Of a DNA stretch of 64,000 bases, positions 1-64,000 are shown one piece after another; positions within the stretch are counted from its first letter, which is position 1, and every line of letters starts with the position of its first letter. Under the pieces are notes generated by a model, which saw only the letters and a program-made list of their open reading frames with translations, had not been told where the DNA came from and did no database searches. Made by a program: the position numbers and the translations under genes. The DNA is taken from positions 124,001-188,000 of the IMG/VR virus record IMGVR_UViG_3300035703_000009. The stretch is one strand, 5' to 3'.

Positions 1-456
1 GCTGCTAGAATAACACCTATCACGCCTACTGCTACTGCTGGAGAAGAGAAAAACTATCCAATTAAGTTAGGATTTACTCCAAACGACGAATACTTGATTG
101 GAAAATACACATGTGGAGCTTACCTTTACATGTTCCCTCTGAACTATGATGCTATCTCTGTACAGGGTAATATACCATCTAGAGCTGCTAAGGGAGTAAA
201 ATTAGGTTCTGAGAACGCGCTAAACATCCCGATCCTTTTCCAATTCAGATGCTCTGATAAGCTAGGATATATCGGTGGATTTAGAACCAGTGGCACTTTA
301 AACAATATAAAATACCAAAAGAAGATCGGTCTTGACATAATCGTTAAGAACGATGTTCCGTTCTCGTTCGACCTGGAAGTTAGCGCACAATACCTTAAAG
401 AAACGTCATTGGATGCACCTCTAGTTCAAGGAAAGGGAACGATTAAGACATTCTAA
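1..456 (+). CDS. C-terminal part of a probable virion structural protein (truncated by window edge)
   Basis: Frame 1 is open from base 1 to the stop at 456, directly before the 1837-aa ORF. Confidence 0.6.
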   Translation, partial: AARITPITPTATAGEEKNYPIKLGFTPNDEYLIGKYTCGAYLYMFPLNYDAISVQGNIPSRAAKGVKLGSENALNIPILFQFRCSDKLGYIGGFRTSGTLNNIKYQKKIGLDIIVKNDVPFSFDLEVSAQYLKETSLDAPLVQGKGTIKTF

Positions 457-459
457 TCG

Positions 460-3400
460 ATGACCCGTGAAATTCAATACACCAAAGTACTAACCGATGA
501 CTCTAGCTTTCAACTAGTCAGAACCAATCCAAAGCTCACAGGCAATGTGAAGCTGACTATTAATGAGGCCGGCGACATGTGGCTTAATGCAATTAAAGCA
601 AACCTTGAGCTTGCAAAGGACGACTATGCTAGGTTTCCAATAGACATTGCTCAGTCCTTACCTGCAAACATTTACCAGTTTTTCAAGAACGGCGAGACTC
701 CAAAGGAAATCATCTTTGCTCTAACTGAGAGCATCGATTTGGTCAAGACCTCAAAGGACTTTAAGGATCAGTTTGACTTTTCAAACTACTTTAGCGGCAT
801 CAAATATTTTCCATCCAATAAGTACGAGGAAAAGCTTACCTACTTTGCTCCTTTGTACCTAAAGAAGAACCTACCGAATTACTTTGTCATTCTTAAGATG
901 AAGGGTCCTCTTAATAACCAGATTGTGCAAGATCGTCAGAACTTTGAGAGCGGCCAAACTCGTGACCAATACTTGATTGAGCTATTTAAGACTGCAACAA
1001 TCGTCAAGACATTTGATCTTAGTCCAACTAGCAATCCCGGTAAGTATCTTAGGACTTACCTAAATAGCCCTGGGTTCCCTGTGAGCCCACTTACTGTTTC
1101 ATTTAATGAGAATGATTACACCACTTGGAATGGGATCCTGATTGACTCTGGTGTGTTCGGAAGCAAAGGCGAATTACTCTACTCCCAATACGCTGATTCA
1201 ACTCCTTTAAAGTTTTTTGAAGAAAACATCACAAATGGATTTGAACGCAATGGTGTCATTGTACCTAACATCGTCAATTTGGAATTCATCTTTGACGATG
1301 AGACTTCTAATGATTACGAGTTTGACAGATATTTGGGAATCTATGTGGACACAGTTGAGCTCTCAAAGCTAGACATCGATCTTGCTCGACTCTATACCGA
1401 AAGAACAATTTGGCCAAACTCTCCAAAATTACGTAAGGAGTACTTTGAGAGCGATGAGGTAAAACTATTTCAATCGAACCAAAACGGAATCGTCTTGCCA
1501 ATCAAAAACCTTGACCTAAACTTAAACGAGTTCAGCACAATGTTTACTGATGCCGACTCTTTATACTTTAACTATATCACTGATAAAGACAATAAGTTAC
1601 GTCTTCCAAAGCTAACCTCTCCATACACAATAGAAAGATCGAATGAGGTGGCAGTGAGCCTAAATGCAGTAGGAACTATGATCACAGCTACTGTAGTAAG
1701 TTCTCATGCATTTGACACAGGTGACTTAGTGCAGATAGTTAGTCCAGATCCAGAATATGCTGGTGAGTTTTTTGTCACTAAGCTGTCTGACACACAGTTT
1801 CAATATATCTTGACCTCTACTCCAACTAATGCTGCTGCAAACGGAAACGCATCACAGGAAGTCGGCCAAGCTAAGATCACTCTGAGCGATCGTGAAATCG
1901 ACCTCGGCAAGTTCATCGGCGCAAGCAACGACCTTTTCTTGCAAGATGCGGGTTTTGCAAGCAAGATTGGAGGTCACTCACACGCAGTCATAAAAATAAA
2001 GTCACAGCTCTCTCACCTAGACGAGTTTAAACTATACCATCCAGCTGGAACACGGTCTGACTCTGGTGGAAAATATGACTTGTTCACAGCAACAGTCGGT
2101 TATACTCTCATCCCAAATCCTGGTGAGTACTATGCTTTCAATGATTATGACAACGTCACAGGATATGACACCTTTTACTTTAATGCTACTGGTCTAGCTA
2201 AAGAGATAGCAAAAGCGATAGAAGGCTGCCTAAATAAGGTTCGTAATCGAGACTTCACCGCTTATGCATATGATGATCACATTTTCATTAAATGTAATGT
2301 TCCAGGAAATTTTGATGCGATTCATAAACTTACATTTAGCTCATTTTACTCACAATACTCCTCTATTGAAATCAATGACACGACTGACACTGATATAATC
2401 GGTCAAAGCTTTAATTTCGTCGGTGGTTCACGATTTGCAGGCAATCGTCTTGTGCTCAATAAAAAGCACTTAAGTAAGATTAAAGATAACTTTGATGACA
2501 TCTTAGTTAGGACCGAAATAGGTTGGTCAAAAATAAAAAAGTACTCAACATATATCGATGAGGTGAACGACGTTAATCAACTTACTGAGGAACTTCGTTC
2601 AAAACAAATCGCTGAATACCTCAATCATTTCGTCCTCATCTTAGAAGACGAAGAGGTACCGAGCATTAAGTATACCGAGTTTGTGATGCGTAAGAAATTT
2701 AGACCAAGTTTCGGATTCATCTCAATGTTACCGATCAAAGACCTAGACTTTGATTTCTACTCTAGCGAATACTTAAACTTTCCACTGATCGATCTATACC
2801 AGCACTACTTTGTGCCAGAAAAAGTTAATCTATTAAACGTAAACGACACATATAAAATAATAGGTGGTGGAACAATAAAGATAAATGATGCTACTACTCT
2901 TGCAAATGTGACTGAGTCTATTAATTTAACTACTCTACCTATTTTATCAATAGTCGACCTAAACACAGGATTGGGGTATCAATTTATTGCAGGTCAAAAA
3001 GTAAGAGTAGAGCACGATAACTCTAATTACTTTATTGCAACAGTTAACTCATACCTACTAGGTAATTTAAACGTAACTGTTATTAGCAAAAGCGGAAGCT
3101 CAACTTTTTCAAGTTGGACAATTTTTAGAATTATTGATTCTAGCGTTACATCTTTCACAATAAACAGTCAGTGTTCATACTCTGTAATAGAAGGAAGTGC
3201 ATTTGTAACTTACGATAATCCTAATAGCTTATTTGTGCCTATATTTGATGAAAACTTAGAACTTAAGGATTTTGAAGGATTTTCCATTCTAAAGGATCCA
3301 ACTAAAGTCGTTGCTGCTCAAACAACTGATGAATATCTATTGAAAACCAAATATCTAAATGGACTAACTGAGACTGAATATGATTTCTATAAAGAAAATA

Positions 3401-5973
3401 GTAGCAAAGACTTTGCACTTAGATCTAAGATGTTGCCGTATATCACTAAATGGGCGATAAAAAACGGCAAAGATTCTAGAGACAATCCATATCGTTTAAA
3501 CACTGAGATAGTCTTTGGTCGCAATAACTTTGCACCTGATCACACAACATATACTCAAAAGACTAGCGCTTTTACTCACGAATGGTTTTACATTGAGAGT
3601 CAATTCAACTATCTGTATGATAAAGAAACAGTTAAGGCTAATTCTTATTATTTTGAGAAACCATTTGACTTAGGTCTAGCCACATCTGATCCTAATTACT
3701 TTATCGAGTATTTTACTTACACGCCAATAATTGATGCAGCATATTCAGAAAGCGGAAAAGACGAAGAGGTAGGGCCTACTCAACTCAGATATGCGTCAGT
3801 TTACAAAAATCAAGCTGGCAAATACGAGACCTTCTTTAAAGGATTCAAGGTAGAGTTCAATGATGTTACTGACACGAGTGTCATAGGGGAAGATGGAAAG
3901 CCAGTTGCAAATACCTCGACAACTAGGTTTGAAGACTACAAATTTAGCTGCATACTCAAAGTAGTGAAAGAAGACTTTGCTTCGCTTGATACTCCTCCTT
4001 TAAGGTTTAGAGTGGTCGAACATAAAGATTATAAGTTCATAGTCTTGATAATTGAGCTAACTCTAAGCACAATTGACATGATCGATGACTATTGGAAGTC
4101 TCCAAACCAATATAAAGCCATCAATAACAATCAAACAGTGCCGCCGCCGGCTTCATATCCGACCTTATTTTTAGGAGACGTTAGCTCTGAGCCTTTATTC
4201 TTAGGTAAATACCCATTTGAGACAGTTGAGGGAGATTACAGGTTTATGATTAATCAGGTTGATGGACAAGACATTTCTAACCTAACTCACTCGCTACTAT
4301 ATTCAATTAAGAACAAAAAGTTCAATACCGAAATCGATAACTTTTCAACAACTAAACTATCGATGAAATTTAACTATAGCGAATCTAATTCACAGGGAGT
4401 AGACTTTGGAGCTAAGACAATCACTAAGATCTTAAACCCAAACTTTACTAACTATCCTGCGCTGGTTTCTGATGAGGTTGCAGCGCCGACTGACTCTACA
4501 GTATTAATGATGAAGACAAGTAGCGTAAGCTATCTGTTACTTGATACGTTAGACTCATTATCTAACGCTACTCAAGTGAATCCAATAATCGGGTCAACCG
4601 CTAATTCCATCACTTTCGCAAGTAATCTGACGCCAGCTAACCTGGCATTAACTGCCCTAATTCCAGTACCGCCATATACAGTATTTTCAAACACGTTTCC
4701 GTTACCAGGTTTTATTGACGTGATCACAAACAACTACCTATTTGAATTAGCGTTAGGCGGTCAAAAATACTATGAGAAACTATTTGAAAAAATATCTTTT
4801 GCAAGGTTTAAAGGCTACGTAAATTCGTTAGACCCAATAATTGAGTTTGAGACCTATTCTCTTGACTCAAATGGATCACCTATCCTTGACACGAGCGTCG
4901 ACTATTATATCAGTATCCCAGATCAAAGCGAAGTAATAAAGACGACACAAGCCATCGTAAACTCTGACCAGGACAAGCCTACTCAATTCTCATTTAATGA
5001 GGTTATCGGTTATACTTATGAGCAAGCCACGCTAAACAACCCAGTAAGGCTTAATCGTTATCAAGGAAACTATGAACCGATCACAAGAGATGTCCTATTT
5101 TGTAACTCATCTTTTAACTTTGTGAAGAACGACATTGAGAGCATCAAGCTCGCAAACGTTAGATTCAACACAAAGATCGATGATCTGCTAACCCTAAAGA
5201 ACTTTAATCACATTAAGGTAGCAGATTCCAAGATCTTGATCCTAGAGGCAGATGAAGCATACACTCCAGTATACCCGTTAATCGATGAAGTAGCGATCGG
5301 TCAAGCCGATTACTTCTTGCTTGCTGGTAACTGGGACTGGGGATTCCATAAGAAATACTTAAATAAGACTGAATATTTAGCCGTTGCTGGTTCGCTTAGA
5401 GTCGAAGAGGACGAAAGCTTTATGGGTAAGATTCTTAAAGTGCCTACCTCGGTTGAGTTGGAACAGTTTGCAGTAACTACCCTTGCTGCTAATCAGAACT
5501 TAGCTGATGTTGACTTGTCACAAATCGAAATAGTAGTCAAAGAGACTCCGACTAGCGTAGATGGTTACATCAACCTCTCCAACGTGCTGACCTCTTATTT
5601 TATTAGTCAAGGAATCTTACAGTCATTCAACGCTTTTTTAACCAACTCTAACGAGTACTTAGGAAACTATGACTCCATTGAGAACTACGTTAAAGATTAC
5701 ATCAAGCTAAATCTTTTAAAGCTTTATGAGTTAGAGACTGCAGAGTTTTATTCTAAACCAGACGCAGCCGTTGTGTCTACTCAATCTCTACAGAACATCA
5801 ATACAATTGAATTTGATTTCTTAGATGACGCACAACGCTTTGCTGGAGGATATTCTCTCCTAAAAACTACCAAGATAAATAAATCAGATAGACTAGTAGT
5901 TAACTTTAGCATACCGAAGAGCTTAAGCACTGGGTTGCGAGTAAGTCCAAAGATAAAAATTAAATTCATCTAA
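460..5973 (+). CDS. Very large virion structural (baseplate/tail-associated) protein
   Basis: 1837-aa ORF, beta-rich, in a late structural block; no enzymatic motif recognised. Confidence 0.55.
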   Translation: MTREIQYTKVLTDDSSFQLVRTNPKLTGNVKLTINEAGDMWLNAIKANLELAKDDYARFPIDIAQSLPANIYQFFKNGETPKEIIFALTESIDLVKTSKDFKDQFDFSNYFSGIKYFPSNKYEEKLTYFAPLYLKKNLPNYFVILKMKGPLNNQIVQDRQNFESGQTRDQYLIELFKTATIVKTFDLSPTSNPGKYLRTYLNSPGFPVSPLTVSFNENDYTTWNGILIDSGVFGSKGELLYSQYADSTPLKFFEENITNGFERNGVIVPNIVNLEFIFDDETSNDYEFDRYLGIYVDTVELSKLDIDLARLYTERTIWPNSPKLRKEYFESDEVKLFQSNQNGIVLPIKNLDLNLNEFSTMFTDADSLYFNYITDKDNKLRLPKLTSPYTIERSNEVAVSLNAVGTMITATVVSSHAFDTGDLVQIVSPDPEYAGEFFVTKLSDTQFQYILTSTPTNAAANGNASQEVGQAKITLSDREIDLGKFIGASNDLFLQDAGFASKIGGHSHAVIKIKSQLSHLDEFKLYHPAGTRSDSGGKYDLFTATVGYTLIPNPGEYYAFNDYDNVTGYDTFYFNATGLAKEIAKAIEGCLNKVRNRDFTAYAYDDHIFIKCNVPGNFDAIHKLTFSSFYSQYSSIEINDTTDTDIIGQSFNFVGGSRFAGNRLVLNKKHLSKIKDNFDDILVRTEIGWSKIKKYSTYIDEVNDVNQLTEELRSKQIAEYLNHFVLILEDEEVPSIKYTEFVMRKKFRPSFGFISMLPIKDLDFDFYSSEYLNFPLIDLYQHYFVPEKVNLLNVNDTYKIIGGGTIKINDATTLANVTESINLTTLPILSIVDLNTGLGYQFIAGQKVRVEHDNSNYFIATVNSYLLGNLNVTVISKSGSSTFSSWTIFRIIDSSVTSFTINSQCSYSVIEGSAFVTYDNPNSLFVPIFDENLELKDFEGFSILKDPTKVVAAQTTDEYLLKTKYLNGLTETEYDFYKENSSKDFALRSKMLPYITKWAIKNGKDSRDNPYRLNTEIVFGRNNFAPDHTTYTQKTSAFTHEWFYIESQFNYLYDKETVKANSYYFEKPFDLGLATSDPNYFIEYFTYTPIIDAAYSESGKDEEVGPTQLRYASVYKNQAGKYETFFKGFKVEFNDVTDTSVIGEDGKPVANTSTTRFEDYKFSCILKVVKEDFASLDTPPLRFRVVEHKDYKFIVLIIELTLSTIDMIDDYWKSPNQYKAINNNQTVPPPASYPTLFLGDVSSEPLFLGKYPFETVEGDYRFMINQVDGQDISNLTHSLLYSIKNKKFNTEIDNFSTTKLSMKFNYSESNSQGVDFGAKTITKILNPNFTNYPALVSDEVAAPTDSTVLMMKTSSVSYLLLDTLDSLSNATQVNPIIGSTANSITFASNLTPANLALTALIPVPPYTVFSNTFPLPGFIDVITNNYLFELALGGQKYYEKLFEKISFARFKGYVNSLDPIIEFETYSLDSNGSPILDTSVDYYISIPDQSEVIKTTQAIVNSDQDKPTQFSFNEVIGYTYEQATLNNPVRLNRYQGNYEPITRDVLFCNSSFNFVKNDIESIKLANVRFNTKIDDLLTLKNFNHIKVADSKILILEADEAYTPVYPLIDEVAIGQADYFLLAGNWDWGFHKKYLNKTEYLAVAGSLRVEEDESFMGKILKVPTSVELEQFAVTTLAANQNLADVDLSQIEIVVKETPTSVDGYINLSNVLTSYFISQGILQSFNAFLTNSNEYLGNYDSIENYVKDYIKLNLLKLYELETAEFYSKPDAAVVSTQSLQNINTIEFDFLDDAQRFAGGYSLLKTTKINKSDRLVVNFSIPKSLSTGLRVSPKIKIKFI

Positions 5974-5975
5974 CG

Positions 5976-8900
5976 ATGCCAATTAGAATAAACCTCAAGG
6001 AACTTTTTCCGGCAGATGCCCAGGAGATCACCATCGACAAAATAAACTTCAACTTCAATAAGCTGTTAGCATTAGGTGTTGGAGAGCCAGGACCGATTGG
6101 TTTTTCTGGTACGCAAGGATCCGCCGGTCCAATCGGAGGAGTCGGTTCCCAAGGCACTCGCGGAAGTACTTGGATCGTGGACGCTGGCTCGCCTACCATA
6201 ACTACTGGACTCCTAGATGGAGACCTTTACCTTGATTCAACTGCGCTTGCTGTTTGGCAATGGGACGCAGCGACTAGCACATGGAACTTTCTTTTTGACA
6301 TATCAGCGATAGTTCAAAACTATCTTAACTCATCTCCATCTCCGTTTGTGAGAGGATTTGGAGACGGCTCACCAAATGACCAGCGATTTATCCTGTTTGG
6401 TAAGCGCGATGGACTATACACTGATGACATTCAACAGAATCCAGCAAGCCTTAACGACGTGCTATTTTTAACTAACTATGATGAGAAGCTCATCACGAAT
6501 CCGCCGGTTTTAATAGGTAGCCCAGACACTGATGAGTTCTATAATGCCCTACTAACAGTCTCAGTCGATCAACGAAATGGAGACCCATTACGTAGATCAC
6601 ACATTGAGCTTGGATCATTATATGGAACTCTATCGCCGGTCATTACGCCAGCTGACGAGAACTTTAAGATGCGTTATGATCGAGTAACTGGCAGTATTCA
6701 TCCTGGCTTAATTTACTATAATCAGCAGACCCTTTCGTTAGACATCAACAGTCTCATTAACCCTGGATCTAGGACATTTAGCTCGGTGTTTGCGTTTCAA
6801 AGCCCTAAATATCTGCCTACCTCTCCTCCTAATCCTTCAATCAATGGCTTCTCAAATGTTTATATAGGATCCAGATATGGACTCGATGAAGTTGCGCCGA
6901 GTGCAACTTCAACTAGTACATTAGCTGATGGTATAGTCATTGCGACAGGAGGAAGCGGCGCAAACATTGGGCTTGCAACTGGCTATTCTATCACAGGAGT
7001 TAGCGGTCAGTCACAATACTTTAACTTTGCTTCGCCACAAGATCACCTTATGCTTGACGCGATCGGGACATCGTCATCAATATTCTTGAACGATTTTACC
7101 TATCAAAACGGAGGAAACTTAGTCCAATTAGGAACCACTCCAGCTAGGCTTCAAGGGCAAGCTGGAATTTTTGTGCTAAGCGGGGCGGCAGTCGTTCCGC
7201 AGACCGCAGCAATGGCTGTTTCCGGCAACAAAGTGATCTCAGTTATCGGAAAAAAAGATGTCACCAACTTACAGACAATTCCTCAGTTTTACTCAACGTA
7301 TGGTGAGACCGTCATTGAAAATGTGAATGCTCCTGCGTTTCACCTATCTAGAAACTATACGACAGCGATTAATCCATTTTCAGTTTTAGATTTTGCAGGA
7401 ATATCAGACATAGCTGTTTCAGGAGACTACATGTATGCTGTAAAATGTCTTTCACTAAACAACACAACTAGTTCTATTGGTCTAGGCAGAGCAACCTTTC
7501 AGACGACTCAATTAAACCAAGAACTAGATCAGTTGCCTGTAGCAACGACTAAGCTTATCGCATCTAGCGTTACTCCACCTCAATATGATTGTTTACATAG
7601 GATCAAGCTTAGAGGTAACTTAGCAGTAGTCACATCGAACGCCTTGCCAGTCACACCATCTGTGGCCAATCTAGGCGGAAGCTTGGTTCCAGGTAACACA
7701 TACGATGGCCGAGTTCTTCTTCTCGACATCACTTCACCAAGTACAGTTATTGAAGTAGGGTCAGTGGTCTCTACTAAACAACAAGCAGGAAGCGGTGCGT
7801 CGACTCGATCTGCATTCATGGACATGGATGTAGTTGATGACTTGGTCTTTACTCTTACTTGGGAGCAGACACCAGCGTCACCGACTACTGCTAACGTTGC
7901 GATAAAGGTGGACGCATTCTCAATCAAAGGTGATGATGTAGAGCCAACCTCGCCGCCTGCAGTTGTGTATAAGGCTAGCACATTTAGTGTAACTAATGGC
8001 ACCATGATTAACGCATCCGCGCTTAATGTGAGTCAGTACACCAGCTTAAGTAAGGTAGGAGCGATCGCAGCTAACAAGAAATACGTTTATGCAGGTTACT
8101 CAATATACAGCACAGGAACAGGAAATTACACGCCAGTCATACGTTTATACGAGATACGTGGAGGAATAGGTACAACTGGACTTATTCCTATACCTGCTAA
8201 CTTGTCCTTTAGTTATTCAGGAACGATCACCCTAGATCCAGGAACTCCAGGCGCACAGATAACTGAGGTCAATAAGATACATCAAGTAGGAGGAAGCCTT
8301 TATGTTCTGACTAACTCTGCATCAAATGGAAGTTATCTTTTCAAAATAGATGTGTCAAATCCAGCAGCTCCATTTCAAGTATGGAGCAAAAATCTAGGAG
8401 GAGCTCCACAATATTACAGTAACTTTGTGATGGTCGGCAAGAACATATATGCGATCAACACAGGAATAATAGATCCAGCAAACACCATTTCTTTATCTAA
8501 CATAACTTCAATAGACATTGATGGAGTATACACAGGAGCGGCTCACATCGAATCGCTAAGATCAGAAGAGCTTACTGTTACTCAAAACTTCTCAGTCGGA
8601 AATAACGCGACTATTCATAATGAGCTAAACGTCGGCGGTCGAGCTGAAATCGTTGGTGAGTTAGGAGTAGGGGCTAGGCTTAGACTCGCAGGTGGTGCTT
8701 ACTTTACTGGAGCGCCTTCTACTAATCAGGGAGGAGCAAACTTAAATTTACTACAAAGTATCCCTACTTTTTACATCAACGGAGACCAACCTATCGTAAA
8801 TATTAAAGATACGTCTGGCGCTTCTCCTAGACTCATATTGTCAAGTACATCAACTGATTTCTTAAGCGTAGGTCATTCTAGTTTGGATAATGCAGTGACA

Positions 8901-9647
8901 CTGGACCTTGACTCATCATCTGACCTAGAGATCAATACTGCATCGAATAAGCAAGTTAGAATCAAATCTGTTGGAAACTCAAATTTAATATTAGAGACTG
9001 GAGGTGGAACTACTAATAATAACATTAGAATCTATGATGGAAACTCTTCAGTTGCGACTAACGAAGCTCTTCGAATAGTGACTTTTCCAGCTTCTACTTA
9101 TGTTGAGATAGGTGCAAAAAACAATAGAACACTATACACGACGACTAGCGGAGCAGATAATATAATTCAGGCAACATCAGCAAATGTCAATATTAATGCA
9201 GATAAATTAGTCGTAAATACTAGTCAAAACTATTCGGTTCTTACTAGCCCATTAACTGTATCTGCGAACTCAGACATAATTATGAGTGGATTGTCCACGC
9301 TTAGCGTCTCTGGAGGAACTGCAACTATGCTTTGGAATAGAGTAGGTAACGTAGTTACAGTTAGCGGTGAATTAGATTCAAATATTTGGAGCGAATCGTC
9401 TGGCAATTGGGAGTATACGTTATCTGTTCCAGTAAGAACTACAAATCCAATTCTATATTGTTCTGGAACAGCTAGCATTCTGGGAAATTCACCGACTCTC
9501 GGTACTCCAATTTATTCTTCAGGAATAGCCACAGCTAATGGAGTAAGTGTCAATTCCATATTACTCAGAGTTAAATTAATTCAATTTTTATATCCTGTTA
9601 CTGGAATAGATCGAGCAACCTTTTCTTTTATGTATAGGCTCGCTTAA
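5976..9647 (+). CDS. Tail fibre/receptor-binding-like structural protein
   Basis: Short collagen-like G-X-Y run (GEPGPIGFSGTQGSAGPIGG), LVIVD-like propeller segments (FKIDVSNPAAP) and a C-terminal RVGNVVTVSG fibre-tip motif. Confidence 0.6.
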   Translation: MPIRINLKELFPADAQEITIDKINFNFNKLLALGVGEPGPIGFSGTQGSAGPIGGVGSQGTRGSTWIVDAGSPTITTGLLDGDLYLDSTALAVWQWDAATSTWNFLFDISAIVQNYLNSSPSPFVRGFGDGSPNDQRFILFGKRDGLYTDDIQQNPASLNDVLFLTNYDEKLITNPPVLIGSPDTDEFYNALLTVSVDQRNGDPLRRSHIELGSLYGTLSPVITPADENFKMRYDRVTGSIHPGLIYYNQQTLSLDINSLINPGSRTFSSVFAFQSPKYLPTSPPNPSINGFSNVYIGSRYGLDEVAPSATSTSTLADGIVIATGGSGANIGLATGYSITGVSGQSQYFNFASPQDHLMLDAIGTSSSIFLNDFTYQNGGNLVQLGTTPARLQGQAGIFVLSGAAVVPQTAAMAVSGNKVISVIGKKDVTNLQTIPQFYSTYGETVIENVNAPAFHLSRNYTTAINPFSVLDFAGISDIAVSGDYMYAVKCLSLNNTTSSIGLGRATFQTTQLNQELDQLPVATTKLIASSVTPPQYDCLHRIKLRGNLAVVTSNALPVTPSVANLGGSLVPGNTYDGRVLLLDITSPSTVIEVGSVVSTKQQAGSGASTRSAFMDMDVVDDLVFTLTWEQTPASPTTANVAIKVDAFSIKGDDVEPTSPPAVVYKASTFSVTNGTMINASALNVSQYTSLSKVGAIAANKKYVYAGYSIYSTGTGNYTPVIRLYEIRGGIGTTGLIPIPANLSFSYSGTITLDPGTPGAQITEVNKIHQVGGSLYVLTNSASNGSYLFKIDVSNPAAPFQVWSKNLGGAPQYYSNFVMVGKNIYAINTGIIDPANTISLSNITSIDIDGVYTGAAHIESLRSEELTVTQNFSVGNNATIHNELNVGGRAEIVGELGVGARLRLAGGAYFTGAPSTNQGGANLNLLQSIPTFYINGDQPIVNIKDTSGASPRLILSSTSTDFLSVGHSSLDNAVTLDLDSSSDLEINTASNKQVRIKSVGNSNLILETGGGTTNNNIRIYDGNSSVATNEALRIVTFPASTYVEIGAKNNRTLYTTTSGADNIIQATSANVNINADKLVVNTSQNYSVLTSPLTVSANSDIIMSGLSTLSVSGGTATMLWNRVGNVVTVSGELDSNIWSESSGNWEYTLSVPVRTTNPILYCSGTASILGNSPTLGTPIYSSGIATANGVSVNSILLRVKLIQFLYPVTGIDRATFSFMYRLA

Positions 9648-10609
9648 TTTATCTTCTTAACTAGCTTACGCCAAAGCACCTCGCCTTGAGCTCTAAGATA
9701 AGGTTCGAAAAACTGCAGCACTTCGAGCAAGCCAGCGCTCTTCTTAAGGTTTAGGATCTTTGGGTCCACTACAATGCTACGCTTGCGTGATACTTTCTTA
9801 TATAGATCGACGAAGAACTCGCCGAAGTTATTGGTGATGTATTCTGAGAATTTATGGTTTGCTAACTCAGCTGAAATAACGTCAAAGTACTCGTCAGCTG
9901 TAAACTCTCGACCCATAGTCGCGTTGCGATATGCGTCAGTTTGATATAGCTCTTCCTTACTATCGTAACTTGGTGCCTCGCCCAACTGTGCCATTATCTC
10001 AGAATCTGAAAGAGTATAGATGAGGCGTAAGAAGTTTTTCATTCCGCTTGAGTCTCTAAGAAAATCATACTTTTCTACCTCGCTGTGTAATAAGGCTCCT
10101 CGATAACCTTTCATGAAGTTTGGGTCCTTGTAATCATTGTATGCATGGGTCAACTCGTGATTCATCACCTCTCTGATGTTTGCGATCGCGAGATCTCGAT
10201 CAGCATTTAATCCCTCGTAAGGTAGAATGATTTTACACTGGATTATAATGTTTAGCTTACCTCGACCGGTCTTACGCAATCGATACTTATCATAGTTGCT
10301 AAGGTACCACCCGCTGCGATTCTGGTATGCCGAGGACTTAAGTGCAACGACTCTAAATTGAACAATTATCTCGGAGATCGGGAAGTCCCTAGCAGCCTCC
10401 TGTGATACCTGAGTGTGGGCATCGTCGATCACTATGTCTTCACTGTAATTGGTAAAACGTTTCTTAAACTTAAAGCTCAAATACTTGTCCAGGCTTTCAT
10501 GTATCTTGGCTTGGGCAAGTTGTGAGTACTCGCCAACGGTCTCAGAAAAACCTCGGGCTTCTGCCACAAACTGTGTAAATGTGCTCGCTCTGTTATTGGA
10601 CCCAATCAT
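9644..10609 (-). CDS. Putative zinc metallopeptidase (HExxH), candidate internal head protein
   Basis: VMNHELTHAY motif; N-terminal TFTQFVAEA resembles the T4 capsid-targeting sequence. Confidence 0.55.
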   Translation of the reverse strand: MIGSNNRASTFTQFVAEARGFSETVGEYSQLAQAKIHESLDKYLSFKFKKRFTNYSEDIVIDDAHTQVSQEAARDFPISEIIVQFRVVALKSSAYQNRSGWYLSNYDKYRLRKTGRGKLNIIIQCKIILPYEGLNADRDLAIANIREVMNHELTHAYNDYKDPNFMKGYRGALLHSEVEKYDFLRDSSGMKNFLRLIYTLSDSEIMAQLGEAPSYDSKEELYQTDAYRNATMGREFTADEYFDVISAELANHKFSEYITNNFGEFFVDLYKKVSRKRSIVVDPKILNLKKSAGLLEVLQFFEPYLRAQGEVLWRKLVKKIN

Positions 10610-11396
10610 TTAAGGTAAACGGCATTATTTTTTCAACGGCAAGCAGGTCATGCAGGTCTTGGGTGATGCTGAGCTCAAAGTCAACGTTCTTAGCGATGCC
10701 CCTATTTAATAAAACGGTGTCCTTTACTGCTTTCGCCACCTTACGTTCGTCTTGATTGTCTTCAATGATGGCAAAGATGACGTTGGTCTTGCCTATCATT
10801 GAATTGAGCTTAGGATCATTGAGTCGTTCAATTTCCTCCTTCATAACGTTCTCACGTAATTCTGGAACTTCCAAGGTCTTTATCTTGGAGAACGAATAAC
10901 CAAAGTCTCGACGAGAGTCGAAAGCCAGCTTCCATATCCTGTATGTGGTGCTACCTGAGTGATTTGTCACAACAAAGACCTCCTTCTCGGAATGAATCTT
11001 CTTGTTCATGTAGAAGACCCTCACTTTTTCGAGTATGTCGACATGCAGATCAGTGTACTCGATCAACAAGTTTAAGAAGAGAAAGTTCGCGTTCCTAAAG
11101 ATTTCGGCCACCTCGATGGGCTGTTGATAGATCTTTGCCAGCTCATCCCTAATAAGATTGAGTCGAGGCTCATTAAAAATTGACTTTAGCTTTGAGGTGA
11201 AGAGTTTACCGGTGCATGCTAAGTTATTGAGGTTTAAGCTATGGAACAGGACCTCATAAAAACGATCAATATTGCCTTCCTTGATCTCATTACGATATTT
11301 TATGCTTGCGCCTAACAGCACATAGGTAAAATACTCAGCGTCTAAGTAATTTCCTTTGGTGATCCAAAGCGGATCTAAAACGTATTGGGTCTTCAC
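10593..11396 (-). CDS. Hypothetical phage protein
   Basis: 267-aa ORF with an upstream promoter-like motif. Confidence 0.6.
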   Translation of the reverse strand: MKTQYVLDPLWITKGNYLDAEYFTYVLLGASIKYRNEIKEGNIDRFYEVLFHSLNLNNLACTGKLFTSKLKSIFNEPRLNLIRDELAKIYQQPIEVAEIFRNANFLFLNLLIEYTDLHVDILEKVRVFYMNKKIHSEKEVFVVTNHSGSTTYRIWKLAFDSRRDFGYSFSKIKTLEVPELRENVMKEEIERLNDPKLNSMIGKTNVIFAIIEDNQDERKVAKAVKDTVLLNRGIAKNVDFELSITQDLHDLLAVEKIMPFTLNDWVQ

Positions 11397-11495
11397 TGGG
11401 TAAGTCTCTCTTTCTTATTATTTATTTTACTATGGTGACAATCTCAGTTTAGGCTCAACTTTCAAATAAATAAAATAAACCGACAATACTGTCTA

Positions 11496-13646
11496 ATGGC
11501 AAACATCACCGTCAAGCTTTTAATCGATCCACAAAAGAACTCACTGACTTTTAACAAGAATTTCAGGATCTTCTCAACCTCTGATCCAGTCAAAGGGCTC
11601 ACTGAATTTGTCGAGTTCTTAGAGGACATCATAGTCACCGGTTCGCCGGCCTCACTTGACCTGGCAAACTTGACCAGGCAGTTTAGGTATTCAAGCAACA
11701 AGCTTGACTGGTCACTATGGTATGATGTTTCTCCAGGTAACCTTGGCGATGCTGCCTCCGCATTTTTTGACCCAACTAACTATTACTATTTTGAGGTAAA
11801 ATACCTTTATGATGACGGAACAAGCAATGAACTGATTAGCTCGATCCAGGTGAACGAAATTAAGCTTAGGTTCAAGCAGGCGGCCACCGCTTCACCAGCT
11901 ACTTTCACGCCAACTGTTGCCTGTTCTGACGAAAAGTGTGAATCGATAATTGTTAATCGTGATCCTACATTCAGACCCTATGAGGTCAATAGCGCGATTG
12001 GAATGTACCAAGACATGTCCTATTTCACTAACCAGTTATATGGACATCAGGTGGTTTACTTTAGGACTCTGCCTGAGTCTGAAAGCGGAGACTATATCTT
12101 TAAGGAGTGGACTCTTTACAAGAACATCGATCGTAAGTGTATTAAGGTGATGGTGCCTAAAAACGCCTTCCCGACCAACATGCCAAAGTATCAAGAGTTT
12201 GGTTTAGACTTTCAGGTGCCATTTGAGATCCATGTCGACCACCGATACTTTCAATCGATTTTTGGTTCGGGTTCAGAACCGCGCAAGCGAGACTTTTTAT
12301 ACTTTCCGCTCATCAATCGAATGTTCGAGATCCAGGGATCCTACCTACACAGGGGATTCATGATGTCACCTACCTTTTGGAAGATCCAGCTCAAGAAGTA
12401 CAGCCCAAACATCGACATGTTACTGAAGGACGATACTCGACACTTCCTAGAAAACGTCATCCAGAGCGCCGATGCCCTCTTTGAAGGGGAGGTCAAAGCT
12501 GACATAAGGGACGCGACGATGCCGGACCAATATAAGACCATCTCCACAACTTTCGATTCATCACGTAGGGCAATACACCCAGACGTGACGACTAGACCAC
12601 TAAAGTATACTTTTAACTTTGCGAACCTAATCGAGAACTACTATGACTTGAGCACCATTCCTTTGACCGAACTCACATACGAGATTCTTAACGAGTCTCC
12701 TATCTTAAATACGTCAATGACTCTTGAAAACCTGCCTAGTCTAAACGATAAGGTGGTGCAAAAAAATGACGTTATCTTTGCCTATCAAGGAAGCGGCATA
12801 TTTGCTGCCTGGAAGAACGGTGCATTGATAACTAACGATAAGAACTATCTAGGAACTAGCACCATGTTCTGCCGAGTAAGGGGCCCATTCGATTATCTAC
12901 CAAACCACATAGGAGAGTCTGAGCCTGGACGATACGTTAGAGTCGAAGCCTATCGAGATCTTACGTTTAAAGACCAACGAGATGTGCTGATTGATACTGT
13001 CGGCGGTATCGACTATGCTCGATTCAAGGTACGCCAGACAGCAGTCATATACTCAGCCCAGCCCAAGCTTAATGAGACCGACTCAAAGCACCTGTCCTTC
13101 ACCTGCCTGTTCAACGTGCCGAGTTCAACCGACATAGTAAACTTCATCAACGGTTTCGATAATGAGAGCCAGACCGGGGTCAAGATCTCAGGTCAGTTCG
13201 TTCGCTACTCTAGCTCCATGCCTGAAGGTGACCTAAACCTAGAGGTGGTGGTCAATTCACAGGTAAAAAATTACACGATTGTAAACTTTAAAAGCGGTGA
13301 GTGGCATGCGCTAGTCGTCTCCCTTTCTAATGAGTATCGCCAGTGCGGAGTCTATGTGTACAACATAGTCGAGGACCCTAGCGACATCATCAATCACACA
13401 TCATTTAATAAAGTATTTGTTAATGCCTCCTCTTTTTCCAAGACGAGCTTTGACCTACAGCAATATTATACTCTACCTACATCTAACATCCTGATCTCTA
13501 ACCTTCGACTCTTTAACACGATGATCAAGGAAGAGCAGCATGAGTTCATCTTGAGCCAGCAGTTCGTTAAAGACGAGTCGATGCTGCTCATAATCGATAA
13601 CTGCAGGCCACAAATCAACTTGCCGTTCGTCGCAAAAAATAGATAA
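11496..13646 (+). CDS. Neck/head-closure protein (T4 gp14-like) with extra domains
   Basis: EPRKRDFLYFPLINRMFEI resembles the gp14 P.xGDLIYFP...FEI motif; C-terminal LamG-like beta segment. Confidence 0.65.
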   Translation: MANITVKLLIDPQKNSLTFNKNFRIFSTSDPVKGLTEFVEFLEDIIVTGSPASLDLANLTRQFRYSSNKLDWSLWYDVSPGNLGDAASAFFDPTNYYYFEVKYLYDDGTSNELISSIQVNEIKLRFKQAATASPATFTPTVACSDEKCESIIVNRDPTFRPYEVNSAIGMYQDMSYFTNQLYGHQVVYFRTLPESESGDYIFKEWTLYKNIDRKCIKVMVPKNAFPTNMPKYQEFGLDFQVPFEIHVDHRYFQSIFGSGSEPRKRDFLYFPLINRMFEIQGSYLHRGFMMSPTFWKIQLKKYSPNIDMLLKDDTRHFLENVIQSADALFEGEVKADIRDATMPDQYKTISTTFDSSRRAIHPDVTTRPLKYTFNFANLIENYYDLSTIPLTELTYEILNESPILNTSMTLENLPSLNDKVVQKNDVIFAYQGSGIFAAWKNGALITNDKNYLGTSTMFCRVRGPFDYLPNHIGESEPGRYVRVEAYRDLTFKDQRDVLIDTVGGIDYARFKVRQTAVIYSAQPKLNETDSKHLSFTCLFNVPSSTDIVNFINGFDNESQTGVKISGQFVRYSSSMPEGDLNLEVVVNSQVKNYTIVNFKSGEWHALVVSLSNEYRQCGVYVYNIVEDPSDIINHTSFNKVFVNASSFSKTSFDLQQYYTLPTSNILISNLRLFNTMIKEEQHEFILSQQFVKDESMLLIIDNCRPQINLPFVAKNR

Positions 13647-13651
13647 TCCTA

Positions 13652-14437
13652 ATGAAGAGCTCAAATCACGAGAACATACGTAACGAAAACGTTAATGACA
13701 TTTTCCTAAGAAACGCCACCATTTCGGTGCTCGACCTGCTCAATCGCAACATCATCATCGACTTAAAGAGAGACGATAAGGTGCAAAAGTTTGAGGTGCC
13801 AGTATTTTATAACTTTTCCTCAGACGAAGGCTTCATGAAGGACTTTTTCCTAGAGTTGCCGACTGACTGTAAGTACCCAAACAAAGCAGAGGGCAACTAC
13901 GAGATCATGCCACGTGGAGTGTTGACCTTGACAGGTTTCGCAGTTCGTCCAGGAGACGTGACCAATAAGTTTGTGCGAGGCACTTTTACTCAAGAGGTAA
14001 GAGACATCAACGAACAAAAACAGCTAAAGGCTTTCTCTTCAAGGTTGTTCACCATCCCAATGAGCCTAAAGTACTCGCTAAAGATAGAAAGCGATAACCT
14101 GAACAAGACCTTTAAGATCATCGAAAAGATCTTTGATTTCTACTATAAGTACCAAGTACAGTACTTCCAGTTTAGAGGCCTCCGGATTCCTGGGCAAGTC
14201 ACCTTCCCAGACACGGCCGAGTTCCAAAAGACCTATAACTTTGATTATACTACTGACCAGAAGGTGACGATCACCATGTCATTAGACTTTGAGACCTACT
14301 TTCCAAGTTTTGACGACCACTCGACCCTATTTAAGGGCAACACCATAAAACAATTCAACTTGCGTGAAAAAGCCAAGGATTCTGACGTAGTCTTCGATGA
14401 CTCATGGATAGACCAAGACTTCCCACAAAGCGAGTAA
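13652..14437 (+). CDS. Tail completion/sheath terminator (T4 gp15-like)
   Basis: VPVFY..., MPRGVLTLTG and P..L.Y.L.I patterns; follows the neck gene. Confidence 0.6.
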   Translation: MKSSNHENIRNENVNDIFLRNATISVLDLLNRNIIIDLKRDDKVQKFEVPVFYNFSSDEGFMKDFFLELPTDCKYPNKAEGNYEIMPRGVLTLTGFAVRPGDVTNKFVRGTFTQEVRDINEQKQLKAFSSRLFTIPMSLKYSLKIESDNLNKTFKIIEKIFDFYYKYQVQYFQFRGLRIPGQVTFPDTAEFQKTYNFDYTTDQKVTITMSLDFETYFPSFDDHSTLFKGNTIKQFNLREKAKDSDVVFDDSWIDQDFPQSE

Positions 14438-14451
14438 AAATAAATAACAGT

Positions 14452-15024
14452 ATGGAAACCAGACTAAAAGGCTTTACTCAATTCGTAAACGAATCTGCAC
14501 AAGTATCTGAGAACTTGCAGTATCACTTGGAGAACGGTCTCTCAATAACAGAGTCAGTCTTTCGTCCAGGCAGTGAGGCACACGTGCAGCTCTTGACTGA
14601 GGCTCGCGACTTGTTTTTTGCCAACTTGATCTACTTAAACGAGATGGATGCGGCACTCTTCGTCAACACTGACCTTGGAAAGACAAGCGAGTATGCAGGT
14701 CAGGTAGTACCTCTCGACCTAGTCTTAGAGGCCGAGTACAATGGAAAGAAGGTAGAGATCGGCAAGCCAATGCGAGGAGGAGACACTAAAAAGTACTATG
14801 TCTATGTGATGAATCCTAGCACCAAGCGAGTGAAGAAAATAGCATTCGGTGACGTCAAGGGAGGACTTACTGCCAAAGTAAGCAACCCAAAGGCTCGCAA
14901 GTCCTTTGCCGCTCGACATAACTGTAAAGAAAAGACCGATCGCATGTCTGCAGGTTACTGGGCATGTCGAATCAATCGATACGCTCACTTGTGGGGCGGA
15001 AAAACATATCCTGGATTCTGGTAA
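14452..15024 (+). CDS. Conserved hypothetical phage protein, candidate internal head protein
   Basis: Likely start at ATG 14452 (METRLKGFTQFVNES) after ATAAATA; basic C-terminal domain ARKSFAARHNC...AGYWAC. Confidence 0.65.
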   Translation: METRLKGFTQFVNESAQVSENLQYHLENGLSITESVFRPGSEAHVQLLTEARDLFFANLIYLNEMDAALFVNTDLGKTSEYAGQVVPLDLVLEAEYNGKKVEIGKPMRGGDTKKYYVYVMNPSTKRVKKIAFGDVKGGLTAKVSNPKARKSFAARHNCKEKTDRMSAGYWACRINRYAHLWGGKTYPGFW

Positions 15025-16082
15025 TGAAACCTTATTTTGACATAGAAAAAAATGGAGCAAAGGTTCGCACCTTTGTTGAGAGCGTGGATCCAATCGACCT
15101 AAAGTGGCACCGCGACGCAGAAGACCGCTGGGTGAGGGCCATTGGAGCAAGCGATTGGAAGCTTCAACTGGATAACCAGTTGCCAGTCAGCCTTACTGAG
15201 GAAGTCTTTATCCCAGCTGGCGAATGGCATAGACTAATCAAAGGCACAGATGAGTTGAAGGTCTCAATTAGAGCCGGCAAAAAGCTATTCGAATCACAAG
15301 GAGCTAGTTTAGGCTATCGTTCCGGAACATTTAATCCCAGTGAACCAGCTGAGCTGTTAAGCAGCAAAGGGATAGGAATAGTCAGCTCGAGAGTCGGACT
15401 CTTGGGTTCAGGTTATTATTTTGTCGGCAGTCCACAGACTGCTGAAGAGATAGGATCAGAGGTGGGACACGGAGGGCTTTCAGTAGTTGACTTAAAGAAC
15501 TATAACCTATATCGGCCTAGTGACCCAAAAGCCTTCTATGAAAACCTGAGAGACCTTACCAAGTATTTCAATGACGCAACTAAAGAAAGTCTAAGCGATC
15601 CTAGATTTAAAAGCAACTTTGATGACGCAGTTGAGGCATTTTCAGAATACTTAGAGCTAGACGAAGACTCAGTACGTAAGACTTTCGTTGATTACTTAAG
15701 GGACGTGTTATTACGTCATGACGGAGTATTACTCTCAAATCGACTGTTAGCACCGATGGGCTATGATGGAATTGACCTTACTCAAACACAATTAGATCAC
15801 TTTGGAGTAGGTTCGCTCATCTTTGCTGGAAAGCTAATAGACGGAACCTATCGTCAACTGCTAGAAGAAAAGAAAAAGATCAATCCAGCGTACTTAACCA
15901 GGGACGCAAAGGAGATGCGCAGTGAGATCAAAAAACACGCAAAAAAATCGGATGACGACGCTTCTGCTTACACTAGCCACGAAAAAGGAGGCTGGAAAGC
16001 AGACTACTCAAAGTCCGGTAAGAAATATAAGACTAAACCTAGCAAATACACCTTGGCGTACCAAAAAAAGTTTGGAAAATGA
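15024..16082 (+). CDS. Multidomain protein with N-terminal cupin-like domain
   Basis: TAATG-coupled start at 15024; LKWHRD...FIPAGEWHRLIKG cupin-like motifs. Confidence 0.55.
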   Translation: MKPYFDIEKNGAKVRTFVESVDPIDLKWHRDAEDRWVRAIGASDWKLQLDNQLPVSLTEEVFIPAGEWHRLIKGTDELKVSIRAGKKLFESQGASLGYRSGTFNPSEPAELLSSKGIGIVSSRVGLLGSGYYFVGSPQTAEEIGSEVGHGGLSVVDLKNYNLYRPSDPKAFYENLRDLTKYFNDATKESLSDPRFKSNFDDAVEAFSEYLELDEDSVRKTFVDYLRDVLLRHDGVLLSNRLLAPMGYDGIDLTQTQLDHFGVGSLIFAGKLIDGTYRQLLEEKKKINPAYLTRDAKEMRSEIKKHAKKSDDDASAYTSHEKGGWKADYSKSGKKYKTKPSKYTLAYQKKFGK

Positions 16083-16351
16083 CACAATATGTTTTACCGT
16101 TTGCCCTGTTTGAAAACGAACAGGCACTAAAGAATAAAGCAAAGAACAGCGGAATCCCGCTTGGAATCTTACGTACTGTGTACAGCAAGGGAATGGCTGC
16201 ATGGAAGACAGGACACCGACCTGGAGTCTCTCAACAACAATGGGCCATGGGCAGGGTAAACTCTTTCATCATGGGAGGCAAGACCACTAAAAAAGCCGAT
16301 AAAGCCCAATGGGAAGCAGCCAAACGTGCAAAAAAAGCCAAACGTAAATAA
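16079..16351 (+). CDS. Small basic protein (DUF5824-like)
   Basis: SGIPLGIL..VY.KG.AAW.TGHRPG....WAMGRVNSF pattern. Confidence 0.55.
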   Translation: MTQYVLPFALFENEQALKNKAKNSGIPLGILRTVYSKGMAAWKTGHRPGVSQQQWAMGRVNSFIMGGKTTKKADKAQWEAAKRAKKAKRK

Positions 16352-16899
16352 TGCTATTAAACGTCAGACAAAATGGATTCATACTCCTGTTTCCACCCAA
16401 TTTTTTCACCGAAAGGGTGACTCAAAAGTACAAAAAATACTTTCAGAGCCTCATCCTGCCGTATGATAGCATTACCGAGTTCATGGCTTCAACGATTCAA
16501 AGCGTCGACTTTCCAGGCTGGAACATGGCTCCGGTACAACAGACACGTATCCTAAGCAAGAAACAAGAGTTTAAGAACGCGATCCCGATTCCAGATAACT
16601 TTACTAGGGAGTTTACTGTCACCTTTAAGATGACTGATGCTTACCTAAATTACTTCATCTTCTTAGAAAATTCACTAGATTATCTCGACTTTTCCAATAA
16701 ACAGCAAGTATTTGACCCGATTGAACTGGTGTTGATGGACAACCAGGGTTACATGGTCTCCTCTATCGTTTTTAATAAGCCTTTACTCAAGGGTCAAGAC
16801 GGCTTTAAGCTGTCATATAGCGCAAACACCCCGGATTTTAGGACTTTCCAGGCTAAATTCTCCTATTTTGATTTTGACCTAAAGATTAACTTTGAGTAA
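16351..16899 (+). CDS. Tail tube/baseplate tube-like protein
   Basis: 182 aa; IQSVDFPG, EFTVTF and IELVLMDNQG patterns typical of the gp19/gp54-like fold. Confidence 0.45.
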   Translation: MLLNVRQNGFILLFPPNFFTERVTQKYKKYFQSLILPYDSITEFMASTIQSVDFPGWNMAPVQQTRILSKKQEFKNAIPIPDNFTREFTVTFKMTDAYLNYFIFLENSLDYLDFSNKQQVFDPIELVLMDNQGYMVSSIVFNKPLLKGQDGFKLSYSANTPDFRTFQAKFSYFDFDLKINFE

Positions 16900-16903
16900 T
16901 CCT

Positions 16904-19900
16904 TTAGAACGTCTTGTGTAGAGTGAAGGAGCTCGAGAAGATGCTATTTGCGGCATTTGTGCTGCCCCACTCTGCTGTGACCGAAAGTGTGTTTGAACCT
17001 GTCGTGTCAAAAGTTGTGGAGTTAATTGTATTGAATCCTATTGCTTCGTGAGAGTTACCGGAGTTTTGAGTATAGGAAAACAACCCATTTGAAGAGATGA
17101 TGGCAACAGTAGCCGCTCCGATTGCTCGAATAGTAAAGCCTATTTCAAGTTGCCAGTACTTAGTAGTTATAGTAGGTAAAGTCATAGTGCCAGTGTCTGC
17201 GAGTAACACTGAGCCTGATTTTACACGTACGTGTAAGGTTTGGCCGTTTGCCGCAGACAGCGTGCCTGCAAGCCTAGCAGTAAAGCTGTCGCCTACTGCA
17301 AAACCGTTTGATGGAACAATCAACGAACCAACACCGGTTGTGATGAGCGAGCTTTCAGTAACAGTTGCAGTAATTGTGGAACTTTGTGCAGTCTGTGCAA
17401 AGAGCCCGCCATAAGTACGATAGTTGACCATACCGTTACTTTCTCTGACTAAGAATGTGGTGTTACATTGGTCAGCAGCTGGAAAGTTATATAAGTTTAA
17501 GTAGTTGGTGTGTAAAGTATTTGGGCAGACAGATGTAATGTTGCACCCGACTGCACTGGCACCTCCGTGAGTAACAGTATTGCAATAACCGCCCATTATT
17601 GTGGAACAAGCACCAGATGCCGTGTTGCGACACCCTCCTCCAATAGTAGAGCGAGCACCTGATGCAGTATTGCAAAAACCGCCACCGACTGTTGAACAAG
17701 AATTCGATGCAGTATTCTGATTACCGCCACCGACTGTTGAAGCATCGCCCGATGTCGTGTTAAACGTACCGCCACCGACTGTGGAATAATTACAAGATGC
17801 AATATTATCTTCACCGCCACTAATAGTTGATCGATAGCCAGACGCCGTGTTCTGAAAACCTCCTCCGACTATTGATGAGTTATTTGATGCGACGTTTTGA
17901 TTACCTCCACCAACGGTCGTTGTATAGGATGATGCAGTATTACAAAAACCTCCACTAACGGTTGACACATTGCATGATGATAAATTACATACACCTCCGC
18001 CTACAGTTGCTGCTTGGCCAGACGCAGTGTTACATGCACCTCCACCTATGGTTGCGCCTATGTTAGACACATCGTTACATGAACCTCCACCGATGGTTGA
18101 AAAGCAACAAGAAACTGTGTTGCTATAGCCTCCACTGATTGTTGAATTACACTCAGTGGCAACATTATTATAACCTCCACCGATGGTTGTAGCAATTCCA
18201 CATGCTGAATTACAGAAACCACCACCGATTGTTGAATAGTCGGCGTCTGTGATGTTACACGATCCTCCGCTAACGGTTGAGCTATAACTCAGTGTAGCAT
18301 TATATAAACCGCCACTGAGCGTTGACGCGACCCCTAATGCAGTATTTTCTGATCCGCCTCCGACTGTAGAGCTGATGCCAGTCGCGGCATTGTTATAGCC
18401 TCCACTAACAGTAGAGTATGTGTTTGACGCAGTATTGCCTCGACCTCCACCGACTGTTGAATAATCGCAAGAAGATTGATTGCAACCGCCGCCGCTGACT
18501 ACTGAAAAACAACCCGATGTCGTGTTGGTACCTCCGCCACCGACTGTTGAAGCATCGCCCGATGTCGTGTTAAACGTACCGCCACCGACTGTGGAACAAG
18601 CACCAGATGCAATATTATCTTCACCGCCACTAATAGTTGATCGATAGCCAGACGCCGTGTTTTGTCTACCACCTAATATGCCGGAATAACTACCAGATGC
18701 CGTGTTATTATATCCGCCACTAACTGTGGAAGAATAACTAGATGCCGTGTTTTGTCTACCGCCACCGACTGTGGAAGAATTACTCGATGCCGCGTTGTTA
18801 ACCCCGCCACTAACTGTGGAATAATAATCCGATGCCGCGTTGTTAACCCCGCCACCAACTGTGGAATGATAACCCGATGCGGTATTGCTCTCACCGCCAC
18901 CGATTGTGGAATAATTACTTAATGCCGTGTTTTCTCTACCGCCACCCACTGTGGAAATAGAACCCGATGCCGTGTTGCATAAACCGCCGCCTATCGTCCC
19001 GAATTGAGCCAGCACAGTGTTAAGATGTCCGCCGGCAATAGTTGAGAAACCCGCTTGGTTAATTCCATATGGGATAGTGATCGAGTTAGCGTCGCCACCA
19101 CCAATAGTTGAACCATTAGATGAGCTAATCACATTGCCTATTCCTCCACTAATAACCTGTGCATCACCACACACAACATTTTCGATTCCTCCTCCTATAA
19201 CTGAACCCAGCGAAAAATCACTAAAACCAGCTAGGCCGTTAATACAGTTTGAGTTTCCGCCGGCGACTGTTGCTGCATGCCCGCAAATCAGGTTATCCCC
19301 CCCGCTGCCTATATAATTTAGCACTCCAAAGATGTCGTTATTGAAGCCTCCAGCAACAGCTGATCCGCCGTCAATCACAGCATCGACTGTGAAGACAATG
19401 TCATCGACTCCGCTGACTCCGCCGACGTCTGCACCGTCAATTGTTATAGTGTCGCCTACTTGATAGTTGACCCCGAGAGTATATGACCCCCATCCAGTAA
19501 GAGTATTGGTCGCAATTATAACTTCAATCCCAGTTCCAAAACCAAGTCCGCTAGTCGTATTTGTCGGAAAATAATTTCCATCGACTGCGTTTGGAAAAGG
19601 TCCAGTCGATATTGGGCTGATCATAATAGGCAGTCCCTCTCCGCTGACGTTGTGATTGGCTCCTCCACCTACGAAAGATCCCGGCGAAGTGATCGAGTTA
19701 CAGGTACCACCAGCAATGGTCGAATAGTCACCAGATACCGTGTTACCGTCTCCACCTGAAATGGTAGAATAGTCTCCGATCGCAGAGTTTAAGTTGTCCT
19801 TACGAACAGCTGACCCTGCTCCTGTGCCCAGGACGATGACTGCATCACTTGGTGAATCTATCTGAATAGTCGTCTTACCGTTGACTATGTCATCATTGAT

Positions 19901-20731
19901 TACATAAGATATGGTTGGAGTGGTGATAAAGTCGATTGTTGGATTTAAAGCGATTACTGAGCCGTCTAATTGCACCTCAAGTGAAGAGCCGGTCGCTGTC
20001 GCGGTCAGCTCGTTAGTCACGGTGTTACGTGTCCAAGTAACCGATGCTGAATCCTGGATGATTTGGTCCATCAAATCATATAGCGAATTCTCAGTCAAAT
20101 ATAAATTAGTTGTTCCTTCTGCCAGATCATCAGTTGAAAAAGGAGTGAGTGAAACAGTAGGGAAAATACGATCCAATCCATCGACATGGGTCCAAGTTAT
20201 CGCGTCTGGACCGGTGCCCCTTCCTCCCTTATAGAGGACTGCTGCCATGCGGTCCTCGACCCTTTCGTCAGTGTAATAGAGATTGACTCCCTCAGCCAGG
20301 TTAGTGGTAGTAAAAGGAGCAAGGGTGACCCCAAGGGTCAACGTGTTTAGCGAGTCATCATATGCTTTTGTGATCCCTGTTCCATTTATGAGCAGTGCAT
20401 TCACTCGATCATCGACCCTTTCGTCAGTGTAATAGAGATTGACTCCCTCAGCCAGGTTAGTGGTAGTAAAAGGAGCAAGTGTCACATTTCCCTGTATTGT
20501 GTTTGGTGCAATCGTAGTCCAATTAATACCCGTGCCGTCGATTATCGAAGGCGGAGTCAAGGCAACTGCACTTGCATCTTGAAAGGATACGTTGCCTGAG
20601 CCATCAGTCACCAGGATCTGATTAGCTGCACCGTCTGCTGTAGGTAACGAGTATTCTCCAAAAATGGTTAGCTTACCTGATTTTATTTCTCCAAAGACTC
20701 GTAAGTCGCTATATGCATTTGACTGACTCAT
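16904..20731 (-). CDS. Fibre-like protein with about 45 14-aa GGGxxNxASxxxSTV repeats
   Basis: Repeats visible in the translation; N-terminal LPTADG...LVTDGSG and AEGxNLYYT repeats typical of phage virion proteins. Confidence 0.75.
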   Translation of the reverse strand: MSQSNAYSDLRVFGEIKSGKLTIFGEYSLPTADGAANQILVTDGSGNVSFQDASAVALTPPSIIDGTGINWTTIAPNTIQGNVTLAPFTTTNLAEGVNLYYTDERVDDRVNALLINGTGITKAYDDSLNTLTLGVTLAPFTTTNLAEGVNLYYTDERVEDRMAAVLYKGGRGTGPDAITWTHVDGLDRIFPTVSLTPFSTDDLAEGTTNLYLTENSLYDLMDQIIQDSASVTWTRNTVTNELTATATGSSLEVQLDGSVIALNPTIDFITTPTISYVINDDIVNGKTTIQIDSPSDAVIVLGTGAGSAVRKDNLNSAIGDYSTISGGDGNTVSGDYSTIAGGTCNSITSPGSFVGGGANHNVSGEGLPIMISPISTGPFPNAVDGNYFPTNTTSGLGFGTGIEVIIATNTLTGWGSYTLGVNYQVGDTITIDGADVGGVSGVDDIVFTVDAVIDGGSAVAGGFNNDIFGVLNYIGSGGDNLICGHAATVAGGNSNCINGLAGFSDFSLGSVIGGGIENVVCGDAQVISGGIGNVISSSNGSTIGGGDANSITIPYGINQAGFSTIAGGHLNTVLAQFGTIGGGLCNTASGSISTVGGGRENTALSNYSTIGGGESNTASGYHSTVGGGVNNAASDYYSTVSGGVNNAASSNSSTVGGGRQNTASSYSSTVSGGYNNTASGSYSGILGGRQNTASGYRSTISGGEDNIASGACSTVGGGTFNTTSGDASTVGGGGTNTTSGCFSVVSGGGCNQSSCDYSTVGGGRGNTASNTYSTVSGGYNNAATGISSTVGGGSENTALGVASTLSGGLYNATLSYSSTVSGGSCNITDADYSTIGGGFCNSACGIATTIGGGYNNVATECNSTISGGYSNTVSCCFSTIGGGSCNDVSNIGATIGGGACNTASGQAATVGGGVCNLSSCNVSTVSGGFCNTASSYTTTVGGGNQNVASNNSSIVGGGFQNTASGYRSTISGGEDNIASCNYSTVGGGTFNTTSGDASTVGGGNQNTASNSCSTVGGGFCNTASGARSTIGGGCRNTASGACSTIMGGYCNTVTHGGASAVGCNITSVCPNTLHTNYLNLYNFPAADQCNTTFLVRESNGMVNYRTYGGLFAQTAQSSTITATVTESSLITTGVGSLIVPSNGFAVGDSFTARLAGTLSAANGQTLHVRVKSGSVLLADTGTMTLPTITTKYWQLEIGFTIRAIGAATVAIISSNGLFSYTQNSGNSHEAIGFNTINSTTFDTTGSNTLSVTAEWGSTNAANSIFSSSFTLHKTF
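18849..18977 (-). repeat. 129-bp block identical (inverted) to 54722..54850
   Basis: Base-by-base comparison of the two fibre genes. Confidence 0.85.
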
Positions 20732-20741
20732 TTATTCGTGC

Positions 20742-22073
20742 TTATATTTTTGAGTTGAATGTGATCACGCCTGCAGTGATGTTTATGGATGGAGTGATCG
20801 TTATTGTGTTATCATTAACAAAGTTAAACGAGTAATCTTGGTCTCCGACATATGAGTTTCCATCACGAACCGCAAAGGTAAGGTTTTTGGTTCCTAAGTT
20901 ATGGTTTATTGTTGCAGGGTTGCCTGAGGTTACTGAGAACGTCTTTGCGATTGACCTAAAGCTATCTCCCGTTGCCAGGTTAAGTATTGTGACCGACCCG
21001 CTGCCTAAGTTATTGAACTGTCCAGTTGGCTGCAGATCAAGCACGCCGTTTGCGATCACCACCTGACCATAGTTGTCTACTGTTCCTTCAACCGTAAAGT
21101 TGCCATATAAAAAGTATTGATAGTCTGCGCAAACAGTCAGAGTGTCGCCGACGCTGACTAGTTTCTTATTGCCCTTACAGCCTCCACCGCCGCCTCCACC
21201 AGAACAGTCTGCTGAAAGCACAATGACTTTTACTAGGTTCTTGTTTTGCGAAAGGGTGATGTTTACGCTGTTTGCTTGATAGCTATTGACGTATCCTGCA
21301 ATCAGTTCATTGGTCACAGTATCAATTAGCTGGACTTGAACACTGGTCGATCCTAAGTTGTGAGGAATCGCTTCCGGCACGTTTGCTGTAAAGTTCTTTA
21401 GGATGACGAAAGAGCAGCCGGTGCCTCCGCCTCCGCCGGTTCCACCAGCAGTGAGGTCAAAGACCTTACAGTTTTCGTCAGTATAATATAGAGTCTGAGT
21501 CGTAGGTACAGTTTCGGTCGCATAGCCTGGAGGACCTACCCAAATGATTCCAGTATTAGGTGTCGGACATCCTGGAATCGGAGGACTCCCAGCGAGCTCA
21601 ATTAGGGTGAGGTATGACGAGTTACTATTGTCGGTCAAGCTTACCCAGCCGCGGCTCTGTAAGTAACCAATAAAGTCTTCTCCGAACTCTGGACGCTGGT
21701 TTTGGATGCCAGTGTAGATGACCTCACCAGGTACGCCTACTGTAGGCCAGTCGTTGAAATCGGTAAATCGTAAACGTTTGGTTTCTGCGACCTTGACCAA
21801 GAGTTCTTGGCCTTCAGCTCTACCTAGAGAGTCGATCGTAAACGTAGGAACGCCGTCAAGTTTTAAGCTAAGAGTGTCGGTAATATCGACAAAATCAAAG
21901 GTTCCTTTGTATGCTTGAAAGCTATTCGTGACCTCATCGTACTTGATGTTATTCAAGAACTCCAAAGTTCCGCTCGACAAGCTACCGAAGTTAAGATTCG
22001 TTATGTCGATGATGGAGGTTAAACTCGAGTTGGTTAACTTTCGAATAGCCTTTAAATTCTTATAGACAGGCAT
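20742..22073 (-). CDS. Virion structural/fibre-associated protein with two HNLG modules
   Basis: HNLGSTSVQV and HNLGTKNLTF beta modules; Gly linkers; ATAAATA upstream. Confidence 0.5.
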   Translation of the reverse strand: MPVYKNLKAIRKLTNSSLTSIIDITNLNFGSLSSGTLEFLNNIKYDEVTNSFQAYKGTFDFVDITDTLSLKLDGVPTFTIDSLGRAEGQELLVKVAETKRLRFTDFNDWPTVGVPGEVIYTGIQNQRPEFGEDFIGYLQSRGWVSLTDNSNSSYLTLIELAGSPPIPGCPTPNTGIIWVGPPGYATETVPTTQTLYYTDENCKVFDLTAGGTGGGGGTGCSFVILKNFTANVPEAIPHNLGSTSVQVQLIDTVTNELIAGYVNSYQANSVNITLSQNKNLVKVIVLSADCSGGGGGGGCKGNKKLVSVGDTLTVCADYQYFLYGNFTVEGTVDNYGQVVIANGVLDLQPTGQFNNLGSGSVTILNLATGDSFRSIAKTFSVTSGNPATINHNLGTKNLTFAVRDGNSYVGDQDYSFNFVNDNTITITPSINITAGVITFNSKI

Positions 22074-22143
22074 CCACTACCCAATTATTTTTATTATTTA
22101 TTAAGGAAGACCGCAGCTAAGTTTAACTTAGAAAAGCGAACGA

Positions 22144-23466
22144 TCACTGCTTACTGATCACCTTGGTGCTAGAGTCTACCCTAGATGCCAAGGTAAACTG
22201 ACCTCGGTTCACTAAGCACTCACGAAGTTCGGCATTGATCTTCTTTTCTGCTGGATTATCAAGATAGCTTGAGCTAATCTCATTCAAGTCTCCCAAATAA
22301 TTACAATCGAGTAGCTTTGAGCTCTTAATAAAGTTGTTTGAAAAGATGGTGCACTCAGAGAGTTTTGAGTTCTTTACCGTGCAGCCCTCAAAAAGACATA
22401 GCTTAGCATCAGCTGACACAGTACACTGATAGAATTCCACTCCCTCAATGAGCATGCCTCTGGAGACTTGAGCATCCTTTACTTGCAGTGCCTTGCGACG
22501 CCCATCATAATTGATGACTCCCTCAGTCACTCCTCCGCCTAGGACCAGCTTAAAGAGCTTTTCCCTCAAGAGGTCATAGTTTGCCTCAATGATGCGTGAG
22601 TCGTTCCTTAGATCCACATAGATCTCTAAGTTAGGGTACTTGGAGCGAAAGTTAAGATAACTCTTAGTCGCATCAATCGCGTTCTTAAAGTTTTCAGTCA
22701 GAGTATAGATCTGTCTTCTTTCCTCGATCGAGTACTCATAGTTGTTAGAAAGAGTGGCACATAGGTGTTCGATCACGAGGTTGATTGAGTCGACTGCCTC
22801 TTGCTTTTTGGCTTGATAGTCCTTACCTGCAATGTACTTGATTATCATGGTGTCACGGTCGATCTCTGAAAAGTCGTTTGCAAAAAAGTCAGAGGTAGGG
22901 AAGCTAAACTCAATTGGACTCATGCGTTCCACCAACCTCTCGGTCACGACCGTTGAAAAAAGGTTCTTGGGTTGAATGTAAGAAATCTGGTTGGTGTAAA
23001 CGTGACCGCTCTCGTTTGAGCTGGCCGGCCACCATTCAAATAATTGCTTTTCGTTGAGCCCAAGCAAGTACTTAAACTTGTTTAGAGAGTGAACTTTCGT
23101 CGGCAGACCGACACCATCCGTATTAAGCCGGATCTTCGTCGTCACTGCACATCGAGAAGTCGTGTAACCAATAGATTCGATCAGGTTCATCATCTTAAGC
23201 AGCATGTGAACTGCCTCCTGATAAGGCATGAAACCCGTCGATAAGCTGGACTCTTTATAGCTATTTGAATAGACTGGAGCCAGCTTAAATGACTCGTGAG
23301 TAGGTTCGAACTGATAGTTGATGTCAGTCGACCACTTCACGCCTTTACCAAGGGCTCGTGAGAGCTTGGCTGCAAGCTCACGCTTGTTCATTGGGGTAAA
23401 AAACTCAAAAACGAAGGCCAGTTGTGAATTATCGTAAATCTCTTTGCTAGTGATAGCTTTAAACAT
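22144..23466 (-). CDS. Degenerate COOH-NH2 ligase (amidoligase)-like protein with C-terminal beta-helix
   Basis: AFVFEFF and GYTTSRCAVTTKI align by eye with the GxEFE and T..CGxHxH motifs but lack catalytic residues. Confidence 0.4.
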   Translation of the reverse strand: MFKAITSKEIYDNSQLAFVFEFFTPMNKRELAAKLSRALGKGVKWSTDINYQFEPTHESFKLAPVYSNSYKESSLSTGFMPYQEAVHMLLKMMNLIESIGYTTSRCAVTTKIRLNTDGVGLPTKVHSLNKFKYLLGLNEKQLFEWWPASSNESGHVYTNQISYIQPKNLFSTVVTERLVERMSPIEFSFPTSDFFANDFSEIDRDTMIIKYIAGKDYQAKKQEAVDSINLVIEHLCATLSNNYEYSIEERRQIYTLTENFKNAIDATKSYLNFRSKYPNLEIYVDLRNDSRIIEANYDLLREKLFKLVLGGGVTEGVINYDGRRKALQVKDAQVSRGMLIEGVEFYQCTVSADAKLCLFEGCTVKNSKLSECTIFSNNFIKSSKLLDCNYLGDLNEISSSYLDNPAEKKINAELRECLVNRGQFTLASRVDSSTKVISKQ

Positions 23467-23496
23467 GAGAAGCGTTCTTTATTCTATTTATACGAA

Positions 23497-23522
23497 AAAT
23501 GGGCCCCAATTAGGGCCCATTT
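23497..23522 (-). terminator. Intrinsic terminator downstream of the small lipoprotein gene
   Basis: AAATGGGCCC-caatta-GGGCCCATTT hairpin followed by a U-run on the minus strand. Confidence 0.65.
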
Positions 23523-23542
23523 AGATTCGGTGCGTTTCTGAA

Positions 23543-23722
23543 TTACTTGGCAGCTGTAGTATCGACTACAGTAACTGTGTCAACTGCTACCGGAGAGGCA
23601 GTATCAACAGCAACCGCAGTAGAATCAGCAGCAGTAGCATCAACAGTTGCGTCTGTTTTGCTTGTGCATGAAGCTACAGCCAAAACGACAAACAACGCGA
23701 AAAGAACAGTGATCTTCTTCAT
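23543..23722 (-). CDS. Small lipoprotein (59 aa, not in the ORF track)
   Basis: MKKITVLFALFVVLAVASC lipobox followed by an Asp/Thr/Ala/Val-rich tail. Confidence 0.75.
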   Translation of the reverse strand: MKKITVLFALFVVLAVASCTSKTDATVDATAADSTAVAVDTASPVAVDTVTVVDTTAAK

Positions 23723-23759
23723 TAGTGTTGGTTATTTTTAAAGGTACAAATAGTCCCAG

Positions 23760-24197
23760 TGGACCCGTCGGGAATCGAACCCGAGTCTTGCTCAGCAAAT
23801 CCAGAGGACTCATTCACAGGCTTAGTCAGTTTTACGACTCTGACAACCGTTTTGGTTTTCTGGGTAGTTTTTATGGTGAGTTTCCTTCTCACCCTCATGA
23901 CGGCTTTCTACATACCTACACGTCTATCCGTAGTGTCTTTGTCAACGATTTCGCCCCCTATATGTCGTTGATCTGGAACGCCCGTGGTCAGCCACAGCTA
24001 TTAAGGGAGCCCTTCCAAGCTTGCACATTTGCTTTCGAAGGGTAAGTGCGACCCATTGCTTACGCGGCTATCGCCATTTCAGCACCAACAAAAGAGTTGC
24101 CGTTTAAATGATTCGATAGGGGATTAAAGAGCTTCCATCTAGCTCTGCCTGCATCATCTCAAAGAACCTAGCTGCCAATCAATTCCTGGTCGAGCCC
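23760..24197 (-). ncRNA. ssrA: tmRNA; tag peptide (A)GNSFVGAEMAIAA* at 24101..24060
   Basis: 5' GGGCTCG pairs with 3' CGGGTCC-A including the G3:U alanine determinant; T-arm TCGGG-TTCGATT-CCCGA; internal tag frame ends in AA-stop. Confidence 0.92.
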
Positions 24198-24290
24198 AAT
24201 TAAATAGATCTTTTTTATCTATTTAGAGTATTTTACCTAAAAGTACTAAATTGGTTTTATGAGTATAAATAAACTAAAGACTAAAAGTTA

Positions 24291-25952
24291 ATGGCAAGTG
24301 CAATTGACAATTTTAAGGTCCTCAATCGACTCAGCATCTATATTGAGGACATCATGGGTCAGACCATCTCATACCTGTCTAATAGATTTAGCCAAAGTAA
24401 GACCGTGTTCACGGCAGCTTCGCCATTCGGTCAGTTGCTACTGGTGGTGGAAAACCTGACACAATTAGTGTTTTACTATATTGAGGACTCCATCACTGAG
24501 TTGAACATAAACGAGGCAACGAGGTTGACTTCAGTGTACTCATTAGCCGCTCTTTCTGGACATAACCCAAGCAGAGCGGTATCTGCGGTCGGTGAGATCA
24601 GTCTAAAGACTAAGCCTGAGGTCATTGACGCTCCATACGACTTTGCGATCATTGCTAACTTAACTAAGCTCGCATGCTTAAACAACGGCTTGACATACAT
24701 ACTCGACCTACCACAGGACGAGCTCAGGTTTCAATTGAACGGAGCCAACGATGGGATCAGGATGACAGTTCGTCAGGGAATCATCGAGACCCAGACAGTG
24801 ACTGCACAGGGAATCCCAACCGATAGCTTCTCGATCGGCAGTCCACAGAACTTCTACGTTGATAACTTCTACGTCAACGTTTACGTAAACGGAGAAAAGT
24901 GGACTCGTTACGACTCAATATTAGACATGCCACGCGGAGAAAAGGCATACCTAGTTAAGACCGGAATCACGAGCGGCATCGACCTATTTTTCGGAAATGG
25001 AAACTATGGCCTGATTCCACCAAAGGGAGCAGAGATCGCAGTCGAATACTTGGTGACAGAGGGAGCAAACGGTAACATCAGAACCAACGATCCATCTAAG
25101 ATCCAATTCGAGTTCGTCGACACAGGCTTTAGCATATTAGGCGACGAAATCGACCTAAACCAATACATTACCATCGATCCTACTCATGCACCTTTCTTTG
25201 GGGCTAACCCAGAAGACTCTGCTTTGACTAGGCTCATTGCTCCAAGAATGTCGAAGAGCTTTGCTCTAGTCAATGCCGATCACTATGAAGTGCTGCTTAG
25301 AAAGCTAAAGCTCTTCTCAACAGTAAACGTCTATCTCGACCCGGAAGATAATCGTGTGCTCGATCTTTTCCTGATTCCAGACATCAGAAAGACTTTTAAT
25401 ACTGGACAAGACTATTTTACGGCTGAACTGAACCGTTTCCTACTTACTGATTACCAAAAAAATGAGCTCTTACGCTACATCGAAAAGTCAGGTTCTAAGC
25501 TGATTTCAACAGACATACGTATCGTTGATCCGATTCCAAGCCAATATGTGCTTAACATCTCGACCATTCTATTTGATGACATTGACATCGAGATCATCAA
25601 ACGCGACATCTTAAATGCTCTTGGTACATTCTTTATTCAAAACACTCGCCGTAATAGGATTCCTAAGAGCGACCTGATCAAGATAGTCGAAGGAGTGAAT
25701 GGAGTCGACTCAGTCTCTATTTACATCGTCTCCAAAAAGAACGAGGATGCAAAGAAGCTAAATGTTTCAGCGACAACAGTCGGACTTGACGAGTTCAATG
25801 ACATCGTGACAGAAAACAATGAACTACCCATAATCAAAGGCGGGTTCTCAGATCTATATGGAAATGCGTATGCGGACGGTCTGCCTGAAGACGCTCTCGG
25901 AGCAGTAAACATCCAGGTAAAATCGATAGTACCTCGTCCAAAAATCAAGTAA
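24291..25952 (+). CDS. Baseplate wedge protein (T4 gp6-like)
   Basis: A...SVYSLAALSGHNP.R, FFGNG.YG.IP..G..I.VEYL.T.GANGN and ALVNADHY patterns. Confidence 0.75.
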   Translation: MASAIDNFKVLNRLSIYIEDIMGQTISYLSNRFSQSKTVFTAASPFGQLLLVVENLTQLVFYYIEDSITELNINEATRLTSVYSLAALSGHNPSRAVSAVGEISLKTKPEVIDAPYDFAIIANLTKLACLNNGLTYILDLPQDELRFQLNGANDGIRMTVRQGIIETQTVTAQGIPTDSFSIGSPQNFYVDNFYVNVYVNGEKWTRYDSILDMPRGEKAYLVKTGITSGIDLFFGNGNYGLIPPKGAEIAVEYLVTEGANGNIRTNDPSKIQFEFVDTGFSILGDEIDLNQYITIDPTHAPFFGANPEDSALTRLIAPRMSKSFALVNADHYEVLLRKLKLFSTVNVYLDPEDNRVLDLFLIPDIRKTFNTGQDYFTAELNRFLLTDYQKNELLRYIEKSGSKLISTDIRIVDPIPSQYVLNISTILFDDIDIEIIKRDILNALGTFFIQNTRRNRIPKSDLIKIVEGVNGVDSVSIYIVSKKNEDAKKLNVSATTVGLDEFNDIVTENNELPIIKGGFSDLYGNAYADGLPEDALGAVNIQVKSIVPRPKIK

Positions 25953-25954
25953 CC

Positions 25955-26200
25955 ATGGTAAAAGACAGCATATTCAGACCCATTTACAGTCGTCGAGAAA
26001 AGAGACTAAACCTAGGCTTTCAGTACAAGGGACAGATCCTTAAAAAGACCCTTTCTGGCCAGATGTTTGGCGCCAATGATCTATTAGACACATACCTTGC
26101 TAAGGTCGAAAGCATAGTATATGAGTGGGTGGAAGCAGTAAAGCAAATAAAAATAAACGCAAATCCTGCTCTTGACAAATACGAAAGCAAGATTCGTTAA
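25955..26200 (+). CDS. Small hypothetical baseplate-associated protein
   Basis: 81-aa ORF coupled to the wedge gene. Confidence 0.5.
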   Translation: MVKDSIFRPIYSRREKRLNLGFQYKGQILKKTLSGQMFGANDLLDTYLAKVESIVYEWVEAVKQIKINANPALDKYESKIR

Positions 26201-26209
26201 TTCGACTAT

Positions 26210-26938
26210 ATGGCAAAACAGAAACCAGGCATGAGCCGAGAAAATAGAGCGCATCTTAGGGACGAGATCTCTTCTCTCCTAAGCTCAATCGGCCAAGAAA
26301 ATCACGAAGAGCTCGTCGTGGACCAGGAGGTATCACAAGAGTTAAAAAAGGAAAGTCCTTATGACTTTGAGGAGATAAGCGCGCAGTTTACAAAAAAAGC
26401 TAGGGACATCACTGACTCTCTTTTTAAGAACTTCGTCGATATAGGCGTGTTTGAAGACAACGATTATGCTCGCCATAAAAAAGAGATCGACACGATCAAC
26501 ATCTCAAACCTTTTCTTCCAATTAAAGACTCTCAAGATAACGATTATCAAGGTGATGGAGGAAATAACCTCAGGTAACACGCATCCACGTCTCATCGAGG
26601 TGATGGGTCAGTTACAAGACAAGATGGCCGACATCACGAAAATGCAGGCAAACTATATCATCTTTCTCGAAGAGACCTATCAAAAGCTTAATCGTGAAAA
26701 ACCAGCAAACGCAGACTCAACTAAGGTAGGCTCTAGTCCAGACGAAGGTCAATACTTTATCACGATCGGTACCAAGAACGCAATCAAGAGCCTTCCAAAC
26801 GCTGGCCAGAAACCATATAAAGAATACGATCAATCTTTAATTGATCCCAGTCGCAAGGCCGATCTGATGCGTGAACGCAACATTCAGATCCAAGAGGACG
26901 ATACTGAAGACTTTATCGACCTTACTGAAATAATATAA
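26210..26938 (+). CDS. Hypothetical protein, possible terminase small subunit
   Basis: Helical protein immediately upstream of terL; HPRLIEV motif. Confidence 0.4.
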   Translation: MAKQKPGMSRENRAHLRDEISSLLSSIGQENHEELVVDQEVSQELKKESPYDFEEISAQFTKKARDITDSLFKNFVDIGVFEDNDYARHKKEIDTINISNLFFQLKTLKITIIKVMEEITSGNTHPRLIEVMGQLQDKMADITKMQANYIIFLEETYQKLNREKPANADSTKVGSSPDEGQYFITIGTKNAIKSLPNAGQKPYKEYDQSLIDPSRKADLMRERNIQIQEDDTEDFIDLTEII

Positions 26939-26941
26939 TGT

Positions 26942-28918
26942 ATGAGAGATGTAATGTCAAATAGGGGGGCTTTTGTCTCTCGTAAAATATCAGCCATGAG
27001 CGGTGGAGATGATGACATCAATACTTCAGTGTGGACTTCCCTTCGAATCAATAAGCTGCTTGAGGAAATCGAGAATGGACTCGACATCAAGGGCTTACAT
27101 AACTCGCCGTTCAAGGACAACGACATCAACCTAAAGCGTGCAGGCCTACCATTTGAGTACACTCCAGAAGAGTGGGAAGAGTTGCGTAGGTGTAAAGAAG
27201 ACATCATCTACTTTGCATATAATTACTGCAACATCCAGACCAATAACGGAATCATGCTCATTAAAGACACAATGGGCTTACGCGACTTTCAAGAGCAGAT
27301 CTTGCAGTCATTTGATGCGAATCGACTAAACATCCTAATGGCCAGTCGTCAAATAGGTAAGTCCGTGACATCTGCTATCTTCATCCTTTGGTTTAGCCTA
27401 TTCAATCCAGAAAAGACTTCGCTGATCGTTGCAGATAACTTTGTCACCACCAAGGAGCTCTTAGATAAGCTAAAGATCTCTCTTGAAGGTCTTCCGTTCT
27501 TCATGAAACCAGGCATCAAGCTCATCAACTCTGGAACGATCAAATTCGATAACGATAGCCGTGTGGTTGCAAGAACGACCACTAAGAAATCAGGTATCGG
27601 TCTCACTGTGAACTTGCTGTACATGGACGAGTTTGCCCACATTGACCCAACCAAGCTCGATGAGTTCTATCGCGCGATATTTCCAACGGTCACGGCCGAC
27701 CCTAATGCAAAGATAATCATCACGTCCACACCAAACGGTAAGAACAAGTTTTGGGAGATTTGGACCGATGCTGTCGAGGGTAGAACAAGTTACGTGCCGA
27801 TTCGAGTGGACTGGTGGCAGGTTCCAGGCAGGGATGAGAAGTGGAAACAGGAGACCATTGCTGACCTTGGCTCAGTTGAAGACTTTAACCAAGAATACGG
27901 TCTACAGTTCTTCTCTTCTGACCAATTGCTCCTGGGGTCAAACGAGCTAAAGAAGATCTATAACATCCGAACCAATTACGAGAACTCCAGATTCACGCTG
28001 GACGAAGATCGTGCCTACATCAATGACTATCTAACCTTACATCCAAAGTATGCCAGACGAACGATCACTGACTTTAGGAATGACTCATCGAACTACCTAT
28101 TCACTATTGACACAGCAGACGGAGTCGGTGGTGACTATTCGGTGCTAAACATATTTAAGGCAGTCGCAATGCCGTTGTCAGAATTAATAAAGAAAAAAGA
28201 GTCCATTCGTAGCGAGATCGATACTGTGTCGCTAGTACAGGTCGGTACCTTTCGTACCAATGATCTTGACATCAACCAGTTCTCAGCGGCAGCTGAGTAC
28301 ATCATTTATAAGATCTTCAATCCTGAAAAGTGTAGGATCGTGTTAGAGATGAACCACAAGGGAGAGATCGTGTACAATAGGTTCTCAGACAACCCAAATT
28401 GTTGGACAGGACAGTTTGTTCATACCAAGCACACCGAGATGGCAGTAAACGTCAAATTAGGTCTGCGACTCGGGCCAACCAATAAGATCAAGTACTGCGA
28501 ACGATTCAAGTATCTAGCCACAATCAATAAGATCATTCCAAACGAATACTTGACCATCATGGAGCTAATGGCGTTCGGTAAGTCTAAGGGCGGAGTCTAT
28601 CGAGGTCAAAACGGTAATGACGACTTGGCAATGACATGCGTCAACCTAGCACCTCTATTCGATACTCAGCAGTTCTGGGACATTGCTTTCGATACCTATG
28701 AAAATTCTCCAGAAGCATACCGTAAGGAGGTAAAAGAAAAGATATTTGACGTGTACCGTGAAAACGGGTCAAAAAGTTTGTATGATTTTGATAGATTGAA
28801 ACAGTTAAATCATCTAAAGGATTCAGAGACCGGCAACTTTAAGATCTTACCAAACGTTTTTGACCTAACCTCATTAGAACACATGAAAAAAATTCAAAAT
28901 AAATTTTTTAAGTCATAA
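26942..28918 (+). CDS. terL: Terminase large subunit (T4 gp17-like)
   Basis: SRQIGKS Walker A, LLYMDEFAH Walker B, ITSTPNG coupling motif, nuclease IDTADGVGGDYS and NDDLAM. Confidence 0.95.
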   Translation: MRDVMSNRGAFVSRKISAMSGGDDDINTSVWTSLRINKLLEEIENGLDIKGLHNSPFKDNDINLKRAGLPFEYTPEEWEELRRCKEDIIYFAYNYCNIQTNNGIMLIKDTMGLRDFQEQILQSFDANRLNILMASRQIGKSVTSAIFILWFSLFNPEKTSLIVADNFVTTKELLDKLKISLEGLPFFMKPGIKLINSGTIKFDNDSRVVARTTTKKSGIGLTVNLLYMDEFAHIDPTKLDEFYRAIFPTVTADPNAKIIITSTPNGKNKFWEIWTDAVEGRTSYVPIRVDWWQVPGRDEKWKQETIADLGSVEDFNQEYGLQFFSSDQLLLGSNELKKIYNIRTNYENSRFTLDEDRAYINDYLTLHPKYARRTITDFRNDSSNYLFTIDTADGVGGDYSVLNIFKAVAMPLSELIKKKESIRSEIDTVSLVQVGTFRTNDLDINQFSAAAEYIIYKIFNPEKCRIVLEMNHKGEIVYNRFSDNPNCWTGQFVHTKHTEMAVNVKLGLRLGPTNKIKYCERFKYLATINKIIPNEYLTIMELMAFGKSKGGVYRGQNGNDDLAMTCVNLAPLFDTQQFWDIAFDTYENSPEAYRKEVKEKIFDVYRENGSKSLYDFDRLKQLNHLKDSETGNFKILPNVFDLTSLEHMKKIQNKFFKS

Positions 28919-28951
28919 ATTATTTAGTATAGTATAACACTAGTAGCGACT

Positions 28952-29269
28952 ATGAAATCACTCAAGTTTAACGGCGACATCACACTAGAAGAAGTATTCA
29001 ACGAGCACAAGGCGTTGATCTATGATAGTGTTGTGCACTCAATTAAAGAAAATTTATCTTCATCTAATTCAGATGATGTACCCATAATCGGTATCACTAT
29101 CAATCAAGTCGAATATTCCATCAACCTGGGTCGAGATAAGTTTGATCGATCCTTAGCGCAAGCTATCTCTTTTTATGAGGAGCTTGAGGAATATGAGAAG
29201 TGTCAAATGTGCCTAACTCTTAAACAAGAACTTAAAAAAAATAAAGAAAAAGCCGCCAATGGGATTTGA
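28952..29269 (+). CDS. Hypothetical protein with UVR-like EEYEKC motif
   Basis: [14 protein letters not shown]. Confidence 0.55.
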
Positions 29270-29882
29270 AGAAACTAACCTAAGAAACAATGCACGCATC
29301 CAAGAAATCGCAGAAAAACTACTAACTGACGCAATTACCGAAAAAGAACGTAATGAGCTAGTCACGTTAATCTCACCTAAACTCAAGTATTTCATTTGGA
29401 AGTATTGCAAAAACGAATTTGACACCGAGGAATCCCTACAGTGGGCCCTAAAAAGAATCTTTAAAAACATCTCTCAATTCAACTTTAACAAGGGCAGGTT
29501 TACTACGTGGATCTTTACCATTGCCCGTAATGAGACACTCTATTACCTTTTCTACAAGAAAAAGTACGCATGTCATGACATAGATGTCTGTCGCTCAGCA
29601 ACTGACAGACCTGATACTTCAGTCGACACTTTTGCGAACAATGTCGATATTGCCGAGCTATATTCAAAAACTCTCGAAGAGATCCATAAGCTCGAGGATC
29701 CTATTCTAAAGAACATCGCGATCGACAAGATGATAAATCTACACCGCGTAAAAGAGATTGCCGACCGCTACTCAATGAATGAAAATACAGTAAAGACTAA
29801 GCTGCGCAAGATCAGAGTCGATATAAAAACAGCGGTGTTGAAAAATAATCCACATCTAGAAGAAAAAATCGAGTTCATATGA
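29259..29882 (+). CDS. Phage RNA polymerase sigma factor (sigma-70/ECF-like)
   Basis: Region 2 [16 protein letters not shown]; region 4 [26 protein letters not shown]. Confidence 0.85.
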
Positions 29883-30352
29883 AATTAAAAGAATTAAACC
29901 CAAAAATAGCTTATCACGAGCTTATCGAGTGCTTGGATGAATTCAAGCTCTATAAAAAATACAAGCAAATAATCTCAGATCTTCAGCAAGAAGGTCGACT
30001 TGAGGAAATAGGTTTCTCAGTAGATGATGACGCAAACCTTTACTTAGGAATTAATCTCAATCCAGAGTTGCTCATGTACTCTGAAACCTCACAAGAATCA
30101 GTTGAGTTAAGGCTCGTGAGCGAGAAAATGGGAAAGTATAACGACTTTTTGACCAAAGAAGGAATCCTAGACTCAGTGAAAATGGATTATGATAGAGTAA
30201 AGAATGACCAGTTTTACGGTTATGTCTTAAGGATCTCATTCAAATTTAAGAAGTACTCTGAGCAAAAATATAAAAGGTCAATCGCCCACCTAGTAGTAGC
30301 TGCTGCTCTCGCAGTAGGCGCCATAGTTACCACTGCTCTTCTACTCTTTTAA
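29879..30352 (+). CDS. Hypothetical protein with C-terminal membrane anchor
   Basis: C-terminal hydrophobic helix. Confidence 0.6.
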
Positions 30353-30369
30353 AATAAATAAATTAAACT

Positions 30370-30672
30370 ATGAACACAATCATCACATTCTTAAAAGACA
30401 ACGCGTGGAAAGTATCAACCGTTGTTTTCTTGCTCTTATTTTTATCAAAGGGCTGCACTAACACTAAACTTACCAAGCTAGAAGAAAAGACGATTTGTCT
30501 ACAACGCAAAGTCGATTCTCTACAGTCAGACATTAGCTCTCGCCCAAGTAAAAAAGACGTGCGTGATGAAATGGAAAGAGTCATGTTTGACTATCTCATC
30601 TATGAAGATGACTTAGACAAGGGAAAGACTAGCTTATCTGAAATCAAGAATAAAATCCAATCAAATGACTAA
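30370..30672 (+). CDS. Membrane-anchored or lipoprotein coiled-coil protein (spanin-like?)
   Basis: Hydrophobic N-terminus ending LSKGC, then a coiled coil. Confidence 0.45.
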   Translation: MNTIITFLKDNAWKVSTVVFLLLFLSKGCTNTKLTKLEEKTICLQRKVDSLQSDISSRPSKKDVRDEMERVMFDYLIYEDDLDKGKTSLSEIKNKIQSND

Positions 30673-31453
30673 TTGGTTAAAAAATAACAAAAAGACTGTA
30701 ATTAGGTTAGCCTTCCTGATCCCGATCATATCAGTCGCGATGATTTCTATCTCGCATGTTATTGGCTGGTATGACTTGGCAAACCCTGCGACTTGGGCCA
30801 TCTACCTATCAGTCGCTGTTGAGATCGCAGCCATGTCTGCAATCGCAGCAGCATCTGTCAGGATCAAGGGATTCTCTGTGTGGTTCGTGTTTGGAATAGT
30901 GACTCTCATCCAGTTCATTGGAAACATCTACTTTAGTTACGTTGAGATCGACGTCACTTCACAGGGATTCAAAGACTGGATGGACTTAATTGCCCCAATC
31001 ACCGATGCCATGGGCAGCAGTGCAGAAGACATAGTCGCTCAGCGTAGATTCTTAGCGATATTAGAGGGCGGACTATTGCCGCTAATATCGTTGACCTGCT
31101 TACACTTCTTCATTGGATACGGTGAAGGTCAAGAGAGCCAGGTTCCAATCCCATCCGAGCCAACTACTGACTCTACTCCGACTGATACCCTTCCTGAGAA
31201 AGAACCGATTGACTCTCCTCAAGAAGTTTCAAATGAAGCAGACTCTACTACGAATATTGAGCAAACTCCTCAAATAGATAGTATAGAGGAGACTGTTGAA
31301 TCTAGTCCGATAAATGATGGAACAGTTCCAATGGAACCAGTAGATGACTCAGAAATGGTGGACTACTTACAGAAGCCAGAGGAACCTGCCAGATCTATCG
31401 GAGTGAAAGTAGAGCAGTTGAGCCAAAAGATGAAAAAAATCCTAGGTAAATGA
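30665..31453 (+). CDS. Multi-pass membrane protein with acidic tail
   Basis: Four hydrophobic helices followed by a P/E/D/S/T-rich C-terminus. Confidence 0.65.
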   Translation: MTNWLKNNKKTVIRLAFLIPIISVAMISISHVIGWYDLANPATWAIYLSVAVEIAAMSAIAAASVRIKGFSVWFVFGIVTLIQFIGNIYFSYVEIDVTSQGFKDWMDLIAPITDAMGSSAEDIVAQRRFLAILEGGLLPLISLTCLHFFIGYGEGQESQVPIPSEPTTDSTPTDTLPEKEPIDSPQEVSNEADSTTNIEQTPQIDSIEETVESSPINDGTVPMEPVDDSEMVDYLQKPEEPARSIGVKVEQLSQKMKKILGK

Positions 31454-31983
31454 TTAACCTAAATGAAGTATGCGATTGTTGTGGAGGAACCGAATCCCAA
31501 CCGATACTCCAGTTATTTGATGATCGCTGCTTTAGAGTGGTCGAGGGAAAGGACGTACACGGAGAGTTTTGTTTAAAAGACTTTGCTTTTCCAGCAGACG
31601 GCTATTCTTGTATTGGACTAAACGTTGATACTGATGGCGGAGAGATCCTTATATTTGATAATAAGCTTGATACCCTTTCACCAAGTTCAGAGCTGATCTC
31701 CGGAGAGCTATACGCTCGCGGAATACTGATTCGTATCGTCTATCCTACTTACGATAACAACGGTGAAAGCCTAACCTTGGCAGACAAGAGCATGAAACTG
31801 TACATTGAAAACGGCGAGTCACTTGCTGGAATCGAGCTTCCTTTGTATGACCTTTTCACCATGTTTACCAATCCAAAGTCAAATAAGACAAGCGAGCTAA
31901 TAAATAAAATAAAGGTCGTCAATCCTAGCACCAAGTTCAAGATTCGAGTTGTTGCCCTGGTGATTTACGGCAAAGCTGACTAA
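31450..31983 (+). CDS. Hypothetical structural protein
   Basis: 177-aa ORF in the late operon. Confidence 0.55.
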   Translation: MINLNEVCDCCGGTESQPILQLFDDRCFRVVEGKDVHGEFCLKDFAFPADGYSCIGLNVDTDGGEILIFDNKLDTLSPSSELISGELYARGILIRIVYPTYDNNGESLTLADKSMKLYIENGESLAGIELPLYDLFTMFTNPKSNKTSELINKIKVVNPSTKFKIRVVALVIYGKAD

Positions 31984-31997
31984 AATAATATCACATA

Positions 31998-32408
31998 ATG
32001 ACTCAAACTGGCTTTGAACTAATTGAACTGACTGCAGGAATAAACTATTCTCCTACTTTCGTTAGTACTGATAAAAGACTTCCTGCAAATGAAAAGACAA
32101 CTATTGGTTACTATCAGATCGGCGAGGTTGCACAATATGGATTTGCGCACGGTCCAGTTTTCAAGATAGAGTTCGTAAACCTATCAAGCATTGCTACTGC
32201 AACTCACGTGAAGATATGGGGACTCGGCAATCAAGATGATGCTGCTCCGCTCTATCCGATCACTTATTTTAACCCAAGTTACGGTAACACTAAGATCGCC
32301 ATATGGTTAAAGAAATTTGAGTTTTGTGATAACGCAGGAAATCCAATAGAGGAAACCAATTACACAGTAGTCGGTTATAAAAAGAAAGCGATGCCGCTAG
32401 CTTGGTAA
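31998..32408 (+). CDS. Hypothetical protein
   Basis: 136-aa ORF. Confidence 0.55.
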   Translation: MTQTGFELIELTAGINYSPTFVSTDKRLPANEKTTIGYYQIGEVAQYGFAHGPVFKIEFVNLSSIATATHVKIWGLGNQDDAAPLYPITYFNPSYGNTKIAIWLKKFEFCDNAGNPIEETNYTVVGYKKKAMPLAW

Positions 32409-32863
32409 TGAAAAAAGTCAACGAAAATTCTGGATATGCTACTCGTGGTGATTTTACCAGAGGACTTCCTTTTTATGGAACCCAGGGAGACTTCAACTTC
32501 ACGGTAGGTCGTAGCAAGTTTACTCCTGGTATATCAGTCAAACAGGTACCGCTATCTGACCTATCAGTTAAAGGCGATCCTGGCTTCTCTGACTTCGATA
32601 TGAGTGTTAATAAGCTTAAGACGTATTTTAGGCCTGGACATAGGGTGAGAGGCATCCTAGTTAACTCTCAACTAGAAAGTGAGAATGGCAAAATGGTGGT
32701 GGGTCGACTACATAAGATCCAACCCGACTACTCTAATCAAAACATTCGAGTCTGGATCACAGACCCAAAGACTCTTGAGGTAAAGGAAATCTATCCTGAG
32801 ACCGTCGAGAGAATCTACGAATCTCACCGAGCGCTAAGCTTTGACCAGTTCATCAATTCTTAA
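32408..32863 (+). CDS. Hypothetical protein with SH3-like C-terminal part
   Basis: TAATG-coupled start; FRPGHRVRG...; ends ALSFDQFINS. Confidence 0.55.
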   Translation: MKKVNENSGYATRGDFTRGLPFYGTQGDFNFTVGRSKFTPGISVKQVPLSDLSVKGDPGFSDFDMSVNKLKTYFRPGHRVRGILVNSQLESENGKMVVGRLHKIQPDYSNQNIRVWITDPKTLEVKEIYPETVERIYESHRALSFDQFINS

Positions 32864-32928
32864 TTATGCAGGCCCTTTAAAACCTGCGCATACTTGACTC
32901 ATATAAGATAAAAAATAGGGTTAATACT

Positions 32929-33915
32929 ATGCCAATAGATCCAGAAGAAGCAAAAAGGTTTCTCGATGAAGAAGATCGAAAGCATGGAGTCAATAATCTC
33001 GAAGTAGAAAAGAAAGAGCCAGAGAAGGTGACGAGCTTGGGTAAAGCCCAAAGCCACATGGATCTAGCATTATCTGCTGCCGAAGAGTCTCCATGGAAGC
33101 TACTAAGCTTCGAAGCTCTCCCATCCCAAGGGTTATTCTATCCTGAAGGAGCAGAGCTTCTCATTAGATCTGCGAAAGCCAAAGAAATACGTCACTGGTC
33201 GACAATCGATGAGACCGATCCAATTGACGTTCGTGAAAAAATAAACTTTGTGCTCAATGCATGCACCAAGTTCAAGATCAAGGGCGTTCCCATGCCACTA
33301 AACCTCAATGACTTTCTTGAGATCGACCGTTATCATCTCCTTTTTAGGATTTACGAGCTCACCTTTCCACACCAGGAAAACAAGTTATGGGCCTACATCA
33401 AGTGCGAGAATACAAAGTGTGGTCACGTAACCAAGACCCAAGTCACCAGCCAAAACCTAATCGGTTTTAGGTACCCAGAAGAGGTGATGAAATGGTACTC
33501 GCCAGAAGAAAAGTGTTTTGTTATCAGTTCAGAAAAGCTAAATGAGACATTTAAGCTGTATTTACCGACGATCGGAATAAACAGCAAGTTCAAGAGTCGC
33601 AGGACGGCAGACGAGCAAGCCAACATCGAGATCGACGAAGCCTTCTATAAATTCGGTCCATATCTAACCAACGAGTGGAGAAAGATCGATAACCAGAAAC
33701 TAGCTGAACTCAGATTTAACTCTACCCTTTGGCAAGATAACAAATTCGTGTTCATACACAAGTTCACAAAGATGCTAGAGGAAGCAAGCCTAAATAAGGC
33801 AGCCAGCGTTTGTGAAAAGTGTAAGACACAGACTGAGAGTCACATTTTTTTGGGAGACAGCTTCACTGTCAAAGATATTTTCATTATTTCAGCTGGACTT
33901 GATGAACTTATTTGA
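32929..33915 (+). CDS. Baseplate hub assembly protein (T4 gp26-like)
   Basis: LPSQGLFYP...IRSA..KE motif, CxxxxC and CxxC pairs. Confidence 0.6.
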   Translation: MPIDPEEAKRFLDEEDRKHGVNNLEVEKKEPEKVTSLGKAQSHMDLALSAAEESPWKLLSFEALPSQGLFYPEGAELLIRSAKAKEIRHWSTIDETDPIDVREKINFVLNACTKFKIKGVPMPLNLNDFLEIDRYHLLFRIYELTFPHQENKLWAYIKCENTKCGHVTKTQVTSQNLIGFRYPEEVMKWYSPEEKCFVISSEKLNETFKLYLPTIGINSKFKSRRTADEQANIEIDEAFYKFGPYLTNEWRKIDNQKLAELRFNSTLWQDNKFVFIHKFTKMLEEASLNKAASVCEKCKTQTESHIFLGDSFTVKDIFIISAGLDELI

Positions 33916-34117
33916 GCTTAATGCTCGATTGGCGGTGAAGCTTGGTCAATCCATCGAAACCCTTTATAACCTAGAATACTTAGAGTATTCATATCTTCTC
34001 AACATCGTTAAAAAGGACATTGAGGACAAGAACGAAACTATTGTTAAGGAAGCAGACCAAGCTACGTCATCTGGACCGATTGAAGTTAATCTCCCGTCTC
34101 ACCTGAGATTAAAATAA
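33902..34117 (+). CDS. Baseplate hub assembly chaperone (gp51-like)
   Basis: MNLFELNARL...SIETLYNLEYLEY pattern after the gp26-like gene; likely start ATG 33902. Confidence 0.5.
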   Translation: MNLFELNARLAVKLGQSIETLYNLEYLEYSYLLNIVKKDIEDKNETIVKEADQATSSGPIEVNLPSHLRLK

Positions 34118-34138
34118 ATAAACAAAAGAATCATCGCA

Positions 34139-35821
34139 GTGGGAGAAAAACTCAGTAAATTCATTGAGCTATTTAATACAAATGCAGCAGCTTCTGTAGA
34201 AAGATCTAAGGTCACGCTCGATAAATTCACAGCAGTTAGAGAAATTGCACTAAAGCTTACTGCTCCAGTAAACGAAGAGTATAAAACGCTAGGCTCTCTT
34301 ATTGAAAAAATGATACCTGAGTCTGGTATACTAGACGACTCTCTTTTTCGCGAAGTCTACGCGAAAACTGAGCTTGAAAAGGAAGACAAAGCTGTCGTCT
34401 CTGACTTATTTAAGTTAAAATCTGCTCCTAATTCATATAATAAAGCAGTAAATATCAAGGAAAAAGGAGGCGAGTCATATTTTAACAGCCTCATGCAAGA
34501 AATAGGAAATGCCATGTCTTCCTCAAGCCTCTCATTTGATGATGTAGTAGGCAAAGACATAAAGGGGTTCGTCGATTTTTTATATGAAGGAATTAACAGC
34601 TTACCTGAAGGGCCAGTCGATCTAAGTAGTCCTGAACTCTATGCCGCAGTGGTGGAAAACGGCACACCGATCGGTAAAAAAGAAGAGGCAAAGTCTTCTC
34701 CAGGAGCAATAAATGAGGCCTTACCGAAAAAGGGAGAGGAAGTAGCTCCCAAGTTACCTTCAACATCTGCAGTCAATCCTGAAAAAGCTGCAGAGACTTT
34801 AAAGACCGAAGTCGAATCGACTAGCAGTCAAGTCACATCGGTCTCACCTGAAGTTCCAGCTGAACTTGAGAAAAAGGAAAAGCAGGCAATCAATATTAAC
34901 ATCGAGAAGCCTGAAGTTCCAAGCGAAATTACGACTACTCCAACCCAAGTCGTAAACCAAGGAAATCAATCTACGACAAGTGTCCAAAACACTACAGTAA
35001 ATAGCGAAGTAACCACTCAGAATCAGACTAACTTAACGAGTGCACCAGCGTCTACTCAAATCAATGACATGTCTTCTAAAAAGACAGAGAACTCTAATCA
35101 AACGACTCTTGGCGGCTCAAAGAGCATTACACAACAGGCTCTTGAATTAGGCAAACAATATGGTTTCTCTGAAAAAGAATTAAAGGAACTTGCGTTAGGC
35201 TCAACCATAAACTCGTCGACCTTAACTAATAAGATTGAAAGTTTAACCAAGAACCAGAGCAAGACTGCAACCTCTTCGACCGCTAACCAATTAAGTAGTT
35301 CGACTTCATCAATAAATGAGGGAGAAGAAGAGTCTGAAACTGCGACTAGTACCGACCAATCTATCATAAATGATGCTAAACCCAGCACAATGGCTAGTGG
35401 TGAAAAATTTGATGCTTTAGTCGCGACTGCAAAGAAGTATGGCATAAACACCGAGTCCTTTGAAAAATCCAAAGCCTCTTCGCAAGTAGAAGAACCAGAG
35501 GGCAATGAGGAAGTCAGTGCACAAAAGTCTGCTTTACCGCAGACTATGGAAGTAAGCAAGACTCAACAGACTCTACCGAGAGAGACTACCGTTGAACCAG
35601 TAGCACAAAAGCAGGCGACTGCTCTCGAGTCTCAAGCACAAGCACCAATCGAAGCTGTAGAAAAACCAGCCGATAGAATGAACGCTGCTCAGGCTAGCGA
35701 ATCTAAACCTGCAGAGCAGGCAAAGCCTGCTCAAATGATAGACCTTTCTGGCTTAGAAAACAGAATGATGAGAATTGAGCACCTCTTGGCAAACACGCTA
35801 GAAGTTAAAATAGTTGAATAA
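34139..35821 (+). CDS. Low-complexity S/T/E/Q-rich protein (hub/tape-measure-like)
   Basis: Position after the hub genes; disordered composition. Confidence 0.4.
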   Translation: MGEKLSKFIELFNTNAAASVERSKVTLDKFTAVREIALKLTAPVNEEYKTLGSLIEKMIPESGILDDSLFREVYAKTELEKEDKAVVSDLFKLKSAPNSYNKAVNIKEKGGESYFNSLMQEIGNAMSSSSLSFDDVVGKDIKGFVDFLYEGINSLPEGPVDLSSPELYAAVVENGTPIGKKEEAKSSPGAINEALPKKGEEVAPKLPSTSAVNPEKAAETLKTEVESTSSQVTSVSPEVPAELEKKEKQAININIEKPEVPSEITTTPTQVVNQGNQSTTSVQNTTVNSEVTTQNQTNLTSAPASTQINDMSSKKTENSNQTTLGGSKSITQQALELGKQYGFSEKELKELALGSTINSSTLTNKIESLTKNQSKTATSSTANQLSSSTSSINEGEEESETATSTDQSIINDAKPSTMASGEKFDALVATAKKYGINTESFEKSKASSQVEEPEGNEEVSAQKSALPQTMEVSKTQQTLPRETTVEPVAQKQATALESQAQAPIEAVEKPADRMNAAQASESKPAEQAKPAQMIDLSGLENRMMRIEHLLANTLEVKIVE

Positions 35822-36066
35822 TGATTACTAAAGAACAAAAAGAACAGATCTTAGCGATACACCAAAAATATTCGAGCCTGCATGACCAACTAACTAACTT
35901 GACACAAGAAGCAGCTCTGCTAGAGCTGCGTAGGTCACAGCTTAGCCAGGAACTCGATGATACTCGTAAACTGGAAAAGGAGTTAATAAATAACATAGAA
36001 CAACACACTGGTCAAAAGGTCGATCAGACGACCATCTTGAAAATAATTAACGAAGATGTTCAATAA
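35821..36066 (+). CDS. Small coiled-coil protein
   Basis: 81 aa with heptad pattern. Confidence 0.55.
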   Translation: MITKEQKEQILAIHQKYSSLHDQLTNLTQEAALLELRRSQLSQELDDTRKLEKELINNIEQHTGQKVDQTTILKIINEDVQ

Positions 36067-36853
36067 AGATAAATTTTTCACAGCTCTAATCATCATCTTG
36101 ATTCTGCTGTTAATCTTTTTTGCCTGGAGAATGGAAGGCATGCGTAATGACGCACAGCGTCAAACCGATGAGCTTAAGAAGTCGATAATCGCTTCAGACA
36201 AGCTAGTCCAAGAATCGAATGGCAGCTATGCAAAGCTCGTTGACTATTACAAGACTGAGCGTGACCTAGTGAAAGAGCTAAAAGGCCAGAACTCAGACTT
36301 GGCCAAGGACATCAAAAAACAAGACGAGCGCATACTTAGTTTGACCTCTGCTGTAGTCACCTTTAAAGGAATACTTGAGGAGGGTATGGGCAAGTTCAAT
36401 CCAAACGACTCTAATCAAATCGACATGGCCTTACGCTACCCGGACGCAACTAAACCGTTTGCAAAATGGGACGGTTATGTTAACACTAAGACTGCTAAAT
36501 ACAATGGTAACTGGAGCTTTGATAAGCTACCAATTCAGATCGTTCTGACTGAGGAAAAAAGAGGTCTATGGAAGAACCGAATCGTTGGACCTGACTGGTT
36601 TATCGTCGATTCTCTACAAGTCAATAGCTTGCCTCCAGACAAATATGCTTCAAACACTGAAAAGAAATTACAAATGATTGTAGGAGTAGATTATCTAAAA
36701 CCTCTATCTAATAAAAACGCTTGGGGATCAATAGGTGTCGGAGTGGGTCTTAATATATTACGTCAACATAACGTGATAGTAAGAGCAACCACCAACCAAG
36801 AGGTAGGAGTAGGTTACTACTACACAGTTAAGTCCTTTAAAAAGAACAAATAA
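36056..36853 (+). CDS. Membrane-anchored protein (TM, coiled coil, C-terminal beta strands); possible spanin
   Basis: N-terminal TM helix; C-terminal amphipathic GVGVGLN/VGVGYYY strands. Confidence 0.45.
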   Translation: MFNKDKFFTALIIILILLLIFFAWRMEGMRNDAQRQTDELKKSIIASDKLVQESNGSYAKLVDYYKTERDLVKELKGQNSDLAKDIKKQDERILSLTSAVVTFKGILEEGMGKFNPNDSNQIDMALRYPDATKPFAKWDGYVNTKTAKYNGNWSFDKLPIQIVLTEEKRGLWKNRIVGPDWFIVDSLQVNSLPPDKYASNTEKKLQMIVGVDYLKPLSNKNAWGSIGVGVGLNILRQHNVIVRATTNQEVGVGYYYTVKSFKKNK

Positions 36854-38853
36854 TGATGAGAACTAGTCGTTTTGTAAACTTAAGTTCATATTGTGTTGTC
36901 GAATACATGTTCGATCAGTTAGGATCGTTAAATTTTTACACAGATGACTTTATCCTTATTGAAAATGCAAATGCAGATACTCATCAGATATTTAATGATG
37001 ACTCTTCATATCACATCACGAAGAACATCAAGGACCTAACTGCTGTGCCTATTGGCAAGAACACGTACGCATATCTTGATAGCGAAAAGGTTCCAAACTA
37101 TCTAAATTACGATACTAACATCACCCAGACTCTGCTGAGCGGATATAACGTGGTAATGGATCAAGTGCGTTTTCACTTCGTTGCGGGTTTTGACTTCGAT
37201 AACTTTGAGGCCTTAATGCTTAGCGTAAAACACCTTGAGAACGACGGCAAGTCCCACCTGTTTGCAAACATTCTATTGGCGCCTGAGACTTCAGCTGAAA
37301 TGATTAGCTTTAATCCTAAGCCTCTGTTCTTAGGCAATGCGCTCTATGATCGTTACATCGACATCCTGGTGCCGTCCATTAAAAACATCAATGACGAGTA
37401 TAAGACTGCTCCTGTGCAGGCAAACACTTTTGCAGCAAAGATAACTCCAACTAACACGGGGTACAAAGGGTTTATCTATAACAATCCGCTCTATATCGGG
37501 TTGGCAGAGTGTGGTACTCGTAAGTCAATATTCACTAACGTCGGTGTCACATACGATGCGTTTGAAGTAACTGAATACTTTGAGGCTTCTCTTTCTCAAA
37601 CCAATGAGTTTGATAACGTTGGTGCCTATATCAACGAGGCAGTTAACGGCGATTATCTTGAATTCTACATGACCTACTATTCTGGCTTCCCAGAGGAAAT
37701 AATCTCGACTCTAAATGCTCGTAACCCAGCAGATGATTGGATCATCATCCACCAATTGAGCGTGTTTGAGCAGATCGGTAGCTCCTTCAATAATACTGCA
37801 AGGTTCGTCTTCTTCCAAGAGGACAGATATGATGAGCCTAATGTCTTTAGACCTGTACTGAGAAACGCTAACGAGGCGGTCAGCATGTCAATCGACTACT
37901 TGGGCAGGTTAGTGAATCGTCGAAACGGCGAGCAGATCATTCGGGAGGCTTCTTTCTCCTTGATTTCTCCCAAGAAATACGGTAGAAAGCTAATCACCAT
38001 TCCTCTATTAGATAAACCACAGTCACAAAGGATCTATAATAAGATCATCAAGAAAGACTTTGAAGCGACTAAGCTATTCATTGAACCGCCTTTAGCAAAT
38101 GCTTTTGCCAACTTGACTGGAAGTTCAACGACTAGCTCGACCAACACTACGACTACTGTCACCCAATACGTGCCAATATTCTTTAACAATAACAACATCT
38201 CAATAGCTAACGTAAGTTCACTAATAAAGGTTTCAGACTCAAATGAGGAACCTGTGTTTGGACCTGGAAAGTTAAGATTTGTGTTGTCTCCATTTGACAA
38301 TGTCATTAAATTAAAAGTATTCACCTCAAACTCTAGTTCAAGTTCAACTAAGCTCGTGCAACTAGACCTAAACATCAATTCGTCTACGTATCAACTGGTG
38401 TTTGAGACTAACTCTGGACAGGTTACAGTGAATAATAGCGGAGACGCAAAGCTAGAAAACCTATCCACTGGTACACTAGTCTTTAACTTGGCTAAAAAAG
38501 ATGCCAAGGCCGTGCTTTCATCAACTATCCGAACAGTTAGCTTAGTCTCAGTCTCACAGGACCGTAAACAGACGCTAATCTATTCTGGTGAATGGAGAAA
38601 GTCTAGCGAGCAAGCAGATGTCGATGCAGCAATCGCTGAGGCAGTCGAAAACAGTAAAACTAATCAACTCGTCCAAGACACGCTCAACGAGATCTTAAAA
38701 AAGAACACAGATAATCTGGATGCGACAAGCATCTCGACTGCGATCAAAGAAGTAGCGACTAGGACGAAAGCTGAGGCAATCGTGCCGACTGTTAACAAGT
38801 TTGGAGTAGTTTACTCTAAAGGAATTCAAGTAACTTCGTCAAACCTTAAATAA
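36853..38853 (+). CDS. Virion structural protein
   Basis: 666-aa beta-rich ORF in the late block. Confidence 0.5.
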   Translation: MMRTSRFVNLSSYCVVEYMFDQLGSLNFYTDDFILIENANADTHQIFNDDSSYHITKNIKDLTAVPIGKNTYAYLDSEKVPNYLNYDTNITQTLLSGYNVVMDQVRFHFVAGFDFDNFEALMLSVKHLENDGKSHLFANILLAPETSAEMISFNPKPLFLGNALYDRYIDILVPSIKNINDEYKTAPVQANTFAAKITPTNTGYKGFIYNNPLYIGLAECGTRKSIFTNVGVTYDAFEVTEYFEASLSQTNEFDNVGAYINEAVNGDYLEFYMTYYSGFPEEIISTLNARNPADDWIIIHQLSVFEQIGSSFNNTARFVFFQEDRYDEPNVFRPVLRNANEAVSMSIDYLGRLVNRRNGEQIIREASFSLISPKKYGRKLITIPLLDKPQSQRIYNKIIKKDFEATKLFIEPPLANAFANLTGSSTTSSTNTTTTVTQYVPIFFNNNNISIANVSSLIKVSDSNEEPVFGPGKLRFVLSPFDNVIKLKVFTSNSSSSSTKLVQLDLNINSSTYQLVFETNSGQVTVNNSGDAKLENLSTGTLVFNLAKKDAKAVLSSTIRTVSLVSVSQDRKQTLIYSGEWRKSSEQADVDAAIAEAVENSKTNQLVQDTLNEILKKNTDNLDATSISTAIKEVATRTKAEAIVPTVNKFGVVYSKGIQVTSSNLK

Positions 38854-38908
38854 TCTCGTCACTATTTAACCAGAAATAGAGATAAATAAAAAAAATAAGC
38901 TCTACGAA

Positions 38909-40507
38909 ATGACTAACTTCGTAAAAAACGTTCTAACTGAACTAAAAACTAACGAAACACTTAAAACGCAACCATTGGTTAAGATTCTCACACAATCGAT
39001 AGAAAAGTCGATCGTGCTGGGAGAAAGCGAAGCCAGCGTTTATCATAACCTAAAGACCGGGCTTGCTGCTGTTAACGAGCAAGTAAAGGATGCAAGCTTA
39101 TCTGCGATCCTAGAACAATTTAGCAAAAACGAGGTCACCACTGATTCTAAGTATGCTGCTCTTGCAAAAGAGGTAAACTTGGCTGCCCGAATAGGTGCAG
39201 TAAAAGCAACTAAAGCATACTCTGATCCGACTGTAAAGTCCATCGTTGAATCTTTTGAAAAGGCTATCGCGAGCGGAGCTCCAGATTTCTTAGGCTGCTC
39301 TGATTTTATTAGAGTATTTGAAAAGTACTCATACAATCCAGAAGTAAAGGCCGAAATCACAAAAGTTAACGATTACCTGGTAGAAAACGAAGCTAAGATT
39401 CACATGCTACACGCGATCAATTACTTTGAGTCACTAAGAACTCCTCTTTACACAGGATTGATCTCTGACTTAAAGGAAATGTTGGTCAATGAGAATTATA
39501 CAGCAGACATCCTCAAGCTAAAGTATGGCACCATGGTTCCAGCATTAACTCCTTTGATCCAGTCTCTACGTGTGGTTGAATCTAAGTCAACTGGAGCTTT
39601 TACCCTAGGTGAAGGAACAGTTGAGACTAAGATTAGCAACCTAATTGCTCCAGCAGTTAAGACTGAAGACGGAGTGATTGTCTATGCAGATAATCGATTT
39701 CTTTCGATCAGAGAAGCCAAAGGCTTAACTGGAAACGAGATCAAAGTTCACCTGGACGAGAACTACAAGATCGCTGACTTTAACCCAGAATACGTAAAGT
39801 CAACTCACCCTGATTTTTATGCTCTATGCGAAGCATTTGCAACTCTCGGTTTCAGCAAGACATCTGATCAATTAGGAGTTGAGAGCACTGCTATTCGTAG
39901 CTTTAAGCTCGCATTCAAGATGAACGAAAGCCATGAACTGGACGTTTATATCAATGACAATAAAGTTGAGTCTCTCGACAAGGTAAACGTTTCTGAGTCC
40001 CTAGTTTTTGAAAACACCGGAATAAAAGAAAGAGTTTCACGCCTCATCGAAAAGTCTAGCGAGATCTGTAACTTTGAGTTCATTAAAGAAGCGACCAACG
40101 ATCGCTTGCTTAAGGACGCAATTGTCTTAAACCTAAACGACACATATTTCGTTTGTGAAAAATTAAACACAGCAGATCGCAAGTGGTTTGGAGTAGACGA
40201 ATACCAATTATATGAATTTTTTGCACGTAACTTTGGCTACGACATTAGCTCAGTATTCAAAACCAAGATCGAAGAAACAGTCGCTGAGATCCAAAAGATC
40301 GAGGAGACAAAGAAGAACATACTAGCGAACATCGAAAAACTTGAGACATCTGTTGCTAAGTTAAACGAAACCTGCACATCAAAGGGATTGGACCCATCTG
40401 AAGTAAGCGAACTTGAAGCAATTAAAGAAGACATCGAAAGGAAGATTCACGAACTCAAACAAAGCTACATTGCAATCGATCTTTACAAAAAAAAAGAATT
40501 AGCCTAA
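38909..40507 (+). CDS. Probable prohead core/scaffold-type protein; may be extended to 40746 by a -1 frameshift
   Basis: Helical, many (L/V)xE sites, C-terminal coiled coil; A9 run at 40487-40495. Confidence 0.55.
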   Translation: MTNFVKNVLTELKTNETLKTQPLVKILTQSIEKSIVLGESEASVYHNLKTGLAAVNEQVKDASLSAILEQFSKNEVTTDSKYAALAKEVNLAARIGAVKATKAYSDPTVKSIVESFEKAIASGAPDFLGCSDFIRVFEKYSYNPEVKAEITKVNDYLVENEAKIHMLHAINYFESLRTPLYTGLISDLKEMLVNENYTADILKLKYGTMVPALTPLIQSLRVVESKSTGAFTLGEGTVETKISNLIAPAVKTEDGVIVYADNRFLSIREAKGLTGNEIKVHLDENYKIADFNPEYVKSTHPDFYALCEAFATLGFSKTSDQLGVESTAIRSFKLAFKMNESHELDVYINDNKVESLDKVNVSESLVFENTGIKERVSRLIEKSSEICNFEFIKEATNDRLLKDAIVLNLNDTYFVCEKLNTADRKWFGVDEYQLYEFFARNFGYDISSVFKTKIEETVAEIQKIEETKKNILANIEKLETSVAKLNETCTSKGLDPSEVSELEAIKEDIERKIHELKQSYIAIDLYKKKELA

Positions 40508-40746
40508 ACGAACAAGCAGACGGTTATCAAAGCAAGAACAAGTTCAAGATCGGCGAAACAGTAGAGGTAGGTGAAAGGTTAGGCAAAGTAACATCAATCA
40601 ATAACCTTAGCGGAGAATACTTGGTCATGATAGGTTCAAAGAACCACAGATTTAAGGAAGCCCAACTAGCTAAAGCGATTCAAAAGAAAGCCAAGAAAAA
40701 AGACCTTACTCGCAAGAAGAAACCAGCCGAAACGAAAAATATTTAA
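40495..40746 (+). CDS. Start-less -1-frame extension (SH3/KOW-like domain plus Lys-rich tail) of the 38909 ORF
   Basis: Open frame RISLNEQADGYQSKNKFKIGETVEVGERLGKVTSIN...KKKPAETKNI* with no upstream start codon; a terminator follows its stop. Confidence 0.6.
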   Translation, partial: RISLNEQADGYQSKNKFKIGETVEVGERLGKVTSINNLSGEYLVMIGSKNHRFKEAQLAKAIQKKAKKKDLTRKKKPAETKNI

Positions 40747-40769
40747 AGGGAGCACTAGCTCCCTTTTTT
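40745..40769 (+). terminator. Intrinsic terminator
   Basis: AAAGGGAGC-acta-GCTCCCTTT followed by a T-run. Confidence 0.8.
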
Positions 40770-40798
40770 ATTTTAGCCAGTTTTTAGTATTGTAATCA

Positions 40799-40826
40799 AA
40801 ACTGACCACCCAGAATACAGTATAAT
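40799..40826 (+). promoter_or_regulatory. Bipartite promoter motif AAACY-N15/16-GTAWAA (representative copy)
   Basis: Also at 47822, 51088, 60392 (+) and 11450, 24257, 60446 (-). Confidence 0.55.
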
Positions 40827-40842
40827 AACTAAACACCATTTG

Positions 40843-41661
40843 ATGGACACAAGAATAGACTTTGAAACCGCAAAAAAGTACGACCAGATCGACTTAATTG
40901 ACCGCCAGACAGATTACGGTACTGTAAAACTTTATGTACGCAAAGGACTTAACGAGGTAAAATACAACGTTGGTCAAAACTTCACTAAGAAAGCAAACGG
41001 TGGCGAATACATCGCGCCATTTGTGTCAAAAAAGATCGGAAGCCCACTAAACGTCAATGAAGCTCTCAATAAAGAGGACGTGTGGTTGGACATCGGTGGC
41101 CACCTGGGATTCTTTGCTATTCGCATGCTAAAACAGTTTCCAAAGATTCGTAAGGTCGTGTCATATGAAGCTCTGCCGCATAACGTTAGCTTTGAATTAG
41201 AGAACGTGAAGCTCAATGGAATGGAGGCTCAGTGTGAGGTCATCCAAAAGGCCATCGTTCCAAACGACTCACCGACAATCAGTTTCTTTATTTCCAGCGA
41301 TTCTGGCAAGCACTCAATCCTGCCGGTAAAGGGTCGTGAGAACATCACCGTGCCTGCTATCAACATCAATGATGCCATCAAGCAAAGTGGAGCGACCGCC
41401 ATCAAGATGGATGTAGAAGGTGCCGAATATCATCTTATTAAGGCGGTAACTGACTGGTCACAGATCAGAGTTGCCGTAGTCGAGTGGCACTTTAATGCAA
41501 TGCGAACCTTGACCAAGGACAAGAATTATCGAGTTACCTTGTTCCAAGAGATCATCGACATCTTCAAGCAGAACGGTTTCGATACTATTCGCACACTACC
41601 TAACGTTGAGTACGGTAAGAACTTCATCACTCACTTTGTAGCCATCAAGACCGGTGCATAA
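40843..41661 (+). CDS. FkbM-family SAM-dependent methyltransferase
   Basis: LDIGGHLG, SYEA and IKMDVEGAE motifs. Confidence 0.85.
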   Translation: MDTRIDFETAKKYDQIDLIDRQTDYGTVKLYVRKGLNEVKYNVGQNFTKKANGGEYIAPFVSKKIGSPLNVNEALNKEDVWLDIGGHLGFFAIRMLKQFPKIRKVVSYEALPHNVSFELENVKLNGMEAQCEVIQKAIVPNDSPTISFFISSDSGKHSILPVKGRENITVPAININDAIKQSGATAIKMDVEGAEYHLIKAVTDWSQIRVAVVEWHFNAMRTLTKDKNYRVTLFQEIIDIFKQNGFDTIRTLPNVEYGKNFITHFVAIKTGA

Positions 41662-42070
41662 CAGTCCATATGGCCTACTCCAAGAAATATACCACGAGCA
41701 TCCATGGCGGACGCTCGTGTGTTGTATTATGCTAAACTGCACTTCTCGTAAGCAAGTAGATCGGGTTCGCGATGAGTTTTTTCGTATGTACCCAGATCCA
41801 TTAGAAGCTGAACGCGCAGATCCTACCGAAATGGCCGAGTTAATCGCTCCGCTTGGTTTCAAGAACAGGCGAACTAAGACCATAATACGCTTCTCGAGTG
41901 ACTGGATGACCCTGGATTGGTCCGAACCCAGCGAATTATATGGAATAGGTAAGTACGGACAGGATTCATGGGAGATATTCCAAAAGGGAAACCTGGATGT
42001 GGAGCCAACTGACGGCGTCCTTAACAAATACTTGGCTTGGGCTAGAACTCAACCTCAAAACCAGATATAA
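41654..42070 (+). CDS. HhH-GPD DNA glycosylase, MBD4-like
   Basis: PWRTLVCCIMLNCT..KQ, PLGF..RR and ELYGIGKYGQDSWEIF. Confidence 0.8.
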   Translation: MHNSPYGLLQEIYHEHPWRTLVCCIMLNCTSRKQVDRVRDEFFRMYPDPLEAERADPTEMAELIAPLGFKNRRTKTIIRFSSDWMTLDWSEPSELYGIGKYGQDSWEIFQKGNLDVEPTDGVLNKYLAWARTQPQNQI

Positions 42071-42076
42071 GATAGC

Positions 42077-43159
42077 ATGAAAGCATTTTACGCGTATTTT
42101 GGTCTGCTTGACCTACACACAATTGACTCTCCAGGCCATTCACTTTATCAGTTAGGCTTGATGGACTCCATTCGCTTGGAATTTGGAGTCGAAAAATTCG
42201 ATTTCTTTTCTTACTATCCGGAAGACTTACAAGCGGCTGAATTATTGCGCCACGAAAAATATCCAGATAATGCGCTGGGCCACCTTTTTACTGGCTATCG
42301 AGAATCGATGATCGATACGTATGGACTGATGCTGGAAGAATCTCTACTTCGCATCAAAAACAAGGAATACTCTCACGTCTTTCTCAAGGCCAGGTTCAGA
42401 AACATCTCCACTCTTACTAAGAAGTGGAAGGATGCTGCTGCCTTTGAAAAGCTGATTAGCATGGCAATCGATGCCGGCTACTCTGCGGACGAAATAATCA
42501 TCCTAGACACCGACCTTTCCCTGCCTCCATCTTTTTACACAAAATACAGCGACAAAGTCACAGTTAAAATTCCATCAATCGATTTTAAGGGAATCTCAGA
42601 TAGGTTCCTAAATGACTGTGTTGCAATCCACAAAGCCGCAGATTATTCTACTCGTGCCGTTTCTTCAGTGTTTTACGGTAACATCAACACTTCTAATTAT
42701 AAGAGCGGCAACTCTAAGAGCGAGATGCTAAGCGAAGCTCTATGCTATTTCTTTTCGAGAGTCGATTACTTTAGCGACGACTTTACGATAATCGGAAAGA
42801 GCAGCGACTTTGACGAGATCACTACTAGTGGAGTCTCCGGAATCTATCGAAACTCTCGATCTGCAATCTGGCATGCACTAGAGAAAAACCTCATCATGCT
42901 CAATGTGACCAAGGACAAGTACAACGAGAAGAAGTTTATTCCAGCCAGGATATATGAGGCAATGATCTTCGGCATGATTCCAGTCTCATATAAGTTTAAC
43001 TTCCTATGCGAGACATTTTCTTTTAACACTATCGAAGATCTCAATGAGATAGTGCAATACTTAAACGAGTGCGAGCCAGAAGACCTAAAGAAAGCCTACT
43101 TACGATTCGTAAAAGACTATCAAGAATATGTAGACGGCAAACATGAACTGCCGTTCTAA
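42077..43159 (+). CDS. Putative GT-B glycosyltransferase
   Basis: VFYGN and C-terminal ARIYEAMIFGMIP motifs. Confidence 0.5.
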   Translation: MKAFYAYFGLLDLHTIDSPGHSLYQLGLMDSIRLEFGVEKFDFFSYYPEDLQAAELLRHEKYPDNALGHLFTGYRESMIDTYGLMLEESLLRIKNKEYSHVFLKARFRNISTLTKKWKDAAAFEKLISMAIDAGYSADEIIILDTDLSLPPSFYTKYSDKVTVKIPSIDFKGISDRFLNDCVAIHKAADYSTRAVSSVFYGNINTSNYKSGNSKSEMLSEALCYFFSRVDYFSDDFTIIGKSSDFDEITTSGVSGIYRNSRSAIWHALEKNLIMLNVTKDKYNEKKFIPARIYEAMIFGMIPVSYKFNFLCETFSFNTIEDLNEIVQYLNECEPEDLKKAYLRFVKDYQEYVDGKHELPF

Positions 43160-43183
43160 ATAAATAATAAGAAAGGCTAATTA

Positions 43184-45031
43184 ATGCATAGTTTTTCTGA
43201 ATATTTACATCACACTTCTCCTGAACCTCAAATCACTAAGCTATTTGAAACAGCAGGTCCAGTCTTTTCATCTCGCTTGACTCTAGAAAACTTTGACTTT
43301 GAGGTCAATGCAATCAACGAGTTCGAGAATCTACTTCCCAATTCATTTGACTTGCACTTAGACATGATCCTTACTGGAGGGTCTACTCTAGTCTCTCAAT
43401 ACTACCATGATCTCGCTAGTGGCAAAGAAAAAATGTTTGAAAAGATTAGAGAATCGGTTAATTCTTCTGACTTTGAAAAGATTAACGAGTCTCTTAAAAG
43501 CCTACACACCGTGCTTAAGGAAAAATACTCTCATCTCATTGAGCAGGCAGCGATTGACTTTGACAGTAAGTTTGGAGACATAACCAATGATGCAGTAATC
43601 GATGCTGCACTAAAGGGAGCCCCAGAAACCACTGCAGATAAGAGCAAAGTCATATCAATGCTTAAGGACCTATGGAATGGTCTAACTGATGATGGCGATT
43701 GGTTATCAGTCTCTCAACTTTTGCTGGACATAGTTGGAATCTTTGATCCATTTGGGGTCGCAGATGGTATCAACGCGATGATTTACTTTAAGAGAGGAAG
43801 GTGGTTGCTTGGAGCAATATCAGTAGTCTCTGCTCTTATTCCATACGGCGGTGATGCTCTTAAATTACTAAAGCTTGGCAAGACTGGCAAGTATGCCGAA
43901 GAAGTCGTGATGTACACAATCAAAGGCGGTCGTGGAGCTGCTCAAAAGGCACTACAAAGAATTCCAGTAAAAGACCGAGGAGCAGTGATGAAAGCGTTAT
44001 CATATATCGCTCGCGTCCTTCCATCGGCTATGTCAAAAGCCAGTGCAGCAATCTCTTCGTTTTTTGGCAAGTACTTAGCAAGGTATACTAAATGGATTCC
44101 AGGAATGGAAAACTTTTTTAATGGAATCGCAAAAAGATTTTCTGGCTATGCTAAGAAAATGGACGATCTCGTAAAAGACCTCAAGTACGCTCAAGGAACC
44201 CTAATTAAAGCGGCTGATGCTACTGCTGACCTTGCCAAGGCAGCTAAACGTGGTGCTAAGATGGAAATAGACTCAGCTAGCGGGCTAATTCGTCTCTATA
44301 ACGCTGAAGGCAAAGTGATCAGAGAATTTTCAGAAGAATTCCTAAAGAAGTCTAAGTTTTGGAGCACACTCGGCAAAAATCCTATTGTGAGAAACGTGTC
44401 TACTGCTGAGGACCTAGTTAAGTATTATAATGGAATCGCAAAGGTTACTCCATCCCTGTTTTCGTCAGTTGCCAAGATATTTTCAGTTATTCATAAAGGA
44501 GCAGTTGGCAGTTCTAAATTTACGATATTTGTCGGAAAACAGATAATTAAGATGGCAACTGGTCAAACTGCTGAAGAACTTGGAATCCCAGACGAACAGT
44601 CAGAGTTTTACGGTGCTGACTTTTTAAACAATGCAGTACAAAAAAAGATAGATGAAGAAAGAAAAAAAGGCGTAAACTATCCAGCAGTAGTGACCTTTGA
44701 CTCAGCAAACGACGAAGACTATCAAACTATCACTAAGTATCAAAACGATTGGGCGAAAATAGTAGGCGGACCTGAAGTCATCCCAGTCATGTATGATAAA
44801 TTTGGAGACGCTGAGTTAAAACAAGAATTCAATGACTTTTGGAGCAAAGTAGGAAAAGGTGAGATAAAAAGAGATGCCTCAGGCAACTTAATCAAAGGTG
44901 AGCCAGCTCCAGTAAATAAAGTCGTAAAAGAGGTTCCTAATCTACGCTCGACTGACTGGTATCGGGAAGCTTTTCCTCAGGTACCCAATGAATCACGCAT
45001 ACTATCATTCAGTAAATTTATCAACGACTAA
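43184..45031 (+). CDS. Protein with pre-toxin (PT-TG-like) motif, candidate ejected head protein
   Basis: LLDIVGIFDPFGVADGINAMIY...GAISVVSALIPYGGD.LK. Confidence 0.55.
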   Translation: MHSFSEYLHHTSPEPQITKLFETAGPVFSSRLTLENFDFEVNAINEFENLLPNSFDLHLDMILTGGSTLVSQYYHDLASGKEKMFEKIRESVNSSDFEKINESLKSLHTVLKEKYSHLIEQAAIDFDSKFGDITNDAVIDAALKGAPETTADKSKVISMLKDLWNGLTDDGDWLSVSQLLLDIVGIFDPFGVADGINAMIYFKRGRWLLGAISVVSALIPYGGDALKLLKLGKTGKYAEEVVMYTIKGGRGAAQKALQRIPVKDRGAVMKALSYIARVLPSAMSKASAAISSFFGKYLARYTKWIPGMENFFNGIAKRFSGYAKKMDDLVKDLKYAQGTLIKAADATADLAKAAKRGAKMEIDSASGLIRLYNAEGKVIREFSEEFLKKSKFWSTLGKNPIVRNVSTAEDLVKYYNGIAKVTPSLFSSVAKIFSVIHKGAVGSSKFTIFVGKQIIKMATGQTAEELGIPDEQSEFYGADFLNNAVQKKIDEERKKGVNYPAVVTFDSANDEDYQTITKYQNDWAKIVGGPEVIPVMYDKFGDAELKQEFNDFWSKVGKGEIKRDASGNLIKGEPAPVNKVVKEVPNLRSTDWYREAFPQVPNESRILSFSKFIND

Positions 45032-45879
45032 TGAGGCTTAAGAAATTCCTAGAATATACTGACCTGCACTCAAAGGATCCAAAGACCTTTGAGAAAAGAG
45101 TAATATTTGCCTCGCCTGACAAGTATGCTGTCACCATGTTTGAAGAGGTAGACTCAGCTGAAAGCCTTGTCAACTATCCAGATAGACCGATCGTCCTATG
45201 GGGAGGCATGCACCTCAAACCTACCCTAATCAACGAGAATAAAAATCATGTCTTCAATCAAAGGCCGCTACCGACTAGCAAACAGATAGTGCTTGATCTA
45301 GAAGGCTCAGAGTTTTTACCAAAGAGCACCAAGGAAAGAGCAAACGTCCACTCGCTAAAGTTCCCAATAGTTGGCTGGCAAGGAGACGAGCCCATCGACT
45401 TTAGAACATATGGCAAATACAAGAAGTCAGAACAACAGTTCGATCGGTTTAGCGAGAAGGTCACTCCAGTGACCCGATTTGACGTCATAATCTTTAGAGA
45501 AGAACCAATACACTTACAAGAAAGGGTTAACCAGATGGGCTTCGATGTTGACGAGAAGAGGTTCTATCGAATGGATCAAGTAAAGAAGATCGCAAAGTCA
45601 ATCCATGAAAAGTACTCACCGGACTTTTACCAAGCAACACTAATCGATGACAGTCAGAAGTTGTACCTAGAGTCAGTCTCGACATCAGCTAAACTGTCGC
45701 CTTCTCAGCTAACAAAGATGTATGAAAAGGCATATGAAAGTCACTACGAGACTAGACTACCACACTGGTTCAAACAACAACTTTTTGAAAAACACATAAA
45801 ACCATATTACGTTTCTAGGTACTTAGATGCAGCTCTGCTTAAACCTAAGAGCGCGATCGACTTTAAAAAATACACATAA
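45031..45879 (+). CDS. Hypothetical protein (possibly a degenerate ATP-grasp fold)
   Basis: FLPKST...LKFPIVG...FSEK pattern. Confidence 0.4.
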   Translation: MRLKKFLEYTDLHSKDPKTFEKRVIFASPDKYAVTMFEEVDSAESLVNYPDRPIVLWGGMHLKPTLINENKNHVFNQRPLPTSKQIVLDLEGSEFLPKSTKERANVHSLKFPIVGWQGDEPIDFRTYGKYKKSEQQFDRFSEKVTPVTRFDVIIFREEPIHLQERVNQMGFDVDEKRFYRMDQVKKIAKSIHEKYSPDFYQATLIDDSQKLYLESVSTSAKLSPSQLTKMYEKAYESHYETRLPHWFKQQLFEKHIKPYYVSRYLDAALLKPKSAIDFKKYT

Positions 45880-45881
45880 TT

Positions 45882-46073
45882 GTGTTAACAATCAACTGCG
45901 AAAACAAGAAAATAGAAATGGTCCTAAAGGAGTATCGCAAGCGCATGGAAGCAAGCGGCACACACAAAGAGATGATAAAACGTAAGACCTTTACTAAACC
46001 TTCTGAAAAGAGGAGAGCGCAAATATTATCCGCAAAATATAGAGCAAAGCATGTTAATCAAGAAGTTCAGTGA
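45882..46073 (+). CDS. rpsU: Phage-encoded 30S ribosomal protein bS21
   Basis: IE..LKEYRKR......KE...RKTFTKPSEKRR motif; 63 aa, basic. Confidence 0.85.
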   Translation: MLTINCENKKIEMVLKEYRKRMEASGTHKEMIKRKTFTKPSEKRRAQILSAKYRAKHVNQEVQ

Positions 46074-46542
46074 TTTCGTTAACGAATCCGAAGACCTTAG
46101 TAACCTTGCTGCAGGAGTAGCGATCGTTTGGAACAACAAGATCTTACTTGTGCACCCGACTGGTGCCTCCTGGAAAAGAGGCACATGTGGAATCCCAAAG
46201 GGTAGCATGAAAGAGGATGAGGATCCAGTAGAGAGCGCCATTCGTGAGCTTGCTGAGGAGACCGGAATCTCCCTGACCCCAGATCAACTCGAAAAGTCTC
46301 CATATATCGTCGAGATCTACAGCAAACGCCGACACACCACTCGACTGCTCACCTACTTTTTATGCAAGATCGAAGACCTTTCGCAGATAGGCCTCGCTTC
46401 AGAGAAGATACCTAAAGATCAATTACAATTGGAAGAGGTGGACTGGGCAAAATTCGTCTCTGCCGAGGAAGCATATCCACTAGTCACTCAAGCCCAACTA
46501 ATCATCTTGGACAGACATCTTACCCTTAGCTCAAATAAATAA
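46051..46542 (+). CDS. Nudix hydrolase
   Basis: PKGSMKEDEDPVESAIRELAEETG Nudix box. Confidence 0.9.
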   Translation: MLIKKFSDFVNESEDLSNLAAGVAIVWNNKILLVHPTGASWKRGTCGIPKGSMKEDEDPVESAIRELAEETGISLTPDQLEKSPYIVEIYSKRRHTTRLLTYFLCKIEDLSQIGLASEKIPKDQLQLEEVDWAKFVSAEEAYPLVTQAQLIILDRHLTLSSNK

Positions 46543-46557
46543 CTAAAAGAAGCTAGG

Positions 46558-47823
46558 ATGAGCTATTTACTATCATATCAAAATTGGGCAAAATTAAACG
46601 AACAGAAGGATATTTCGCAGCTTTCCAATCATGAACAACGGTTAGTAAACAGGTTCATTAGAAAAATAGAAAACGACGACTCAATCTCGGATCTAATCGA
46701 TAGAAAGGACGAGCTGCCTACCGTCGATCCTACTGAGCTTGAAAAACTAGCTCAAAATCTTAGCATCGATGCTAACACCCTAAACGACTGGATAGCCGGT
46801 CGACGTGATGACTCAGAGTTTATCAGATCGATCGCTCAAAACCTACTCCAACAAGGATCTTCTAGGCAAGGTCTCAAACAAGCACTAAAATCAGCTGATC
46901 CAGTCACACAGCTTGCCGACATTGCTGCTGGCCAGAAAATGCTTAAGCTCGGCTCTACTGGAGAAGACGTAAGGACGATACAGCAAAAGCTATATGATCT
47001 AGGTTTCATGGACTCTGAGCCTACTGGTTCGTTTGACAACGAGACCGATGCTGCCGTTCGTGAATTTCAAAAATCCAAAGACATTGGAGTCGACGGAATA
47101 GTCGGACCCATCACCTACTCTCAGCTCTATGGCATCAAATTAAAGCCAATAGTCGACCTTAGCGGTTCAGACTATGAGTCAATCGTCAAGTCGGTGATCG
47201 ATAACTTAGAGGGAGGGTATTATCACCCTAACATGAGGCAAAAAGATCCAGGTAAGTTCTCAGCATATGGACGATCTGGCGAGACCTTGTTCGGCCTCGA
47301 TCGCTTTGCTGGACATGGTCTTTTTTATTCCACTCCAAGGATAGGTAAGGATCCAGTAAGTGACCTTGAGAACATTGAAAGCGATAAGTACCAATATAAG
47401 TCTAATGACGCAAAGGAGTTTTGGGAAACCATTGATTCAGCTAACGCAAAAGATAGCTGGCCTTGGAACTATCGCGGAGGTCAATATGAAAACAAGTTAG
47501 AAGAGTTGGCAGGTAAGATCATGCGTCCTGAGTTTGAGTCATTATTCGGTCAATACCTTTCTCGTCCAGCACAAGAGATCGTGAAACACGACCCTCGGCT
47601 AATGTATCACTTCGTGTATGCTGCATGGAACGGCTCAGGTTGGTTTAAAAAATTCGCTCGGGACGTCAGCACAGCCGTGTCAAATGGAACAACTGATCCT
47701 GCGATATTAGCGAAGATTGCAATAGACTCTAGAACAAAGGAGGGGCTATCTGACGGATCTGCTCCAAACCAGTTAATCGCTCAAGGCGGTAAAAAGATTG
47801 AAAAAATGTTTGGCATGGCGTAA
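46558..47823 (+). CDS. Peptidoglycan-binding domain plus GH108-like muramidase
   Basis: LKLGSTGEDVRTIQQKL...AVREFQ...VDGIVGPIT; LEGGY...GETLFG. Confidence 0.7.
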   Translation: MSYLLSYQNWAKLNEQKDISQLSNHEQRLVNRFIRKIENDDSISDLIDRKDELPTVDPTELEKLAQNLSIDANTLNDWIAGRRDDSEFIRSIAQNLLQQGSSRQGLKQALKSADPVTQLADIAAGQKMLKLGSTGEDVRTIQQKLYDLGFMDSEPTGSFDNETDAAVREFQKSKDIGVDGIVGPITYSQLYGIKLKPIVDLSGSDYESIVKSVIDNLEGGYYHPNMRQKDPGKFSAYGRSGETLFGLDRFAGHGLFYSTPRIGKDPVSDLENIESDKYQYKSNDAKEFWETIDSANAKDSWPWNYRGGQYENKLEELAGKIMRPEFESLFGQYLSRPAQEIVKHDPRLMYHFVYAAWNGSGWFKKFARDVSTAVSNGTTDPAILAKIAIDSRTKEGLSDGSAPNQLIAQGGKKIEKMFGMA

Positions 47824-47865
47824 ACCTTGACCTTCTTCCTAGTAAAAAAGCATAAACATTTACAA

Positions 47866-48360
47866 ATGGAAGAAATTACTATCGTAGAAGAAACTACCCC
47901 GCAAACTGAACCTCTAGAGCCTCAGGCTGAAACTCAATCACCAGAACAACCCAAGACCAAAAAAGAGATTCTTAGCGATCTTTTGACCAGTCGCACTGGA
48001 ACATTTGACTTAAAGATCACCCATGCTGACCTAAAGTATCTCAAGAACACGATGCAGTCAAAAGTTGAATGGAAGGGCCCAAACGAGGCATATCTCACAA
48101 TAATGACCATTCTAACCCTGTCGAATGCGTTAGATGAAATGAATCCAAAGGCGACAGAAGCAGTCACTGTCAAGTTACCTTCGTCCACGTTTGAGTCGTT
48201 AAACTACTTCCTAAATAAGATAAGCGGCACTGGTCTCGACTCTGCGCAACGTCTTTTTTCTGCCACCATGATCCTGCGTCCTACTATCGAAGCAATCAAA
48301 AAGCTTGATGCCGAGATTGACACACTTAAAGAGGAGCTAAAAACTGAGGAAAAATCTTAA
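47866..48360 (+). CDS. Hypothetical protein
   Basis: Likely ATG at 47866 downstream of an AAACC-N15-GTAAAAA motif. Confidence 0.6.
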   Translation: MEEITIVEETTPQTEPLEPQAETQSPEQPKTKKEILSDLLTSRTGTFDLKITHADLKYLKNTMQSKVEWKGPNEAYLTIMTILTLSNALDEMNPKATEAVTVKLPSSTFESLNYFLNKISGTGLDSAQRLFSATMILRPTIEAIKKLDAEIDTLKEELKTEEKS

Positions 48361-48393
48361 GAGTTTAGATAAATAATAAAAAATTAAACGAAA

Positions 48394-48831
48394 ATGAAAG
48401 TTCAAAATTTTGCAGGCTTCATGAAAACTCGTGCAACCGGAAAAGTTAACGAAGAGGATAACTTTCCAGCATTCGATAATATGACTAGCGAAACAATGTA
48501 TGGTGGAACACCTAACGGTTTTGCAAACGAATATGATGCCGACCGAAACGCAGTAGACTTTGGAGCTAATCCAGAGGAAGAAGAAACACCGGAACTTGAT
48601 GAGACTCCAGAAGGAGAGGAAGGAGCTGAAGGTGAAGATGAGCAAGAGGAAGTGACTCTTGAAGACCTAAAAGCCATGATCGATGAGCTAACCGAAAGAG
48701 TTGAAAAACTTGAAGGAGGTGGTGAAGAGGAAGAAGGCGAAGAGGGAGCTGAAGGAGAAGGCGAAGAGGGAGCTGAAGGAGAAGCTGCAGAGGGAGAAGA
48801 AGGAGCCGAAGGCGAAGAAGCTGCAAAGTAA
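48394..48831 (+). CDS. Highly acidic protein with EGEEGA repeats
   Basis: Glu/Gly-rich tandem repeats; flanked by a late motif and a terminator. Confidence 0.7.
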   Translation: MKVQNFAGFMKTRATGKVNEEDNFPAFDNMTSETMYGGTPNGFANEYDADRNAVDFGANPEEEETPELDETPEGEEGAEGEDEQEEVTLEDLKAMIDELTERVEKLEGGGEEEEGEEGAEGEGEEGAEGEAAEGEEGAEGEEAAK

Positions 48832-48850
48832 TAAGATCCTATAGAAAATT

Positions 48851-48890
48851 TAAAATGGGCGGACGTTAATCGACTGCCCATTTTTATTTT
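48851..48890 (+). terminator. Intrinsic terminator
   Basis: AAAATGGGCGG...CTGCCCATTTT followed by a T-rich tail. Confidence 0.7.
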
Positions 48891-48904
48891 AATAAATAAT
48901 CAAT

Positions 48905-49342
48905 ATGAGTCACACACAATCTCCCAAACACCTGCCCTTATTTGAGGCATTCTGTAAAAAGGTGCAAATGGACGAGCTGCCAGTCGAAGCCAAGATCGGT
49001 GGAGTCCCGCTCAATCTAAAGGCTCTGACTACTCCTGCTAGCCAAGCAAAAGGTTACATGGGAGCAGAGAATGAACCTACTGAAAGTGAGGGTCTGCTTT
49101 TCGTTTACGACAAACCCATGCCTCTCAACTTTTGGATGAAGAACGTCAAGTTTCCGCTCGACATCATTTTTTTTGACTCAGATCGTAAGTACACCGGCCA
49201 CCAGACGATGGCTCCACACGCAGGAGAAGCCGATCATGTGCTGCCTAGATACTCCAGTAAAAAGCCAGCTCAATTCGCAGTTGAAGTATGCAAAGGGTGG
49301 TGTGATAAACACCTCAAAGATGGAGCTACACTAAACTTTTAA
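48905..49342 (+). CDS. DUF192-family protein
   Basis: GLLFVY...FWMKNVKFPLDIIFFD. Confidence 0.8.
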   Translation: MSHTQSPKHLPLFEAFCKKVQMDELPVEAKIGGVPLNLKALTTPASQAKGYMGAENEPTESEGLLFVYDKPMPLNFWMKNVKFPLDIIFFDSDRKYTGHQTMAPHAGEADHVLPRYSSKKPAQFAVEVCKGWCDKHLKDGATLNF

Positions 49343-49372
49343 GCTAAGATATTTTTTTGTATAATAGCTATA

Positions 49373-49819
49373 ATGCTGGATCCAACTGAAAAAAACGAAA
49401 AATTAATGCCTCTATATCCTGGGCTCTTGCCTTATGGACACACAGTTGGCGCACCAGCATTTAAGCCCACTGAAATGGGAGTGATCGTAAGCAAGTCGGT
49501 ACAGGCCATGAATGAGCAGCTAGAGATTCAAAAAGAACAGATCATACAACAACTTGAATTACTTAAGAAACAGTATGCTGATCTAGAGGAGAGACGAATC
49601 ATTTCAAACCTAATATATTCAGCTGAAATTAAATTTAAACCTGATCCAGGCCACAATTATTATCTTTATGCTAGAGAAGACACTTCTGTTTTTCTTACGC
49701 TAATCGCTCCCACCGAGTGGAATAGATCTAATGTTAAATACCTTGCAACCGTTAAGCAACTACATGATCTGACTTGGCAAGTAACACATAGATCTAATGA
49801 ATTTGAAACTAAACGCTAA
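49373..49819 (+). CDS. DUF2452-like protein
   Basis: LLPY..VGAPAF.P and A...FKP..G..YYLY patterns. Confidence 0.6.
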   Translation: MLDPTEKNEKLMPLYPGLLPYGHTVGAPAFKPTEMGVIVSKSVQAMNEQLEIQKEQIIQQLELLKKQYADLEERRIISNLIYSAEIKFKPDPGHNYYLYAREDTSVFLTLIAPTEWNRSNVKYLATVKQLHDLTWQVTHRSNEFETKR

Positions 49820-49823
49820 TAAT

Positions 49824-51104
49824 ATGTTAAACGATTTTGTAAGTCTAAGAGAGTTTGTCACCTTGATGAATGAGTCAAACTCCACCAATCATAAAGTCGA
49901 AGTGCTGACTCGGTATAAGGATCATCAGTTCATTCGACAGGTCTTACTTTATACATATCATCCCTACAAACAATTTGGAGTCTCGGCTGATAACTTAAAG
50001 AAGCGCCGCGAGCTTATCGCCCCATCTAATCTATATCCTAACCTTTTTCAACTGCTCGACGATCTTAACGATCGAAACATTACTGGCCACCATGCAATTG
50101 AGGCGACCAACACATTCATCCGTGAGTGGCAGGAATATGCTGATCTTATTTTTCAAGTAATCGACCGAAATCTTGAGACCAGGGCGACTACCGCAATAAT
50201 CAATCGCGTGATGCCCGGACTCATTCCTACATTTAGCGTCGCACTGGCTCACGACATCAATAAAGTAAAGAAGATCGACCTGTTCGACGGTACGTGGTAT
50301 GTTTCTCGCAAGCTCGATGGAGTAAGGTGCATTGCAATCGTACGAAATGGAGCAGTTCAATTCTTCTCCAGAAATGGCAAGCCCTTTGAAACACTAGCCA
50401 ATGTAGAGAAGGAAATCGCGCGCCTGGGGATCGATGACTGTGTATTAGATGGAGAAATATGCCTCATGAAAGAAGACGGATCTGATGACTTCCAGGGAAT
50501 CCTGAAGGAGATTCAGCGTAAAGACCATACTATTCAAAACCCAAAGTTTTGGGTGTTCGACCAATTAAGCCTTAACGAATTCGACTCTTGCGTGGGTCAA
50601 GTACCTCTTTCTGCTCGCTTGAAACGCATGCAATTTGAAGGTGAAGTTATTGAAGCACTACCTCAATACAAAATACTTTCTAAAGAATCGCTGGACTCTC
50701 TAAAAAAACAGTCTAGGGACAAGTGCTGGGAAGGACTGATCGCGAGACGTGATGTTGGATATGAAGGAGACCGTACTAAAAACATGTTGAAGCTAAAGGA
50801 GATGCATGATGCTGAGTACGTGGTCTTAGAGGCAGTCATGGGACCGCAAAGGGTAATAGTTGAGGGTCGCGAGGTAGAGGAGCAGATGCTCAGCGCCGTG
50901 ATTATTGAGCATAAGGGAGGCAGTGTGCAGGTCGGAAGCGGGTTCTCACTAGAGGAAAGACGACGTTACTATCACAACCCTGAAGAAATAGTCGGATGCT
51001 CAATCAACGTACAGTATTTTGAGGAAACTGTCGATCAAGAGGGTAAAAATTCACTGAGATTTCCAGTATTTAAAGCCAATCATGGCAAAACTAGAGAAGT
51101 TTAA
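49824..51104 (+). CDS. lig: ATP-dependent DNA ligase
   Basis: SRKLDGVR (motif I), LDGE, EGLIAR, LKLK and OB-fold VGSGF...LRFPVF. Confidence 0.92.
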   Translation: MLNDFVSLREFVTLMNESNSTNHKVEVLTRYKDHQFIRQVLLYTYHPYKQFGVSADNLKKRRELIAPSNLYPNLFQLLDDLNDRNITGHHAIEATNTFIREWQEYADLIFQVIDRNLETRATTAIINRVMPGLIPTFSVALAHDINKVKKIDLFDGTWYVSRKLDGVRCIAIVRNGAVQFFSRNGKPFETLANVEKEIARLGIDDCVLDGEICLMKEDGSDDFQGILKEIQRKDHTIQNPKFWVFDQLSLNEFDSCVGQVPLSARLKRMQFEGEVIEALPQYKILSKESLDSLKKQSRDKCWEGLIARRDVGYEGDRTKNMLKLKEMHDAEYVVLEAVMGPQRVIVEGREVEEQMLSAVIIEHKGGSVQVGSGFSLEERRRYYHNPEEIVGCSINVQYFEETVDQEGKNSLRFPVFKANHGKTREV

Positions 51105-51120
51105 ATAGTACAACAATACA

Positions 51121-51345
51121 ATGGGATTTAATAAATGGTACGTGCCTGCTTTGCCTGATCTTAAAGAAATGTATGAAGATATGGGACACTCAGAGTTTAT
51201 CAAGCTTGCATATCGTAGGGACGCATTCATTGGACCCACAGATTCAATAGATTTCATTAACCAATTACTTAAAAAAGAACAAGAAAAATGTATTACATCG
51301 CAAAAATCAAATTTGAAACGTTCGACGAAAAGACTGGACGAGTAA
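51121..51345 (+). CDS. Small hypothetical protein
   Basis: 74-aa ORF behind a promoter motif. Confidence 0.45.
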   Translation: MGFNKWYVPALPDLKEMYEDMGHSEFIKLAYRRDAFIGPTDSIDFINQLLKKEQEKCITSQKSNLKRSTKRLDE

Positions 51346-51488
51346 GAAAGACTTACGAACAATACTTAGTGGAAGCCAACTCGGTTTCTGAAGCTGAAGA
51401 AAAACTAAAAGTCAAGTTTAAGGACTCAATCGCAGACTCTGCAGTCGTTTCTGTACAGGAGTCTAAATTCATGGGCGTAATAAAGTAA
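51288..51488 (+). CDS. DUF4494-like protein
   Basis: YIAKIKFE...G..RK.YEQYLVEA.SVSEAE pattern. Confidence 0.6.
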   Translation: MYYIAKIKFETFDEKTGRVRKTYEQYLVEANSVSEAEEKLKVKFKDSIADSAVVSVQESKFMGVIK

Positions 51489-51493
51489 TCTAA

Positions 51494-51799
51494 ATGAAAT
51501 ACTTGCCAACTTCTACTGCTGAAAAGGTGTATAAGCTGCTCCAGAGTAAACTTGGAGCCAATTCTGATCACTACGAGAGTGAAGCATTCATATTCCATTA
51601 TGGAGTCATTAACGATGCACCAAAGGATCACAAGTTAAAGTGTAGAGATGGAGTCGACCGTACGTTCTACTGCAACGAAAAGAAGCAGATGTGGGTCACC
51701 GGCCCAGGAACAGAGCAGGTCAACTCAATCTTACGACACATGCATAAGGAGCTGGTAGAAGCCCAACAGCTCGGCGAGTTTAACATAGTCACCGCATGA
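51494..51799 (+). CDS. Hypothetical protein
   Basis: 101-aa ORF in operon. Confidence 0.55.
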   Translation: MKYLPTSTAEKVYKLLQSKLGANSDHYESEAFIFHYGVINDAPKDHKLKCRDGVDRTFYCNEKKQMWVTGPGTEQVNSILRHMHKELVEAQQLGEFNIVTA

Positions 51800-52224
51800 G
51801 ACTTGAAGTGCCAAAGGAAAAGGATCCTACATTCGGAACCATCTTTTTTCAAGCGATATCCGAAGGTCTGACCGACCTCAAGCTTGAGAACGGAAAGTGG
51901 CCTAATACGATTCTTTTTTGCGGTCCTTTGGGCGAAGAGCTATTTGACCACCTAACCGAACTCAGTTGGGACATGACGACATTCAATCCCACTAAGGGCG
52001 GCGGCCTTGTCAATAAGATCAGGGTCGAGTACTCAAAGCCAATATCGCAGATCGAAGAGCGAGGAGGTACAGTCTTTGACGAGGCGCTCTCAACCAAGAC
52101 CTTAAATGGAATTCCCGATGCCAGGACAATGGCAAAAATACAGACAGCTTATTCAAACCTTGCATACACGATCGAGCGATCAGTTCGACCTAGCTATGAG
52201 ATAAAACTATTTCGAAAAAAATGA
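51796..52224 (+). CDS. Hypothetical protein
   Basis: 142-aa ORF, ATGA-coupled. Confidence 0.55.
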   Translation: MRLEVPKEKDPTFGTIFFQAISEGLTDLKLENGKWPNTILFCGPLGEELFDHLTELSWDMTTFNPTKGGGLVNKIRVEYSKPISQIEERGGTVFDEALSTKTLNGIPDARTMAKIQTAYSNLAYTIERSVRPSYEIKLFRKK

Positions 52225-53345
52225 ACACACTAGACAAACAATATCAAGACCTACTTGCTACTATTTTAGAACATGGCGTGACCAAGAAGGATCGCACTGG
52301 AACTGGAACTACCTCCATTTTCGGTTACACCATTCGACACAACATGAAGCAAGGATTTCCATTACTTACCACCAAGAAAATTCACTTTAAATCAGTAGTA
52401 ACTGAACTGCTTTGGTTTCTACAAGGTAGAACAGATTTGAAATGGTTGTTGGATAATGGTAATACTATTTGGGTCGGAGACGCATATAAGCATTTCACTA
52501 ATGAAGTTAATTATATTATTGATGGATATAGGAGCGGCGATATTTTAGGAACGCAACCACATATTGAAGCATTGTTTAGTAACACAAATGAACTCATACC
52601 TCTTACGAAAGAAGAATTCATCAACAAAATCAAAACAGATGATGAGTTTGCTAAGAAGTGGGGGTCACTCGGAAAGATATATGGACATCAATGGAGAAGT
52701 TGGGGCGAAAGAAGGCACGATTCAATCGATAACGAGTACGTTATTGGTATAGACCAAATCCAAAACTTAATTAACAAGTTAAAAAACAATCCTGATGATA
52801 GAAGAATGATGGTCACCGCTTGGAACCCGTCAGAAGTTGAAAGTTGTGTTTTGCCACCTTGTCATTATGGGTTTCAAGTTTATACAAGAGAGCTAACGTG
52901 GGAAGAACAAGTTCAATGGGTTATGAAGAACACTAACGTTGAATGGGAAAATCTTTATATAGTAGAAGAAATAGCCAAACCGTCTACCCCAACTAGAGCA
53001 ATCTCTTTAATGTGGAATCAGAGAAGTGTGGATACACCACTTGGTTTACCATTCAATATAGCATCTTATGGTTTGCTATTAGAAATCATTGCTAAGATTG
53101 TGAATATGGTTCCTGATGAATTAATCGGTAATTTAGGTGATACGCACATTTATTCAAATCAAATTGATGGGTGTAAAGAACAATTAACACGAGAAGTGTT
53201 TGATCTACCTACATTAGTTCATTCAAAAACTGATGACTTTTGGAGATCATTTGATGTTAGTCTATTTGGTCATTTAGATACTAACGATTTTAGAGTCGAA
53301 AATTACAAATCAGGTGATACAATTCATTTCCCTCTTAGCAACTAA
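52221..53345 (+). CDS. thyA: Thymidylate synthase
   Basis: DRTGTGT, FPLLTTKK, ELLWFL, YGHQWR, LPPCH, QRSVD..LGLPFNIASY and GDTHIY. Confidence 0.95.
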   Translation: MNTLDKQYQDLLATILEHGVTKKDRTGTGTTSIFGYTIRHNMKQGFPLLTTKKIHFKSVVTELLWFLQGRTDLKWLLDNGNTIWVGDAYKHFTNEVNYIIDGYRSGDILGTQPHIEALFSNTNELIPLTKEEFINKIKTDDEFAKKWGSLGKIYGHQWRSWGERRHDSIDNEYVIGIDQIQNLINKLKNNPDDRRMMVTAWNPSEVESCVLPPCHYGFQVYTRELTWEEQVQWVMKNTNVEWENLYIVEEIAKPSTPTRAISLMWNQRSVDTPLGLPFNIASYGLLLEIIAKIVNMVPDELIGNLGDTHIYSNQIDGCKEQLTREVFDLPTLVHSKTDDFWRSFDVSLFGHLDTNDFRVENYKSGDTIHFPLSN

Positions 53346-53377
53346 GTCAATTGCTAAGTTGAGCATAATTATTAAGA

Positions 53378-53385
53378 TAAATAAC
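53378..53385 (+). promoter_or_regulatory. Late-promoter-like ATAAATA motif (representative copy)
   Basis: Recurs shortly upstream of many structural genes; resembles the T4 late promoter TATAAATA. Confidence 0.6.
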
Positions 53386-53400
53386 TAAAAAACTAGTACA

Positions 53401-53724
53401 ATGGCAGCATTTAACACAATTCACGTATTTGGCTTTGGTGATGTTCAAGCAATAGGAGAAAAAAACGGAACCGTAAAAGCAGACACCCTGACCAAATTAG
53501 CGGCTTTCGTTGACCACATCAAAACCTTTAAGCCAGAAGACGTAGTTCTTACTGACTATCACGTAATCCACATCTTCAACGGAATGGACGTTCGTTACCT
53601 AGGTAAAGGCACTGATGACAAGAAGGACAAGACTTCTTTTTCAGTTAAGATCTCAGAAGTTGACTCAACTTCCCTAAACGATTTTACAGCTGAGCTGCTT
53701 GCAGCGATCCCTGACGAGGCATAA
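53401..53724 (+). CDS. Small protein, paralog of 57288..57605 (fibre-associated?)
   Basis: FNTIHVFGFG...FVDHIK.FKP.DV.L.DYHVIHIFN shared with the paralog. Confidence 0.7.
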   Translation: MAAFNTIHVFGFGDVQAIGEKNGTVKADTLTKLAAFVDHIKTFKPEDVVLTDYHVIHIFNGMDVRYLGKGTDDKKDKTSFSVKISEVDSTSLNDFTAELLAAIPDEA

Positions 53725-53849
53725 TCTTACCTAAAACCGAACAAAATGATCTATATTGAATGGGGCGAAAAGTCTTCAAAGAAGGATCATAATATTATGA
53801 TGCAGACACATGTACAGTAAAGATCGTGTGCTACTCAATCTTAATCAAG

Positions 53850-53876
53850 AAGGGACTCGAATGGGCCCTTTTTTTT
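53850..53876 (+). terminator. Probable intrinsic terminator
   Basis: AAGGG..CTC-gaat-GGG-CCCTT followed by a long T-run. Confidence 0.55.
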
Positions 53877-53936
53877 GTTTAGGTTAAGCTCGAGGTAGGG
53901 CTAGCCCAATTAGATAAATAAAATAAAAGTGCCGAC

Positions 53937-55853
53937 ATGCAGTATAGATCAGGCGTAGAGATCCCAAAGGTCTCATTTTCAGACATAGATTACACCCAAA
54001 TAAATTCCAACGCGTTCTTTATTGGGTTCGACCTCGATAACTTGGGCAAGCTCTCAAAGATCGACGAGTTTGGTAACATCACCGCGATCGAGGGAGCCGG
54101 CGGAGGCAGCTCAATTATGATTGAGGACAGTGGGTTAGGCTCAACTGTTCGTATCAATAACTGTAATTCGGCAAGCGACTGCTTTTCAACAGTCAGTGGA
54201 GGTTGCTGTAATACTATTAATGCTTTTACAACATGTTCAGGCTATATCGTATTTGGAAATACAATCGGTGGTGGTCAATGTAATACAATAAATTCAAATA
54301 GTGCTTATTATGGAAATGCTGGTGGTGTTACAATAGCAGGTGGTTTTAACAATACAACATGTTCAAACTATTATGGGTTTAATACCATAGGTGGCGGTTG
54401 TAACAACACGGCATCGGGTGATGCTTCCACAGTGGGTGGCGGGGTTAACAACCCGGCATCGGGTGATGCTTCCACAGTGGGTGGCGGGGTTAACAACACG
54501 GCATCGGGTTCTATTTCCACAGTGGGTGGCGGGGTTAACAACACGGCATCGGGTGATGCTTCCACAGTGGGTGGCGGTTTAAACAACACGGCATCGAGTG
54601 CTTGTTCCACAGTTGGTGGCGGATATAACAACACAGCATCGGGTTATTGTTTTTCCACAGTAAGTGGTGGATATTGTAATGCCGCATCATGCGATAATTC
54701 AACCGTAAGTGGCGGTAGAAACAACACGGCATCGGGTTCTATTTCCACAGTGGGTGGCGGTAGAGAAAACACGGCATTAAGTAATTATTCCACAATCGGT
54801 GGCGGTGAGAGCAATACCGCATCGGGTTATCATTCCACAGTTGGTGGCGGTATAGGCAACACAGCATCATGTAATTCTTCCACAGTTGGTGGCGGAGATA
54901 GCAATACGGCATCAAATTGTACTTCAACAGTAAGTGGTGGTTATGGTAATAATGCATCAAGTAATGGTTCAACAGTAAGTGGTGGGGCTGGTAATACAGC
55001 ATCATGTGATTATTCAACAGTAGGTGGTGGTAGAAATAATACTTCATCTGGTTATAATACAACAGTAAGTGGTGGTTATAATAATACTGCGTCAGGTTGT
55101 AGTTCAACAGTAAGTGGTGGTTATGGTAATACTATTAATGCTTTTACAACATGTTCAGGTTACAGTGTATATGGAAATACCATAGGTGGTGGTCAACAAA
55201 ATACAATAAATTCAAATAGTGCTTGTTACGGAAATGCTGGTGGCGTTACAATAGCTGGTGGTTTTAACAATACAACATGTTCAGGTTTTTATGGGTTTAA
55301 TACCATAGGTGGCGGTTGTAATAATATCGCATCGGCTAACTTTTCAACAGTAGGCGGCGGTAGACAAAACACGGCATCGGGTAGTTATTCCACAGTTAGT
55401 GGAGGATATGTCAACACGGCATCGAGTAATTTTTCCACAGTCGGTGGCGGTCAGCTTAACACGGTATCGGGTGGTTGTTCCACAGTCGGTGGCGGTTTAG
55501 GCAACACGGCATCGGGTTCTATTTCCACAGTCGGTGGCGGTTTAGGCAACACGGCATCGGGTTCTATTTCCACAGTAGGTGGCGGTAGACAAAACACGGC
55601 ATCGGGTTGCTGTTCCACAGTTAGTGGCGGTTTTTGCAACACGGCATCGGGTTGTAATTCATCGATCTTAGGCGGAACTACCAATAATACTAACTCATGT
55701 AGCTGTGCAATGATTGTTGGTAGCAATATCACTGCAAACCGTGCTTGTGCAACTTTCGTCAACAACTTATCCATCATGAATATTCCAACTTCATCTGCTG
55801 GTTTACCTGCAGGCGCGATCTATAGTGATAGTTGTGTTCTAAAAATAGTGTAA
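53937..55853 (+). CDS. Fibre-like protein with 14-aa GGGxxNTASxxxSTV repeats, Cys-rich
   Basis: Tandem 42-bp repeats; N-terminal domain shared with 55860; C-terminal motif shared with the 16904 gene. Confidence 0.8.
   Translation: MQYRSGVEIPKVSFSDIDYTQINSNAFFIGFDLDNLGKLSKIDEFGNITAIEGAGGGSSIMIEDSGLGSTVRINNCNSASDCFSTVSGGCCNTINAFTTCSGYIVFGNTIGGGQCNTINSNSAYYGNAGGVTIAGGFNNTTCSNYYGFNTIGGGCNNTASGDASTVGGGVNNPASGDASTVGGGVNNTASGSISTVGGGVNNTASGDASTVGGGLNNTASSACSTVGGGYNNTASGYCFSTVSGGYCNAASCDNSTVSGGRNNTASGSISTVGGGRENTALSNYSTIGGGESNTASGYHSTVGGGIGNTASCNSSTVGGGDSNTASNCTSTVSGGYGNNASSNGSTVSGGAGNTASCDYSTVGGGRNNTSSGYNTTVSGGYNNTASGCSSTVSGGYGNTINAFTTCSGYSVYGNTIGGGQQNTINSNSACYGNAGGVTIAGGFNNTTCSGFYGFNTIGGGCNNIASANFSTVGGGRQNTASGSYSTVSGGYVNTASSNFSTVGGGQLNTVSGGCSTVGGGLGNTASGSISTVGGGLGNTASGSISTVGGGRQNTASGCCSTVSGGFCNTASGCNSSILGGTTNNTNSCSCAMIVGSNITANRACATFVNNLSIMNIPTSSAGLPAGAIYSDSCVLKIV
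54722..54850 (+). repeat. 129-bp block identical (inverted) to 18849..18977
   Basis: Base-by-base comparison of the two fibre genes. Confidence 0.85.
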
Positions 55854-55859
55854 TAATAA

Positions 55860-57251
55860 ATGTACAAATCAGGCATAGAAATTCCAAAAGTAGACTTTTC
55901 AATCATCAGCTGTAACCGGATTGCGGCTGGCAGCTACTTTATCGGTTTCAACCTTGGAAACAGCGGTAAGCTCTCAAAGATGGACTGTAACGGCATCATC
56001 ACCGTGATCGAGGGAGCCGGCTCTTCGATCTATGAAGAGGACTCTGGTGTTAGCTCAGCCCTGCGTACGGGTGCAGGTTCGGTTCCGAGTGACTATGCGA
56101 CGGTGAGCGGCGGTCAGTGCAACCTAATCACGGCTCCAAGCGGCGGAGCTACTAGCTGGCTAGTGACTCAGAACCCGGCGAATCCAATCGATTATAGTGA
56201 CGCGGTCACCCAAGACTCGACCACTGGAGCCGGTGTAGGCGCAGCTATCCTCATCGACATTGTTGCCGGTACAACATCAGTAAATCTAACGTTCAATCCA
56301 GGCCAAGGCTATCAGGTAGGAGATCTCATCACGATATTAGGCTCGCAAGTCGGCGGCTCAGACGGAGTAGATGACGTCATCCTGCAAGTCGATTCAGTAT
56401 TTTCAGGCAGTTCGTTTATTGGATCCGGCTGCTCAAACTCAATCGCTGGCTTGGGATCGTCAATCGTTGGTGGAGTGGGTAACACAATCGACCAAGGCGG
56501 TTATGGTTCGTTCATTGGAGGTGGTAACGATAACTTAGTGTGTGCTCCGTATGGAACTGTCGCAGGCGGGCTTAATAACGTATCGACTAACGTAGGATCG
56601 TCAATAGTTGGTGGAGCATTTAACACTACTTCTGAAACAGGTTCAACCGTAGGTGGCGGGGTTAACAACACGTCATCGGGTTTTTTTTCAACAGTAGGTG
56701 GCGGTGAGAGCAATACCGCATCGTGTTGTTTTTCAACAGTAGGTGGCGGAGGTGCCAACACGGCATCGGGTTATTATTCCACAGTTAGTGGCGGCGGAAG
56801 CAACACGGCATCAAATCAATATTCCACAGTTAGTGGTGGTAGACAAAACACGGCATTATGTTGTTATTCCACAGTTAGTGGCGGTTTTTGCAACACGGCA
56901 TCGAGTTATTCTTCCACAGTGGGTGGCGGTAAATGCAACACGTCATCATGTGATTCTTCCACAGTAAGTGGCGGATTTAGCAACACAGCATCGGGTTATT
57001 ATTCCACAGTTAGTGGCGGATGTAGAAACACGGCATCGGGTAGTTATTCCGGCATATTAGGTGGTCAAGGTAACAATATTTGTGGTTGTAACTGTAGCTT
57101 CATCGTTGGTAGCAATATATGTGCTGACCGTACATGTACAACGTTTGTTAACACATTATCAGTAAAGAACATGCCGACTGAATCTGATCTGCCTTTACCT
57201 AGCGGAGTGATCTATCTTTGCACAGGTGATGGGACGCTAAGAATCGCCTAA
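55860..57251 (+). CDS. Fibre-like repeat protein, paralog
   Basis: Same N-terminus (SG.EIPKV.F...FIGF.L.N.GKLSK.D), GQGYQVGD insert module and 14-aa repeats. Confidence 0.8.
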   Translation: MYKSGIEIPKVDFSIISCNRIAAGSYFIGFNLGNSGKLSKMDCNGIITVIEGAGSSIYEEDSGVSSALRTGAGSVPSDYATVSGGQCNLITAPSGGATSWLVTQNPANPIDYSDAVTQDSTTGAGVGAAILIDIVAGTTSVNLTFNPGQGYQVGDLITILGSQVGGSDGVDDVILQVDSVFSGSSFIGSGCSNSIAGLGSSIVGGVGNTIDQGGYGSFIGGGNDNLVCAPYGTVAGGLNNVSTNVGSSIVGGAFNTTSETGSTVGGGVNNTSSGFFSTVGGGESNTASCCFSTVGGGGANTASGYYSTVSGGGSNTASNQYSTVSGGRQNTALCCYSTVSGGFCNTASSYSSTVGGGKCNTSSCDSSTVSGGFSNTASGYYSTVSGGCRNTASGSYSGILGGQGNNICGCNCSFIVGSNICADRTCTTFVNTLSVKNMPTESDLPLPSGVIYLCTGDGTLRIA

Positions 57252-57287
57252 ATTATCAGATAAATAATAAAAACAATCACGATAGCG

Positions 57288-57605
57288 ATGAGCACATTCA
57301 ACACAATACACGTATTTGGATTTGGAAAGATCCAGGTGGTAAAAGAAAACGGCGGAACGCTAGACTCTTCTGCAGTAACTTCCTTAGCTACTTTTGTTGA
57401 CCACATCAAGGGATTTAAACCAGCTGACGTCACACTAAGCGACTATCACGTGATCCACATTTTCAATAATTTTGACATCAAGTACTTGGGTAAGAATGAT
57501 GGTAATTTCAAGGTAAAGAATCAATTTAGCGTAAAGCTTAGCGACGTAGACGCAACTATCTACAATAACTTCGTGAACGAGGTAATTTCCATGTTACCGG
57601 CTTAA
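57288..57605 (+). CDS. Small protein, paralog of 53401..53724
   Basis: Clear sequence similarity to the paralog. Confidence 0.7.
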   Translation: MSTFNTIHVFGFGKIQVVKENGGTLDSSAVTSLATFVDHIKGFKPADVTLSDYHVIHIFNNFDIKYLGKNDGNFKVKNQFSVKLSDVDATIYNNFVNEVISMLPA

Positions 57606-58420
57606 TAGTACTTAAACTCGTCGTAGAACCACTTGTAATTGGTCTTAATCCAGTTACTAGCATATGTTCCTAACACTTCCTTGTAATTTTCCTTTAGAGG
57701 TTCGATTTTCGTACGAATCTGGTGATCGCCATAGATGCCATACACCTCATCATCCTCTTGAGTTATCTGCTCAACTCGATCGAAGTCATGCTCATAATAA
57801 GGCACGCCTAAATACTCGTATACTCTAGCCATTTCTTTGGCAGGGTTGCTAGTAAATTCCTCAAACTTAATGAATAGCATCTTCTTGTTGATTCCCTCCT
57901 TAAAGATCTGCTGCAATCGTTCGACGGCAAGCCCAACAGGCTGACTCTGTGCCCAAATGTCGATGCGTTTCTCGGTGGTGGTGCCTTGCATCGCTGCGTG
58001 GTTCACTATTCCTGAGTCCTTATCCTGGTTCTTTCTAAAGTTCTTCTCCATAGATGCAAAGACTCCGCGTAGGTCTCGTACCATGCACACTATCTTGGGA
58101 TCCGGATAGAAGGAATTAAGGAAGCCATAGTGAATGCCCCAACCGCGGCTCTTGTCCAAGACGTATGGTTTATCAGTTATCTCATTGAAGAAACCAGTTA
58201 ATCCAGCATTGCAGAATCCTGCAAATCCCTTGCGCATCAGGGATGAATCCTGGGCCTTAAATTCAGGCGAGTTAGTGTAATTATTACGTGCAGCGTAGAC
58301 TAACTCTAGGAGGCCTGAAGTAGGCGTCACATAGAATTTTGGGTTCTGACCCATCACGTTCTGGAAAAGGGTGGAACCTGCACGTGGCAGGCTCGCTTGA
58401 AAAAAGATCTTTTGTACCAT
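57602..58420 (-). CDS. Sulfotransferase
   Basis: SLPRAGSTL 5'-PSB loop; MVRD...S 3'-PB motif; IKFEEF..NP. Confidence 0.85.
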   Translation of the reverse strand: MVQKIFFQASLPRAGSTLFQNVMGQNPKFYVTPTSGLLELVYAARNNYTNSPEFKAQDSSLMRKGFAGFCNAGLTGFFNEITDKPYVLDKSRGWGIHYGFLNSFYPDPKIVCMVRDLRGVFASMEKNFRKNQDKDSGIVNHAAMQGTTTEKRIDIWAQSQPVGLAVERLQQIFKEGINKKMLFIKFEEFTSNPAKEMARVYEYLGVPYYEHDFDRVEQITQEDDEVYGIYGDHQIRTKIEPLKENYKEVLGTYASNWIKTNYKWFYDEFKYY

Positions 58421-59304
58421 TAGATTTGATTTATTGAGTTGAGCACCTCTGAGCTGTCAAAGATGTTAAGGTCGGTGAGCGGACACTCATGCAAGTTGCC
58501 GTGGAATCCATAGTCGAACAAGTAGCTGTCGGGCAGCTTAAAGTCCTCTGGTAGGTTCGCGCAGACGTTGTTGTGTATCGAGTAACCAAATATCTTCGGT
58601 GAGGTACCGATCCATAATACTGTAGAAGGTAGCTTTAAGGCAGCGGCTGCGTGCTGCAAGCATGAGTCAATGAGCACTCTCTTGCTAGAGTAAAGCAGCA
58701 AAGAAAATAGCTCCATATTAGACATTGGTGCAAATATCGCTTCTGCTCCAGGAACGGCTTGTCCCTGCTCTCTACACACTTGGATGATGTGATACTGACC
58801 TGAAAAAGCCTTCACTATCTCTTCGACTAGAGAAAACGGCATGTCTCGAGTCCATGAATATGGATATGGTTGGTCTTTGATCGGGCCGCCATTGGATTGG
58901 ATGACCATGATCGGTCGATTGCGAGTCCATTTAGTGTAGCCATACTGACGCTGCCGAATGTTGAACACCAGATCTGGGCTCTCGCCTTCGTATTTTAAGT
59001 CGTATAGCTTACACCAGTTCTCGACAAGAGATAACTGTTTGTGCACGTGCTCGGTGGTAAAATAGGGCTCGTGCTTAAAGATCAAGGTGTCCTGATCCTT
59101 AATGTAGTCCTGATAAAAGTATGGAGTGGCACCGATGCGATACACTCGATCAATGAATCCCAGATTCAAAAAGATCTCTGGATAGGCACACACCACAATG
59201 AGCTTACGATCGGGGTGGTTATTTTTGATGCACTGGGCAACGGCAGTTGCCGCTACATGCTTACCGAGTCCTCCCTCGATGTGAAACAAGCAGTATTTGT
59301 TCAT
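58420..59304 (-). CDS. Glycosyltransferase, GT9 (heptosyltransferase)-like
   Basis: GGLGK...AT and LIDSCLQHAAAAL..PSTVLW. Confidence 0.75.
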   Translation of the reverse strand: MNKYCLFHIEGGLGKHVAATAVAQCIKNNHPDRKLIVVCAYPEIFLNLGFIDRVYRIGATPYFYQDYIKDQDTLIFKHEPYFTTEHVHKQLSLVENWCKLYDLKYEGESPDLVFNIRQRQYGYTKWTRNRPIMVIQSNGGPIKDQPYPYSWTRDMPFSLVEEIVKAFSGQYHIIQVCREQGQAVPGAEAIFAPMSNMELFSLLLYSSKRVLIDSCLQHAAAALKLPSTVLWIGTSPKIFGYSIHNNVCANLPEDFKLPDSYLFDYGFHGNLHECPLTDLNIFDSSEVLNSINQI

Positions 59305-59711
59305 GGGTTAGCTTTATTTTTTAGCAGCTCAATCAATAGATTGTGAGCATTTATATCTACTAAGGATTTCCATTCAGTTTCTCCAGATAGCACCTGTCTA
59401 CGAATTTCTGTCGCAGAGATATTAGCGGTTACTTGGTCTACCTGGATCTCCTTTACTTCATAACCGACCCCTCTACCGTAATTCACGCTGGCTATGTCAG
59501 GTATGATTATCACCTTGACGAGAGGGTTTCCTCGATAAATCTCTTCCCATAGCCGCTTGACTTCCTCTGCAGATAGCGGGTTCTTGTCGTCTGGTTCAAC
59601 GTCGCGAACTGCAATTAGCACTGGCAGCCCCCGGTCTAGGTATTCTTTAAAGATTGTCTGGTGGCCTTTGTGCGGAGACTGATAGCGACCGATAAAAAGG
59701 TTGTATACCAT
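59301..59711 (-). CDS. HIGH-family nucleotidyltransferase (cytidylyl/adenylyltransferase)
   Basis: FIGRYQSPHKGH and ISATEIR motifs. Confidence 0.8.
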   Translation of the reverse strand: MVYNLFIGRYQSPHKGHQTIFKEYLDRGLPVLIAVRDVEPDDKNPLSAEEVKRLWEEIYRGNPLVKVIIIPDIASVNYGRGVGYEVKEIQVDQVTANISATEIRRQVLSGETEWKSLVDINAHNLLIELLKNKANP

Positions 59712-59717
59712 AATTAT

Positions 59718-59963
59718 TTAAGTTTTTATTTTCTTGACACCAAAGGGTATAGCGTACCAAATTCGTTCGTGTATGTAATATGTGATAATCTTAACGAAAA
59801 AATCGGCTGTTCCTATTGATAATCCTAAGTTTATATCATGGGTGACTAATGTTGCAATTAGAGAGGTGATACTTGACGAATATAGTCGATAAGTAATAGA
59901 CTTTAGTAGATGGCGTTTATGGCTAATCCATGTGTCATGGTTAGAAGATAGTTGACTATTCAT
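59718..59963 (-). CDS. DUF2061-like small membrane protein
   Basis: RHLLKSITYR...K...YYIHERIW. Confidence 0.75.
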   Translation of the reverse strand: MNSQLSSNHDTWISHKRHLLKSITYRLYSSSITSLIATLVTHDINLGLSIGTADFFVKIITYYIHERIWYAIPFGVKKIKT

Positions 59964-60384
59964 TAGTAAGGTAATCTACTATTTTTTGAATGCACTCGTC
60001 CAACTTAAAGTCAGTGTTGACTGCTAAGTAGTCGTGTTGAGGCACTGCATAGTCTTTCACAAAGAAGTCTTCGCGACCTCTAATTTGATTGGTGTTGAGG
60101 AAGATCTCAAACACTCTTGCCGAACTCTTTAGCTCTTCGCGTAAGTCTTCGTATGGACTGACCATTGCTAGTATGGCGACATGGTTTTTTGCAGAAAGGA
60201 ATCGCGCTATGTTATATGCATTGGTTAGGTTGCGACGACGACCTTCCTCACTATAGTCCTTGTTCTTAAAGATTTCTCGGAGCTCGTCACCGTCTATTCT
60301 GATGGAGTTAGGTATCAGTTTTTCAAGTTCTCGTGCGATTGTAGTCTTGCCTGAGCCAGGCTGGCCAATCAAGTGAATTATCAT
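59956..60384 (-). CDS. cysC: Adenylyl-sulfate (APS) kinase
   Basis: GQPGSGKTT, IDGDELR, YSEEGRRRN and VSPY...RE. Confidence 0.85.
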   Translation of the reverse strand: MIIHLIGQPGSGKTTIARELEKLIPNSIRIDGDELREIFKNKDYSEEGRRRNLTNAYNIARFLSAKNHVAILAMVSPYEDLREELKSSARVFEIFLNTNQIRGREDFFVKDYAVPQHDYLAVNTDFKLDECIQKIVDYLTNE

Positions 60385-60478
60385 GTAAGTTAAACTTTTT
60401 TAGAGGCGAGAGTATATAGTTATACTGTATGTGAATCTTGAAGTTTCATCACCTAACTCAATAAATAAACTTAACAAA

Positions 60479-60703
60479 ATGTCTATAAAAAACCTAGCTA
60501 CGATGTTGACCGCACTCCTCTTATTTTGTCTACACGCTCTATATAGAGCGTTCGAATTGAAGTTCGGTTGGTTTTTTGTGAACGGTAATAAGCGCGAAGC
60601 ATGGCAGAGATACTTAGAGAAAAAATACGGCGCACAAGCAAATAAAGATCAATCGTTTAGACAGTTTTTTCGCCAACAATTATCTAGGTTCAAGAAAAAG
60701 TAG
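60479..60703 (+). CDS. Small membrane-associated protein
   Basis: Likely ATG at 60479 after ATAAATA; N-terminal hydrophobic helix. Confidence 0.5.
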   Translation: MSIKNLATMLTALLLFCLHALYRAFELKFGWFFVNGNKREAWQRYLEKKYGAQANKDQSFRQFFRQQLSRFKKK

Positions 60704-60789
60704 TACATTAGCTCCATAATTATTTTTTACAAAACTTAAAACTTTTTCCAAAAGTTAGTATAAATAACTAAAAATTGAAACAACCTTCA

Positions 60790-60876
60790 ATGAAAGCTCA
60801 CAAAAATATGATTACGTTAGATTTCAGCCTTCCAGTTGAGGTGGGGACAGATCGTGAGTGTTTATTTAGGAGTTGA
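60790..60876 (+). CDS. Candidate leader peptide MKAHKNMITLDFSLPVEVGTDRECLFRS
   Basis: 28-codon ORF between a promoter motif and a terminator; contains sequence complementary to the terminator stem. Confidence 0.4.
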   Translation: MKAHKNMITLDFSLPVEVGTDRECLFRS

Positions 60877-60898
60877 GATTTATCAGCATAAGATATTG

Positions 60899-60930
60899 AA
60901 AACCTCAACCCATAAAGTTGAGGTTTTTTT
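60899..60930 (+). terminator. Intrinsic terminator/attenuator directly upstream of the tRNA cluster
   Basis: AAAACCTCAAC-ccataaa-GTTGAGGTTTT followed by a T-run. Confidence 0.75.
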
Positions 60931-60944
60931 GTTTTTAATAACTC

Positions 60945-61016
60945 GGTCCATTGGTGTAGTGGCTAACATTCATCCCTGTCACGGATGCGCCGCGAGTTCG
61001 ATTCTCGCATGGACCG
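60945..61016 (+). tRNA. tRNA-Asp(GTC)
   Basis: Full cloverleaf: GGTCCAT/ATGGACC, CATCC-CTGTCAC-GGATG, GCGAG-TTCGATT-CTCGC. Confidence 0.92.
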
Positions 61017-61028
61017 CAGAAACATTTT

Positions 61029-61040
61029 GTTCTTTGAAAA
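61029..61040 (+). promoter_or_regulatory. boxA-like antitermination motif GTTCTTTGAAAA
   Basis: Identical 12-mer also at 63742, both directly before structured RNAs. Confidence 0.5.
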
Positions 61041-61043
61041 AAT

Positions 61044-61116
61044 GCCGAGGTAGCTCAGTTGGGAGAGCATGAGACTCATAAACTCAAGGTCAGCAGTTCG
61101 ATCCTGCTTCTCGGTA
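61044..61116 (+). tRNA. tRNA-Met/Ile2 (CAT)
   Basis: GCCGAGG/TCTCGGT acceptor, GCTC/GAGC D-stem, CTCATAA loop, AGCAG-TTCGATC-CTGCT. Confidence 0.88.
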
Positions 61117-61129
61117 CGAAAGATAAAAT

Positions 61130-61203
61130 TGCGGGGTAGAGAAGCGGTCATCTCGGAAGTCTCATAAGCTTCAGATCGGAGGTTCGAATCCTCCCTCACG
61201 CAA
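61130..61203 (+). tRNA. Initiator-like tRNA-Met(CAT), atypical
   Basis: TGCGGGG 5' end like fMet tRNAs; bulged base in the 3' acceptor strand (CTCACGCA); anticodon stem lacks the three G-C pairs. Confidence 0.7.
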
Positions 61204-61207
61204 CTAA

Positions 61208-61361
61208 GTCAGTAGCAACGTAAAAGTTACTTCGAAATCCATCATAAGGAAGGGGTCGGTGGTTCGAATCCATCTCTCGGCACTATATTAAAAACTCATG
61301 CCGAGATAGCTCAGTGGTCTAGAGCACTTTAAAGAAAAACACTTTTGCACTTTTCTCTGAC
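61208..61361 (+). ncRNA. Y-RNA (YrlA)-like RNA A: scaffold plus permuted tRNA (CAT loop, T arm, closed acceptor, D arm)
   Basis: GTCAG/CTGAC and GTAAAAGT/ACTTTTGC stems; GGTGG-TTCGAAT-CCATC; TCTCGGCA/TGCCGAGA; GCTC/GAGC. Confidence 0.8.
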
Positions 61362-61401
61362 AAAATTTTAAAAGTTCGATCACGTGTAGTACTGTATCAA
61401 C

Positions 61402-61770
61402 ATGAATGCACTAACCGACCGTCTGCTGGAACTGCCAGCCACAATCGCAGAAAATCAACGTCAGATCTTAGATTTGAGCGGTGACCTGCAACTGGTCTCA
61501 AACAACATCGTTGAGATTGAGACCAAGATAAAACTTTCTATTGCCGCAAAAGTAGATGATGCTGGCAAGAAAGTTTACTCGAATGCCGACGCAAGGGAAG
61601 CTGCCTTTGCAGAAGCTGCTGCTGACGACTTTGAGCTCATTGAGCTTAAGGACGCTCGTGACAAGAAGGAGAAGAGCCTTCAGTTGCTAAAGATCGAGTA
61701 TGAAAAGCTTAGCAACGAACAGCGAAACATCCGTGCAACGTTATATTTTCTTGCCGGAAAGAGCGAATAA
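61402..61770 (+). CDS. Coiled-coil hypothetical protein
   Basis: 122 aa, helical hairpin with KVYSNADARE turn. Confidence 0.65.
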   Translation: MNALTDRLLELPATIAENQRQILDLSGDLQLVSNNIVEIETKIKLSIAAKVDDAGKKVYSNADAREAAFAEAAADDFELIELKDARDKKEKSLQLLKIEYEKLSNEQRNIRATLYFLAGKSE

Positions 61771-61863
61771 AAAGTTTTCAATAAACTGAAAATGTTACGA
61801 TAAACCAAGTAAGTTAATCAAACACAAGTAAGTTTAAAAAAATAAAAACCTTGTACTAAAATT

Positions 61864-63597
61864 ATGGCAAAGTTCAGAAACCAAAATCTTCGTAGCACGC
61901 TAGCTGGTATGCAGCCTGATGCGAAGTTGGTTGAAGCAGCAAAGCTGCCGAAGCCAGACACCAAGAATCGTCAAGGAAACGACGCGTACTCACTCGACAA
62001 GTGGCTCCGTCTCTTGACAATGCTCAACACTCTCAAGCTTGAGAGCCAGTTCTATCGTTCTGAGAACGAGACGATGCGCGAGCTCAAAGCGTTAGTCGAT
62101 GAGTGTGCTAAGGAGGACGCTTACTTTGTTGCTCAAGCAATCGTGTACTCACGTTGCGTAGGTGAAGGAATGCGTTCAGTAAACCACTTGGCTGCAAGCT
62201 ACCTAGCGCCACACTGCGCTGGTCAAGAATGGGCAAAGCGTTTCTACTCACTGTGGAACAAGAAGACCCAATCTGGCGGTACCCTCTTCAGACCTGACGA
62301 CATGTCAGAGATCGTTGCATGCTTTTCAGCAATGAATAAGACTGCAGTGACCAACGCGATGAAGAAGGGCTTCAAGGAAGCTCTCGAAAAGATGGACGCG
62401 TACTCGCTCCTCAAGTACAAGAGCTCTCTCGTTGACGTGATCAACCTCGTTCACCCTGACGCTAAGACAGCGAAGGCAAAGGTTGAGATCTCAGCTGACT
62501 CGTACTTGGCCAAGCTACGTGAACTTGAAAAGGCAACTAAGGACAAGACAAAGAGCAAGGCTCTACTCGAAAAGATTAAGCTCAACGAAAGTGCCAGCGG
62601 AACCGTCAAGGTTTCTGCACTGGATGCGATCATGCTGGGTCTATCAGCGTCAGCTGACACCTGGGAGGTAGCACAATCCGATGCAGGCCAAGAGGTTGCA
62701 AAGGCAGTGAAGGAAGGCAAGCTGACCGAGACTCAGGCTGCGGAAGTCCTCAAGGAAGCAAAGGCTGAAAACTGGGACGCCCTCTTAACCGAAGGCAAGC
62801 TCGGAGTTCTGGCCGCTCTACGAAACATCCGTAACATCGTGAAGACCGCGTCAAAGGGAACAACGGTAGACAAGCTCTGCGCATTGCTCTCAGACGGCGA
62901 GGCTATCCGTAAGGGTAAGATCATGCCGTATCAAATTGACATGGCTCACGAAGTGGTCAATGCTGAGTTCAGCAACGTCGACTCTCGTAAGATTGCGCAA
63001 GCTCTCTTAAAGGGTTACGAAGCTGCAGTGCCTAACCTCGCTGAAGCCCTACCAGGCAGAACTCTCGTGATGGTTGACTTCTCTGGCTCAATGTCGACCA
63101 TGGTTGTTGACCCTAACCGCAAGACCAGCTACCGCAGCTCTTGCATGGATAAGGCAGCCCTGATCGCAGCAACAGTCGCAAAGGCAACCAACGCAGACAT
63201 CATCCGCTTCGGCTCCTCTGCAGAATACGTCAGCTGGAATGCAAATTCCGATGTGTTCTCAATCGCAAAGGCAATGAAGCGTGACATGGGAGGTACCAGC
63301 CTAGCCTCTGCATGGATGGCGGCACAAAGATCTGGACGTAAGTACGATCGAGTGTTCATTCTATCAGACAACGAATGTAACAGTGGCTCAAGCTACAAGG
63401 CGTACGAAAGCTACACCAAGGCATGCGGAAGCCCATACGTTTACTCAGTTGACCTGGCAGCGTACGGAACGACCCAACTCGCAGGAGACAAGGTTCGCTT
63501 CTACTACGGCTATGGTTACTCAATGTTCGATGACATCGCGAAGAGCGAGTTCAACCCGAACTACCACCTCGAAAAGGTGAAGAAGATCGTGATCTAA
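61864..63597 (+). CDS. rsr: Ro60/Rsr TROVE-domain RNA-binding protein with vWA domain
   Basis: N..G..AY, YSLLKY, L.DVINLVHP, TWE, ALRNIRNI; MIDAS DFSGS...GGT...LSDNE. Confidence 0.9.
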   Translation: MAKFRNQNLRSTLAGMQPDAKLVEAAKLPKPDTKNRQGNDAYSLDKWLRLLTMLNTLKLESQFYRSENETMRELKALVDECAKEDAYFVAQAIVYSRCVGEGMRSVNHLAASYLAPHCAGQEWAKRFYSLWNKKTQSGGTLFRPDDMSEIVACFSAMNKTAVTNAMKKGFKEALEKMDAYSLLKYKSSLVDVINLVHPDAKTAKAKVEISADSYLAKLRELEKATKDKTKSKALLEKIKLNESASGTVKVSALDAIMLGLSASADTWEVAQSDAGQEVAKAVKEGKLTETQAAEVLKEAKAENWDALLTEGKLGVLAALRNIRNIVKTASKGTTVDKLCALLSDGEAIRKGKIMPYQIDMAHEVVNAEFSNVDSRKIAQALLKGYEAAVPNLAEALPGRTLVMVDFSGSMSTMVVDPNRKTSYRSSCMDKAALIAATVAKATNADIIRFGSSAEYVSWNANSDVFSIAKAMKRDMGGTSLASAWMAAQRSGRKYDRVFILSDNECNSGSSYKAYESYTKACGSPYVYSVDLAAYGTTQLAGDKVRFYYGYGYSMFDDIAKSEFNPNYHLEKVKKIVI

Positions 63598-63611
63598 TCA
63601 GTCACGGCACT

Positions 63612-63641
63612 GGCTAGGAAGAGGGTGACCTCTTCCTAGCC
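63612..63641 (+). other. Perfect 13-bp hairpin with GTGA (GNRA) loop after rsr
   Basis: GGCTAGGAAGAGG-GTGA-CCTCTTCCTAGCC with no U-tract. Confidence 0.7.
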
Positions 63642-63649
63642 GCTAAAAA

Positions 63650-63730
63650 ACCGAGTGGCAAGTTAAGAGTTACTTCTAACATCAATTTGAAATGACTACA
63701 CAAGCACACTCTTAGCAACATTACCTCGGT
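63650..63730 (+). ncRNA. Y-RNA-like RNA B: scaffold with short non-tRNA insert
   Basis: ACCGAG/CTCGGT, TGGCAA, GTTAAGAGT/ACTCTTAGC, TACTTC...ACAC. Confidence 0.7.
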
Positions 63731-63741
63731 AAATTTTTAAA

Positions 63742-63753
63742 GTTCTTTGAAAA
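63742..63753 (+). promoter_or_regulatory. boxA-like motif GTTCTTTGAAAA
   Basis: Second copy, directly before RNA C. Confidence 0.5.
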
Positions 63754-63759
63754 ATAAAA

Positions 63760-63885
63760 ATCAGGTAGCAACGTAAGGGTTACTTCTAGCTCAATTGGTC
63801 GAGCAATTTTCTGCAAAAAAATGGGTTGTGGGTTCGATCCCCACGAAGCGGCGAAAGCCGTACACCCTTGCAACTTTCTCCTGAT
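63760..63885 (+). ncRNA. Y-RNA-like RNA C: scaffold plus unpermuted tRNA body (D arm, GCA anticodon arm, T arm) and a GNRA hairpin
   Basis: ATCAGG/CCTGAT, GTAAGGGT/ACCCTTGC; GCTC/GAGC; ATTTT-CTGCAAA-AAAAT; GTGGG-TTCGATC-CCCAC; CGGC-GAAA-GCCG. Confidence 0.8.
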
Positions 63886-63896
63886 AACTTAAATTA

Positions 63897-64000
63897 AAGC
63901 GTAGCAAGACTAGAGTTACTTCGCATATTGGTTCGAATCCAATATTTGGCACCTGCCAAATTAGACAAATGGTTAAGTCGACGGTCTCATAAACTGTTTT
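63897..64000 (+). ncRNA. Y-RNA-like RNA D (truncated): scaffold plus permuted tRNA (T arm, closed acceptor, D arm, CAT anticodon arm)
   Basis: TAGCAAG...GAGTTACTTC; ATTGG-TTCGAAT-CCAAT; ATTTGGC-ACCT-GCCAAAT; GAC/GTC; ACGGT-CTCATAA-ACTGT. Confidence 0.75.

What the first reader, a model, noticed from the sequence alone, without database searches (positions are those of the whole stretch)
61208..64000. Ro60 locus with a modular Y-RNA-like family: one scaffold, tRNA cargo in three different circular permutations
Seen: four elements around the TROVE gene (61208-61361, 63650-63730, 63760-63885, 63897 to the window edge) share a scaffold. It consists of a 5-6 bp closing stem, TRGCAA, an 8-9 bp stem, invariant GT-TACTTC, cargo, then ACAC, the stem partner, a pyrimidine-rich strand and the closing stem. 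In A, B and C the stems differ in sequence but keep pairing (GTAAAAGT/ACTTTTGC, GTTAAGAGT/ACTCTTAGC, GTAAGGGT/ACCCTTGC); the 3' side of D is cut off. Cargo order differs: A = anticodon-T-acceptor-D, C = D-anticodon-T, D = T-acceptor-D-anticodon, B = no tRNA. Known: Ro60/Rsr binds Y RNAs, and bacterial YrlA RNAs are permuted tRNA mimics in which the Ro-binding stem replaces the anticodon arm. Inference: this is a plug-and-play Ro60 adaptor array that displays intact anticodon loops. It could act as decoy or bait for host anticodon nucleases and tRNA-sensing defences, or tether RNA repair/decay enzymes.
Basis: partly seen in the sequence, partly recalled or inferred. Interest (0 to 1): 0.93.

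Follow-up and report, generated by a model that had tools for sequence, protein, structure and literature searches.

The report
Phage Y RNAs carrying permuted tRNAs
A large uncultured phage has a Ro60 RNA-binding protein gene flanked by at least five small RNA genes that share one conserved 'handle' but carry tRNA-shaped modules wired in three different orders; this is an unusually rich variant of the known bacterial and phage Y RNAs (YrlA family), not a new kind of system.

Summary
Elements A (61207-61362), B (63650-63730), C (63760-63885) and D (63896 to the window edge, complete in the source contig) share a handle. It consists of a closing stem, TRGYAA, a 9-bp stem, GUUACUUC, cargo, the stem partner, a U/C-rich strand and the closing stem. 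A fifth copy, E, lies just past the window. The motif occurs 4 times in 64 kb against 0.08 expected, only around the TROVE+vWA (Ro60) gene.

Orthologues in over 25 related viral contigs give strong compensatory covariation for the handle and every tRNA arm. After rotation, A, D and E are called complete tRNAs.

The handle is not new. The same UUACUUC box follows a GNCGAAG-like motif in YrlA-like RNAs next to Ro60 in Caulobacter, Gordonia, Streptomyces, Xanthomonas and crAss-like phages. A and E have the published YrlA order, C the Yrn1-like order, and B is YrlB-like. I found no description of D's order (T, capped acceptor, D, anticodon arm).

Anticodon triplets drift freely in C orthologues. 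The tRNA elbow is what every tRNA-bearing copy keeps. The likeliest function is a set of Ro60-bound Y RNA tethers. The decoy idea is untested. Verdict: new variant of a known kind.

The parts
60898..60928 (+). Terminator-like hairpin just upstream of the tRNA / Y RNA block
   Evidence: 12-bp stem followed by a T run. Context only.
60945..61202 (+). Three ordinary tRNA genes (Asp-GUC, Met-CAU, Met-CAU) directly upstream of element A. They are the start of a large tRNA array.
   Evidence: ARAGORN and Rfam tRNA at 50-59 bits. L001 holds 22 ordinary tRNA calls, plus element C called as tRNA-Cys.
61207..61362 (+). Element A, a YrlA-order Y RNA. Handle 5' side: closing stem 61208-61212, TAGCAA 61213-61218, stem 61219-61227, box TACTTC 61228-61233. 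Cargo: 3-bp hairpin with 7-nt loop 61238-61250, T arm 61258-61274, acceptor 3' strand plus discriminator A 61275-61282, 17-nt A/U-rich spacer 61283-61299, acceptor 5' strand 61300-61306, D arm 61309-61325. Handle 3' side: stem 61341-61349, U/C-rich strand 61350-61356, closing stem 61357-61361.
   Evidence: Coordinates. Eight orthologues are 97% paired, with 17 of 37 pairs compensatory and the acceptor 6 of 7 compensatory; slid controls give 44-46%. Fold z-score -2.9. The rotated module is called tRNA-Met(CAU).
61402..61770 (+). Conserved 122-aa ORF between A and Ro60, function unknown
   Evidence: tblastn finds it at 39-52% identity in at least 8 related Ro60 loci. No Pfam or PHROG hit.
61864..63597 (+). 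Ro60-like protein gene, 577 aa, TROVE ring plus vWA domain
   Evidence: Pfam TROVE 33.1 bits (cut-off 23) and vWA_Ro60 31.7 bits (cut-off 27.7). PHROG 850 'RNA-binding protein', E 3.5e-37. The only solved relative by sequence is Thermus phage phiLo Ro60, 9kop/9l5y, E 2e-8.
63650..63730 (+). Element B: a short Y RNA with the handle only (TGGCAA variant) and a 31-nt non-tRNA insert; YrlB-like
   Evidence: Coordinates. The fold reproduces the handle, z-score -2.7. Hit full-length by both models at 25.4 and 34.8 bits. Similar short units follow Ro60 in other loci.
63760..63885 (+). Element C: handle plus a cloverleaf in standard order. D arm 63789-63804, anticodon arm 63806-63822, T arm 63828-63844. 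The acceptor has only 4 bp, CUUC of the box (63783-63786) with GAAG (63845-63848). A GNRA hairpin follows at 63849-63860.
   Evidence: Twelve orthologues are 95.7% paired, with 28 of 40 pairs compensatory; slid controls give 47-51%. Rfam tRNA 45.4 bits, but model positions 4-67 only. ARAGORN calls it tRNA-Cys(GCA). The anticodon is not conserved in orthologues.
63896..64000 (+). Element D, cut by the window edge and complete to window-equivalent 64032 in L001. Order: T arm 63927-63943, 7-bp acceptor 63944-63950 / 63955-63961 capped by a 4-nt loop, D arm 63964-63979, anticodon arm 63981-63997 (loop CUCAUAA), linker, then the handle 3' side.
   Evidence: One search gives the full sequence. Ten orthologues are 90.8% paired; the anticodon arm has 5 of 5 pairs compensatory and the acceptor 4 of 7; slid controls give 32-50%. 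Model R2 finds this type at 89 bits or more in 12 loci. The rotated module is called tRNA-Met(CAU).

Best explanation
These are phage-encoded Y RNAs of the YrlA lineage. They form a paralogous array of small non-coding RNAs transcribed with the phage tRNA cluster.

Each RNA pairs its 5' and 3' ends into a bulged helix. This handle has TRGYAA(N)G on the 5' strand, A-Y-UUUCU opposite it, then a 9-bp stem and the single-stranded GUUACUUC box. The handle is the docking site for the phage's own Ro60 ring protein.

The far end carries an effector module. In A, C, D and E the module is a tRNA-shaped fold with an intact D-loop/T-loop elbow. The handle leaves it at three different points: the D-arm/anticodon-arm junction in A and E, the acceptor end in C, and the variable region in D. 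B has no tRNA fold.

By analogy with characterised Ro60/Y RNA particles, the RNAs would tether Ro60 to proteins that recognise tRNA shape or single-stranded RNA, for example host PNPase and other RNA-processing enzymes. They would also gate access to the Ro60 cavity during infection.

Shown here: the genes, their structures, their conservation, and their linkage to Ro60.

Inferred: transcription as discrete RNAs, Ro60 binding, and the tether or gate role. Processing of A is also inferred. A has a 7-bp acceptor, a discriminator A, a conserved C and a long A/U-rich spacer. It may be opened by RNase P and given a CCA end, as happens to Mycobacterium smegmatis YrlA.
For: Linkage to Ro60:
- The motif occurs 4 times in the window against 0.08 expected, all flanking Ro60.
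- Neither model finds a copy elsewhere in the 64 kb.
- 27 of 33 related Ro60 loci carry 1-6 copies each, always on the Ro60 strand.
- Handle-like motifs lie next to Ro60 genes of only 32-34% identity.
- The same [5' motif]-N8-9-UUACUUC arrangement appears in arrays of 2-6 beside Ro60, mostly just upstream, in Xanthomonas, Streptomyces, Gordonia, Caulobacter and crAss-like phages.

Structure:
- Compensatory covariation supports the handle and every arm in three separate alignments.
- 47 distinct handles pair 92-95% with their own partner and 54-63% with other elements' partners.
- Minimum-free-energy folds recover the handle in all five units.

Homology to YrlA:
- A sixth unit type in relatives (F) scores 27-35 bits on Rfam YrlA. 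That matches the YrlA-like RNAs of CcrPW and Gordonia phages, at 30-33 bits.
- F shares the stretch CGACUGUUAAUCGAGAGGUC with CcrPW.

Published facts:
- YrlA features are a GNCGAAN0-1G motif near the 5' end, YUAY at the start of the V loop, and the order V-T-AS-D.
- Yrn1 has the opposite orientation.
- M. smegmatis YrlA is cut by RNase P and receives CCA (PMC4201824).
- A phage Ro60 binds phage Y-like RNAs and host PNPase in vitro (PMC12135203).

The elbow nucleotides (GG in the D loop, UUCRA in the T loop) are invariant in every tRNA-bearing type. Acceptor ends and anticodons vary. This fits the published prediction that the effector reads the elbow (bioRxiv 10.1101/312249).
Against: - There are no expression or binding data. 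The phage is uncultured and its host is unknown.
- None of A-E reaches even E<=10 on Rfam YrlA.
- The 5' motif (RGCAA) is one base different from the published GNCGAA.
- No RNA-repair or decay gene was found among the 35 larger ORFs of the window that were scanned.
- One unit type in relatives (G) contains what scores as a fully normal tRNA, 66 bits. Some units could therefore also be tRNA precursors.
Confidence: 0.75

Rival explanations
1. Anti-defence decoys. The Ro60-bound RNAs display tRNA bodies and anticodon loops to soak up or trap host anticodon nucleases and tRNA-sensing defence proteins. Alternatively, they bring repair enzymes to cleaved tRNAs.
For: C, D and E keep canonical anticodon arms: a 5-bp stem, a 7-nt loop, U33 in 12 of 12 C-type and 10 of 10 D-type sequences, and a purine at position 37. 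The D type mostly keeps CUCAUAA, and E in this phage has a Lys-UUU-like loop. The locus sits in a tRNA array of a large phage, a genome feature often linked to tRNA-directed conflict (general knowledge). Ro60 and Y RNA genes neighbour RNA ligases in many bacteria (bioRxiv 10.1101/312249).
Against: The anticodon triplet changes freely among C orthologues: GCA, UAA, UUA, UCA, UUU, UUC, UAG, CAU and others. A has only a degenerate hairpin and B has no tRNA part. No nuclease, ligase or kinase for RNA repair was found among the window ORFs scanned. Nothing was tested functionally.
Confidence: 0.1
2. Disguised tRNA genes. The units are precursors that are processed into working tRNAs, by permuted-tRNA maturation or by excision from the handle. 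The handle would serve as a processing or stabilising stem rather than a Ro60 site.
For: Rotated modules of A, D and E are called complete tRNAs. The G type in relatives scores 66 bits as a full tRNA with a 7-bp acceptor. A-type acceptor strands are followed by A-C-N-A, and three of eight orthologues encode ACCA before an A/U-rich spacer. In csAssE-Sib, two such units are annotated tRNA-Tyr and tRNA-Lys.
Against: - Anticodons are not conserved between orthologues of C.
- C has a 4-5 bp acceptor and no free 3' end.
- D and E acceptors are sealed by short, often UNCG- or GNRA-type loops.
- Turning a permuted precursor into a tRNA needs a splicing endonuclease and ligase pathway not reported in bacteria (bioRxiv 10.1101/312249).
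- The handle motif is conserved specifically beside Ro60 genes.
Confidence: 0.08
3. Decaying tRNA pseudogenes or chance similarity inside a tRNA-rich region, with no function of their own.
For: The region is dense in tRNA genes. The Rfam YrlA model also fires on mere junctions of neighbouring tRNAs (L001 9289-9401; window 61092-61172 with R2).
Against: Each unit type is kept in position and architecture across contigs whose Ro60 proteins are only 53-79% identical. Between 17 and 28 base pairs per type show compensatory change, and pairing is 91-97%. The motif is about 50-fold over chance.
Confidence: 0.02

Closest known systems
YrlA (Y RNA-like A; Rfam RF02553) of bacteria and phages (Chen et al. 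2014, PMC4201824; Wang et al. 2018, bioRxiv 10.1101/312249)
   Same: - It is encoded within a few kb of Ro60 on the same strand.
- The 5' and 3' ends pair into a long bulged stem with a conserved purine-rich 5'-strand motif.
- YUAY (here UUAC inside GUUACUUC) comes just after the stem.
- The tRNA-like module has the order V hairpin, T arm, closed acceptor, D arm, as in A and E.
- The elbow nucleotides are conserved.
- The genes lie next to tRNA genes.
   Different: - No unit of this phage reaches E<=10 on RF02553.
- The 5' motif is RGCAA(N)G, not GNCGAA(N)G.
- D and T stem sequences vary by compensatory change instead of being near-invariant.
- C and D have other orders.
- C, D and E carry a complete anticodon arm, which YrlA lacks.
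- There are five or more paralogues per locus.
Deinococcus radiodurans Yrn1
   Same: Chen et al. 2014 describe the D and T arms in the opposite orientation to YrlA. The stem-loop between them takes the place of the anticodon arm, and the Ro60 stem takes the place of the acceptor end. That is the wiring of element C.
   Different: Yrn1 has only partial D-loop features and a 6-nt 'anticodon' loop. C is a full cloverleaf that scores 45 bits as tRNA. The Yrn1 handle resembles the metazoan one on both strands. C uses the same handle as its YrlA-order neighbours.
YrlB and Yrn2 (short second Y RNAs)
   Same: B is a short hairpin-like RNA with the same Ro60-type handle and no tRNA module. It is encoded beside the tRNA-like units.
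   Different: No sequence similarity could be tested, and B's insert is not conserved in sequence.
Mycobacterium smegmatis YrlA (cut by RNase P, CCA added)
   Same: A has a 7-bp acceptor, a discriminator A and a conserved C (ACCA in three of eight orthologues). An unstructured spacer follows before the acceptor 5' strand. That layout would allow the same processing.
   Different: Processing was not tested here. D and E have sealed acceptors instead.
Circularly permuted tRNA genes of red algae and some archaea
   Same: The tRNA parts are encoded in rotated order with a closed acceptor, and the ends pair.
   Different: Those precursors are matured into working tRNAs by a splicing pathway. Here the anticodons drift, and the paired ends form a conserved motif linked to Ro60.
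Thermus phage phiLo Yrl1/Yrl2 with phage Ro60 (PMC12135203)
   Same: A phage Ro60 with its own Y-like RNAs encoded beside it. For that system, binding to Ro60 and to host PNPase was shown in vitro.
   Different: The phiLo RNAs were defined by a CGAA bulge and are not described as tRNA-like. There are two units rather than five or more.

Membership tests
YrlA-type Y RNA | Encoded within about 4 kb of a Ro60/TROVE gene, on the same strand | tested here: met
   A lies about 500 nt upstream of the Ro60 ORF. B, C and D lie 50-300 nt downstream of it. All are on the + strand. The same holds in 27 related loci.
YrlA-type Y RNA | 5' and 3' ends pair into a long stem that carries the Ro60 site | tested here: met
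   The closing stem and the 9-bp stem are supported by compensatory changes and recovered by folding.
YrlA-type Y RNA | 5'-strand motif GNCGAAN0-1G | tested here: inconclusive
   The motif here is UAGCAA(C)G or UGGCAAG, one base short of the published one. Intermediate forms (GGUGAAG, GCGUAG, GGUAA) occur in other phage Ro60 loci.
YrlA-type Y RNA | Conserved YUAY just after the stem | tested here: met
   UUAC within the invariant GUUACUUC in all units. The same box occurs in the YrlA-like RNAs of CcrPW and Gordonia phages.
YrlA-type Y RNA | tRNA-like module in the order V, T arm, closed acceptor, D arm, without an anticodon loop | tested here: not met
   Met by A and E. Not met by C (D arm, anticodon arm, T arm), by D (T arm, acceptor, D arm, anticodon arm) or by B (no module).
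YrlA-type Y RNA | Near-invariant D-stem and T-stem sequences | tested here: not met
   Stems vary by compensatory change within and between unit types.
YrlA-type Y RNA | Rfam RF02553 score at or above 69 bits | tested here: not met
   No hit for A-E at E<=10 or E<=1. The phage YrlA-like RNAs used as positive controls also reach only 30-33 bits. The F type in relatives reaches 27-35 bits.
YrlA-type Y RNA | Bound by Ro60; carries tRNA modifications (pseudouridine 55, dihydrouridine) | not testable with these tools
   Needs RNA and protein from an infected or expressing cell.
Canonical tRNA (element C, called tRNA-Cys by ARAGORN) | 7-bp acceptor stem with a discriminator and a free or processable 3' end | tested here: not met
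   There are only 4-5 bp, formed with the box. The Rfam tRNA alignment covers model positions 4-67 only. The 3' side runs into a conserved GNRA hairpin and the handle.
Canonical tRNA (element C, called tRNA-Cys by ARAGORN) | Anticodon conserved among orthologues | tested here: not met
   Eleven different triplets in 12 orthologues, while U33 is invariant.
Ro60 protein | TROVE (HEAT-repeat ring) domain followed by a vWA domain | tested here: met
   Both Pfam domains score above their cut-offs, in the right order. Sequence match to the solved phage Ro60.

The most novel reading that the evidence does not exclude
The Ro60 handle is a portable module that phages graft onto tRNA bodies at any of three or more entry points. 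The result is a panel of Ro60-tethered tRNA look-alikes, each showing a different face of the tRNA: sealed or openable acceptor, free anticodon loop, elbow. Together they would form a ribonucleoprotein counter-defence that captures or redirects host enzymes acting on tRNAs, such as anticodon nucleases, tRNA-sensing immunity proteins and decay or repair factors.
Probability: 0.12. Interest if true: 0.85.

Novelty: new variant of a known kind. Interest (0 to 1): 0.55.

Why it matters
The effector that binds the tRNA-like domain of bacterial Y RNAs is still unknown. This locus and its relatives act as a natural experiment on that question. One handle is joined to tRNA bodies in three wirings, with acceptor ends open, sealed or truncated, and with anticodons drifting. 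Only the D-loop/T-loop elbow is kept throughout. That narrows the search to elbow-reading factors and supplies ready-made variants for pull-downs.

Unit A looks like the junction of two tandem tRNAs: 3' half, ACNA, spacer, 5' half. This is the form predicted by the dimeric-tRNA origin model for YrlA.

There is also a practical point for annotation. Such units are currently annotated as ordinary tRNAs: tRNA-Cys here by ARAGORN, and tRNA-Tyr, tRNA-Lys and tRNA-Thr in deposited phage genomes. Phage tRNA repertoires near Ro60 genes are therefore overcounted.

Tried and rejected
- **Rfam on the region at permissive thresholds.** Only tRNA hits appeared, none to Y_RNA or YrlA. The apparent YrlA hits elsewhere in L001 are junctions of adjacent tRNAs.
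- **A single parental tRNA for each module.** Rejected. The best identities (0.65-0.74) barely exceed the median against all 22 tRNAs (0.56-0.67). A's resemblance to the neighbouring tRNA-Met is limited to the acceptor and D arm.
- **Collection-wide scan for the 14-base motif as a linkage test.** Inconclusive. Most of the 118 returned stretches are chance matches. Twelve have a full handle, and five of those show Ro60 inside the fetched piece. The others are short or cut.
- **Bacterial relatives of the Ro60 protein.** Only one contig was found, from an Erysipelotrichales metagenome bin at 50% identity. It has no strict handle motif.
- **Megablast against deposited phages.** No match. The terminase places the phage among uncultured huge phages and jumbo myoviruses at 30-36% identity, so the host stays unknown.
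- **Gene neighbourhood search for RNA repair or decay enzymes.** None found. The neighbours are DNA ligase, thymidylate synthase, fibre proteins, sulfation genes and T4-type structural genes.
- **Promoter and terminator scan.** Counts were at chance level, apart from one strong terminator-like hairpin before the tRNA block.
- **An alignment of short B-type units for a handle-only model.** It was too ragged to use.

Full report
**What is in the sequence.**
Window 60945-61202 holds three ordinary tRNA genes. A 577-aa ORF at 61864-63597 has a TROVE domain followed by a Ro60-type vWA domain, both above Pfam's cut-offs. It matches PHROG 850 'RNA-binding protein'. By sequence, it matches the solved Ro60 of Thermus phage phiLo.

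They share one frame:
- a closing stem of 5-6 bp;
- UAGCAA, or UGGCAA in B;
- a 9-nt strand ending in GU;
- the box UACUUC;
- a variable insert, then AC;
- the complement of the 9-nt strand;
- a 7-8 nt U/C-rich strand (A-Y-UUUCU);
- the closing-stem partner.

The strict motif TRGYAA-N7-GTTACTTC occurs four times in 64 kb against 0.08 expected. All four lie here, on the Ro60 strand.

**The source contig.**
The window comes from IMGVR_UViG_3300035703_000009 (207 kb), fetched as L001, where window position = L001 position + 57863. L001 completes element D, which ends at window-equivalent 64032. It also shows a fifth unit, E, at L001 6556-6694, after two more tRNA genes.

The whole locus sits in a tRNA array with 23 ARAGORN calls in 9.7 kb. 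One of those calls is element C. The rest of the window is a T4-type structural and nucleotide-metabolism region: terminase, gp15-like protein, DNA ligase, thymidylate synthase, fibre proteins and a sulfation cluster. No RNA repair or decay gene was found. The nearest deposited phages are uncultured huge phages and jumbo myoviruses, at 30-36% terminase identity. The host is unknown.

**Is the structure real?**
Searching viral contigs with the Ro60 protein returned 33 loci at 34-100% identity. Of these, 27 carry 1-6 copies of the strict 5' motif, always on the Ro60 strand. A script that also required the 3' partner found 61 units with 47 distinct handles. Their stems pair 92-95% with their own partner and 54-63% with the partner of another unit. 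That script selected on pairing, so this is an internal contrast rather than an unbiased test.

The units fall into types that keep their architecture across contigs. Three alignments were tested against explicit structures.

| Type | Orthologues | Cells paired | Pairs with compensatory change | Slid controls |
|---|---|---|---|---|
| C | 12 | 95.7% | 28 of 40 | 47-51% |
| D | 10 | 90.8% | 17 of 39 | 32-50% |
| A | 8 | 97.0% | 17 of 37 | 44-46% |

- In the D type, all five anticodon-stem pairs and four of seven acceptor pairs show compensatory change.
- In the A type, six of seven acceptor pairs do.

Single-sequence folding recovers the handle in all five units of this phage, with z-scores from -1.9 to -2.9. 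Covariance models built from the C and D alignments find A, B, C and D in the window. Beyond those they find only partial matches to true tRNAs and one E=0.16 noise hit.

**What the inserts are.**
- **C** is a cloverleaf in the normal order: D arm, a 5-bp anticodon stem with a 7-nt loop, a 5-nt variable loop and a T arm. Its acceptor has only 4-5 pairs, made by the CUUC(U) of the box with GAAG or AGAGG. A conserved GNRA hairpin follows. Rfam aligns C to tRNA positions 4-67 at 45 bits, and ARAGORN reports it as tRNA-Cys.
- **D** runs T arm, a 7-bp acceptor sealed by a short loop, D arm, anticodon arm (CUCAUAA in 6 of 10 orthologues), and an A-rich linker.
- **A and E** run hairpin, variable loop, T arm, acceptor, D arm and linker.
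  - In E the hairpin is a 5-bp stem with a 7-nt loop (CUUUUAC), and the acceptor is sealed by a GNRA loop.
  - In A the hairpin has only 3 pairs, one of them covarying.
  - In A the acceptor has 7 bp, followed by a discriminator A, an invariant C and a 17-22 nt A/U-rich spacer. Three of eight orthologues encode ACCA.
- **Rotated modules.** When rotated in a script, the modules of A, D and E are called tRNA-Met(CAU), tRNA-Met(CAU) and tRNA-Lys(UUU) by ARAGORN. 'tRNA cargo in different circular permutations' is therefore a fair description.
- **B** has a 31-nt insert with no tRNA features.
- **Two further types occur in relatives.**
  - F has a V hairpin CGACUGUUAAUCG, a T arm, a sealed acceptor, a D arm and a short linker.
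  - G is the handle plus a complete tRNA with a 7-bp acceptor, scoring 66 bits on Rfam tRNA.

No module has an identifiable parental tRNA.

**How it compares with what is known.**
Chen et al. 2014 (PMC4201824) established the following.
- YrlA RNAs lie within 4 kb of Ro60 on the same strand.
- They have GNCGAAN0-1G near the 5' end, YUAY at the start of the V loop, and a module in the order V, T, closed acceptor, D.
- YrlA-related sequences were reported in 22 phages.
- Deinococcus Yrn1 has the arms in the opposite orientation, with the middle stem-loop in the anticodon position.
- Each studied species also has a short second Y RNA.
- M. smegmatis YrlA, with a 7-bp acceptor, is cut by RNase P and gains CCA.

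Wang et al. 2018 (bioRxiv 10.1101/312249) add further points.
- They call YrlA a circularly permuted tRNA with a closed acceptor and no anticodon loop.
- They predict an effector that reads the elbow.
- They cite the dimeric-tRNA origin model.

Rfam does hold YrlA (RF02553, cut-off 69 bits). It gives 30-33 bits on YrlA-like RNAs beside the Ro60 genes of Caulobacter phage CcrPW and Gordonia phage Rabbitrun. It gives 27-35 bits on the F type of this phage's relatives. It gives nothing at E<=10 on A-E.

Reading those control RNAs showed that the supposedly special box is shared. CcrPW has GGCGUAG-N7-UUACUUCG, and Gordonia has GCGUAG-N9-UUACUUC. Arrays of two to six such units lie beside Ro60, mostly just upstream of it, in:
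- Xanthomonas phage 10KY502B;
- Streptomyces phage BRock;
- the crAss-like phage csAssE-Sib;
- the huge phage LR745206;
- the distant viral contig L032.

In csAssE-Sib, two standard-order units directly follow the box and are annotated tRNA-Tyr and tRNA-Lys. In the Xanthomonas phage, a YrlA-order unit is annotated tRNA-Thr.

So the handle is the YrlA-type Ro60 module in a local dialect: RGCAA(N)G for GNCGAA(N)G. Several paralogues per locus is common in phages. A and E are YrlA-order units, C is wired like Yrn1, and B is YrlB-like.

I found no description in four literature searches of the following:
- the D wiring, with the handle leaving from the variable region and both a sealed acceptor and a full anticodon arm on display;
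- the coexistence of three wirings on one handle in one locus;
- complete anticodon arms on Y RNAs.

Model R2 finds the D type at 89 bits or more in 12 loci whose Ro60 proteins are 53-79% identical to this one. It does not find that type in the other phage lineages sampled.

**How it most likely works.**
The shown facts are the genes, their folds, their conservation and their linkage to Ro60.

From the characterised systems I infer three things:
- the paired ends with the bulged TRGYAA / A-Y-UUUCU helix dock on the outer face of the phage Ro60 ring;
- the UUACUUC strand sits at the junction, corresponding to the conserved UA kink in the YrlA crystal structure;
- the far module recruits a partner.

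Across all tRNA-bearing types, the invariant parts are the D-loop GG and the T-loop UUCRA, which form the elbow. Acceptor ends are open, sealed or truncated, and anticodon triplets drift. In the C type there are eleven different triplets in twelve orthologues, although U33 is invariant and position 37 is a purine in eleven. This fits an elbow-reading or shape-reading partner better than an anticodon-specific one.

A phage Ro60 has been shown to bind its own Y-like RNAs and host PNPase in vitro (PMC12135203). A Ro60/Y RNA/exonuclease particle that reshapes RNA decay or tRNA quality control during infection is therefore the default model.

A's layout suggests it is opened by RNase P and repaired to CCA, like the mycobacterial RNA. 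This is inference only.

**Rivals.**
- **Decoy or bait.** It remains possible for D and E, whose loops are more constrained. It has no direct support, and the drifting anticodons of C argue against it.
- **tRNA precursors.** The full-scoring G type and the ACCA of some A orthologues give this some support. Truncated or sealed acceptors, non-conserved anticodons and the Ro60-specific handle contradict it.
- **Pseudogenes or chance.** Excluded by the covariation.

**Verdict.**
The interpretation as a modular Ro60 adaptor family is right in outline. The family is the known YrlA/Y RNA kind, and the proposed decoy function is untested. I rate it a new variant of a known kind. It is of moderate interest to specialists, because the natural permutations point to the elbow as the functional constant, and because these units are being annotated as tRNAs.

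Noticed in passing
window 23757-24197 (-): A tmRNA gene scores 51.8 bits on Rfam, above the 47-bit cut-off. ARAGORN did not call it. A phage-encoded tmRNA sits in the structural region.
   Followed up: no
window 61402-61770 (+): A 122-aa ORF between element A and Ro60 is conserved at 39-52% identity in at least 8 related Ro60 loci, often directly upstream of Ro60. It has no Pfam or PHROG match. It may be a partner of the Ro60/Y RNA system.
   Followed up: partly
L001 6556-6694 (window-equivalent 64419-64557, outside the window): Fifth handle-bearing unit, E, in YrlA order. It has a Lys-UUU-like 5-bp/7-nt hairpin and an acceptor sealed by a GNRA loop. It lies between tRNA-Met and tRNA-Glu.
   Followed up: yes
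L002 5841-5974 and 6231-6363; L012 5987-6118 and 2497-2628: Relatives carry two more unit types that this phage lacks within 4 kb of Ro60. F is a canonical YrlA, 27-35 bits on RF02553. G is the handle around a complete 7-bp-acceptor tRNA, 66 bits on Rfam tRNA.
   Followed up: partly
L158 (phage csAssE-Sib, OR575929) 2107-2380; L156 (Xanthomonas phage 10KY502B) 2200-2340: Features annotated tRNA-Tyr, tRNA-Lys and tRNA-Thr just upstream of Ro60 start right after a UUACUUC box inside Y-RNA-type handles. They are probably Y RNAs, not decoding tRNAs.
   Followed up: partly
L001 9289-9401, 9118-9221, 8146-8260; window 61092-61172: The Rfam YrlA model and my D-type model both give weak hits across the junction of two adjacent ordinary tRNAs (T arm of one, D arm of the next). 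This is a false-positive source. It also illustrates the dimeric-tRNA origin idea.
   Followed up: no
L001 6994-7069: An odd tRNA call: 'His', anticodon AUG at position 29, only 38.6 bits on Rfam. It is preceded by a stretch containing TAGCAA. Not examined.
   Followed up: no
window 57602-60384 (-): A cluster of a sulfotransferase, a cytidylyltransferase-like protein and an APS-kinase-like P-loop protein. This is a possible sulfation module in a phage.
   Followed up: no
window 53937-57251 (+): Two large proteins with many UspA1-type adhesin repeats. They are likely fibres.
   Followed up: no
window 29259-29882 (+): A 207-aa protein with a sigma-70 region 2 domain, probably a phage sigma factor. 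The phage may therefore use promoters of its own, which the sigma-70 scan would miss.
   Followed up: no
L155 5660-5830 (Erysipelotrichales metagenome bin contig): Downstream of the only bacterial-bin Ro60 relative (50% identity) lies GUGGUAGUGC...UAUUCG, then a tRNA-Cys call. It may be a diverged handle. The contig may itself be viral.
   Followed up: no

What the first reader, a model, noticed from the sequence alone, without database searches (positions are those of the whole stretch)
63760..63885. RNA C: unpermuted tRNA(GCA) body grafted to the scaffold through its acceptor stem
CTTC of the invariant TACTTC pairs with GAAG (63845-48) as a 4-bp pseudo-acceptor. It encloses a normal D arm, an all-AU anticodon stem with GCA (Cys) and a T arm, followed by a CGGC-GAAA-GCCG hairpin. 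There is no free CCA end, so it cannot be aminoacylated. This is the opposite topology to YrlA. A tRNA scanner may miscall it as a tRNA-Cys pseudogene.
Basis: partly seen in the sequence, partly recalled or inferred. Interest (0 to 1): 0.75.

Follow-up and report, generated by a model that had tools for sequence, protein, structure and literature searches.

The report
Phage Y RNA carrying whole tRNA shape
A large uncultured phage encodes, just after its Ro60-like gene, a small RNA in which a complete but unchargeable tRNA cloverleaf is built into the Ro60-binding stem, a new layout for a known class of tRNA-mimicking "Y RNAs" that tRNA finders mislabel as tRNA-Cys.

Summary
Window 63760-63885 (+) folds into a long terminal stem that encloses, in native tRNA order, a 4-bp pseudo-acceptor, a D arm, an all-A-U anticodon arm (loop CUGCAAA), a variable loop, a T arm and a GAAA-capped hairpin. 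ARAGORN calls it tRNA-Cys. Rfam tRNA matches only model positions 4-67.

It lies 163 nt downstream of a Ro60/Rsr gene (TROVE + vWA). It is one of five RNAs in this 207-kb phage that share the same terminal scaffold.

I found 38 distinct homologues in viral and metagenome contigs. In the loci checked for rsr they lie just after it on the same strand. Covariation supports every helix: 96.8% of cells are paired, 27 of 36 pairs show compensatory changes, and 0 of 500 shuffles reach this. The 15-48 tertiary pair also covaries.

The "anticodon" is not conserved (14 triplets, including stop-reading UUA and UCA), and a 7-bp acceptor is refuted. It is therefore not a Cys tRNA.

It is best read as a Y RNA whose effector module is an unpermuted tRNA mimic. 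The hairpin probably stacks on the pseudo-acceptor to complete a 13-bp acceptor/T arm.

This topology is opposite to YrlA and resembles a complete version of Deinococcus Yrn1. Expression, Rsr binding and function are untested. I rate it a new variant of a known kind.

The parts
61864..63597 (+). rsr: Ro60/Rsr orthologue, 577 aa
   Evidence: Pfam TROVE PF05731 E 4.7e-8 and vWA_Ro60 PF25045 E 1.7e-7. PHROG 850 RNA-binding protein E 3.5e-37.
63760..63885 (+). RNA C: the whole predicted Y RNA, 126 nt. Ends are inferred from the terminal stem, not mapped.
   Evidence: Sequence. Model R1 gives 136 bits over the full length. Covariation.
63760..63774 (+). Scaffold 5' strand: P1 63760-65, bulged U63766, AG 63767-68, C63769, AA 63770-71, C63772, GU 63773-74. 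It holds the invariant GGUAGYAA.
   Evidence: Invariant columns in A2. RNAalifold pairs 63767-68 with 63878-79, 63770-71 with 63875-76 and 63773-74 with 63870-71.
63775..63780 (+). P2 5' strand AAGGGU, pairs with 63864-69
   Evidence: 5 of 6 pairs show compensatory change.
63779..63786 (+). Invariant GUUACUUC box shared by all five scaffold RNAs of this phage. It contains the YUAY of YrlA, and its CUUC is the pseudo-acceptor 5' strand.
   Evidence: YUAY is described in PMC4201824.
63783..63848 (+). tRNA-like body: pseudo-acceptor 63783-86/63845-48, D arm 63789-63804, anticodon arm 63806-22, variable loop 63823-27, T arm 63828-44
   Evidence: Rfam tRNA 45.4 bits for model positions 4-67. D, anticodon and T helices are 99.5-100% paired with 12 of 14 pairs compensatory. 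Positions 15-48 covary.
63811..63817 (+). 7-nt anticodon-like loop CUGCAAA, with GCA at 63813-15
   Evidence: Among homologues U33 is kept in 34 of 38, a purine at 37 in 36 of 38, and there are 14 different triplets.
63849..63860 (+). CGGC-GAAA-GCCG hairpin, contiguous with the pseudo-acceptor 3' strand. Inferred to stack on it as the top of an acceptor-like arm.
   Evidence: All 3 modelled pairs are compensatory and 100% paired. Helix lengths compensate, 4+4 here against 5+3 in most homologues.
63861..63885 (+). Scaffold 3' strand: junction UAC 63861-63, P2 3' strand 63864-69, GCAAC UUUCU 63870-79, P1 3' strand 63880-85
61208..61361 (+). Sister scaffold RNA upstream of rsr, with YrlA-like order: V arm, T arm, 8-bp closed acceptor hairpin, D arm
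63651..63729 (+). Sister scaffold RNA with no tRNA-like arms (simple hairpin type)
63899..64000 (+). Sister scaffold RNA that runs past the window end to about 64029. Order is T arm, closed acceptor hairpin, D arm, then a complete anticodon arm with loop CUCAUAA.
   Evidence: Rfam gives a partial tRNA match at 63955-64000.
63742..63751 (+). GTTCTTTGAA spacer motif upstream of RNA C. It recurs just upstream of three tRNAs of the array.

Best explanation
RNA C is a non-decoding Y RNA of a phage Ro60 (Rsr) particle.

Its 5' and 3' ends pair into a long, bulged stem that it shares with four sister RNAs of the same phage. By analogy with all characterised Y RNAs, this stem is the Rsr-binding module (inferred).

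The other end is a tRNA mimic in native order (D arm, anticodon arm, variable loop, T arm), with the D/T elbow nucleotides and the 15-48 pair intact (shown by sequence and covariation).

The chain enters and leaves through the 5' strand of the acceptor arm. The 4-bp CUUC/GAAG helix and the GAAA-capped 4-bp hairpin share one continuous 3' strand. They probably stack on the T stem into a closed 13-bp acceptor/T arm (inferred). There is thus no 5' end for RNase P to make, and no CCA end to charge.

It is probably co-transcribed with rsr, its sister RNAs and the flanking tRNAs, and cut out by the tRNA-processing and trimming nucleases (inferred from spacing and the absence of promoter or terminator matches).

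As proposed for YrlA and Yrn1, the tRNA-shaped module then serves as a nuclease-resistant handle. It presents the tRNA elbow, and here also an anticodon arm, to a tRNA- or RNA-binding partner such as host PNPase, tethering that partner to Rsr. The partner is unknown.
For: - rsr lies 163 nt upstream on the same strand.
- Five RNAs in the 207-kb phage share the scaffold and the GUUACUUC box, and related loci carry 3-7 each.
- 39 of 43 loci recovered by a DNA pattern alone hold rsr on the same strand just upstream. The other four are cut at the locus edge.
- The same scaffold occurs next to a 32%-identical Rsr in a 635-kb phage.
- Covariation: 96.8% of cells paired, 27 of 36 pairs compensatory, 0 of 500 shuffles, and slid controls at 44-54%. 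On the structure-blind MAFFT alignment the figures are 96.3% and 20 of 36.
- RNAalifold independently recovers the scaffold, D, anticodon and T helices.
- Positions 15-48 pair as G-C 11, A-U 8 and U-A 8 of 38.
- The anticodon triplet is free: 14 types, with diversity 0.55-0.69 per column, as high as the flanks.
- The first base of the 7-bp acceptor extension pairs in only 3 of 38.
- Acceptor plus hairpin length compensates, 4+4 against 5+3.
- The phage has 34 other tRNAs covering all 20 amino acids, including a real tRNA-Cys.
- No sigma-70 promoter match and no terminator-like site was found from rsr to 1.5 kb downstream.
- Literature: Y RNA modularity, tRNA-like YrlA, Yrn1 orientation and the PNPase tether (PMC4201824; 10.1101/312249). 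Phage phiLo Ro60, its Yrl RNAs and host PNPase form a complex (PMC12135203).
Against: - There is no expression or end-mapping data. The only 'RNA' run looks like DNA, and all runs were contigs.
- Rsr binding is not shown.
- The published Rsr motif GNCGAAN0-1G / CGAA is not present as such; this family has UAGYAAnG.
- No Rfam family other than tRNA matches.
- Single-sequence thermodynamics does not favour the pseudo-acceptor or the A-U anticodon stem.
- Some paralogues lack the hairpin altogether (L010 3263, L037 1471, L060 and L066), so a complete acceptor arm is not obligatory.
- The phage record (81% complete) has no PNPase, RtcB or CCA-adding enzyme, so any partner would have to be a host protein.
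Confidence: 0.65

Rival explanations
1. It is a genuine or recently decayed tRNA-Cys gene that is excised from the transcript and used in translation. The flanking similarity to the other RNAs would be incidental.
For: ARAGORN calls tRNA-Cys(gca). Rfam tRNA is above its gathering score. The loop CUGCAAA is identical to that of the phage's real tRNA-Cys. The RNA sits in a tRNA array.
Against: - The Rfam match stops at model positions 4-67.
- The 7-bp acceptor would need U-G, U-G and A-C at its top. Its first added base pairs in only 3 of 38 homologues, while the competing hairpin covaries perfectly.
- There is no discriminator or CCA.
- The triplet changes among orthologues, with 14 types including stop-reading UUA and UCA.
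- The acceptor 5' strand is part of a box that is invariant in RNAs without any tRNA body.
- The phage has its own tRNA-Cys, only 58% identical.
Confidence: 0.03
2. It has the same Y RNA identity, but the module works as a decoy or sensor. An unchargeable tRNA look-alike with an exposed anticodon loop, stabilised by Rsr, soaks up or reports host tRNA-cleaving defence nucleases. Its triplet changes as the targets change.
For: - A complete 7-nt loop with U33 and purine 37 is kept while positions 34-36 vary freely, even between near-identical homologues. Position 35 is the most often changed site in close pairs.
- Published YrlA lacks an anticodon loop, so its retention here asks for a reason.
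- The phage carries a full tRNA set, typical of phages that face tRNA depletion.
- Ro/TROVE proteins with a tRNA-like partner have been proposed as an RNA-repair platform in jumbo phages (PMC7824862).
Against: - Triplet diversity equals that of unconstrained flanks, so neutral drift explains it.
- The loops do not consistently copy real tRNA loops.
- No RNA ligase of the RtcB type is present in the phage.
- No nuclease or host is known.
- No paper proposing this for Y RNAs was found.
Confidence: 0.12
3. It has the same Y RNA identity, but the tRNA shape has no partner of its own. It is only a compact, nuclease-resistant cap and a processing signal that lets the tRNA maturation machinery release and stabilise the Rsr-binding stem. 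The RNA's role is to gate Rsr.
For: - The protective role is one of two options offered for YrlA.
- Sister RNAs with very different modules, or with none, share the scaffold.
- Some paralogues drop the hairpin.
- The GTTCTTTGAA spacer motif is shared with tRNAs.
Against: Strong purifying selection acts on elbow nucleotides, the 15-48 pair and a paired anticodon arm across Rsr divergence down to 36-55% identity. That is more constraint than a cap should need. Each phage also keeps several distinct tRNA-like designs side by side.
Confidence: 0.17

Closest known systems
YrlA RNAs (Salmonella, Mycobacterium smegmatis, mycobacteriophages; Chen et al. 2014, PMC4201824; structure in bioRxiv 10.1101/312249)
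   Same: - Encoded next to rsr on the same strand.
- The 5' and 3' ends form the protein-binding stem.
- A YUAY motif follows the 5' strand.
- The effector module is a tRNA mimic with canonical T and D arms and no free CCA end.
- Several Y RNAs occur per locus, sometimes co-transcribed with tRNAs.
   Different: - YrlA is joined at the anticodon stem and runs V arm, T arm, closed acceptor hairpin, D arm, with no anticodon loop. RNA C is joined within the acceptor arm and runs D, anticodon arm, V, T, with a complete 7-nt anticodon loop.
- The 5' motif is UAGYAAnG, not GNCGAAN0-1G.
Deinococcus radiodurans Yrn1
   Same: As described in PMC4201824, the D-like and T elements are in the opposite orientation to YrlA. 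The stem-loop between them sits at the anticodon-arm position, with a 5-bp stem. Both strands of the protein-binding helix are conserved.
   Different: - Yrn1 has no full D arm, a 6-nt loop, no variable arm and no detected dihydrouridine. RNA C is a full cloverleaf that passes the Rfam tRNA threshold.
- Yrn1 has no capped hairpin completing an acceptor arm.
- I could not compare the sequences directly.
Yrl1/Yrl2 of Thermus phage phiLo with phage Ro60 and host PNPase (PMC12135203)
   Same: Phage-encoded Ro60 has its own Y-like RNAs beside the gene. This gives a precedent for a phage RNP that recruits host PNPase.
   Different: The phiLo RNAs are described as stem-bulge-stem RNAs with a CGAA motif. 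No tRNA-like domain is mentioned in that paper: 'tRNA-like' occurs 0 times.
Canonical tRNA / tRNA-Cys
   Same: The D, anticodon and T arms, elbow nucleotides, U8, A14, U33, purine 37, and a variable loop of 5 nt.
   Different: The acceptor helix is only 4 bp and is continuous with other helices. There is no 5' or 3' terminus and no CCA. The anticodon stem is all A-U. The triplet is not conserved among orthologues.
Circularly permuted tRNA genes (Cyanidioschyzon merolae), cited in 10.1101/312249
   Same: The chain termini lie somewhere other than the top of the acceptor stem, which is closed by a loop.
   Different: Those are processed through a circular intermediate into working tRNAs. Here nothing suggests such processing, and the phage already has a full tRNA set.

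Membership tests
canonical tRNA | Cloverleaf with D, anticodon and T arms and the conserved tertiary nucleotides | tested here: met
   Rfam RF00005 scores 45.4 bits against a gathering score of 29. The three arms are 99.5-100% paired with compensatory changes. Positions 15-48 covary.
canonical tRNA | 7-bp acceptor stem with a free 5' end and a 3' discriminator/CCA site | tested here: not met
   The helix is 4 bp here and 4-5 bp in homologues, then runs into a covarying hairpin. The first added base of the 7-bp alternative pairs in 3 of 38. There is no CCA. The Rfam match is local, positions 4-67.
canonical tRNA | Anticodon conserved among orthologues (decoding identity) | tested here: not met
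   There are 14 triplets in 38 distinct homologues. GCA appears 9 times, UUA 5, UCA 4, UUG 4 and GAA 4.
canonical tRNA | Aminoacylation and use on the ribosome | not testable with these tools
   Needs charging assays.
Y RNA (general) | Encoded beside Ro60/rsr on the same strand | tested here: met
   It lies 163 nt downstream of rsr. 39 of 43 pattern-found loci have rsr just upstream on the same strand.
Y RNA (general) | Long stem formed by the 5' and 3' ends, with a conserved bulged helix, plus a second module of loops or stem-loops | tested here: met
   P1 and P2 covary, with 9-10 compensatory pairs. Invariant GG-U-AG / CU-CC has a bulged U.
Y RNA (general) | Bound and stabilised by Ro60/Rsr | not testable with these tools
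   Needs pull-down or gel-shift with the phage Rsr.
YrlA subfamily | GNCGAAN0-1G motif near the 5' end | tested here: not met
   The family has invariant GGUAGYAAnG, that is GYAA in place of CGAA. The resemblance is partial only.
YrlA subfamily | Conserved YUAY after the 5' strand | tested here: met
   UUAC sits within the invariant GUUACUUC.
YrlA subfamily | tRNA-like domain ordered V, T, closed acceptor stem-loop, D and joined at the anticodon stem, with no anticodon loop | tested here: not met
   RNA C runs D, anticodon arm, V, T and is joined in the acceptor arm. The sister RNAs at 61208-61361 and at C1:188419-188557 do have the YrlA order.
YrlA subfamily | Pseudouridine 55 and dihydrouridine made by TruB and DusA | not testable with these tools
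   The substrate nucleotides (GGUUCGAUC T loop, G18 G19, U in the D loop) are present, but modification needs experiment.
Yrn1-like Y RNA | D and T elements in native order with a stem-loop at the anticodon-arm position | tested here: met
   The order is shown by the Rfam alignment. The Yrn1 description is taken from PMC4201824. No sequence comparison with Yrn1 was made.

The most novel reading that the evidence does not exclude
These phages equip one Ro60 protein with a panel of tRNA mimics that expose different faces of the tRNA. RNA C, the only common design with a native-order body and a free, fast-changing anticodon loop but no chargeable end, would be a Ro60-stabilised bait for host tRNA-cleaving defence nucleases. 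It could act as a decoy, or as a sensor that couples cleavage to Rsr/PNPase action. If so, Y RNA tRNA mimicry would be a counter-defence device.
Probability: 0.12. Interest if true: 0.85.

Novelty: new variant of a known kind. Interest (0 to 1): 0.6.

Why it matters
What the tRNA-like module of bacterial Y RNAs does has been open since 2014. This phage clade offers a natural experiment. One Rsr protein is served by several scaffold-sharing RNAs whose modules are no tRNA at all, YrlA-type permuted tRNAs, a tRNA permuted at the variable loop, and RNA C.

RNA C is a native-order cloverleaf with an intact anticodon arm and an acceptor arm closed by a tetraloop. The tRNA-like designs all share the D/T elbow and an acceptor-like helix, which points to the surface that matters. 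That makes partner hunting with defined variants feasible.

There is also a practical consequence. ARAGORN labels members of this family tRNA-Cys, tRNA-Leu, tRNA-Stop(tta) or tRNA-SeC(tca). This inflates phage tRNA counts and could be mistaken for suppressor tRNAs when stop-codon reassignment is inferred.

Tried and rejected
- **Expression.** Two run searches and the single read-laying run (44) gave only assembled contigs from DNA-like runs of related phages. There was no information on transcripts or ends. The stretch covering RNA C showed no listed differences in those relatives while its flanks did, but this is weak evidence.
- **GenBank phages.** There is no DNA match to the RNA cluster. 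The nearest Rsr is only 32% identical.
- **Reference prokaryote genomes.** The pattern gave two hits, both chance matches with no tRNA-like body. Two of the metagenome hits (L069, L078) were also chance.
- **Rfam.** At E up to 10 over 60500-64000, nothing matched but tRNA.
- **Single-sequence folding.** It does not reproduce the pseudo-acceptor or the anticodon stem.
- **RNAalifold on the MAFFT alignment.** It misses the pseudo-acceptor and hairpin because 4+4 and 5+3 variants are out of register. The model-based alignment resolves this, but it is fitted to the structure.
- **Possible partners in the phage.** RtcB, the CCA-adding enzyme family and the RNase PH/PNPase domain are absent. There are only two sub-threshold ligase-domain hits far from the locus.
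- **Upstream neighbours.** These are sulfotransferase, glycosyltransferase-like, cytidylyltransferase-like and APS-kinase genes, unrelated to RNA.
- **The 122-aa ORF between the first Y RNA and rsr.** It is kept in only 5 of 32 related loci, so it was dropped as a partner candidate.
- **Automatic sorting of all scaffold RNAs by arm order.** It was too crude, with poor 3' end detection, to quote as counts.
- **Diversifying selection on the triplet.** Its diversity is no higher than that of free positions, so the test is inconclusive.

Full report
**1. What is in the sequence**

The window is positions 124001-188000 of a 207,110-bp linear viral record. It is estimated to be 81% complete, has 42% G+C, and has no close relative among deposited phages.

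Window 63760-63885 (+) reads as follows:
- P1: AUCAGG 63760-65 with CCUGAU 63880-85.
- A conserved, imperfect helix. U63766 is bulged. A63767-U63879 and G63768-C63878 pair. C63769 and U63877 are mismatched. A63770-U63876 and A63771-U63875 pair. A small internal loop follows, then G63773-C63871 and U63774-G63870.
- P2: AAGGGU 63775-80 with ACCCUU 63864-69.
- Two junction bases, U63781 and A63782.
- CUUC 63783-86 pairing with GAAG 63845-48.
- U8 and A9 at 63787-88.
- D arm 63789-63804.
- A26 at 63805.
- Anticodon arm 63806-22, with five A-U pairs and loop CUGCAAA.
- Variable loop GGGUU 63823-27.
- T arm 63828-44, loop UUCGAUC.
- With no intervening base, the hairpin CGGC-GAAA-GCCG 63849-60.
- Junction UAC 63861-63, then back into P2.

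ARAGORN calls 63779-63853 tRNA-Cys(gca). The Rfam tRNA model scores 45.4 bits but aligns only positions 4-67, exactly CUUC to GAAG. No other Rfam family matches, even at E up to 10.

**2. Surroundings**

The gene ending 163 nt upstream (61864-63597, +) is a Ro60/Rsr orthologue with TROVE and Ro60-type vWA domains.

The phage has five RNAs sharing the same termini and the invariant box GUUACUUC:
- 61208-61361, upstream of rsr, with the YrlA-like order V, T, closed 8-bp acceptor hairpin, D.
- 63651-63729, with no tRNA-like arms.
- RNA C.
- 63899 to about 64029, with T arm, closed acceptor hairpin, D arm and then a complete anticodon arm with loop CUCAUAA.
- One beyond the window, at C1:188419-188557, with YrlA-like order.

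These RNAs are interleaved at spacings of about 5-30 nt with genuine tRNAs. The phage has 34 other tRNA calls covering all 20 amino acids, including a real tRNA-Cys(GCA) at C1:192323-192395.

No sigma-70-type promoter match, and no terminator-like site on this strand, occurs between rsr and a point 1.5 kb downstream. This fits a polycistronic rsr / Y RNA / tRNA transcript like the one described in Deinococcus. That is an inference.

A spacer motif, GTTCTTTGAA, lies just upstream of RNA C and of three tRNAs.

**3. Homologues**

Searching viral contigs with the Rsr protein gave 32 loci at 34-79% identity. GTTACTTC occurs 3-7 times in most of them, almost only on the rsr strand, against about 0.15 expected per strand.

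A DNA pattern specific to the RNA C design found 19 viral and 27 metagenome stretches, mostly from lake, freshwater and groundwater samples. It also found two chance hits in reference prokaryote genomes.

Of the 43 true pattern-found loci, 39 carry rsr on the same strand, in most just upstream of the RNA. The other four are cut at the locus edge. A covariance model (R1) scores 40 full-length members at 93-155 bits, of which 38 are distinct.

The same scaffold, without the RNA C design, lies beside a 32%-identical Rsr in a 635-kb uncultured phage.

**4. Is the fold real?**

On the structure-blind MAFFT alignment of 30 sequences, the proposed structure has 96.3% of cells paired and 20 of 36 pairs with changes on both sides. 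No shuffle of 500 reaches any measure, and slid controls fall to 44-56%.

On the model-based alignment of 38 distinct sequences, the figures are 96.8% and 27 of 36 pairs:

| Helix | Cells paired | Pairs with compensatory change |
|---|---|---|
| D stem | 100% | 4 of 4 |
| Anticodon stem | 99.5% | 5 of 5 |
| T stem | 100% | 3 of 5 (the rest invariant) |
| Hairpin | 100% | 3 of 3 |
| Pseudo-acceptor | 90% | 2 of 5 |
| P1 | not extracted | 5 of 8 |
| P2 | not extracted | 5 of 6 |

This second alignment is fitted to the structure, so it leans towards it. RNAalifold, given no structure, recovers the scaffold, D, anticodon and T helices. It misses the pseudo-acceptor and hairpin because two length variants are out of register in MAFFT.

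The tertiary 15-48 pair also covaries: G15 always goes with C48 (11 of 11) and U48 always with A15 (8 of 8). This argues for a true L-shaped fold.

Single-sequence thermodynamics alone does not give the 4-bp helix or the A-U anticodon stem. These two therefore rest on comparative evidence.

**5. Not a Cys tRNA**

- The triplet at the anticodon position takes 14 values in 38 homologues. GCA appears only 9 times, and UUA and UCA, which would read stop codons, appear 9 times together. U33 (34 of 38), purine 37 (36 of 38) and the 7-nt loop size are kept.
- Per-column diversity at positions 34-36 (0.55-0.69) equals that of unconstrained positions.
- Extending the acceptor to 7 bp would need the invariant U, U, A of the box to pair with the hairpin's 5' strand, which varies (CGC, CGGC, CAC, CCC, GGC). 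The first such pair forms in 3 of 38.
- The body is 58% identical to the phage's real tRNA-Cys and 70% to its tRNA-Thr, so it is not a recent copy of tRNA-Cys.

**6. A refinement: the hairpin as the top of the acceptor arm**

The pseudo-acceptor 3' strand and the hairpin 5' strand are contiguous. In the window the helices are 4 + 4 bp, and in most homologues 5 + 3 bp. In the other variants the two helices add up to about 7-8 bp, a few with one unpaired A between them.

With the 5-bp T stem this gives 13 stacked pairs in the window and the majority variant, against 12 in a tRNA. I infer that the module is a tRNA whose acceptor arm is closed by a tetraloop. The scaffold would enter and leave through a break in the arm's 5' strand, about four pairs below the cap.

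This would leave no site for RNase P and no 3' end for CCA addition or charging. It remains an inference. Four paralogues lack the hairpin entirely.

**7. Comparison with what is known**

YrlA RNAs are encoded near rsr, have a GNCGAAN0-1G motif and a YUAY, and carry a tRNA mimic ordered V, T, closed acceptor stem-loop, D. They are joined at the anticodon stem and lack an anticodon loop.

RNA C shares the location, the modular plan, the YUAY and the lack of a CCA end. It has the opposite order, a complete anticodon arm and UAGYAAnG in place of the CGAA-type motif. I do not file it as YrlA.

Deinococcus Yrn1 is described with the opposite orientation to YrlA and a stem-loop at the anticodon-arm position. 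It has only partial D features, a 6-nt loop and no variable arm. RNA C is like a complete version of that layout, evidently arisen within a scaffold family whose other members are YrlA-like.

A phage precedent for function exists. phiLo Ro60 with its two Yrl RNAs binds host PNPase.

Five literature searches found no description of a Y RNA with a native-order full cloverleaf. Neither did the 2026 preprint on new bacterial tRNA mimics. The library is incomplete, and two Wolin-laboratory reviews could not be read.

**8. Mechanism**

Shown:
- location;
- scaffold sharing;
- fold;
- lack of tRNA termini;
- lack of decoding identity.

Inferred:
- Rsr binds the scaffold;
- the RNA is released from a polycistronic precursor;
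- the tRNA-shaped module is a stable handle that presents the elbow and an anticodon arm to a tRNA- or RNA-binding partner, host PNPase being the only precedent.

Two alternatives for the module's role cannot be separated here: bait for tRNA-cleaving defence nucleases, or a mere protective cap. The phage itself encodes no PNPase, RtcB or CCA-adding enzyme in the 81% of the genome available.

**9. Verdict**

RNA C is a new topological variant of a known kind, the tRNA-mimicking Y RNA. The family is well supported and so far purely metagenomic. It also produces false tRNA calls, including false suppressor-tRNA calls.

Interest is moderate to high for RNA biologists. It is limited by the absence of any expression or binding data.

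Noticed in passing
L003:6229-6366, L007:6746-6883, L023:7518-7652, L020:6316-6451, L025:5900-6034: Relatives carry another scaffold RNA class in which a complete tRNA with its own 7-bp acceptor stem follows the GUUACUUC box directly. ARAGORN anticodons are tgg, tag, cag, gtg and gct. R1 scores are 60-77 bits. This phage lacks that class. Unlike RNA C, it might be a substrate for RNase P.
   Followed up: partly
window 63899-64000 (continues to about 64029; L001:1800-1930): The sister RNA is a tRNA permuted at the variable loop: T arm, closed acceptor hairpin, D arm, then a full anticodon arm with loop CUCAUAA (CAU). Published YrlA has no anticodon loop. The CAU loop recurs in several homologues (L003 6003, L023 7390).
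   Followed up: partly
L004:4036-4107, L006:5950-6022, L011:3197-3269: ARAGORN labels RNA C homologues tRNA-Stop(tta) and tRNA-SeC(tca). Such calls could be misread as suppressor tRNAs and as evidence for stop-codon reassignment in phage genomes.
   Followed up: partly
window 63742-63751, 61029-61038; C1:190635 and C1:191107: The motif GTTCTTTGAA, or a one-mismatch variant, lies 5-18 nt upstream of RNA C and of three tRNAs. It also lies before RNA C homologues in divergent relatives (L020, L027, L032). It may be a promoter element or processing signal of the tRNA / Y RNA array.
   Followed up: partly
window 23757-24197 (-): A phage-encoded tmRNA is found by Rfam (51.8 bits, gathering score 47) but not called by ARAGORN.
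   Followed up: no
window 63612-63641: A perfect 13-bp stem-loop (GGCTAGGAAGAGG, loop GTGA, CCTCTTCCTAGCC) lies 15 nt after the rsr stop and is followed by A-rich sequence, not a T run. Relatives in public runs differ at several positions within it. It may be a processing site or an mRNA 3' protection element.
   Followed up: no
L083:5519-5590 (LR745206.1, 635-kb uncultured phage): Two RNAs with the same scaffold (GUAGUAA, GAUACUUC, ACAC, UUUCCUC) lie just upstream of an Rsr only 32% identical to this one. The scaffold therefore tracks a deep phage Rsr lineage.
   Followed up: partly
A4 columns 24 and 117-118 (window 63780 and 63863-64): Where the box reads GAUAC instead of GUUAC, the 3' junction reads AUGC instead of ACAC. 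The U-A pair is replaced by A opposite G, with a neighbouring C to U change. This is a correlated change in the three-way junction, suggesting a non-canonical motif there.
   Followed up: no
window 57602-60384 (-): A cluster of sulfotransferase, glycosyltransferase-like, cytidylyltransferase-like, DUF2061 membrane protein and APS-kinase genes lies just upstream of the tRNA / Y RNA array. It looks like an auxiliary sulfation module.
   Followed up: no
C1:188857-188932 (L001:2758-2833): ARAGORN makes an odd call, tRNA-His(atg), with the anticodon at position 29 and an encoded CCA. It is probably a miscalled or unusual tRNA.
   Followed up: no
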